Source: an archaeon (lineage in GTDB: Archaea; Iainarchaeota; Iainarchaeia; Iainarchaeales; CSSED10-239). From it: DNA of 13,230 nucleotides. A program made the position numbers and the translations under genes. The DNA is taken from positions 1 to 13,230 of the forward strand of contig JBAWVI010000017.1 of NCBI GenBank assembly GCA_037147375.1, given 5' to 3'. Positions 1 to 13,230 of this stretch are shown piece by piece. Within the stretch, counting starts at the first letter, position 1. Each line of letters begins with the position of its first letter. The notes under the pieces are model-generated. The model worked only from the letters and a program-made list of their open reading frames with translations. It had not been told where the DNA came from and did no database searches.

Positions 1-2530
1 TCTTATCTTTTGATTTTTCGCTTGATTGAACTTGCTTGAATACTTTTAAGATTTCAGCAGTATCTAAATTAAATTTAGCAATTACTGTTTTATCATGTGT
101 GTTAACTATATTATCAAGCTCGTATTCTGCTATTCTGTGCTTTAAGGAATCAATTTCTTTTTTTTGTTCCTTCCATTCCTTAAAAAAGTTACCTAAAGTT
201 TTAGCAAGCTCGCTCTTGTTTACACATAAAACATCTGATGAATTTTCAAGATGTTTTTCTTGCTCTCTAATATACTCAAGTGCTGATTTTTGAGTTGTGT
301 AAAATATTCTTTCAACTCCATCTTGAACACTTGTTCTTTTAATTATTTTAAAAATACCAATATCTTTAATATCATGTAAATGAAGACCAGCACATGCTTG
401 AACATCTATGTTTGGTATTTCAATTATGCTTAAATAGTTTCCTGGAATTGCTCCACCTTGGTAAAGCCTGAATCCATATCTCTTTTCAGCTTCATCTTTT
501 GGTAACTCAAAGATATTTACTTTACTTCCATCAAACACCCATTCATTAACTTGATCTTCAATTAAATCAAGTTCATCTTTTGTAATCGGTTTATAGTGTG
601 TAATATCAAGATGAGATTCAAGAACATCCTTGCTTGCTCCTGCTTGCCAGATGTGCTGACCAAGAACTTTCTTTGCAGCTGCATTTAGAAGATGTGCACC
701 TGTATGCATGCATCTTAATTGCTTTTGACGTGAATCATCAACTAAACAGATTACTGGATGTCCAACATTAATTGCTTTCTTTAAGTTTTCAATAAAATGA
801 AGAATCTTTCCTTCATAATTATAAACTTCTGTTACTTGATAAGCACCATTAATTGTTCCAAGATCAAATGTTTGTCCTCCACCTTCTGGATAGAAAACTG
901 TTTTATCAAGTACTATAAGTTTCTCTGATGCATAAAGAACCTTACTTGTGCATTCTGTTTTATTATCATAATATAATTTAATTGTGTTTGGAAGAAGCTT
1001 GATTGCTTCCTTATTTTCCTTTTCAAGAAGCTTTTGAATAACACTTATGTCCTTTGCAGCCTTCCCAGTTAAATTACTTTCAGCTATTGCTCCAAAGTAA
1101 TCTGCAGGAAGTTCTATTTTCTTATGAAGCTTTTCTGCTGCATCTTCAATTTGTTCCTTTGTTATTCCATCACTCTTGTACATTGTTACAAAATCTTTTG
1201 TATCGAGCTTCTTTCCAGATGAAAGAATGCTTGCAAGCTTACTAACAGCTTTATCCTTGTTTTGTAAATATTTTTTCTTTTCTTCGTCTAAGACATCACA
1301 AGCAGTCTTAAGTCCTTTTGATAAACTTGGATCAAAATCCTTAAGTGAATGAACATGCTCTTCAAATATTTTATTAAAATCAAGCTTGAAATCATGTGTC
1401 TGATCAATATCAAACAATCTTCTAGCAAGAATTCTCAAATTATATCCTCCACCAGAATTACTTGGCAAGAGACCATCAGTTCCTGTATAAAGTAAAGTCT
1501 TTGTGTGATCACAAACTGCATAAAGAGCATGAACAGGATCAAGTTTCTTGAATAATTCATCTCTTGACTGTCCAAGTTTCTTTGCAATAATTTCTTGAGA
1601 TTTTTTAAGGTCTGCTACTTCGTCTGCATTTAATTCTCCAGAGAGTTTATAAAATTCAGTTAATAACTTATCATCAAACTTAACTCCAGTATGTTTTTTT
1701 AAATACTTGAGTACATCTGCAAAAGTAATATCATAACTTGTTGGTGTTCCGTTTGTGTACCATGCAAGTCTTTCAAACCCAGCACCCATATCAATAACTG
1801 GTTTCTTTAATTGTTCATATTTTCCTTTACCCTGATCTTGATATTGCATGAAAACACAATTACCAAGCTCAACACCATTTGCAAAATATTCCATGCATGG
1901 TCCAAAGTATCCTCCACCTTCCCAAACATCTTCAAAGAAAACTAAATCATCTTCTTTAACTCCAATAACTTTAGTTAGATATTCATGGTCTAAAGAAAGA
2001 GCTTCTTCTTTCCAATAAGGTTTCTTTGGATCTGTGTTAAATGCGTGTTGACCAAACATAACAAAGGTTGTATAATGTGTTCCAGTAACTCCTACATTTG
2101 AAATATCTCCAAACCTAATAGATGTTTGTGGAACAATAAGTGGATCTGCAGGTGGTTTAACTTCTCCATTAACAACATATGGTTGAAAATCTATGATTGA
2201 TGCATTAGTAAAATATAAATCGTTTCTCCATCTTGGAATAACTGGATATCTTTTAATTGATTCATGTCCATTCTTCTTAAAGAACTTTTCAATTTCATGC
2301 CAAGTTTCTTGATAAGTATATCCTTTTGTTTTATGTCCAATAAAATCACGAGATTGACAACTAGATTCAGCACAATATTCTCTATTAGTGTTAGTCCAAA
2401 ATGGACGCTTACACTTTTTACAAATCTTTCTTTCATACCCTAAGTTAGTAAGAGCCTTAACCTTATAATGATCTTGCCAGTTCTTTTCAAACATTGGTCT
2501 AACTTGTTTTTTAAGTTCAGTTTCTGCCAT
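1..2530 (-). CDS. alaS: Alanyl-tRNA synthetase, archaeal type. The start is complete and the C-terminal end runs off the left edge of the window (843 codons visible).
   Basis: Absent from the supplied ORF track, presumably because it has no stop inside the window. I checked every minus-strand triplet of the frame starting at 2530 down to position 2 and found no stop. The frame is closed just upstream by TAG at 2543-2545. Translation starts MAETELKKQVRPMFEKNWQDHYKVKALTNLGYERKICKKCKRPFWT (archaeal AlaRS N-terminal Cys cluster). It continues through class II core segments (FTNASIIDFQPY, GPCMEYF, IDMGAGFERLAWY) and the editing-domain metal motifs HxxxH (MHTGAHLL) and CxxxH (CAGLH). Confidence 0.92.
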   Translation of the reverse strand, partial: MAETELKKQVRPMFEKNWQDHYKVKALTNLGYERKICKKCKRPFWTNTNREYCAESSCQSRDFIGHKTKGYTYQETWHEIEKFFKKNGHESIKRYPVIPRWRNDLYFTNASIIDFQPYVVNGEVKPPADPLIVPQTSIRFGDISNVGVTGTHYTTFVMFGQHAFNTDPKKPYWKEEALSLDHEYLTKVIGVKEDDLVFFEDVWEGGGYFGPCMEYFANGVELGNCVFMQYQDQGKGKYEQLKKPVIDMGAGFERLAWYTNGTPTSYDITFADVLKYLKKHTGVKFDDKLLTEFYKLSGELNADEVADLKKSQEIIAKKLGQSRDELFKKLDPVHALYAVCDHTKTLLYTGTDGLLPSNSGGGYNLRILARRLFDIDQTHDFKLDFNKIFEEHVHSLKDFDPSLSKGLKTACDVLDEEKKKYLQNKDKAVSKLASILSSGKKLDTKDFVTMYKSDGITKEQIEDAAEKLHKKIELPADYFGAIAESNLTGKAAKDISVIQKLLEKENKEAIKLLPNTIKLYYDNKTECTSKVLYASEKLIVLDKTVFYPEGGGQTFDLGTINGAYQVTEVYNYEGKILHFIENLKKAINVGHPVICLVDDSRQKQLRCMHTGAHLLNAAAKKVLGQHIWQAGASKDVLESHLDITHYKPITKDELDLIEDQVNEWVFDGSKVNIFELPKDEAEKRYGFRLYQGGAIPGNYLSIIEIPNIDVQACAGLHLHDIKDIGIFKIIKRTSVQDGVERIFYTTQKSALEYIREQEKHLENSSDVLCVNKSELAKTLGNFFKEWKEQKKEIDSLKHRIAEYELDNIVNTHDKTVIAKFNLDTAEILKVFKQVQSSEKSKDK

Positions 2531-2538
2531 AAATATCA

Positions 2539-2571
2539 ATACCTATAAATATATCGAACATACCTATAAAT
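2539..2571 (-). promoter_or_regulatory. Two copies of a 12-bp direct repeat (plus strand ATACCTATAAAT, minus strand ATTTATAGGTAT) spaced 21 bp apart just upstream of alaS. Candidate tandem TATA-box promoter elements.
   Basis: Exact repeat at 2539-2550 and 2560-2571. Read on the minus strand each contains TTTATA. The proximal copy ends 9 nt upstream of the alaS ATG (2530), so it sits close to the start codon. This would fit a short or absent leader. Confidence 0.35.
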
Positions 2572-2619
2572 TATACTTAATATATAAGATAAATAAGTAT
2601 TTAAAGATATATTTTAGGG

Positions 2620-3645
2620 TTAATCATATCTTATTGGCTTAGCTTTTACTTTCTTTCTTAATTTGTTTAATAGATACTCTTTGTTTTCATCTACAATTTG
2701 AGAAATTTCTTTTTTTCTTTCCATTAATAAATCATAAATGAAGATACTAAATTTATTATAATCTTTAGAATTTTGTAATCTTTCAAGAAGGTTAATATAC
2801 CTGTTTCTGTTATTAAGATTAATTATTACTCTAGGAAATCCATTATCCATAAGAATAAGATTAAGTAGTTCTCTTCCTGTTCTTCCATTTCCATCAGAAA
2901 AAGGATGAACACTTTCAAAGAAGATGTGTAGATAACTTGAAAGTTCGACAGGATAAACCTGGTCTTTATTATTTGAATAATAATCCATAAATTCATTCAT
3001 AAGTTCTTGAACCCTACTTGCATTAGGTGGGAGATAACTTGAACCAGTAAGATATACAGGCTCTGTTCTATATTTTCCTGGATGTTTCTCTTCAAATGTA
3101 TACAGAACTTCTTTATGAATATTTTTAATTAATTTTTCAGTTAATTTTTGTTTTTTTGAAAATATTTTCTGTTTAACGTTCTTTAAATTTATTATTTCTT
3201 GAATTTCGTATACTTGTTTTCCTTCAATTGCTATTCCTTTATCCATTACCAATGCAGTTTCCAATAATGATAAAGAATTTCCTTCAACTGATGCACTTCC
3301 TTGTGCAAATCTTACATATTCATCTTTATCAAAAGATTTAAATCCCTCTTTGAAATATCTTTTAAATAATAGATAATCATATCTTAGTTTTTCAAGTTCT
3401 ATTATTTCCATAGTGGATAATACTTCTGGTTTTCTTTTTTGAAGAACAATCTTTGATGCTTCAATCCCTATTTTATTTCTAAGATCAATAAATGCTTTAT
3501 CTAATGCTTCTTTTGATTTTGGGTCTGATAAGTACACACTTATCTTCCTTCTATCACCATATAAGTTGATAGTTTCCTCAAGATAATAATATTTTTTATC
3601 AGAAATAATTCTTTTGTTTATGAACACAATGTAATTAACCCTCAA
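2620..3645 (-). CDS. Fic-domain protein (Fic-1) with the canonical AMPylase-type motif and an N-terminal inhibitory-helix motif.
   Basis: 341 aa ORF. Core Fic motif HPFSDGNGRTGR matches HxFx(D/E)GNGRxxR. The upstream segment SASVEGN matches the (S/T)xxxE(G/N) auto-inhibitory motif of class II Fic proteins. The annotated start is TTG at 3645. A GTG at 3627 is an alternative, and there is no ATG in the first ~78 codons. Confidence 0.85.
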   Translation of the reverse strand: MRVNYIVFINKRIISDKKYYYLEETINLYGDRRKISVYLSDPKSKEALDKAFIDLRNKIGIEASKIVLQKRKPEVLSTMEIIELEKLRYDYLLFKRYFKEGFKSFDKDEYVRFAQGSASVEGNSLSLLETALVMDKGIAIEGKQVYEIQEIINLKNVKQKIFSKKQKLTEKLIKNIHKEVLYTFEEKHPGKYRTEPVYLTGSSYLPPNASRVQELMNEFMDYYSNNKDQVYPVELSSYLHIFFESVHPFSDGNGRTGRELLNLILMDNGFPRVIINLNNRNRYINLLERLQNSKDYNKFSIFIYDLLMERKKEISQIVDENKEYLLNKLRKKVKAKPIRYD

Positions 3646-3688
3646 AATGTTTAAAAATAGATGTTTTTAGATAATTGAGGGTTAATTA
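3632..3688. promoter_or_regulatory. Perfect 14-bp inverted repeat (TAATTAACCCTCAA, 29-nt spacer, TTGAGGGTTAATTA) spanning the Fic-1 start codon and upstream region.
   Basis: Arms at 3632-3645 and 3675-3688 are exact reverse complements. The spacer is AT-rich with a TATA-like run (minus strand CTATTTTTAAACA). The proximal arm contains the TTG start and the first four codons of Fic-1. The element begins 16 nt after the stop of the upstream Cys-rich gene. Confidence 0.5.
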
Positions 3689-3703
3689 ATTTTAAATTAA
3701 TAA

Positions 3704-4042
3704 TTATATATTACCAGGAACTGTAAGTAAAGGTTCACATTTATTATTTACACAATTAATTCCTTGCAATTCCATGCAACTATAAACACAACCTTTTATC
3801 CCTCCATTGTACTTAGATATCAGGCTACTTATCCTTATTTCTTCATTTTTATTTATTAATATAGAACACCCAAATGGGCATGAGGGCCCTACAGATATAC
3901 AGTCCTCTTTTACAGAACAATAGTTTGCTTTGATGATTTCTTTACTAACTTGTTTCTCTGTTGGACTAAATTTATATAAGATAAACCCTATGCTTAAAAC
4001 AAGGATTGTTACTATTAATAAAATAATAAATTTTTTCTTCAT
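3704..4042 (-). CDS. Small membrane-anchored 8-Cys protein, paralog 1 of 4 (P1), unknown function.
   Basis: 112 aa. MKKK followed by a ~20-residue hydrophobic segment, then the scaffold C-x5-C-x6-CPFGC-x25-C-x3-C-x7-C-x4-C. GGAG Shine-Dalgarno-like sequence (AAGGAGAGAGAATT) directly before the ATG. Conserved with three neighbouring paralogs. Confidence 0.8.
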   Translation of the reverse strand: MKKKFIILLIVTILVLSIGFILYKFSPTEKQVSKEIIKANYCSVKEDCISVGPSCPFGCSILINKNEEIRISSLISKYNGGIKGCVYSCMELQGINCVNNKCEPLLTVPGNI

Positions 4043-4067
4043 AATTCTCTCTCCTTTATTATTATAA

Positions 4068-4391
4068 TTAATCCAAATTCCAAATACATTTTCCAGTTAT
4101 ACACCCAAAATTTTTTATTGGTCCGCAATCATAAGCACAACCCTCATTATTTACATAATAGCGTGTAATTAATTTTTGTATTCTTGTTTCTTCATTTTTA
4201 TTAATTAATATATTACATCCAAATGGGCAAGCACCTAATTTTGCACTACAATCCTCTTTTACAGAACAATAGTTTGCTTTGATTATTTCTTTATTAATTT
4301 GCTTTTCTGTTGGACTAAATGCGTATAGGATAAATCCTATAATTAAAATAAGGATAGTCGCAATTAACACAAAAATAAATTTCTTTTTCAT
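4068..4391 (-). CDS. Small membrane-anchored 8-Cys protein, paralog 2 of 4 (P2), unknown function.
   Basis: 107 aa with the same architecture and Cys spacing as P1. About 58 of the first 78 residues are identical to P1 by my hand alignment, and the C-terminal third diverges. AAGGAGAT lies upstream of the ATG. Only 25 nt separate it from P1. Confidence 0.8.
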   Translation of the reverse strand: MKKKFIFVLIATILILIIGFILYAFSPTEKQINKEIIKANYCSVKEDCSAKLGACPFGCNILINKNEETRIQKLITRYYVNNEGCAYDCGPIKNFGCITGKCIWNLD

Positions 4392-4420
4392 TTTATTTCA
4401 CTATCTCCTTAACCTTGTTT

Positions 4421-4438
4421 ATATCCACAAGAACTTCT
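4421..4438 (-). repeat. Shortest remnant of the hisS 3' end (18-bp core), between P3 and P2.
   Basis: ATATCCACAAGAACTTCT matches hisS 6407-6424 at 17 of 18 positions. A further fragment, ATTTCACT at 4395-4402, may correspond to CTTTCACT of hisS, with the P2 Shine-Dalgarno sequence inserted between them. The flanking sequence 4439-4465 parallels 4879-4905. Confidence 0.6.
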
Positions 4439-4464
4439 AATTAATAGTTAATAGATTATTTAAC

Positions 4465-4797
4465 CTAATTTTGAGGAACACACTTATTATCTACACAAGC
4501 TATACCTTTTAACTGAAGACAGTTATAAACACAAGTACTAAAACTAAGTTTGTTTTTATGGTATTCAGAAATAAGGTCACGTATTCTTGTTTCTTCATTT
4601 TTATTTATTAATATCGTACATCCAAATGGACAAGATCCACCTATATGTGTACAATCATCTGATATGGAACAAAAATTTGCATTTTTTATTTCCTGATTTA
4701 CTTTTTTTTCTGATGGACCTGTACAAAATAAAAATATTAAAACACCAATTATAATAACTATTGTTGCGATTAACAAAAATACACATTTCTTTTTCAT
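4465..4797 (-). CDS. Small membrane-anchored 8-Cys protein, paralog 3 of 4 (P3), unknown function.
   Basis: 110 aa. C-x5-C-x6-CPFGC-x28-C-x3-C-x7-C-x4-C. AAGGAGAATAAGT lies before the ATG. It ends at TAG where P4 has TGG, and both then read GTT AAA TAA. Confidence 0.8.
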   Translation of the reverse strand: MKKKCVFLLIATIVIIIGVLIFLFCTGPSEKKVNQEIKNANFCSISDDCTHIGGSCPFGCTILINKNEETRIRDLISEYHKNKLSFSTCVYNCLQLKGIACVDNKCVPQN

Positions 4798-4844
4798 ACT
4801 TATTCTCCTTTTAATTTTTATAAATCTTTATTATTATTTATTAC

Positions 4845-4878
4845 ATCTTTCACTTTATCAATATCTACAAGAATTTCT
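4845..4878 (-). repeat. Remnant copy of the 3' end of hisS (about 34 bp), between P4 and P3.
   Basis: 4845-4878 matches 6391-6424 at 32 of 34 positions (ATCTTTCACTTTATC.ATATCTACAAGAA.TTCT). Confidence 0.8.
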
Positions 4879-4895
4879 AATTGATGATTAATACA

Positions 4896-5252
4896 TTATT
4901 TAACCCAATGTTGAGGAACGCATTTATTATCTACACAATTTATACTTTTAAACTGAGGACGGTCATAAACAGGACAATCATAAACACAAGTACTAAGACT
5001 AAGTTTATTTTTATGATATTCAAAAATCAGATCACGTATTCTTGTTTCTTCATTTTTATTTATTAATATTGTACATCCAAATGGACAAGATCCATCTATC
5101 TGTAGACAATCATCTGATATGAAACAAAAATTTGCATTTTTTATTTCTTGATTCACTCTTTTTTCTGATGGACCTGTACAAAATAAAAATATTAAAACAC
5201 TAATTATAATAACTATAACAGCAATTAGTAAAAATACACATTTCTTTTTCAT
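4896..5252 (-). CDS. Small membrane-anchored 8-Cys protein, paralog 4 of 4 (P4), unknown function.
   Basis: 118 aa. 83 of the first 93 residues are identical to P3 by hand alignment. The loop between Cys6 and Cys7 is 12 residues (PVYDRPQFKSIN) against 7 in P1-P3. AAGGGAGATAAATT lies before the ATG. Confidence 0.8.
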   Translation of the reverse strand: MKKKCVFLLIAVIVIIISVLIFLFCTGPSEKRVNQEIKNANFCFISDDCLQIDGSCPFGCTILINKNEETRIRDLIFEYHKNKLSLSTCVYDCPVYDRPQFKSINCVDNKCVPQHWVK

Positions 5253-5298
5253 AATTTATCTCCCTTAAATTTTTATTGATAATTTTTATTATTTATTA

Positions 5299-5360
5299 TA
5301 TCTTTCACTTTATCAATAGACACAAGAACTTCTTCTCCACTCTTCATGTTCTTTATTTGT
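5299..5360 (-). repeat. Remnant copy of the 3' end of hisS (longest copy, about 62 bp), between Fic-2 and P4.
   Basis: A hand alignment of 5299-5360 against 6390-6451 gives 52 of 62 identical positions. Translated on the minus strand it reads IKNMKSGEEVLVSIDKVKDI, against the HisRS C-terminus IKNMKSGEEVLVDIDKVKDILK. It overlaps the Fic-2 stop codon (5353-5355). Confidence 0.85.
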
Positions 5361-6294
5361 TTATAAAATATTTTACTTGTCCTAAATATTGTTTATAACT
5401 AAATTCAGCAAATTCTTTTGGATTATTTTTTTCTACAGCACTAATTAATGATTTAAAATACTCTCCTTTTTTATCTGAAATATTTAACATTGGAAAGTTA
5501 GAATCAACCAATACTTTATTAAAAATTAATCTACAAATTCTTTTATTTCCATCAAGAAAAGGATGTATCATATATAACTTATAATGAGAGATAACTGCTT
5601 TTTCAAGTGGATTCAATTCAGTTGTATTATACCAATCAACAAAATTAATTAATTGCTTAGTGATATCTATATAATTTGGAGGTTGATAATTAAGTTCTCT
5701 TCCAAGAGGATGTTTTTGATCTGTTTGGATCAAATGAACTGGTCTTACTCTAAACATACCTGGTGTTTTTGTCTCAAACTCAGCCATTGTTGTTCTGTGT
5801 AATTTTTTTAAAAAATCAATTGTTAACTCTATATTACTATTTGAAACAAGGTTAACTGCATCAATCATATTCTTACAAATAATTTCTTCCCTACTTAAAT
5901 TAGATTTATTTTTATATGCATTTTTTACATCTTGAATATTTATATCTACATCTTCTGTTGTTAGTGTGGTTAAGGTAAATAAGATTATAGAATCTATTTT
6001 AAACTGCTTCTGCTTAATAGGGGATAAGGTATTATATTTTTTTATAAAAAAATTTCTTAAAATTATGGTTTTAATCACATCTTCTAAATTATACAGATTA
6101 GATGTATAATGTTCTTGAGAAACCTTGTAAATCACGTTATCATAAAAAGTTAATATTAGTTTTTTAAGTTCATTAGAAGATGGTTTTTTAAGTCCTATAT
6201 ATTTACTAAAATGAACTTGTTTATCTAAAACCCTAAATTTTAATTCTAAGTAATAATATATTTTATTATTTACTTTCTTAACATCTAATTTCAT
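5353..6294 (-). CDS. Fic-domain protein (Fic-2), a divergent paralog of Fic-1 with a Doc-like NKR variant of the core motif.
   Basis: 313 aa. Core motif HPFLDGNKRICR has Lys in place of the second Gly. The N-terminal KIYYYLE segment and the TPGMFR segment align with KKYYYLEE and HPGKYR of Fic-1. The position equivalent to the inhibitory motif reads TLTTED (Glu kept, G/N replaced by Asp). Confidence 0.8.
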   Translation of the reverse strand: MKLDVKKVNNKIYYYLELKFRVLDKQVHFSKYIGLKKPSSNELKKLILTFYDNVIYKVSQEHYTSNLYNLEDVIKTIILRNFFIKKYNTLSPIKQKQFKIDSIILFTLTTLTTEDVDINIQDVKNAYKNKSNLSREEIICKNMIDAVNLVSNSNIELTIDFLKKLHRTTMAEFETKTPGMFRVRPVHLIQTDQKHPLGRELNYQPPNYIDITKQLINFVDWYNTTELNPLEKAVISHYKLYMIHPFLDGNKRICRLIFNKVLVDSNFPMLNISDKKGEYFKSLISAVEKNNPKEFAEFSYKQYLGQVKYFINK

Positions 6295-6299
6295 AGATA

Positions 6300-6375
6300 A
6301 TTAGGGCAACAAACAGTTTATAAAATGTTGCCCTAATACTTAGGGCAACAAATTAATTTACAAAAGATGCCCTAA
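6300..6375. promoter_or_regulatory. Pair of inverted repeats built from four TTAGGGCA half-sites between the hisS stop and the Fic-2 start. Candidate operator/promoter for Fic-2, terminator for hisS, or both.
   Basis: IR1 is ATTAGGGCAACA (6300-6311), a 14-nt spacer, then TGTTGCCCTAAT (6326-6337), perfect over 12 bp. Its spacer contains TTTATAAAA. IR2 is TTAGGGCA (6340-6347), a 20-nt spacer, then TGCCCTAA (6368-6375). The 13-nt direct repeat TTAGGGCAACAAA occurs at 6301 and at 6340. IR1 ends 6 nt from the Fic-2 ATG, and its TATA-like spacer is centred about 25-30 nt upstream of that ATG. Confidence 0.5.
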
Positions 6376-6378
6376 ATT

Positions 6379-7677
6379 TTATTTTAGAATATCTTTCACT
6401 TTATCTATATCTACAAGAACTTCTTCTCCGGACTTCATGTTCTTGATCTTTATCTTATTTTGCTTAACTTCATCTTCACCTAAGAGACCAACAAATGGAA
6501 TTTCTGACTTATTTGCGAAATCCATGTTCTTTCCAATTGCTCTTCCTAAGAGATCTACCATAGTTTTTATTCCTTGGCTTCTTAGTGTTTGTGTTATCTC
6601 TATTGCTTGCTTCTCTGTTTTAATTGGAATAATATAAAGATCAGCTGTTGTTTCCTTAACCATTCCATCTCTTGCTTTAATTATCTCCATAATTGGCTCA
6701 AGTCCAAATGCAACTCCAACTGCAGGATAAACCCTATTCTCATCTTTTAGATATTTACCTATCATCTTATCCCATCTTCCACCACCAGCAATTGAAACTG
6801 GAAGAATAGATTCTTCTTTTAAGAAAACTTCAAAGATTGGGCCTGTATAATATCCAAGACCTCTTGCAAGGGAAGGAAGGAAAACATATTCTGTATTAAA
6901 TTTATTTAGATAATTAAAAAGTTCAGTTAATTCTTTTATTCCATCTGTTTCTCCTATAACTTTTTTAATATTATTTAGCTTTTCTTGATTGTTTCCTTTA
7001 ACTAAAAGAATATCAAGAATCTTATTTATCTTATCCTCTGATATTTCTTTTTCAAGAAGTTCTTTAGTTACTCCAACTCTACCAACCTTCTTTAGCTTAT
7101 CAATTGTAATAATTGTTGTTGTTTGATAATCTTCTGGAATTTCTACAAAACTTAGAATATCTGAAAGAAGTTTTCTTGAAGAAACTTCTATGTTTACATC
7201 AAGCTTAAGTTCTTTAAACACATCTGAGACAAGAGCTAGTATTTCTGCATCTGCAATCATTCCGCTTGCACCAACAGTGTCCACATCACACTGGTAGAAC
7301 TCTCTATATCTCCCTGCTTTTATAGGTCCATCACGAAAAACAGGGCCTATCTGATATCTTTTAAATGGTAATCTAGTTTGAGGGTTCATTCCTATGTATC
7401 TTGCTAGAGCAAATGTAAACTCATATCTTAACCCCAAATCTCTATCTCCTTGGTCTTTAAATCTATATATTTCAGAGATAGCATCGCTAGCTTCTCCAGC
7501 TCCAAACTTAGCTTCCAAGATATCTAATCTTTCAACAGTTGGAGTCTCAAGAGGAGAGAAAGCATATATTTCAAAAACATTCTTTATCTTTGCAATAACA
7601 TAATCTCTAAGTATTTTTTCAGCAGGAGAGAAATCTCTAAATCCTTTAGCTAAATCAAGTTCAAAATCTTTTTCCAT
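6379..7677 (-). CDS. hisS: Histidyl-tRNA synthetase.
   Basis: 432 aa. Class II motif 2 region FRDGPIKAGRYREFYQCDVD, the HisRS-specific LARGLGYYTGPIFE, and a C-terminal anticodon-binding domain (DLYIIPI...GIKTMVDL...IPFVGLLGEDE). Confidence 0.93.
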   Translation of the reverse strand: MEKDFELDLAKGFRDFSPAEKILRDYVIAKIKNVFEIYAFSPLETPTVERLDILEAKFGAGEASDAISEIYRFKDQGDRDLGLRYEFTFALARYIGMNPQTRLPFKRYQIGPVFRDGPIKAGRYREFYQCDVDTVGASGMIADAEILALVSDVFKELKLDVNIEVSSRKLLSDILSFVEIPEDYQTTTIITIDKLKKVGRVGVTKELLEKEISEDKINKILDILLVKGNNQEKLNNIKKVIGETDGIKELTELFNYLNKFNTEYVFLPSLARGLGYYTGPIFEVFLKEESILPVSIAGGGRWDKMIGKYLKDENRVYPAVGVAFGLEPIMEIIKARDGMVKETTADLYIIPIKTEKQAIEITQTLRSQGIKTMVDLLGRAIGKNMDFANKSEIPFVGLLGEDEVKQNKIKIKNMKSGEEVLVDIDKVKDILK

Positions 7678-7743
7678 AATTTAATTCATCTCTTTTATCT
7701 TATTTATTTAGGTTATAAAAACAATTAAAAACCATTGTTTTAA

Positions 7744-7817
7744 GGGTCCGAACCGGGATTCGAACCCGGGTCCTAAGATCCACAGTCTTAGATGCTAACC
7801 ACTACACAACTCGGACC
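7744..7817 (-). tRNA. tRNA-His (anticodon GUG) with genome-encoded G-1.
   Basis: The minus strand folds by hand into a cloverleaf. G-1, then acceptor GTCCGAG/TTCGGAC, D stem GTGT/GCAT with a GG loop, anticodon stem TAAGA/TCTTA with loop CTGTGGA (GTG), T arm CCGGG-TTCGAAT-CCCGG, and C73 opposite G-1. No encoded CCA. Confidence 0.9.
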
Positions 7818-7832
7818 ATTAGTATTAACTAT

Positions 7833-7952
7833 TTAATTTGTTATTACCACCTTATCATTATCTACTCTGATAGATACGTTATCAAAGAAACCTAACGATT
7901 TTCTAACAGAAGATGGTATTGTTATTCTATTCTTGGAATCAACAACGATGGG
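7833..7952 (-). pseudogene. Second AbrB/SpoVT-like domain in the +1 frame relative to 7939-8094, with no start codon of its own. Indicates a frame-disrupted or recoded double-AbrB gene.
   Basis: The frame opens after TAG (7953-7955) and reads PIVVDSKNRITIPSSVRKSLGFFDNVSIRVDNDKVVITN, then stop. The VDSKNRITIP segment repeats the AbrB signature. There is no ATG, GTG or TTG before the motif and no Shine-Dalgarno sequence. It overlaps the end of the upstream ORF by 14 nt. Confidence 0.5.
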
Positions 7953-8094
7953 CTAATCTATAATTAGTTGATATAATTAACTTAGAATTAATTAAATCAA
8001 AATCGTAACTTAAACTAGAGTTATCTTTAAACAAGTTAATTATTTGTTTTGATAATCTAATTCTTCCTTTATCATCAATCTTTGTTTGTTCCAT
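7939..8094 (-). CDS. AbrB/SpoVT-type (swapped-hairpin) DNA-binding domain protein, 51 aa as it stands. It appears to be the first half of a two-domain gene.
   Basis: MEQTKIDDKGRIRLSKQIINLFKDNSSLSYDFDLINSKLIISTNYRLAHRC. The xDxKGRIxLxKxI signature is typical of AbrB/MazE/SpoVT domains. AAAGGAGTG lies 12 nt upstream of the ATG. Too short for the supplied ORF track. Confidence 0.6.
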   Translation of the reverse strand: MEQTKIDDKGRIRLSKQIINLFKDNSSLSYDFDLINSKLIISTNYRLAHRC

Positions 8095-8173
8095 AAATTA
8101 AATTCACTCCTTTTTATTGGAATTATAAATAATTTATGAAACAAAGGTTTTAAAAGAATTGGTGGGAAATAAA

Positions 8174-9397
8174 TTAACCAAAGAATATTGGTCTTTGGCT
8201 AATTAACTTTGATACTGGTAGTGAACGATATGGCATACCATTACAAATTTTTTTTATTTCCTTTTCTAATTCTTCTTTTCCCATTTCTTTTTTAATTCCG
8301 TTTTCTCTTACGTTTACCATATATTTTCCAGAAGATATTTCTTTATCTCCAATCACAATAACATACGGCACCCACTCCTTGCTTGCTTTAACAATTTTCT
8401 TTCCAAGACTATCCTCACTATCATCCAAATCATATCTAATCCCTTCTAAATGAATAGATTTGCAATAATCAACTTGAGCTTGAGACACAGGTATGATTCT
8501 AACTTGAGAAGGGCATAACCAAAGTGGTAACACTGGTTTTTCTTTTTTTAAGGATTCTTCAAATATTGAATACATCCATCTTTCAATACTTCCAATACTT
8601 GAATGGCAGATAATACATCCTTTCTTGCTACCATCATTATCCACATAGTTAATTCCATATATTCCTGCATCTTTAATATCCAATTGAACAGATGATAGTT
8701 GCAAGTTACCTCCAACACTATCTATTCCTTGGAATTCATGCTTAACAACCCAATAGTGCTTCATATCAGATAATAGTTCTATGAAAGCTGGCTTATTAGA
8801 ATATTTAACTAATTCTAATATCTTGTTTTTATGCTCGTTATAAAAGCTTTCAACAACTCTAAAGACAATAGCATATTTTACTCCTACTTCATTAGCAAGA
8901 TCTGAATAATTTCTATAAAGATTTTGATATTCGTCCCATCCTTCTTCTACATCCTTACAAAAACTATGAATGTCTGGCATATGAAATGATCTTAGTCTCT
9001 TAAGTCCAGATAGTTCACCATGCTTTTCATACCTAAAGCTTTTTGAAAACTCATAAACTCTTATTGGAAGCATTTTATAACTAAAGTTTGCATCTTGCAT
9101 AATCTTAAATAAACCAAAATCTCCTGCAAATCTTAAGATATATTTTTCATTATCATTATCAGGCACCTTTACAATATAATGTCTCTCATGAAATGATCCA
9201 GCTTGCTCTTGAATTTCTTTATCATTCCAGTTATATATTATTGGAGAATCAATTTGTAAAGATTTCAATCTATTTACTGCAATCTCATATGCCCAATCTT
9301 TTAATAAATCAAAAATCAACTTTCCTTTTGGATACATTCTAAAATGCCCAGAATCACTTGAAGATTCATAATCAACTAATTCATGTTGTTGCATCAT
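8174..9397 (-). CDS. thrS: Threonyl-tRNA synthetase, archaeal type: catalytic core plus anticodon-binding domain (the main body of a disrupted gene).
   Basis: 407 aa. HELVDYESSSDSGHFRMYPKG, FRYEKHGELSGLKRLRSFHMPDIH (class II motif 2 region), CHSSIGSIERWMYS (motif 3 region), and C-terminal PLWLCPSQVRIIPVS...VPYVIVIGDKE (anticodon-binding domain). This frame is open upstream to 9433 and there reads RDNLEKHPPSIKMM, with no earlier start codon and no Shine-Dalgarno sequence. Confidence 0.9.
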   Translation of the reverse strand: MMQQHELVDYESSSDSGHFRMYPKGKLIFDLLKDWAYEIAVNRLKSLQIDSPIIYNWNDKEIQEQAGSFHERHYIVKVPDNDNEKYILRFAGDFGLFKIMQDANFSYKMLPIRVYEFSKSFRYEKHGELSGLKRLRSFHMPDIHSFCKDVEEGWDEYQNLYRNYSDLANEVGVKYAIVFRVVESFYNEHKNKILELVKYSNKPAFIELLSDMKHYWVVKHEFQGIDSVGGNLQLSSVQLDIKDAGIYGINYVDNDGSKKGCIICHSSIGSIERWMYSIFEESLKKEKPVLPLWLCPSQVRIIPVSQAQVDYCKSIHLEGIRYDLDDSEDSLGKKIVKASKEWVPYVIVIGDKEISSGKYMVNVRENGIKKEMGKEELEKEIKKICNGMPYRSLPVSKLISQRPIFFG

Positions 9398-9398
9398 T

Positions 9399-9599
9399 TT
9401 AATTGAAGGTGGGTGCTTCTCTAGGTTGTCCCTTTATTTCCTCTGATAAAATATATGCTTTAAGTTCAGGATTATTAATCTTTGCTAGATCTTCTTTATT
9501 ATCTTTATTAAATTCCATCTCTGACCCATCAGGACTTAAAATAATTGATTTATGCATTACACTTTTATTTATTTCATCTCTATTTTTTATTGAATTCAT
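9399..9599 (-). CDS. thrS: N-terminal 66-codon segment of thrS, in a different frame from the body (a +1 shift is needed to join them).
   Basis: A strong Shine-Dalgarno sequence (AAGGAGAGATAAATT) lies directly before ATG 9599. The ORF ends at TAA, one nt before the ATGATG of the 407-aa ORF. Together they would give about 470 aa, the size of an editing-domain-less ThrRS. Confidence 0.65.
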   Translation of the reverse strand: MNSIKNRDEINKSVMHKSIILSPDGSEMEFNKDNKEDLAKINNPELKAYILSEEIKGQPREAPTFN

Positions 9600-9967
9600 A
9601 ATTTATCTCTCCTTAATTTTTATTTTCTTGTTTTTTTTGTTTATTTATATAAAATATATTGATATCTAATCTTTATAATATTAGATTAGGTAACTTACTT
9701 CTCATTTTAGGATTATTTACAAAAATAAAGATTACCAGTCTCTTAATGAAAATAATTATTTCTAATGGTAAGATAGGCCTTTAGAAATGAACTAGAGAAG
9801 TAATATTTAATTGGTTGTGGTGATACTTAAAGAAACAGATATGAGTTTATTTATTTTATTATTAATTTTAAATCTCATTTTATATCACCTTTAGTTTATA
9901 CTAATATTATGTAAAGATTAGTTTTTAAATATTATGAACTTGAACTGTCCAAGATATATAACAAACT

Positions 9968-10189
9968 CTATTTTAAATACTCTAAAAATTCTTCTTTTGT
10001 AAGCTTAGAAACTTTAATAATCTGTAAAACAGTTCCAATCTTTAAAACTTTGTGATTTGGAACAACAATTAAATCCCCTTCTTGATTTTTAAGAATAATA
10101 TGACTGCCTTTTTGTCTAATTATATGATAATCTAATTTATTTAATACAAAAAGTATATCCTTTACAGATATATTCTTTAATTCAGACAT
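9968..10189 (-). CDS. hicA: HicA-family toxin (mRNA interferase).
   Basis: 73 aa. RQKGSHIILKN...VVPNHKVLKIGTVLQIIK matches the HicA signature (GSH ... P.H ... GT...I.K). Its start overlaps the stop of the upstream hicB by 8 nt (AATGTCTGA). Confidence 0.85.
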   Translation of the reverse strand: MSELKNISVKDILFVLNKLDYHIIRQKGSHIILKNQEGDLIVVPNHKVLKIGTVLQIIKVSKLTKEEFLEYLK

Positions 10190-10415
10190 TAATAGGCACT
10201 TCTGTTTGTTCTAAATAAACTGAAGATAACAATTCTTTTAATTTTTCTTTATCAATTTCATTGATGTACAAATCTATAGCTTCTGTAATGTTTTGCATTG
10301 CTTCTTCTTTAGTATCGCCTTGTGATATACATCCTGGTAATTGAGGAACATAAACTGTATATCCACCTTCTATCTGTTTTTCAAAAATTACATCTATCTT
10401 CATAACATCACACAT
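10182..10415 (-). CDS. hicB: HicB-family antitoxin (UPF0150-like, N-terminal domain only).
   Basis: FEKQIEGGYTVYVPQLPGCISQGDTKEEAMQNITEAIDLYI is the typical HicB partial RNase H-like fold signature. The start is either ATG 10415 or ATG 10403 (MKIDVIF...). There is no appended RHH/HTH domain. Confidence 0.8.
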   Translation of the reverse strand: MCDVMKIDVIFEKQIEGGYTVYVPQLPGCISQGDTKEEAMQNITEAIDLYINEIDKEKLKELLSSVYLEQTEVPINV

Positions 10416-10454
10416 ATAATAGGTATAGATAGTTATTAAATTATATCCATTAAA

Positions 10455-11471
10455 CTATTTTTGTAAATTTTCAAGTATTTCTTTCATTCTTTCTATTGTT
10501 TTTATACTTTCTTTTCCTTGCTTGTATCTCTTTAGATACTTCTTGTATCTTGTTTTTACTTCTTTAATTCCTGCTTCTCTAATTACCTTATCATTTGTAA
10601 TTGCTTTCTTAACTATGTTTATTCCCATGTCCGTTGGAGACTTATAGTTTCGCATAGAATTATTCTTTGAAACAATCTTTGAAATAAGTTTACTTAAGAT
10701 TTTGTAATTTTCAATATCTCTATTATAATTAATTGCACTTATTCCATATGCACGTTTATGATATGGATCAACCATATTAATATCTTGAATATCAGCAGTT
10801 GCTGCTTCATAAGCAACATTAACTGGATGCTTAAGAGGAAGATTCCAAATTGGAAATGTTTCAAACTTAAAATATCCTGAATTAATATTATGTTTAGTAT
10901 CTAAGAATACTTGAGATAAGCACACACCCATTTTTCCTGCATTTGAAAAAGCTCCAGTAACAATTATTATTTTTCTTTCAAGCTTAATATATGGTTGCTT
11001 ATTGTATCCATCTTTACCAAGTATTTCTTTTAAATCTTCTGGATAGTTTTTTATTGGAGTACCTTCATAAACCTTAAAACCTTCTTTTTCTAAAAGTTTT
11101 TTGAAAGCTTTAATCTTATTTTGGTTTTCAACTCTTGTTATCATTACTCCAGCAATCTTAAACCCTCTTTTTCTTAACTCTTTAATTTCTTCTAAAAATA
11201 AGTTTTGCATTTCTTTATTACTATTATAATCCTTAATTGCAGAGAAAAGATATTTATAATATATACAATAAATTACTTCTGAATTATCTTTAATTTTTTC
11301 AAGAATCTTCATCTTATTATCTTTATGATATCCAGGAAGAACACGAGATGCATGATAGTCTTTTAGAATGTGCCCACCAACTTCTAGATAAACTCTATCA
11401 AACTTATTTGCACGTTCGTTAATTACATTAACTTCAAGCTCAATGTACTTTTTAGAATCAAATCCAATCAT
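10455..11471 (-). CDS. DUF1846 / UPF0371 family protein, short form.
   Basis: 338 aa. MIGFDSKKYIELE...YLEVGGHILKDYHASRVLPGY and GYFKFETFPIWNLPLKHPVNVAYEAATADIQDINMVDPYH...NYNRDIENY...YKSPTDMGIN match conserved blocks of UPF0371 proteins as I recall them. Confidence 0.7.
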   Translation of the reverse strand: MIGFDSKKYIELEVNVINERANKFDRVYLEVGGHILKDYHASRVLPGYHKDNKMKILEKIKDNSEVIYCIYYKYLFSAIKDYNSNKEMQNLFLEEIKELRKRGFKIAGVMITRVENQNKIKAFKKLLEKEGFKVYEGTPIKNYPEDLKEILGKDGYNKQPYIKLERKIIIVTGAFSNAGKMGVCLSQVFLDTKHNINSGYFKFETFPIWNLPLKHPVNVAYEAATADIQDINMVDPYHKRAYGISAINYNRDIENYKILSKLISKIVSKNNSMRNYKSPTDMGINIVKKAITNDKVIREAGIKEVKTRYKKYLKRYKQGKESIKTIERMKEILENLQK

Positions 11472-11568
11472 AATTTATCACTGCATAAGTTTATGATATA
11501 ACAATAAGTAGGTTAGATTTAAAAAGAAAATGGTTTACTAAAAACGTCCAAGAAATATAGCAGATATT

Positions 11569-11605
11569 TAAAAAAAGAAAATGTTCGGGAAAGAACATCT
11601 TTCCC
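11569..11605 (-). terminator. Hairpin plus T-tract downstream of the HU-like gene.
   Basis: The minus strand reads GGGAAAGA-TGT-TCTTTCCC (8-bp stem, 3-nt loop, 11587-11605), followed by GAACATTTTCTTTTTTTAAAT. It starts 33 nt after the HU stop. Confidence 0.55.
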
Positions 11606-11637
11606 TAAAAAGCATTTATTTGGTTATTCAAAAAAAC

Positions 11638-11910
11638 TTATAACATCTTTTTGAATTCTTTTCCAGACTTGAAAGCAACCTTCTTTCCTGCTGCTATCTT
11701 TAATGCCTTACCTGTTTGTGGGTTTCTTCCAACTCTTGCTTTTGTCTTTCTAACTATGAAAGTTCCAAAACCAATTAACTGAAGTTTTCCTTTAGTCTTA
11801 ACTATTGTCTTGATTGAATCAAGTGTTAAGTCAACTACTCTTTTAATTTCAGCCTTTGAGTACTTTGGTAATTTCTTACCCATTGTTGCTATTAAAAATT
11901 CTTTATTCAT
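11638..11910 (-). CDS. HU/IHF-family (bacterial histone-like) DNA-binding protein.
   Basis: 90 aa. LIGFGTFIVRKTKARVGRNPQTGKALKIAAGKKVAFKSGKEFK is the classic HU beta-arm signature (GFG.F....R.AR.GRNP.TGE.I.I.A......F..G). GGGGG Shine-Dalgarno-like sequence upstream. Confidence 0.9.
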   Translation of the reverse strand: MNKEFLIATMGKKLPKYSKAEIKRVVDLTLDSIKTIVKTKGKLQLIGFGTFIVRKTKARVGRNPQTGKALKIAAGKKVAFKSGKEFKKML

Positions 11911-12046
11911 TTTATTTTCCCCCTTATAGTTTTTTTATATGAATAAAATATATATATTAAAATATATATCTAATAGTTTTTAAATAGATATGTTGATTTC
12001 TTCAGGTAAAATCAAGGCTTAAGAGGATATTAGATAAAAATAAGTA

Positions 12047-12120
12047 TGGACCTATCGGGATTTGAACCCGAGTCGCAAGCTCCGCAAGCTTACATGCTAT
12101 CCAGGCTACACCATAGATCC
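12047..12120 (-). tRNA. tRNA-Arg (anticodon GCG).
   Basis: Hand-folded cloverleaf. Acceptor GGATCTA/TAGGTCC (one G-U pair), D stem GTGT/GCAT, anticodon stem TAAGC/GCTTG with loop TTGCGGA (GCG), T arm TCGGG-TTCAAAT-CCCGA, discriminator A. No encoded CCA. Confidence 0.88.
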
Positions 12121-12210
12121 AAGCTATAAATATTAAGAAACAAGATGTTTATAAAGATTATTAAATGCTTAAAACATAAAAGAAAAGCTTATTCTCTTGA
12201 AAGAATATAA

Positions 12211-12555
12211 TTATTTCCCACCAAGCTTTGCAGTTCCCCAAGTTAATACAGACATCATTCCAAATCCAAGGAATAAATATACCATCATTAAGCTTGATGT
12301 TACGTACAAATACTTCCATACTAAAAAATAGATAAGTACGAGTGTAATAATATAGGTGAGTACCCCACCACCAATTGCGTTTTCAACAGTTTCATATATG
12401 AAAAAACACACTATAAATGCAACAATATAACGTGCTAATGGAAATGCAGCCATAACAAGTGGAACAACGAGGACTGCACAGATAATAACTATTACAATTT
12501 TTAAAAGAAGAGATTGAATCTTAAATAATCCAAATATAAAACCCTTATCATCCAT
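12211..12555 (-). CDS. Small integral membrane protein (about 4 hydrophobic segments), unknown function.
   Basis: 114 aa, almost entirely hydrophobic helices. GAGG lies upstream of the ATG. Confidence 0.6.
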   Translation of the reverse strand: MDDKGFIFGLFKIQSLLLKIVIVIICAVLVVPLVMAAFPLARYIVAFIVCFFIYETVENAIGGGVLTYIITLVLIYFLVWKYLYVTSSLMMVYLFLGFGMMSVLTWGTAKLGGK

Positions 12556-12605
12556 TCTTTTTTCCTCAAAATATTTAATTTATTATTTCTTTACTTGTTA
12601 TTTAT

Positions 12606-12992
12606 TTAATGCCCTGGCATGAACGGCATACGTGGTCTATGTCCACCATGACTTTTATGAGCAAGATGTTGTTGATGTTCAATATGTTCACTTGCATGCA
12701 ATTCATCCTTCATTTGCATTGCTTCTTCTCCACCACCATGACCCATAGTAACAAAGAACATATCAACTAATACTGATGTGATACCAATAGTTAGTATAAC
12801 ATATACTAAATACGTAGCTCTAAAAAATGGCCACCATAAGAAAACCATACCAATAATAGCTATAGATATAAATAAAAGTGATAATGTATTATGAGTAATC
12901 TTTTGTCTAACAAAAGCTATAACAGTTAAGACAAAGAATATCTTAATTACAAAATCAAAATCTGTTAGAAAATTTAATATAAATATATCCAT
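12606..12992 (-). CDS. Small membrane protein with a His/Met-rich C-terminal tail, unknown function.
   Basis: 128 aa with three hydrophobic segments. The tail reads HGGGEEAMQMKDELHASEHIEHQQHLAHKSHGGHRPRMPFMPGH (11 His in 44 residues). No obvious Shine-Dalgarno sequence. An AT-rich TATA-like run lies about 20-30 nt upstream of the ATG. Confidence 0.6.
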   Translation of the reverse strand: MDIFILNFLTDFDFVIKIFFVLTVIAFVRQKITHNTLSLLFISIAIIGMVFLWWPFFRATYLVYVILTIGITSVLVDMFFVTMGHGGGEEAMQMKDELHASEHIEHQQHLAHKSHGGHRPRMPFMPGH

Positions 12993-13047
12993 AATTATCT
13001 GATATTATATTAAAACAAAAGATATAAAAAGAGTTGGGAAAGGGAAA

Positions 13048-13230
13048 CTATTCAATAGGCACATTCCCTTCTGTACAATCATCTTTGTAAGTTCCAGCAT
13101 TAGCAATTATCTCAGTAATCCTACTACCATTAATATCTACTTTATCTGAAACCCATTTAATATATGTTGAATTTGCTCCATTATAAACACAAGCATTTCC
13201 GTTTTCAATTTCTTTGAAAAGATCTTGTAT
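13048..13230 (-). CDS. C-terminal 60 codons of an unidentified protein whose start lies beyond the right edge.
   Basis: Open minus-strand frame from 13230 to TAG at 13048-13050, reading IQDLFKEIENGNACVYNGANSTYIKWVSDKVDINGSRITEIIANAGTYKDDCTEGNVPIE. Not in the ORF track because it is edge-truncated. No family recognised. Confidence 0.45.
   Translation of the reverse strand: MQDLFKEIENGNACVYNGANSTYIKWVSDKVDINGSRITEIIANAGTYKDDCTEGNVPIE

What the first reader, a model, noticed from the sequence alone, without database searches (positions are those of the whole stretch)
2620..6378. Fic, four tandem 8-Cys membrane-anchored paralogs, then Fic: a candidate undescribed module between alaS and hisS
Two core translation genes (alaS, hisS) flank a 3.7 kb segment. 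It contains only two divergent Fic-domain genes bracketing four small co-directional paralogs, separated by gaps of 25-100 nt. Each small gene has its own GGAG ribosome-binding site. The Fic genes instead sit directly behind palindrome-embedded TATA-like boxes. I know of no described system pairing Fic enzymes with small Cys-rich anchored or secreted proteins. These are not the classical class I antitoxins, since none carries the (S/T)xxxE(G/N) helix. Possible readings are a surface or host-interaction cassette whose components are Fic substrates or partners, a toxin/immunity-like or defence-like module, or two unrelated accessory genes gathered at one hotspot. The symmetric bracketing and the shared insertion scars argue that the block travels or grows as a unit.
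Basis: partly seen in the sequence, partly recalled or inferred. Interest (0 to 1): 0.8.

Follow-up and report, generated by a model that had tools for sequence, protein, structure and literature searches.

The report
Gene pile-up behind hisS, not module
The two Fic enzymes and four small cysteine-rich membrane proteins between hisS and alaS are real genes, but related genomes show they accumulated one by one at a variable spot behind hisS, so they do not form a new functional system.

Summary
On the minus strand the order is hisS, Fic2, P4, P3, P2, P1, Fic1, alaS. The four P genes have GGAG ribosome-binding sites, and both Fic genes sit behind palindromes that enclose a TATA box.

The "module" reading is not supported.
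- Close relatives, syntenic for more than 15 kb, carry hisS-Fic1-alaS with nothing in between. One relative carries hisS-P-Fic1-alaS.
- None of 19 other genomic contexts of the P family contains a Fic gene. None of about 85 other Fic-bearing loci contains a P gene.
- The "insertion scars" are copies of the last 45-80 nt of hisS. Two of them share one junction, which marks tandem segmental duplication of a [hisS tail + P] unit.
- A 56-nt hisS repeat brackets Fic2. The same arrangement, with a 24-nt repeat, occurs in a more distant archaeon.

Fic1 is a canonical class II Fic enzyme (SASVEG, HPFSDGNGRTGR). Fic2 belongs to a conserved clade found mostly in DPANN archaea, with Lys in the second-glycine position (HPFLDGNKR).

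P is a membrane-anchored, 8-Cys domain predicted to face outward. Its family has about 1,700 sequence clusters and no Pfam or PDB match.

The locus is ordinary accessory-gene accretion, with a few minor new details.

The parts
1..2531 (-). alaS (alanyl-tRNA synthetase), 5' part; it runs off the window. It forms the conserved right-hand border of the variable region.
   Evidence: The ORF reading is. The orthologous 893-897 aa alaS carries tRNA-synt_2c and tRNA_SAD in L001, L033 and L036. Nucleotide identity to L001 is 93%.
2620..3627 (-). Fic1, the resident class II Fic enzyme (335 aa from GTG at 3627; the ORF extends to TTG at 3645). It has a canonical HPFSDGNGRTGR motif and an N-terminal inhibitory motif SASVEG.
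   Evidence: Pfam Fic E = 1.6e-21. The motifs are shown and are invariant across 25 homologs. Orthologs 84-90% identical sit between hisS and alaS in L001 and L033-L039.
3632..3688 (-). Fic1 promoter/operator: 14-nt inverted arms (TAATTAACCCTCAA / TTGAGGGTTAATTA) enclosing a TATA-like ATTTTTAAA. The right arm ends 4 nt before the start codon, which suggests a leaderless mRNA.
   Evidence: The same architecture is seen in L001, L033, L036 and in a 44%-identical family member, L040.
3704..4042 (-). P1, 112 aa: an N-terminal membrane anchor plus an 8-Cys domain predicted to lie outside the cell.
4068..4391 (-). P2, 107 aa, a paralog of P1 (duplication unit about 349 nt, with no hisS relic between them).
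   Evidence: families D1 and D4. dN/dS for P1/P2 is 0.34.
4392..4437 (-). hisS-tail relic 3 (GAAGTTCTTGTGG...GAAATAAA), directly before P2. It supplies the AAGGAG ribosome-binding site of P2.
   Evidence: (family D3). It shares the junction ...AATTA|GAAGTTCTTGT with relic 2.
4465..4797 (-). P3, 110 aa, a recent duplicate of P4 (90% nt identity over 300 nt).
   Evidence: family D2. dS for P3/P4 is 0.28 and dN/dS is 0.26. The AlphaFold2 model has pLDDT 89.
4818..4877 (-). hisS-tail relic 2 (the long form, which would read EILVDIDKVKDVINNNKDL*), between P4 and P3.
   Evidence: 33-nt match with 2 mismatches, 0 expected by chance. Alignment.
4896..5252 (-). P4, 118 aa, the ortholog of the single P gene of relative L001.
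   Evidence: dS to the L001 P gene is 0.18, the lowest of all pairs. It follows a long-form hisS tail, as in L001.
5273..5354 (-). hisS-tail relic 1, the former (L001-like, long-form) 3' end of hisS, now displaced downstream of Fic2. Its 56-nt core at 5298-5353 is a direct repeat of 6389-6444.
   Evidence: Repeat score 35, against 17 or less in controls. It is 88% identical to the L001 hisS end. It has Ser codon AGT, as in L001 and L033 (AGT/AGC), whereas the live hisS end has TCC, as in L036.
5353..6294 (-). Fic2, 313 aa, a member of a conserved Fic clade found mostly in DPANN archaea. It has Lys in the second-glycine position (HPFLDGNKRICR) and an inhibitory-helix-like motif TLTTED. It is a later arrival at this locus.
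   Evidence: Pfam Fic E = 9.7e-18. 237 homologs, about 47-53% identical over the full length. Model pLDDT is 93.6 and the best PDB matches are FICD, BT_2513 and SoFic. It is absent from L001 and L033-L039.
6301..6375 (-). Fic2 promoter/operator: two 36-nt units of TTAGGGCA(A/T)C-N16-GTTGCCCTAA. The unit nearer the gene encloses TTTTATAAA and ends 6 nt before the ATG.
   Evidence: (family D12). Orthologous units in L014, L120 and L016 show compensatory changes in the two arms.
6379..7677 (-). hisS (histidyl-tRNA synthetase). Its last roughly 45-80 nt are the sequence copied three times downstream.
   Evidence: Pfam tRNA-synt_His and HGTP_anticodon..

Best explanation
The 3.7-kb segment is a variable, accretion-prone spot immediately downstream of hisS in a small, AT-rich archaeal genome. 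Judging by its homologs, the genome is DPANN-like. The segment holds three independent kinds of gene and is not one system.

1. **Fic1** is the resident gene. It is a self-inhibited class II Fic enzyme, and AMP transfer is the predicted activity. It is transcribed from its own leaderless promoter, whose TATA box lies between two inverted arms. That layout suggests a dimeric repressor, possibly Fic1 itself (inferred).

2. **The P genes** encode small proteins with an N-terminal membrane anchor and an 8-Cys domain predicted to lie outside the cell. One copy was placed right after the hisS stop codon and is read using a Shine-Dalgarno site. It was probably transcribed with hisS, or from a promoter inside the hisS 3' end (inferred). 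A segment running from inside the hisS 3' end to just past P was then duplicated head to tail, more than once. This left a hisS-tail relic in front of P3 and P2. P1/P2 arose from a separate, tail-less duplication. All four copies are kept by purifying selection.

3. **Fic2** has its own double operator/promoter. It was added between hisS and the array by a recombination event that brought a second hisS 3' end with it. The old hisS end was displaced downstream as relic 1.

Shown: gene content, the repeats, the synteny of relatives, and the lack of Fic-P association elsewhere. Inferred: the order and mechanism of the events, autoregulation, and the biochemical activities.
For: **Synteny.**
- L036-L039 and L033-L035 have hisS-Fic1-alaS. 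The hisS-Fic1 spacer there is 65-71 nt in L033 and L035-L039 and holds only the Fic1 palindrome. L034 has the same spacer sequence, but its hisS ORF is called 48 nt longer. L036 and L037 match the window's gene order for more than 15 kb.
- L001 has hisS-P-Fic1-alaS.

**No association elsewhere.**
- tblastn with Fic1 and Fic2, plus a Fic motif scan, found no Fic in any P locus. The one exception is a Doc-like motif about 4.7 kb away in L023.
- A P-family HMM run against six-frame ORFs of all 122 loci found P only in loci fetched through P, plus L001 and L002.
- Neighbours of P in other genomes show no consistent partner.

**Duplication.**
- Repeat families D1-D5 have periods of 349, 403-440 and 455 nt.
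- An identical junction, AATTA|GAA(G/A)TTCTTGT, precedes relics 2 and 3.
- dN/dS is 0.2-0.5 for all paralog pairs. P4 is closest to the L001 P gene (dS 0.18).

**Fic2 arrival.**
- A 56-nt direct repeat flanks it.
- The two copies differ by synonymous changes, including a TCC-to-AGT Ser codon switch. Each version matches a different relative.
- A 70%-identical Fic2 ortholog in L014 also follows hisS and is bracketed by a 24-nt hisS-tail repeat.

**Self-sufficiency of the Fic genes.** Inhibitory motifs lie within both proteins. Every one of 10 Fic upstream regions has a strong palindrome around the TATA box, against 12 of 153 control regions.

**Composition.** The segment has lower GC (0.23-0.26) than hisS and alaS (0.32).
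Against: - P and Fic1 are adjacent and co-directional in two genomes (the window and L001), so a lineage-specific functional link cannot be formally excluded.
- The direction of change is not resolved. Relatives could have lost P or Fic2 by recombination between hisS-tail repeats rather than never having had them.
- P1/P2 differ from P3/P4 by dS of about 1, far more than the window differs from L001. The array is therefore either older than that split, with later collapse in L001, or partly imported.
- No transcript data support co-transcription or autoregulation.
- Identity along hisS shows no sharp recombination breakpoint. The 'imported hisS end' idea rests on a few sites only.
Confidence: 0.75

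Rival explanations
1. Defence-island reading. Fic1 and Fic2 would be SoFic-like, single-gene abortive-infection toxins. The spot behind hisS would be a small defence or accessory island. The P proteins would be unrelated surface proteins, or they would alter the cell surface against viruses or hosts.
For: - Both Fic proteins hit the PADLOC SoFic model (E = 3.5e-35 and 1.9e-24) and the PDC-S04 models.
- A BsaWI-type restriction enzyme follows the Fic2 ortholog in L014.
- A type I HsdR helicase lies near the two Fic2 copies in L016.
- A HicAB pair lies 3.6 kb away in the window.
- SoFic is reported as an anti-phage AMPylating toxin (PMC12249575).
Against: - The NCBIfam SoFic equivalog cut-off of 550 bits is far from met: 41 and 37 bits.
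- The profile match covers only positions 61-283 of 361, so the SoFic C-terminal domain is missing.
- Fic1 is fixed between hisS and alaS in all relatives found.
- The Fic2 clade is unusually conserved, with 68% mean column identity. That fits a housekeeping regulator better than fast-evolving defence genes.
- No homologs were found in viral contigs.
Confidence: 0.12
2. Cassette-capture reading. The hisS 3' end would act as a recurrent attachment site. Small single-gene cassettes (Fic2, P), each carrying a copy of the hisS tail, would excise as circles by tail-to-tail recombination and re-integrate by a Campbell-type crossover. Cargo would stack with the newest item next to hisS.
For: - Every unit from Fic2 to P2 is preceded by a hisS-tail copy.
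- The copies flanking Fic2 look like alleles from different lineages.
- In L014, Fic2 has independently been placed at the same site with a different repeat length (24 nt against 56 nt).
- In both genomes the tail copy starts at the Fic2 stop codon.
Against: - No integrase, transposase or other recombinase is present in the 13-kb window.
- Relics 2 and 3 share one identical junction, which is the signature of local tandem duplication rather than independent integrations.
- Fic2 orthologs in L016 (second copy) and L120 have no flanking repeats.
- P-family genes elsewhere are single and lie in unrelated contexts.
Confidence: 0.1
3. Fic enzymes and P proteins would form one functional module, with P acting as substrate, partner or immunity protein.
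For: The genes are co-directional and tightly spaced. P-Fic1 adjacency occurs in two related genomes. A small antitoxin protein next to a class II Fic is known for SoFic (AS1, 47 aa; PMC12249575).
Against: - None of 19 other P contexts has a Fic gene, and none of about 85 other Fic loci has P.
- Relatives keep Fic1 without P.
- P has only about four cytoplasmic residues (MKKK) before its membrane helix. Its conserved Cys-rich domain is predicted to lie outside the cell, whereas the Fic proteins have no signal sequence.
- No inhibitory motif is present in P.
Confidence: 0.04

Closest known systems
Class II Fic AMP transferases (SoFic, BT_2513, human FICD/HYPE)
   Same: Both proteins have the Fic fold. 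Fic2's model matches FICD, 3cuc, 3eqx and 8cil at Foldseek probability 1.00. Fic1 has the full HxFx(D/E)GNGRxxR signature and an N-terminal SxxxEG inhibitory motif, as defined in PMC3667792.
   Different: - Both have an N-terminal extension of about 35-100 aa with no Pfam match. In the Fic2 model this region begins with a three-stranded beta-sheet; Fic1 was not modelled.
- Both lack the C-terminal domain of SoFic.
- Fic2 has Lys instead of the second Gly, and TxxxED instead of (S/T)xxxE(G/N).
Doc (Phd-Doc) kinase
   Same: Fic2 shares Doc's Lys at the second-glycine (G2) position of the signature loop. In Doc this residue prevents canonical ATP binding and goes with kinase activity (PMC8401265).
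   Different: Fic2 is 313 aa, has an internal inhibitory-type helix, and keeps the last Arg of the signature. It has no Phd-like antitoxin gene and no hit to the DOC_P1 model.
SoFic with its small downstream antitoxin AS1
   Same: A class II-type Fic gene lies next to a small ORF (PMC12249575).
   Different: AS1 is a 47-aa protein reported to counteract SoFic toxicity inside E. coli cells. P is 107-118 aa, membrane-anchored, Cys-rich and predicted to face outward. P is dispensable in relatives and unlinked to Fic in every other genome examined.
Tandem segmental duplication (gene amplification by unequal crossing-over)
   Same: The units lie head to tail with periods of 349-455 nt. They share a junction, diverge in steps, and vary in copy number (0, 1 or 4) among close relatives.
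   Different: The duplicated unit starts inside the coding 3' end of an essential gene. Each copy therefore drags a hisS-tail relic with it, and one relic now supplies a ribosome-binding site.
Genomic islands integrated at the 3' end of a gene, with duplication of that end (att-type direct repeats)
   Same: Direct repeats of the target gene's 3' end flank Fic2. The gene-proximal copy restores the hisS reading frame.
   Different: The insert is only about 1.04 kb, carries a single gene, and has no integrase. Nothing shows mobility.

Membership tests
Fic/Fido superfamily | Match to Pfam PF02661 above the gathering score, and a Fic fold | tested here: met
   Fic1 scores 77.4 bits and Fic2 65.2 bits against a cut-off of 24. 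The Fic2 model matches solved Fic structures.
Canonical AMPylating Fic (signature HxFx(D/E)GNGRxxR, PMC3667792) | Complete signature motif | tested here: met
   Fic1 has HPFSDGNGRTGR, and the motif is invariant in 25 homologs. This row applies to Fic1 only.
Canonical AMPylating Fic (signature HxFx(D/E)GNGRxxR, PMC3667792) | Complete signature motif (tested on Fic2) | tested here: not met
   Fic2 has HPFLDGNKRICR. The Lys at the second Gly is invariant in 32 clade members.
Class II Fic (intramolecular N-terminal inhibitory helix) | (S/T)xxxE(G/N) N-terminal to the Fic core, in the same polypeptide | tested here: met
   Fic1 has SASVEG at residues 111-116, with E and G invariant. Fic2 has TLTTED at the equivalent place: the Glu is kept but G/N is replaced by Asp, so it only partly conforms.
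Class I FicTA toxin-antitoxin | A small adjacent protein carrying the (S/T)xxxE(G/N) helix | tested here: not met
   No such motif occurs in P1-P4. The P proteins are membrane-anchored with a domain predicted to face outward.
SoFic defence protein (NCBIfam NF046030 equivalog; PADLOC SoFic) | Full-length match above the curated cut-off, including the C-terminal domain | tested here: not met
   NCBIfam scores are 41.4 and 36.7 bits against a cut-off of 550. PADLOC hits are significant but cover only profile positions 61-283 and 26-259 of 361.
SoFic defence protein | Protection against viruses through abortive infection | not testable with these tools
   This needs an experiment.
Doc kinase | Lys at the G2 position, a small single-domain toxin and an upstream Phd antitoxin | tested here: not met
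   The Lys is present in Fic2. However, Fic2 is 313 aa, there is no Phd-like gene, and it gives no TIGR01550 hit.
Integron-like or site-specific cassette array | An integrase or recombinase gene next to the array | tested here: not met
   No such ORF or Pfam match occurs in the 13-kb window.
Tandem segmental duplication array | Head-to-tail units sharing the same novel junction, with copy number varying among relatives | tested here: met
   The junction AATTA|GAA(G/A)TTCTTGT occurs twice. Periods are 349, 403-440 and 455 nt. Relatives carry 0, 1 or 4 copies.
Conserved Fic-P gene neighbourhood (the proposed module) | P-family genes enriched next to Fic genes across genomes | tested here: not met
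   None of 19 independent P contexts has Fic, and none of about 85 Fic loci has P. The only other genome with the adjacency is the close relative represented by L001 and the short contig L002.

The most novel reading that the evidence does not exclude
The hisS 3' end may serve as a recurrent, recombinase-independent capture and amplification site. Under this reading, single-gene cargo (Fic2, P) that carries a copy of the hisS tail is stacked by homologous or Campbell-type recombination. It would operate in at least two DPANN-like lineages and would act as a minimal cassette system for accessory genes in very small genomes.

A second possibility that is not excluded concerns the Fic2 clade. It may be an autoregulated, Doc-like kinase whose N-terminal beta-sheet domain reads the co-varying palindromes around its own TATA box.
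Probability: 0.12. Interest if true: 0.55.

Novelty: new member of a known kind. Interest (0 to 1): 0.3.

Why it matters
The proposed Fic + Cys-rich-protein system does not exist as a system, so it should not be followed up as one.

Three modest points remain of interest:
- A widespread 8-Cys domain, predicted to lie outside the cell, has no Pfam entry and no structural relative. The family has about 1,700 sequence clusters at 50% identity in bacteria and archaea.
- Two Fic clades found mostly in DPANN archaea have promoters framed by inverted repeats. The repeat arms co-vary between orthologs, which gives a ready-made case for studying archaeal operator-repressor pairs. One clade has a Doc-like Lys in the active-site loop.
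- The locus is a clean natural example of how duplication that starts inside an essential gene's 3' end builds a gene array and leaves datable relics.

Tried and rejected
- **Metagenome scan with the Fic2 clade alignment.** It returned only generic Fic genes at 21-40% identity, because the pattern IHPFLDGN is too general. It served only as a set of about 80 Fic loci lacking P, and it yielded one Fic1-family member (L040).
- **Viral contig scans for Fic2 and P.** Nothing was found.
- **Identifying the P domain.** The searches were Pfam, NCBIfam, PADLOC and PHROGs, a PDB sequence profile, Foldseek against PDB (best E = 1) and Pfam on multi-domain members (a single DUF333 fusion). No family or fold was assigned.
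- **General 'mobile Fic2 cassette' idea.** Flanking direct repeats are significant only for the two hisS-linked copies. They are marginal or absent for L016 and L120, and no tRNA targets are present. The idea was rejected as a general property of the clade.
- **Recombination breakpoint in hisS.** Identity to the three relatives is 79-98% per 100-nt block throughout, with no clear step. The result is inconclusive.
- **Positive selection on the P paralogs.** All pairs have dN/dS below 1; the highest is 0.84, for the P4 versus L001 ectodomain, based on few sites. There is no evidence of diversifying selection.
- **Pfam scan of the N-terminal extensions of both Fic proteins.** Nothing was significant.
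- **The sigma-70 promoter and terminator scanner** was not used, because the promoters here are of the archaeal TATA type.

Full report
**1. What is in the sequence**

All genes of the window lie on the minus strand. Read 5' to 3' on that strand, the order is:
- tRNA-His(GTG) at 7744-7816
- hisS at 6379-7677
- Fic2 at 5353-6294
- P4 at 4896-5252, P3 at 4465-4797, P2 at 4068-4391 and P1 at 3704-4042
- Fic1 at 2620-3645 (probable start GTG at 3627, which gives the 335-aa product that public annotation also uses)
- alaS, from about 2531 to the window edge

Both large ORFs match Pfam Fic well above threshold. They share only 30% identity over 145 residues.

The four small ORFs are clear paralogs. 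Each has GGAG 11-17 nt before its ATG.

**2. The 'scars' are copies of the hisS 3' end**

Repeat analysis (family D3) and alignment show that the last 45-80 nt of hisS recur three times: immediately after Fic2 (5273-5354), after P4 (4818-4877) and after P3 (4392-4437). A 33-nt probe from the hisS end finds the second relic with two mismatches, where no match is expected by chance.

Relics 2 and 3 are each preceded by the same novel junction...AATTA|GAA(G/A)TTCTTGT. At this junction, sequence from just downstream of a P gene is joined to the interior of the hisS tail. A shared junction is the signature of a single illegitimate event followed by tandem re-duplication of a [hisS tail + ribosome-binding site + P] unit of 440-455 nt. 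P1 and P2 form a separate, tail-less 349-nt duplication (families D1 and D4).

**3. Relatives show how the locus was built**

Three groups of related contigs were recovered.
- L036-L039 (Fic1 85% identical) and L033-L035 (Fic1 90%) have hisS-Fic1-alaS. The called hisS-Fic1 gap is 65-71 nt in L033 and L035-L039 and contains only the Fic1 palindrome and promoter. L034 has the same spacer sequence as L033, but its hisS ORF is called 48 nt longer, leaving a 23-nt gap.
- L036 and L037 share the window's gene order for more than 15 kb: HU, DUF1846, HicBA, a 66-aa ORF, thrS, a 51-aa ORF, hisS, Fic1, alaS.
- L001 is the closest relative (alaS 93% nt identity). It has hisS, one P gene, Fic1 and alaS.

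Fic1 is therefore the constant resident. P occurs in 0, 1 or 4 copies, and Fic2 is present only in the window.

In L001, hisS ends with a longer C-terminus (...KDVINNKKDL*) followed 20 nt later by P. Relics 1 and 2 of the window have this same long form. P4 is the closest paralog to the L001 P gene (dS 0.18). So relic 1 + P4 in the window is orthologous to hisS end + P in L001.

All paralog pairs have dN/dS of 0.2-0.5 over their full length, so all four copies are maintained genes. P1/P2 differ from P3/P4 by dS of about 1, which is much older than the split from L001. Either the array is old and collapsed in L001, or part of it was imported. I cannot decide between these.

**4. Fic2 is a later, separate arrival**

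A 56-nt direct repeat of the hisS end brackets Fic2 (6389-6444 and 5298-5353). Its repeat score is 35, against 17 or less for mismatched-locus and shuffled controls.

The two copies differ mostly by synonymous changes. One is a three-base Ser codon switch, TCC in the live hisS end and AGT in the relic. The live end resembles L036 (TCC, short C-terminus). The relic resembles L001 and L033 (AGT/AGC). This suggests that both evolved as working hisS ends in different lineages, and that Fic2 came in together with its own hisS end by recombination. It would not then be a local duplication that later diverged.

The support is a handful of sites. The identity profile along hisS shows no sharp breakpoint, so I treat this as a reasonable inference, not a demonstration.

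The closest Fic2 ortholog (70% identical, L014 and L015) also lies directly after hisS, in an archaeon whose hisS C-terminus is only 62% identical. It is bracketed by a 24-nt repeat of that hisS end, and a BsaWI-type restriction enzyme gene follows it. The hisS end has thus been a landing or recombination point at least twice.

Other Fic2 orthologs sit in unrelated contexts. Flanking repeats are absent for L120 and the second L016 copy, and only marginal for the first L016 copy.

**5. Test of the module hypothesis**

The P family was searched with a profile. That gave 27 close hits and, in a filter-free search of 1.84 billion representatives, 1,735 clusters at E ≤ 1e-3 and 748 at E ≤ 1e-10. 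Members occur in candidate phyla radiation bacteria, Myxococcota, Binatia, Deltaproteobacteria and several archaea.

I examined 19 independent genomic contexts.
- tblastn with both Fic proteins, plus a Fic-motif scan, found no Fic gene in any of them. The only hit was a Doc-like motif about 4.7 kb from P in L023.
- Immediate neighbours are heterogeneous: HEAT-repeat protein, metallophosphatase, alaS, Dus (twice), GGDEF, transglutaminase, Ser/Thr kinases, PMSR and a P-type ATPase.
- Conversely, a P-family HMM found no P gene in about 85 loci fetched through Fic genes.

Topology also argues against a direct partnership. P has four cytoplasmic residues (MKKK), one membrane helix, and then the conserved Cys-rich domain (model pLDDT 89). 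Many homologs have signal or lipoprotein-type leaders. The Fic proteins have no signal sequence.

**6. What the parts are**

*Fic1.* It has the complete AMPylation signature HPFSDGNGRTGR and an N-terminal SASVEG. E, G and the signature are invariant in 25 homologs. This is the definition of a class II, self-inhibited Fic enzyme (PMC3667792).

*Fic2.* It belongs to a tightly conserved clade of about 313 aa. The hits that carry a source name are nearly all from DPANN groups (Ainarchaeum, Diapherotrites, Aenigmarchaeota, Micrarchaeota). The search returned 237 hits, and mean column identity in a 32-sequence alignment is 68%.
- Its signature is HPFLDGNKRICR.
- A side chain at this second-glycine position is what distinguishes Doc. 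There it blocks canonical ATP binding and goes with kinase activity (PMC8401265). AMP transfer by Fic2 is therefore doubtful and phosphotransfer is possible; this is an inference.
- It keeps a Glu in an inhibitory-helix-like FTLTTLTTEDV segment.
- Its model (pLDDT 93.6) superposes on FICD, BT_2513, SoFic and Coxiella Fic2. It adds an N-terminal three-stranded sheet with no Pfam match.

*Defence models.* Both proteins hit the PADLOC SoFic model. They fall far below the NCBIfam SoFic equivalog cut-off and lack the SoFic C-terminal domain.

*P domain.* It has no Pfam, NCBIfam, PADLOC, PHROG, PDB-sequence or PDB-fold match. Its eight invariant Cys come in four close pairs (Cx5C, CPFGC, Cx3C, Cx4C). 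That spacing is compatible with four disulfides or with two metal sites.

**7. The palindromes**

Both Fic genes start 4-6 nt after the right arm of an inverted repeat that encloses a TATA-like box. The layout suggests leaderless archaeal transcripts and a dimeric repressor that competes with TBP/TFB; both points are inferences.

The architecture recurs upstream of every Fic1- and Fic2-family gene I could inspect. All 10 of 10 upstream regions had it, of which about 7 are independent. Among non-Fic genes in the same loci, 12 of 153 upstream regions scored as high.

In the Fic2 clade the arms change in a compensatory way:

| Locus | Left arm | Right arm |
|---|---|---|
| Window | GGGCAAC | GTTGCCC |
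| L014 | GGGTAAC | GTTACCC |
| L120 | GGCTAAC | GTTAGCC |
| L016, second copy (one mismatch) | GGCTTAC | GTCAGCC |

That pattern argues for a co-evolving protein-DNA pair. The Fic protein itself is the simplest candidate, but this is untested.

**8. Verdict**

The anatomy is real, but the 'module' is a chance stack. It consists of a resident class II Fic gene, a tandemly amplified small surface-protein gene, and a second Fic gene added by recombination at the hisS end.

Each element belongs to a known kind: Fic enzymes, tandem duplication, and an uncharacterised secreted-type domain. The points worth keeping are the unannotated 8-Cys domain family, the Fic clades with co-varying operators, and the hisS-tail relics as a record of locus growth.

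Interest is low to moderate, at 0.3.

Noticed in passing
window 7744-7816 (-): A tRNA-His (anticodon GTG) gene lies 66 nt upstream of hisS and points the same way, so the cognate tRNA sits next to its synthetase.
   Followed up: no
window 8174-9599 (-); L036 4445-5870: The threonyl-tRNA synthetase gene encodes only the catalytic and anticodon-binding parts (407 aa). A separate 66-aa ORF ends 1 nt before it and has no Pfam match. The same pair (66 + 407 aa) is conserved in L036-L038.
   Followed up: partly
window 9968-10415 (-): A HicB-like antitoxin (77 aa) and a HicA toxin (73 aa) overlap each other. The pair is conserved in L036-L038.
   Followed up: partly
L001 790-830: In the relative L001, the P gene has ATGAAAAAAAATG where the window's P3 and P4 have ATGAAAAAGAAATG. 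One base is missing in the A-run, which puts the MKKK start out of frame, so the gene was called from a downstream GTG. This could be an assembly error or a slippage-prone tract.
   Followed up: no
L014 1231-1300 and 1401-2237: After the Fic2 ortholog and the hisS-tail copy there is a third operator-type unit (TAGGGTAAC-N16-GTTACCCTAA around TTTTTATAA). About 100 nt further on lies a BsaWI-type restriction endonuclease gene. A Fic2-type operator may therefore control a neighbouring gene, or it may be the remnant of a lost second Fic2 copy.
   Followed up: partly
L016 5001-5939 (+) and 9603-10541 (-): One Ainarchaeum contig carries two Fic2-clade paralogs within 5 kb, near a type I restriction HsdR helicase and RadC. 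Their operator arm sequences differ (GTGTGGTCAGAC... versus TTAGGCTTAC...).
   Followed up: partly
L020 4989-7188; L021 4926-6325; L022 1812-5678: In another archaeon, a P-family gene lies about 500 nt from the 3' end of a convergent alaS. In two other genomes, P lies next to a dihydrouridine synthase gene. This is probably coincidence in gene-dense genomes, but tRNA-related neighbours recur.
   Followed up: no
P0187 (417 aa) and other long P-family members, e.g. P0152, P0225, P0262: The 8-Cys domain also occurs inside longer proteins of 200-580 aa. Of ten long members scanned, only one showed a Pfam domain above its gathering score (DUF333, in P0187); P0171 gave only a weak sub-threshold HisKA_7TM hit and the other eight gave none. 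In L022 the domain lies in a 665-aa ORF with no Pfam match.
   Followed up: partly
window 7939-8094 (-): A 51-aa ORF (MEQTKIDDKGRIRLSKQ...) lies between thrS and tRNA-His. It is conserved as a 51-55 aa ORF in L036-L038 and has no Pfam match.
   Followed up: no
window 2500-6300: The whole variable segment, including the resident Fic1, has lower GC (0.23-0.26) than the flanking synthetase genes (0.31-0.32).
   Followed up: partly

Follow-up and report, generated by a model that had tools for sequence, protein, structure and literature searches.

Four tandem genes for eight-cysteine, probably membrane-anchored proteins of a large unnamed family in an archaeal genome

The window analysed here, a stretch of 13,230 nucleotides from a tiny, uncultured archaeon, carries a tandem array of four small genes on the minus strand between positions 3704 and 5252. 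Open reading frames and alignment gave one architecture for all four, MKKK followed by a transmembrane (TM) anchor and an 8-Cys domain, in P1 (3704..4042, 112 aa), P2 (4068..4391, 107 aa), P3 (4465..4797, 110 aa) and P4 (4896..5252, 118 aa). An earlier note on this DNA had described four tandem paralogs with exactly these parts, and its coordinates and residues were confirmed. The spacer between P1 and P2 is only 25 nt, an AAGGAG-like Shine-Dalgarno (SD) motif lies a few nt 5' of the P1 ATG, and an SD-like motif is found 5' of the ATG in all four paralogs. A second assembly contains the array with 100% identity across 2801 nt. Rfam and tRNA scans of both strands found no RNA genes in 3704-5252, and sigma-70-like promoter matches, from a model not applicable to an archaeon, were at background (27 vs 24±5 expected). 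Two Fic genes on the same strand bracket the array, Fic1 (2620..3645; an ORF of 341 aa, called as 335 aa; Pfam Fic 1.6e-21, PADLOC SoFic 3.5e-35) and Fic2 (5353..6294; 313 aa; Pfam Fic 9.7e-18, PADLOC SoFic 1.9e-24). Judged against the Fic motif HxFx(D/E)GNGRxxR, Fic1 is canonical (HPFSDGNGRTGR) and also has an in-cis SxxxEG motif, and the active-site motif of Fic2 (HPFLDGNKRICR) is degenerate. An ORF for an intact histidyl-tRNA synthetase follows, likewise on the minus strand (HisRS, 6379..7677; Pfam tRNA-synt_His/HGTP_anticodon).

Alignment of P1-P4 showed eight invariant Cys with the spacing C-x5-C-x6-C-x3-C-x25/28-C-x3-C-x7/12-C-x4-C; MKKK, a hydrophobic stretch of ~20 residues and a CPFGC.ILINKNEE block are also invariant. 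The identities counted in the earlier note were reproduced exactly, 83 of the first 93 residues for P3/P4 and 58 of the first 78 for P1/P2. Its claim that differences concentrate after Cys5 stood for P1/P2 (70% vs 30% differing, Fisher p=0.001), was borderline for P3/P4 (27% vs 10%, p=0.07; P4 also has an insertion of 5 residues) and failed for P1 against P3 or P4 (41-48% vs 46-52%). The broader division into a conserved N-terminal half and a variable post-Cys5 segment is supported, and the conserved residues of the N-terminal half are A-N-Y-C, D-C, C-P-F-G-C, V/I-N-K-x-E and I..L…Y. The C-terminal part of P1 resembles the family consensus, and the C-terminal quarter of P2 (CGPIKNFGCITGKCIW) is the most diverged of the four. 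The insertion in P4 gives a Cys6-Cys7 loop of 12 residues, a length seen in 2 of 215 family domains, 164 of which have a loop of 7.

The DNA upstream of three of the paralogs holds remnants of the 3' end of HisRS, all on the minus strand. One remnant, belonging to repeat family D6, lies at 4393..4438, directly upstream of the P2 start codon, and matches the last 46 nt of HisRS at 36 of 46 positions (…EVLVDINKVKEIVK, then the stop). A second lies upstream of P3 (4834..4878; 40/46 nt of the HisRS end). The longest, of ~90 nt, lies upstream of P4 at 5289..5378, matches nt 36-122 of the last 122 nt of HisRS at 72 of 91 positions and contains the last codons and stop of Fic2. The intact HisRS gene is the source of these fragments. 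On a related contig, L001, the HisRS stop is followed directly by a single 8-Cys gene in the layout HisRS-P-Fic-AlaRS, and P3 is the paralog nearest to that ortholog. The remnants upstream of P2, P3 and P4, together with the single post-HisRS copy in L001, thus show that the array arose by local tandem duplication. The unit duplicated repeatedly in this lineage would have joined the 8-Cys gene to the terminal 45-90 nt of the HisRS gene upstream of it. No remnant precedes P1, and one precedes P4 despite the presence of Fic2 between P4 and HisRS, so the history was more complex than a simple series. These scars document, cleanly and in datable form, how tandem gene arrays grow in streamlined archaeal genomes.

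P1-P4 belong to a large, widespread and unnamed protein family. An exhaustive profile search retrieved 975 cluster representatives at E<=1e-3 (274 at <=1e-10), which sets the family size at no fewer than 975, counted as clusters at 50% identity. Only this search made the family visible; word-indexed searches returned 3 proteins with a window protein and 10 with a profile. A family HMM from which the paralogs had been left out gave P1, P2, P3 and P4 scores of 95.2, 88.9, 96.3 and 85.3 bits (small search, E 1e-28 to 1e-31). The eight Cys were invariant in alignments of 62 and of 76 members, and the spacing, with a family range of C-x5-C-x6(-8)-C-x3-C-x22..30-C-x3-C-x7(-12)-C-x4-C that includes all four paralogs, was kept in 147 of the 152 top family matches; the scaffold pattern is far beyond chance. 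A degenerate DNA pattern scan of GTDB genomes gave 64 matches, 62 of them confirmed as members, in DPANN archaea, CPR bacteria, Bdellovibrionota, Myxococcota, Gammaproteobacteria and others. DPANN, CPR and predatory bacteria were over-represented among these matches, in a scan that is itself biased. None of the 62 other GTDB loci had two member genes, which makes the four-gene array unusual.

No annotation accompanies this breadth. P1-P4 gave nothing above threshold in Pfam, NCBIfam or PADLOC, the homologs are all named 'hypothetical protein' in their source databases, and the family profile had no match among PDB sequences at E<=10. Searching the 62 members against Pfam at E<=10 gave sub-threshold matches only, recurrent only for disulfide-rich families (Nodulin_late 28/62, WAP 9/62, CarbpepA_inh 5/62). 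Tblastn against 50,697 phage records and a DNA pattern search of IMG/VR gave no sign of a phage origin, and a literature search for the CPFGC motif or for secreted cysteine-rich proteins of DPANN or Patescibacteria found nothing relevant. The scaffold that the earlier note called new-looking is indeed unannotated, with no match in Pfam, NCBIfam, PDB sequences or Foldseek, but it is not peculiar to the four paralogs, being present in at least 975 clusters across archaea and bacteria.

The proteins carry signals for export. In P1-P4, MKKK and the hydrophobic stretch lie directly N-terminal of the domain, and AlphaFold2 (AF2) placed a TM helix at residues 3-24 of full-length P4. By a heuristic, 200 of 212 family members have a lipobox or a hydrophobic N-terminus; the remaining 12 are mostly sequences with visible lipoboxes or fragments. 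About 94-98% of members thus carry export signals of the Sec, lipoprotein or TM type, and a twin-arginine motif is not general among them. Many bacterial members have a canonical lipobox directly before the domain (for example LVAC/GPSE; criterion [LVI][ASTVI][GAS]C ending the signal peptide); in P1, P2 and most CPR/DPANN members a TM anchor that looks uncleaved takes its place. The equivalent position holds no Cys in P1 or P2. P3 has an additional lipobox-like Cys (LFLFC/TGPSE) 17 residues before Cys1, and in P3 and P4 this Cys, with Phe at -1, aligns to that of bacterial lipoboxes (…AC/GPSE); these two proteins are possibly lipid-anchored. The export signals and the predicted helix support the hydrophobic anchor described in the earlier note, and with it the reading of P1-P4 as exported, membrane-anchored proteins.

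AF2 predicted a confident fold for residues 28-110 of P3 (pLDDT 91.8, pTM 0.81), and full-length P4 (pLDDT 89.1, pTM 0.72) had the same fold and order of secondary structure, with residues 81-100 as the least confident block (pLDDT 67-73). Foldseek found no match to it at E<=1e-3 and TM>=0.5 in PDB (best E 0.86, TM<=0.33) or BFVD (best E 0.3, TM<=0.37). The predicted order is helix, strand, strand, helix, strand, strand. It contains no two-fold repeat, which speaks against reading the 'symmetric 2 x (C…C-x3-C…C)' layout as an internal duplication. After Sec export the chain would form a helix, two short strands around the CPFGC turn and a long helix, followed by an irregular segment with Cys5 and Cys6 and a beta-hairpin with Cys7 and Cys8. 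The N-terminal half would be the structural core and probably a conserved interaction face as well; the Cys6-Cys7 loop, the hairpin tip and the C-terminal tail would form a weakly constrained surface.

Cysteines beyond the eight come in pairs. From Cys1 to the C-terminus, 92 sequences have 8 Cys, 17 have 9 and 31 have 10, and the 9-Cys sequences inspected have their tenth Cys upstream of Cys1. A Cys at Cys6+3 co-occurs with one at Cys8+3..6 in 32 of 34 cases (p=1e-23), and a Cys at Cys5-3 with one 13-22 residues before Cys1 in 27 of 28 (p=3e-12). Such strict pairing of the extra Cys makes disulfides a likelier staple of the core than metal sites, disulfides being one of the two options that the earlier note gave for its rigid core. 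Four disulfides, whose connectivity we infer, would staple the domain.

We consider it rather likely that the locus as a whole is best explained as a disulfide-stapled, membrane-anchored surface domain, tandemly amplified and held under purifying selection. P1-P4 would be small type-II membrane-anchored extracytoplasmic proteins, each displaying one domain of ~75 residues. Fused Pfam domains in 52 longer members were sporadic, in one member each (DUF4382, DUF333, Gmad2, esterase, Big_14), with none consistent among the 52. Given that no gene neighbour is conserved either, we infer by exclusion that the domain would serve as a stable cell-surface binding or structural module, alone or in a membrane-proximal position in larger surface proteins.

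The 8-Cys genes are under purifying selection. Their whole-gene omega was 0.18-0.53, similar to the values of HisRS (0.19) and Fic1 (0.17) for the same genome pair. The earlier note had read the variable segment as a hypervariable loop under diversifying selection, and dN/dS across the paralogs exceeded 1 in a single region, the C-terminal part of P1/P2 (dN 1.05, dS 0.59, omega about 1.8 on 12.5 synonymous sites). This part and the remainder of the gene differed in their synonymous/non-synonymous ratio (Fisher p=0.002), so some positive selection may have acted there, but against neutrality the binomial p was 0.67. Omega of the C-terminal part was 0.46 in P3/P4, and P3 compared with its L001 ortholog showed no C-terminal excess (0.22 vs 0.26). 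In HMM score the C-terminal part is consensus-like in P1, P3 and the ortholog (25-27 bits; P1, 25) and reaches only 20 bits in P2. Only P2 and P4 show a genuine surplus of change at the C-terminus. This surplus matches the constraint seen across the family and cannot be told apart from neutral change. Column by column, variability among the paralogs tracks family-wide entropy (rho 0.70, p=8e-13), and the gradient from conserved N- to variable C-terminal half recurs among 74 close homologs that form an independent subfamily. Low omega, the P1/P2 test and this correlation do not bear out the diversifying loop. As to what the paralog differences mean, the copies would have been kept by purifying selection since duplication, with relaxed or altered C-terminal quarters in P2 and P4.

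In its full form, the selection reading makes the array a recognition, adhesion or decoy surface with a diversifying C-terminal loop, for instance in host attachment by an episymbiotic DPANN archaeon. We think this unlikely. The concentration of P1/P2 differences after Cys5 (marginal in P3/P4), the rare 12-residue loop of P4, the omega of about 1.8, the unusual array and the excess of DPANN, CPR and predatory bacteria among pattern matches would all fit it. Set against them, the omega above 1 rests on few synonymous sites, the ortholog comparison and the consensus-like C-terminal parts show no excess change, the loop has 7 residues in most members, and the columns that vary here vary family-wide and also in an unrelated subfamily of single-copy homologs. 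A more ambitious version holds that the CPFGC domain is an undescribed disulfide-stapled fold for host or prey interaction in DPANN, CPR, Bdellovibrionota and Myxococcota, exchanged between archaea and bacteria, and that the array is an adaptive expansion in which positive selection for specificity reshaped the hairpin and loop of P2 and P4. This we regard as quite improbable, and the arms race that made the array attractive is not established.

The paired cysteines also bear on a metal-based reading, in which the eight Cys form one or two sites for Zn, Cu or Fe in an extracytoplasmic metal-binding, storage or sensing module. Two CxxxC pairs stand among the invariant Cys, many host lineages are anaerobic, so that extracytoplasmic disulfide formation is not guaranteed there, one member adjoins FeoB and an iron-dependent repressor, and one of 62 members has a weak zf-Tim10_DDP match. 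However, the FeoB neighbourhood is not conserved, and a tetrahedral site does not explain strictly paired Cys gains at two independent positions. The scaffold motifs are Cx5C, Cx3C and Cx4C, with no CxxC knuckles, no CxxCxxCxxxCP motif and no conserved His; the recurrent weak Pfam likenesses are to disulfide-rich families; and a pre-assembled Fe-S cofactor fits poorly with export signals of the Sec, lipoprotein or TM type that lack a general twin-arginine motif. The export signals and the paired gains thus disfavour the two-metal alternative of the earlier note, and we hold metal sites to be very unlikely.

The flanking genes raised the possibility that the 8-Cys proteins work with the SoFic-like proteins in a defence or toxin module, where they might for example be partners, targets or sensors, encoded in a variable island between HisRS and AlaRS. 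Both Fic genes lie on the strand of the array, the adjacency to Fic1 is kept in L001, which has a Fic1 ortholog of 84% identity but no Fic2, and one Patescibacteria member (L023) has a Fic-like gene two genes away. Yet no Fic gene lies near ~60 of the 62 GTDB loci, nor in L005 and L011. The 8-Cys proteins are predicted to be extracytoplasmic, whereas Fic1 and Fic2 have no N-terminal hydrophobic signal; Fic1 appears from its sequence to have its own inhibitory motif in cis (SxxxEG), and P1-P4 have no PADLOC match. Up to 3 genes on either flank of ~65 loci were compared all-vs-all by BLAST. No neighbour family was common to more than 4 loci, and those reaching up to 4 came from close relatives or were ABC-type components. 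On this basis an operon partner, Fic included, was rejected, and a functional tie to Fic is highly improbable.

P1-P4 are real, expressed-type genes, with a coding signal in related genomes in the form of omega well below 1 and conserved homologs. The conservation data effectively refute the notion that they are spurious frames in AT-rich repeated DNA, for although the low GC of the locus (22-28%) lets long ORFs arise easily and the proteins have no annotation, omega is well below 1, hundreds of invariant-Cys homologs exist in two domains of life, an SD-like motif precedes each ATG and the fold prediction is confident.

A surface domain stapled by disulfides has partial parallels among known modules. 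Like the WAP 'four-disulfide core' (PF00095) and other small four-disulfide modules, it is a small, putatively extracellular 8-Cys domain with four presumed disulfides and, as in WAP, a rigid core that exposes a variable loop. WAP matches (best E 5.8e-4) stayed below the Pfam threshold in a minority of members, and the family differs from WAP in Cys spacing, helix-rich predicted fold, prokaryotic distribution, N-terminal membrane anchor and the lack of a Foldseek match in PDB. Late nodulin/NCR peptides (PF07127) are plant-specific, about 30-50 residues long and have 4-6 Cys. They share the secreted, Cys-rich character and a C-x5-(D)C type motif and were the commonest weak match (best E 0.002), yet this too is below threshold and reflects a short Cys-spacing motif, not evidence of homology. 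The two Cx3C motifs flanking the long helix (Cys3-x3-Cys4 and Cys5-x3-Cys6) recall the disulfide-stapled helical hairpins of the twin Cx3C small Tims (PF02953; the single match had E 0.02). In small Tims the spacer is 11-16 residues; here it is 22-28, with four further invariant Cys and a different compartment and taxa. Small bacterial lipoproteins likewise have a lipobox, which lies directly before the domain in many bacterial members and has a homologous Cys position in P3/P4, but no named lipoprotein family of NCBIfam or Pfam is related in sequence or fold, and P1, P2 and most CPR/DPANN members have a TM anchor.

The family thus joins large size (at least 975 clusters in two domains of life, prominent in DPANN and CPR) to a confident fold with no structural neighbour. 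Surface proteins are the least understood part of the biology of ultra-small episymbionts, and for this reason the conserved, compact and readily expressed ectodomain lends itself in practice to structural work and to screens for ligands.

Four ORFs, P1 (3704-4042), P2 (4068-4391), P3 (4465-4797) and P4 (4896-5252), lie side by side on the minus strand, exactly where the earlier note had placed them. Alignment of their products confirmed the shared layout described there: an invariant MKKK followed by a hydrophobic anchor of about 20 residues, eight invariant cysteines (Cys1-Cys8) spaced C-x5-C-x6-C-x3-C-x25/28-C-x3-C-x7/12-C-x4-C, and an invariant CPFGC.ILINKNEE block that begins with the Cys3-x3-Cys4 turn motif. 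The identity counts were also exact, with 83 of the first 93 residues identical in P3/P4 and 58 of the first 78 in P1/P2. The same array is present in a second assembly, with 100% identity over 2801 nt.

The scaffold had been called new-looking, which holds in that it is unannotated, but it is not peculiar to the four paralogs. A word-indexed homolog search reached no further than the proteins of the window and a single ortholog, the lone 8-Cys gene of a related contig (L001). When HMMER was run exhaustively with a four-sequence profile, 975 cluster representatives passed E<=1e-3, of which 274 also passed E<=1e-10. A family HMM from which P1-P4 had been left out still gave each of them 85-96 bits. 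The eight-Cys spacing was kept in 147 of the 152 best family matches, most commonly as 5-6-3-22-3-7-4. All eight cysteines were invariant in both the 62-member and the 76-member family alignments, and the Pro of CPFGC was at least 90% conserved in both; in the larger alignment, 90% was also reached by Ala (ANYC), Asp (DC), Phe and Gly (CPFGC), Asn (VNK) and Tyr (C-x-Y-x-C). Pfam and NCBIfam assignments are lacking throughout the family, whose members are all named 'hypothetical protein' in their sources. One genome from each GTDB species was then scanned with a degenerate DNA pattern (D-C-x6-CPFGC-x3-[V/I]-N-K); of the 64 loci returned, 62 were confirmed as family members. Pattern loci occur in archaea (Woese-, Pace-, Nano-, Aenigm- and Iainarchaeota), in Patescibacteria (Peregrini-, Sacchari- and Absconditabacteria, Parcubacteria) and in other bacteria (Bdellovibrionota, Myxococcota, Gammaproteobacteria, Chloroflexi, Omnitrophota, Planctomycetes, Binatia); the pattern was absent from IMG/VR viral contigs, and tblastn on phage records gave no match. 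Judged from these sequences, the scaffold represents a large unannotated family, and its domain appears to be of the small, disulfide-rich extracytoplasmic kind, already known as a kind, without a recognised family or fold neighbour. It is well suited to become a Pfam entry of its own and a target for structure determination.

A 10-Cys subfamily of ~105 aa (locus L037, 1850-2170, and proteins P0167, P0222 and P0236) links MAGs labelled Patescibacteria/Parcubacteria to others labelled Nanoarchaeia/Woesearchaeota at 57-77% identity, implying recent inter-domain transfer or mis-binning. The 564-aa protein P0006 is made up of nine near-identical repeats that hold only the …CSNLQGSCPFGCR… part of the domain in a basic, low-complexity context; repeated DNA translated in error is a probable explanation, as is a repeat protein of unrelated origin matching via CPFGC.

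AF2 modeling of P3 residues 28-110 on a 62-sequence domain alignment gave a pLDDT of 91.8 and a pTM of 0.81. The model runs from a helix (3-12) through a strand (22-24), the CPFGC turn and a second strand (36-38) into a long helix (39-55), an irregular Cys5/Cys6 segment, which is the least confident part (~80), and a beta-hairpin (71-75, 78-82) carrying Cys7 and Cys8. The full-length P4 model places a TM helix ahead of the same elements, with its lowest confidence (67-73) at residues 81-100, including the linker, Cys5/Cys6 and the 5-residue insertion of P4. Foldseek found no neighbour in PDB (best E 0.86, TM<=0.33) or BFVD (best E 0.3), and the family profile matched no PDB sequence at E<=10. 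For the modeled 83-residue domain, the absence of a fold neighbour is reasonably firm, if not absolute.

The core had been proposed to be held by either disulfides or metal. Extra cysteines were gained in two independent subfamilies, and in both they come in pairs: a Cys at Cys6+3 is accompanied by one 3-6 residues past Cys8 in 32/34 cases (Fisher p=1e-23), and a Cys at Cys5-3 by one 13-22 residues ahead of Cys1 in 27/28 (p=3e-12). From Cys1 to the C-terminus there are 8, 9 or 10 cysteines, and in the 9-Cys sequences inspected the tenth lies upstream of Cys1. Such paired gain is the signature expected of disulfides, whereas tetrahedral metal sites leave it unexplained. Furthermore, the domain contains no CxxC knuckles, the export signals are not of the twin-arginine type, and the only recurrent sub-threshold Pfam similarities among 62 members are to disulfide-rich modules (Nodulin_late 28/62, WAP 9/62, carboxypeptidase inhibitor 5/62). 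For these reasons four disulfides are very probable, on sequence grounds, and metal binding is disfavoured.

An extracytoplasmic location is consistent with the N-termini. By a simple heuristic, a lipobox or a hydrophobic N-terminal segment immediately precedes the domain in 200 of 212 members, and the remaining 12 are mostly visible lipoboxes missed by the heuristic, or fragments. Bacterial members typically read …L-x-A-C|GPSE…, a lipoprotein signal, and the usual form in CPR/DPANN is MKK followed by a TM helix, as in P4, where residues 3-24 are predicted by AF2 to form one long helix. Membrane topology follows the positive-inside rule, which together with the N-terminal TM helix predicts that the eight-Cys domain is outside the cell.

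We also considered the claim that the C-terminal loop is variable under diversifying selection. Whole-gene omega (dN/dS, Nei-Gojobori) was 0.18-0.53 for the array genes, comparable to HisRS (0.19) and the Fic gene Fic1 (0.17) between the same two genomes, indicating constrained, functional genes. After Cys5, P1/P2 reached an omega of 1.8 (dN 1.05, dS 0.59), an estimate based on 12.5 synonymous sites. Fisher's test set this segment apart from the remainder of the gene (p=0.002), but a binomial test did not distinguish it from neutral evolution (p=0.67). Omega after Cys5, compared with that of the stretch that starts 14 residues ahead of Cys1 and runs to Cys5, was 0.46 vs 0.24 for P3/P4 and 0.22 vs 0.26 for P3/ortholog, the latter showing no C-terminal excess. 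The C-parts of P1, P3 and the ortholog stay consensus-like (25-27 bits), and P2 and P4 have derived ones (19-20 bits). Divergence along the protein is non-uniform in homologs: in an independent subfamily (74 close homologs), entropy was 0.66 bits for Cys1-Cys4, 1.03 for Cys4-Cys5, 1.51 from Cys5 to the end and 1.86 in the TM segment, and the number of distinct residues per column in the four paralogs tracks family-wide column entropy (Spearman 0.70, p=8e-13). The simplest reading of these patterns is that the C-terminal hairpin and loop would be the domain's least constrained surface family-wide, and that the C-parts of P2 and P4 drifted after duplication, or possibly adapted. The earlier interpretation is partly supported: a core held by disulfides plausibly carries a variable C-terminal surface that is exposed, but an arms race is unproven.

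Two minus-strand Fic genes, Fic1 (2620-3645) and Fic2 (5353-6294), flank the array, and both match the PADLOC SoFic model. Fic1 has a canonical HPFSDGNGRTGR motif and an in-cis SxxxEG (SASVEG) inhibitory-type motif; the HPFLDGNKRICR motif of Fic2 is degenerate. When up to three genes on either side of ~65 loci were compared all against all, no partner recurred at more than four loci, and Fic as a family-wide neighbour was rejected. Other contexts include a Na/H exchanger with FeoB and an ABC transporter. In longer members the domain is fused to heterogeneous, mostly unannotated regions, with esterase, Gmad2, Big_14, DUF4382 and DUF333 in one member each. These varied contexts and fusions indicate a promiscuous extracytoplasmic module, often membrane-proximal. 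Its role at the cell surface, we infer, is a stable one of binding or of structure, and its functional face would be the conserved N-terminal half. One architecture recurs, a polytopic membrane region followed by the eight-Cys domain, and may give a functional lead. The polytopic region (~200 aa, unannotated) carries the motif …HGWPHFYL.H.IKD..DG.LI.KW.F… and is found in P0038, P0057, P0096, P0121, P0128, P0133 and locus L023 (2569-3297).

The origin of the array can be read from its spacers. A repeat search revealed a 42-nt element (D6) upstream of P2, P3 and P4, and alignment traced these elements, as copies, to the 3' end of HisRS, which lies upstream (6379-7677, minus): 72/91 nt identical before P4 (5289-5378), 40/46 before P3 (4834-4878) and 36/46 before P2 (4393-4438). 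L001 has the layout HisRS - one 8-Cys gene - Fic - AlaRS, in which the genuine HisRS stop and an AAGGAAG motif precede the single gene. The HisRS copies and the L001 layout point to a duplication unit of the last 45-90 nt of HisRS plus the 8-Cys gene, repeated at least three times. P1 lies only 25 nt after P2 and has no HisRS scar. Fic2, which L001 lacks, today separates the intact HisRS from the pre-P4 scar and has its last codons inside that remnant, an arrangement that suggests later insertion or rearrangement; together with the scarless P1, this implies at least one further rearrangement in the array's history. The events can be dated by synonymous divergence: dS was 0.28 for P3/P4 and 0.34 for P3/ortholog, similar to HisRS between both genomes (0.32), and P1/P2 and all cross-pair comparisons were near saturation (~0.8-1.2). 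None of 62 other family loci has a second member gene within 8 kb, so the array is a lineage-specific amplification, and a neat example of tandem-array genesis. At the start of the L001 gene (788-805), the contig reads ATGAAAAAAAATGTG vs ATGAAAAAGAAATGT in the window; its uninterrupted A-run is longer and shifts the ATG out of frame, and a GTG five codons inward is taken as the start. This could be a homopolymer assembly error or slipped-strand on/off variation.

Between the HisRS stop and the Fic2 start, 6297-6374 holds two tandem 39-nt units, each containing the palindrome TAGGGCAAC…GTTGCCCTA (four arms in total), with no other copy of the motif within the window. The segment folds at -30.4 kcal/mol (z = -5.7), and its central hairpin (6326-6350) has an intrinsic-terminator-like score on both strands. 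A tRNA-His (GTG; 7744-7816) lies immediately upstream of HisRS on the same strand, and a tRNA-Arg (GCG) at 12046-12121. AlaRS (1-2548, minus; >847 aa, start MAETELKK) runs off the window start, which is why no long ORF is listed there. A HicA/HicB toxin-antitoxin pair (9968-10415) and a 51-aa ORF (MEQTKIDDKGRIRLSKQI…; 7939-8094) that looks AbrB/SpoVT-like are interspersed among the AlaRS, HisRS and ThrRS genes; this aminoacyl-tRNA synthetase housekeeping cluster has accumulated accessory/defence-type insertions. The ThrRS-like ORF (8174-9599 region; 407 aa, start MMQQHELVDY…) seems too short for an N-terminal editing domain, and a separate 66-aa ORF (9399-9599) stops 2 nt short of it. In the public gene table this region has only short products, so the ThrRS-like gene may be split, frameshifted or an annotated pseudogene.

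Follow-up and report, generated by a model that had tools for sequence, protein, structure and literature searches.

Arrays of dissociated 3' fragments that trail behind an intact gene, differ in length and are each accompanied by the gene formerly behind them are known from the Rhs, CdiA and T6SS loci of bacteria (PMC2935791, PMC5361080). In these arrays, which lack an integrase, the newest unit adjoins the intact gene and the displaced tips match the attached tips of other strains. For Rhs tips, displacement involves circular intermediates together with homologous recombination (Jackson et al. 2009, PMC2935791), and T6SS effector-immunity arrays offer another precedent for displaced ends (Kirchberger et al. 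2017, PMC5361080). Such arrays have been proposed to arise either by homologous recombination through a circular intermediate or by illegitimate recombination facilitated by homology. In the case of ICEs, IMEs and CIMEs at the 3' ends of tRNA or housekeeping genes, a replacement 3' end comes with the incoming DNA, direct repeats of the gene end flank the insert and insert-repeat-insert arrays are possible; the target may be an aminoacyl-tRNA synthetase (aaRS) gene, as for the streptococcal ICEs that use the 3' end of lysS, with repeats of 13-17 bp (PMC4701971). The minimal mobile elements of Neisseria (Saunders & Snyder 2002, as cited in PMC1797815; PMC3787668) are alternative one-to-few-gene cargoes found at one syntenic site between conserved genes; they lack mobility genes, are exchanged via homologous recombination in the flanks and are often defence- or surface-related. 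In integrons, single-gene units are stacked at a fixed entry point, newest first.

The locus described here resembles all these systems in the respects just listed, and departs from each of them. Unlike the toxin arrays, its anchor is a housekeeping aaRS gene instead of a polymorphic toxin, its tip is a conserved end of 14-26 codons and not a variable toxin domain, its cargo comprises Fic and small Cys-rich membrane proteins rather than known immunity genes, and its host is a DPANN-type archaeon. Unlike ICEs and their relatives, no integrase was found, the cargo consists of single genes of 0.4-1.1 kb, the borders of the repeat shift from one event to the next, and a comparable event at the 5' end involves unrelated sequence. 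Whereas classical minimal mobile elements swap one cargo for another, here cargo is added and displaced gene ends are left behind, and in contrast to integrons there is neither IntI nor attI, the separators being unstructured hisS coding relics and not attC hairpins. A layout known from bacterial toxin loci is found on a housekeeping gene of a tiny archaeon, with no integrase in sight. The features of the window, meaning the whole stretch of 13,230 nucleotides analysed, are as follows.

7744..7816, minus strand: tRNA-His (GTG), directly upstream of hisS, in the mosaic upstream flank
6379..7677, minus strand: hisS, intact histidyl-tRNA synthetase gene, 432 aa (Pfam tRNA-synt_His 3e-36 and HGTP_anticodon)
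6379..6444, minus strand: reference for the repeated hisS 3' end (from K411 to the stop), holding the 17-nt block GATAAAGTGAAAGATAT
6301..6375, minus strand: tandem 36-nt palindromic units IRa (6340-6375) and IRb (6301-6336), TTAGGGCAACA..TGTTGCCCTAA, from the repeat search
5353..6294, minus strand: Fic-2, Fic-domain protein, 313 aa (Pfam Fic 9.7e-18; PADLOC SoFic 1.9e-24)
5273..5353, minus strand: rem1, putative displaced hisS 3' end, 81 nt, KNMKSGEEVLVSIDKVKDIINNKNYQ*, extended-tail type
4896..5252, minus strand: P4, small membrane-anchored Cys-rich protein, 118 aa
4878..4895, minus strand: flank after P4, left side of junction J2 (alignment of S1, S2 and S3)
4818..4877, minus strand: rem2, putative displaced hisS 3' end, 60 nt, EILVDIDKVKDVINNNKDL*, extended-tail type
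4465..4797, minus strand: P3, 110 aa, with 90% nt identity to both P4 and the only P gene of L097
4438..4464, minus strand: flank after P3, homologous to the flank after P4
4393..4437, minus strand: rem3, putative displaced hisS 3' end, 45 nt, EVLVDINKVKEIVK*, short-tail type
4068..4391, minus strand: P2, 107 aa, in a P subgroup with P1 and L095 Pa (57-62% aa identity)
3704..4042, minus strand: P1, 112 aa
3635..3685, minus strand: Fic-1 palindrome, TTAACCCTCAA-N29-TTGAGGGTTAA, around a TATA-like box (DNA fold z = -5.2)
2620..3627, minus strand: Fic-1, 335 aa, GTG start, canonical HPFSDGNGRTGR motif
1..2530, minus strand: alaS (partial), conserved right-hand anchor of the islet

The gap between hisS and alaS differs widely among relatives. 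It is empty in L182, where both genes are adjacent, and holds Fic-1 alone in L082, L088 and L094, P plus Fic-1 in L097, the genes P and P' together with a 253-aa, a Methyltransf_33 and a radical-SAM gene in L095, only the last two of these kinds in L084, and a 208-aa plus a Methyltransf_33 gene in L183; in the window it contains Fic-2, four P genes and Fic-1. The comparison of this interval that the original prediction had proposed yielded an empty site, differing gene counts and other cargo, and this presence/absence polymorphism bears out the hotspot it had placed at the end of hisS. The gap would be a small flexible islet between conserved synthetase genes in this DPANN-type archaeal lineage. 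Fic-1, common to L082, L088, L094 and L097, is the resident cargo, and its palindrome is conserved directly after hisS in the relatives with Fic-1 only. Fic-2, which adjoins hisS, is probably the newest cargo and belongs to a DPANN-wide subfamily with the motif HPFLDGNKRxxR; with no more than 26% identity to Fic-1, it did not arise by local duplication. IRa and IRb each surround a TATA-like A/T box just upstream of Fic-2 (DNA fold z = -4.8) and may represent a promoter/operator module travelling with it. In L100, homologous units (TTAGGGTAAC..GTTACCCTAA) follow hisS and precede a Fic-2 homologue (70% aa), behind which comes a 23/24 repeat of L100's own hisS end.

The hisS of the window is a short-tail allele ending in ...VLVDIDKVKDILK*, and an identical protein is named histidine--tRNA ligase in the source record. 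That its last codons recur three times downstream on the minus strand, as originally predicted, was confirmed by a repeat search, which recovered four copies of the hisS end (6383-6447 in hisS itself, 5292-5356, 4837-4901 and 4397-4461), the first two being 85% identical. A degenerate 29-nt core, TTCTTGTNNNNATNGATAAAGTGAAAGAT, matches at 6391-6419, 5300-5328 and 4845-4873 with 0.00 matches expected (200 shuffles), so that chance predicts none, and the 80-nt hisS tail searched against the 5 kb downstream gave E values of 5e-12, 8e-11 and 3e-4 (blastn-short). Searching 72 other hisS loci with an 80-nt tail in the same way produced only 13-nt noise, at the rate of a mid-gene control. The identity counts given earlier (52/62, 32/34, 17/18) and the translation of the first copy hold on recheck, but the third copy, described as an 18-bp core, is in fact the 45-nt tail rem3, with frame and stop kept. 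The copies had also been described as decreasing in length, but rem2 and rem3 start at the same hisS codon, and the apparent shrinkage from one to the other is hence divergence (10/36 differences) and not truncation.

All three remnants are open hisS C-termini, in frame through to the stop codon. Compared with their nearest alleles they show 10:14 synonymous to nonsynonymous changes, the same ratio as between functional alleles (0.41) and more than the roughly 0.2 expected under neutrality (p = 0.024). Moreover, each matches a functional allele type of a relative. The first, whose initial base is the last one of the Fic-2 stop codon, aligns collinearly with the hisS(ext)-P junction of L097 and differs at 4/57 positions from the L082 allele versus 8/57 from the window's own hisS; rem2 is close to the functional tail of L097, ...DVINNKKDL*, which is intact there and has a P3/P4-type gene behind it; and rem3 has its stop merged with the start of P2 in a TAAAATG overlap, in exactly the way hisS and P meet in L095. 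These matches suggest that the remnants come from earlier or foreign hisS alleles whose 3' ends were displaced, in agreement with the original prediction. Folding of the remnants as DNA gave no hairpins, and between P2 and P1 there is no hisS remnant. A GGAG lies upstream of every P gene, for P2 inside rem3; the remnants may have been retained in so compact a genome because they serve the P genes as 5' leader, holding their ribosome-binding site and probably a promoter.

Sequence alignment revealed that P4|rem2 and P3|rem3 are the same junction duplicated. The flank after P4 is what remains of a P-to-Fic-1 spacer and contains the left palindrome arm of Fic-1 (TTAATCATCAATTA), which is the break point of J2, and the flank after P3 is also homologous to the L097 P-to-Fic-1 spacer plus left palindrome arm (20/27, counted by eye). 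At least one unit therefore arose by unequal crossover or re-use of one unit, and three independent integrations are not borne out; the Fic-2|rem1 junction is independent of the P|remnant junctions. Regarding the origin of the Fic-2 unit, a composite of the left portion of rem1 and the right portion of the hisS tail yields an allele differing at 3/66 positions from L082, compared with 8/66 for the actual hisS tail; this test comprises about 8 informative bases, and a site-specific crossover or later exchange between copies would give the same pattern. The two tail copies thus look like reciprocal recombinants of two parental alleles, which fits the earlier proposal that the incoming element supplies the replacement 3' end.

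With moderate confidence, we favour a model in which homology drives 3'-end displacement at a flexible islet, comparable to Rhs tip displacement or to minimal mobile elements, with a single unequal crossover in addition. Gene modules that bring along a copy of the final, conserved 40-80 nt of hisS would join next to hisS by recombination anchored in this sequence, preferably through one reciprocal crossover with a circle that carries a hisS end and the cargo, or else from linear DNA with one homologous and one illegitimate join; in either form hisS would gain a new end, and the old one would shift downstream along with the gene behind it. The order of events might have started from a resident hisS(short tail)-P2-P1-Fic-1 arrangement, to which a unit of hisS(extended tail) and a P3-type gene, broken in the left arm of the Fic-1 palindrome, was added at position -42 of hisS (J2); unequal crossover between tail copies would then have duplicated this unit into P4 and P3, and a unit of L082-like hisS tail, palindromes and Fic-2 would have come last (J1). 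The engine is likely host homologous recombination and not a dedicated integrase. The block GATAAAGTGAAAGATAT may be the crossover zone, with only 17 nt of perfect identity, and both Fic-2 junctions lie exactly at the Fic-2 stop codon, which calls for strong deletion pressure or a mechanism more precise than homology-driven displacement. Recombination tracts are directly seen in the flanks: across 3547 nt spanning Fic-1 and alaS, L097 and L082 share 99.6% identity, versus 91% in hisS, with an extra P gene in L097, a comparison that shows inter-lineage replacement ending at the hisS stop. The left-hand break point did not emerge when hisS alleles were compared in sliding windows.

The serial site-specific integration put forward in the original prediction would take the form of integrase-less CIME/IME-like cassettes, with a recombinase encoded elsewhere recognising a core in the hisS 3' end and attL/attR regenerated each time, as at tRNA genes or streptococcal lysS. 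We hold it to be rather unlikely. It would explain the direct repeats of the target 3' end that flank Fic-2 in the window and in L100, the reciprocal hybrid make-up of the tail copies and the existence of an empty site, and the core GATAAAGTGAAAGAT is perfectly conserved in hisS, rem1 and rem2; the lysS case provides a precedent for an aaRS 3' end as attachment site, which had been thought unusual. However, no recombinase domain was detected in the window, as originally predicted, or in the 16-kb locus (about 24 kb of genome covered), the repeat borders vary between events (-62, -42 and -24 nt from the short-allele stop position), the core is absent from rem3, and the L100 repeat has no sequence in common with it. 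The viral contigs searched contained no copies, no near-identical Fic-2 was found elsewhere (nearest relative 70% identical), and the analogous repeat-flanked insertion at the hisS 5' end involves unrelated sequence. Neither these observations nor the unstructured remnants point to a dedicated site-specific system.

A purely local history is in our opinion improbable. In it, the hisS tail and a P gene would have undergone one illegitimate tandem duplication, then more unequal crossovers and in-place divergence, Fic-2 would have entered later, and nothing would have been imported from other lineages. The homologous P4|rem2 and P3|rem3 junctions, the spacing of the units (440-455 nt), the similar divergence of rem2 from rem3 and of P3 from P2 (70% nt identity) and a fixed array, 100% identical in conspecific assemblies, all agree with it, and for the P4/P3 unit the unequal crossing-over originally offered as an alternative may hold. 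Against such an origin of the whole array, rem3-P2 and rem2-P3 copy two different native hisS/P junction types, intact in the separate lineages L095 and L097; the coding-like substitutions of the remnants, the proximity of rem1 to the L082 allele, the low Fic-2/Fic-1 identity and the L097/L082 replacement also speak against it. Slightly less probable still is the insertion of larger foreign segments with a whole second hisS, from which deletion pressure left only what the P genes need for expression. The remnants do begin exactly at the preceding stop codon and end at the ribosome-binding site or start of the next gene, the intergenic spacers measure 20-100 nt throughout, and the GGAG motifs fit as well; but two or more events would be needed per layer, neither the reciprocal-chimera pattern nor the perfect 38-nt (L093) and 23/24-nt (L100) repeats are predicted, and no two-hisS intermediate was seen in 12 related hisS-alaS loci.

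That an assembler strung together strain variants of one hisS-P junction is barely credible: the contigs are metagenome-derived and their repeats 90% identical, but the same array recurs, with 0 mismatches over 2531-6378, in at least two further assemblies obtained from other samples, and the units differ by 10-30%, enough for unambiguous assembly. The array is 99.5-99.85% identical in GCA_964445425.1 (L001) and ERZ4201038 (L092), and its Fic-2 end is also present in GCA_005795785.1 (L093), so an assembly artefact is not the explanation. Between the window and L092, alaS contains a 6%-divergent recombination patch (1184-1748), the array itself being identical. In the conspecific L093 (about 99% identical), a Ham1 gene is inserted after hisS codon 4, with a perfect 38-nt repeat from the hisS 5' region on either side; we count this insertion toward generality and L100 as a recurrence.

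A repeat search of the window placed the end of hisS in a four-copy family, the three extra copies (rem1, rem2 and rem3) lying downstream of the intact gene. All genes are on the minus strand and follow, in the direction of transcription, the order thrS, tRNA-His, hisS, two palindromic units, Fic-2, P4, P3, P2, P1, a palindrome, Fic-1 and alaS, where Fic-1 and Fic-2 are Fic-domain proteins and P1 to P4 small Cys-rich membrane-anchored proteins.

Features of the hisS-alaS region in the window
7744-7816, minus strand: tRNA-His, directly upstream of hisS
6379-7677, minus strand: hisS
6301-6375: Fic-2 palindromes, two units, arms TTAGGGCAACA/TGTTGCCCTAA
5353-6294, minus strand: Fic-2
5273-5353, minus strand: rem1, 81 nt, reading KNMKSGEEVLVSIDKVKDIINNKNYQ up to the stop codon, then P4
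4818-4877, minus strand: rem2, 60 nt, reading EILVDIDKVKDVINNNKDL up to the stop codon, then P3
4393-4437, minus strand: rem3, 45 nt, reading EVLVDINKVKEIVK up to the stop codon, then P2-P1
3704-5252, minus strand: P4, P3, P2 and P1, four paralogues of 107-118 aa
3635-3685: Fic-1 palindrome, arms TTAACCCTCAA/TTGAGGGTTAA
2620-3627, minus strand: Fic-1
1-2530, minus strand: alaS, partial

The window is AT-rich (28% GC) and 99.85% identical to contig CAYUKR010000007.1 of GCA_964445425.1 (locus L001), and its array showed 0 mismatches over 2531-6378 against the conspecific locus L092. The nearest species-representative hisS (65% aa identity) comes from a Candidatus Diapherotrites MAG, and relatives of the Fic gene carry the names Candidatus ainarchaeum, Aenigmarchaeota and Micrarchaeota; on this ground the source was taken to be an archaeon of DPANN type. 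The GC content of the cargo (23-29%) differs mildly from that of the core genes (30-32%), which is not diagnostic.

The copies of the hisS end along the downstream array, as claimed in the original prediction, proved to be real. A degenerate 29-nt core matched hisS, rem1 and rem2 and had no match in 200 shuffles, and comparison of the hisS tail with its own downstream region gave E-values of 5e-12, 8e-11 and 3e-4. The same comparison at 72 further hisS loci, taken from a range of genomes, gave only 13-nt noise, as often as a mid-gene control segment did. The third copy, previously described as an 18-bp core, turned out to be a divergent but complete tail of 45 nt. Read in frame, each remnant is an open hisS C-terminus ending at a stop codon, with no indel or premature stop in any of the three, and rem2 and rem3 share the hisS codon at which they begin. 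In folding, the remnant regions did not surpass shuffled sequence (z = -1.35, 0.29 and -0.66), which rules them out as attC-like or terminator hairpins; strong folds were obtained for the palindromes preceding Fic-2 and Fic-1 (z = -4.8 and -5.2). The Rfam search gave nothing beyond two tRNAs.

Each remnant has a counterpart among functional gene ends in related hisS-alaS loci. The intact hisS of L097 ends in VLVDINKVKDVINNKKDL and a stop codon, and a P gene, 90% identical in nucleotides to P3 and P4, begins 20 nt further; rem1 and rem2 are of this extended-tail type, and rem1-P4 and rem2-P3 are collinear with hisS-P of L097. In L095 the hisS stop (VKDIVR, then stop) overlaps the start of the P gene as TAAAATG, an overlap found identically at rem3-P2, and P2 and P1 group with the L095 P gene (57-62% aa). 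Moreover, rem1 is nearer to the L082 allele (4/57 positions differ) than to the hisS of the window itself (8/57 differ). Dissociated tips thus match tips still attached elsewhere (the extended tail plus P in L097, the TAAAATG junction in L095 and the L082 codons in rem1). Relative to their nearest functional alleles, the remnants carry 10 synonymous and 14 nonsynonymous nucleotide differences. Their synonymous proportion equals that between functional alleles (0.41) and is twice the neutral expectation (~0.2; p = 0.024), a test that is only moderately strong, the hisS C-terminus being itself variable and half of the divergence possibly sitting on the functional branch. Altogether, the allele matches, the substitution proportion and the lack of indels or premature stops indicate that the remnants changed while serving as functional gene ends in separate lineages and not by decay in place, which supports the earlier proposal that old hisS ends were displaced.

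Close hisS relatives (88-94% aa), each located on its own contig, were then compared across the hisS-alaS interval. In the loci examined, hisS and alaS are conserved anchors with seven different contents between them.

Contents of the hisS-alaS gap
L182: gap empty, hisS-alaS distance 159 nt, an evolutionary empty site
L082/L083, L088-L091, L094: Fic-1 only
L097: a single P gene and Fic-1
L095/L096/L099: P, P', a 253-aa gene, plus Methyltransf_33 and radical-SAM genes on the opposite strand
L084-L087: only Methyltransf_33 and radical-SAM genes
L183: a 208-aa gene and a Methyltransf_33 gene
The window, L001, L092: the full array, Fic-2, four P genes and Fic-1

The array is thus not fixed in all relatives, and this polymorphic content upholds the original prediction that the end of hisS is a hotspot. 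Apart from this, a 34-nt repeat (33/34; L095:9298-9331 and 9643-9676) was noted at the second P-like gene of L095 and L099. It begins inside the hisS stop codon, spans the start and signal-anchor codons of the first P gene, and constitutes a further unit boundary at the hisS end.

Two junction types occur in the array. In J1 the Fic-2 stop codon abuts position -62 of hisS, the stop of the short allele being the reference point. In J2, present after P4 and after P3, the end of the P gene plus 18-27 nt is joined to hisS at -42; this stretch of 18-27 nt has its homologue in the L097 spacer between P and Fic-1 (20/27 positions match by eye) and takes in the left arm of the Fic-1 palindrome (TTAACCCTCAATTA). 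The P4/rem2 and P3/rem3 junctions have in common GGTTAAATAATNTATTAA..AATTA joined to GAARTTCTTGT. The two J2 copies, being homologous, descend from one event, which leaves two independent illegitimate joins instead of three. Units sharing one homologous novel junction, the mark of unequal crossing-over, are therefore found in P4/rem2 and P3/rem3, and the P4/P3 pair is the product either of unequal crossover between copies of the tail or of a unit formed beforehand and used twice. A copy of the palindrome arm lies on either side of the rem3-P2-P1 block, an arrangement that fits either a tandem duplication or a circular unit closed at J2. One duplication as the source of all units is ruled out: the Fic-2/rem1 junction differs, and rem3-P2 and rem2-P3 bear different native junction types. 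Nor is Fic-2 a recent duplicate of Fic-1, the two being 26% identical.

Recombination has left its traces on both sides of the array. Identity between L097 and L082 is 99.6% across 3547 nt covering Fic-1 and alaS and falls to 91% in hisS, with the step at the hisS stop, and L097 carries an extra P gene relative to L082; both variants are present in one sample (L083 and L098). Inter-lineage recombination thus ends at the hisS stop. Compared with L092, 33 of the 46 mismatches of the window cluster in alaS at 1184-1748 (~560 nt, 6% divergence), a patch that resembles an imported recombination tract. Upstream, the tRNA-His region is 95.8% identical to that of L084, and the adjoining hisS and upstream blocks are 88-89% identical, so that this flank is mosaic too. 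Together, the alaS patch and the identity of the tRNA-His region point to active homologous recombination on both flanks. As a separate observation, the tRNA-His allele of the window and L084 is clearly unlike those of L082 (L082:6280-6360), L088, L094 and L095, with many stem changes, and its 3' flank also differs by a 60-nt indel.

Within hisS itself, sliding-window identity of the window gene against six alleles did not locate a left-hand break point. A reciprocal-chimera test was applied to the 3' end. The left side of rem1 was fused with the right side of the present hisS tail at a 17-nt block that they share (GATAAAGTGAAAGATAT), within which the J1 crossover would lie; this chimera is 3/66 from the functional L082 allele, as against 8/66 for the unaltered tail. 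The complementary chimera is 8/60 from rem2, as against 10/60 for rem1, and so close to the extended type. If an incoming L082-like tail had undergone one reciprocal crossover with an extended tail already resident, this pattern would be expected, and it argues modestly for such an event since informative sites are few. The hisS tail (6379-6444) and rem1 (5273-5353) form direct repeats flanking the palindromes and Fic-2.

The same arrangement recurs in a second, more distant lineage with a Fic-2-type gene (L100), whose hisS ends in TTVGIDKIKSVVK and a stop codon. Here two palindromic units and then a Fic-2 homologue (70% aa identity) come after hisS. The locus's own hisS end recurs right after the Fic stop (23/24 between L100:177-200 and 1231-1254), and behind this copy lie a third palindromic unit and a gene for a BsaWI-type restriction enzyme. 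The left repeat borders differ, at -62 (J1), -42 (J2) and -24 (L100), which are three events only. The opposite end of hisS is affected in the conspecific L093 (GCA_005795785.1, ~99% identical), in which a Ham1-family gene of 184 aa lies after hisS codon 4 (L093:4461-5087; window 7667-7704), with a perfect 38-nt direct repeat, AATAAGATAAAAGAGATGAATTAAATTATGGAAAAAGA, on either side. Since this repeat spans the leader, the start codon and the first codons of hisS, Ham1 borrows the hisS start and the second copy restores hisS. This insertion is a presence/absence polymorphism within the species.

The most likely explanation is 3'-end displacement at a flexible islet, driven by recombination for which the conserved end of hisS is the anchor. 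The partners would be the end of the resident hisS and a unit bearing a copy of that end plus cargo; hisS would thereby acquire the new end and the cargo, and the resident end, with the gene behind it, would be shifted downstream. A single crossover with a circular unit best fits the chimera pattern and the exact repeats. The excised circle would then carry the rem1-left signature AGTGGAGAAGAAGTTCTTGTGTCTATT...GATAT continuing into TCTAAAATAAAATTTAGGGCA, and the empty site the hisS-left signature TCCGGAGAAGAAGTTCTTGTAGATATA...GATAT continuing into AATAAATAATAAAAATTATCAA-P4. Linear DNA, with one homologous and one illegitimate join, might also have served, as might an import-then-prune history. 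Of the original interpretation, the hotspot and the displacement stand and the serial, independent site-specific integration does not, the two J2 junctions representing one event and no recombinase having been found at the locus (no recombinase Pfam domain in the ORFs of the window or of the 16-kb locus L001). Three scans of viral contigs, with the hisS-tail pattern, the P family and Fic-2, likewise gave nothing, and so no sign of a viral or plasmid-like carrier there. A bolder and rather unlikely extension is an integrase-free exchange of single-gene cassettes, in which small circles would loop out between the flanking repeats and re-enter elsewhere, in other genomes, through one homologous crossover. 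Conserved housekeeping-gene termini would thereby serve as portable attachment sites, and arrays would build up in streamlined DPANN genomes. Each circle would consist of one gene plus 20-80 nt of an essential-gene terminus (the hisS 3' end, or the hisS 5' end for Ham1).

The process is of a known kind; the host and the anchor gene are unusual. The displacement arrays of Rhs, CdiA and T6SS loci likewise show an intact gene followed by dissociated 3' fragments, each with a conserved core of variable length and downstream gene(s). The mechanism proposed for Rhs C-terminal displacement is homologous recombination with a circular intermediate (PMC2935791), and that proposed for T6SS effector-immunity arrays is homology-facilitated illegitimate recombination (PMC5361080), so that both layout and proposed mechanism match the hisS locus. 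However, in those systems the tip is a variable toxin domain with an immunity gene, whereas here it is the conserved end of the HisRS anticodon-binding domain and the anchor is a housekeeping synthetase. Minimal mobile elements also hold alternative cargo between conserved syntenic genes without mobility genes (PMC1797815), and the homologous exchange in the flanks that characterises them is seen here in the L097/L082 step and the alaS patch; their cargo is replaced, whereas at hisS it is added. Site-specific elements at gene 3' ends, including lysS, are flanked by repeats of the target-gene end as here (PMC4701971), but they have a defining integrase, which was not found in the window or the 16-kb locus, and the repeat borders here vary. 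The lack of attC-like structures, and of any IntI in the window or the 16-kb locus, excluded an integron.

The cargo looks defence- or surface-related, given the SoFic matches, the BsaWI-type gene of L100 and a HicAB pair upstream. Both Fic proteins matched the PADLOC SoFic model (3.5e-35 and 1.9e-24). The Fic-2 subfamily (~312 aa) is widespread in DPANN MAGs, and all 18 of 18 aligned members have the active-site motif HPFLDGNKRxxR, in which Lys replaces the second Gly of the canonical motif (Fic-1: HPFSDGNGRTGR). From a metagenome scan with the Fic-2 family alignment only remote Fic genes came back, at 22-40% identity, IHPFLDGN being too generic a pattern. Every Fic palindrome encloses a TATA-like box ~25-30 nt ahead of the start codon, and from these sequence features the palindromes look like operator-promoter modules for leaderless transcripts; their arms change along with the Fic subfamily (TAGGGTAAC/GTTACCCTA in L100). 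The P family is small (42 database matches). Its proteins combine a membrane helix at the N-terminus with a domain in which 8 Cys are invariant, and have no Pfam or PADLOC match. The AlphaFold model is confident (pLDDT 88, pTM 0.70) and had no fold match in the PDB at E <= 0.001. A GGAG motif lies 7-8 nt ahead of the P4, P3 and P1 starts. Ahead of P2 it lies at 13 nt, inside rem3, created by two rem3-specific changes (AAA GAT to AAG GAG). The remnants may thus persist because each serves as the 5' leader of a P gene.

Gene flow in DPANN archaea, with their tiny genomes and few known mobile elements, is poorly understood. The locus is a readable record of accessory genes, namely those for two Fic proteins similar to the defence protein SoFic and for the P family of small Cys-rich membrane proteins, added beside an essential gene without damage to it, and relatives display its empty, intermediate and stacked states. 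It also shows that an ordinary housekeeping gene can acquire the displacement layout of bacterial toxin loci. The integrase-free circle model, if true, would offer a simple general route to cassette-like variation in genomes without integrons and most mobile-element machinery.

Several features of the neighbourhood were noted in passing. The thrS gene (window 8174-9397) encodes only 407 aa, with the class II core and anticodon-binding domain and without the N-terminal editing or TGS region, and a 66-aa ORF (9399-9599) terminates 1 nt ahead of its start. In L084 and L095, thrS is missing from the corresponding position and other genes are found instead, and L001 has a 100-N gap within thrS. Further upstream, a HicA/HicB toxin-antitoxin pair (window 9968-10415) is shared by most close relatives; in L084 the HicB-like gene is shortened to 62 aa with no HicA call, which suggests a partial loss of HicAB. 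Histidine ammonia-lyase is a member of the aromatic amino-acid lyase family, and Methyltransf_33 is the family of the EgtD histidine methyltransferase. A histidine theme runs through the neighbourhood: tRNA-His (window 7744-7816) directly precedes hisS, and the variable slots of relatives hold an aromatic amino-acid lyase family gene and a CN-hydrolase gene, as well as Methyltransf_33 and radical-SAM genes, at these loci:
L084:3293-5598
L084:6958-8692
L095:11014-12790
L183:8984-9922
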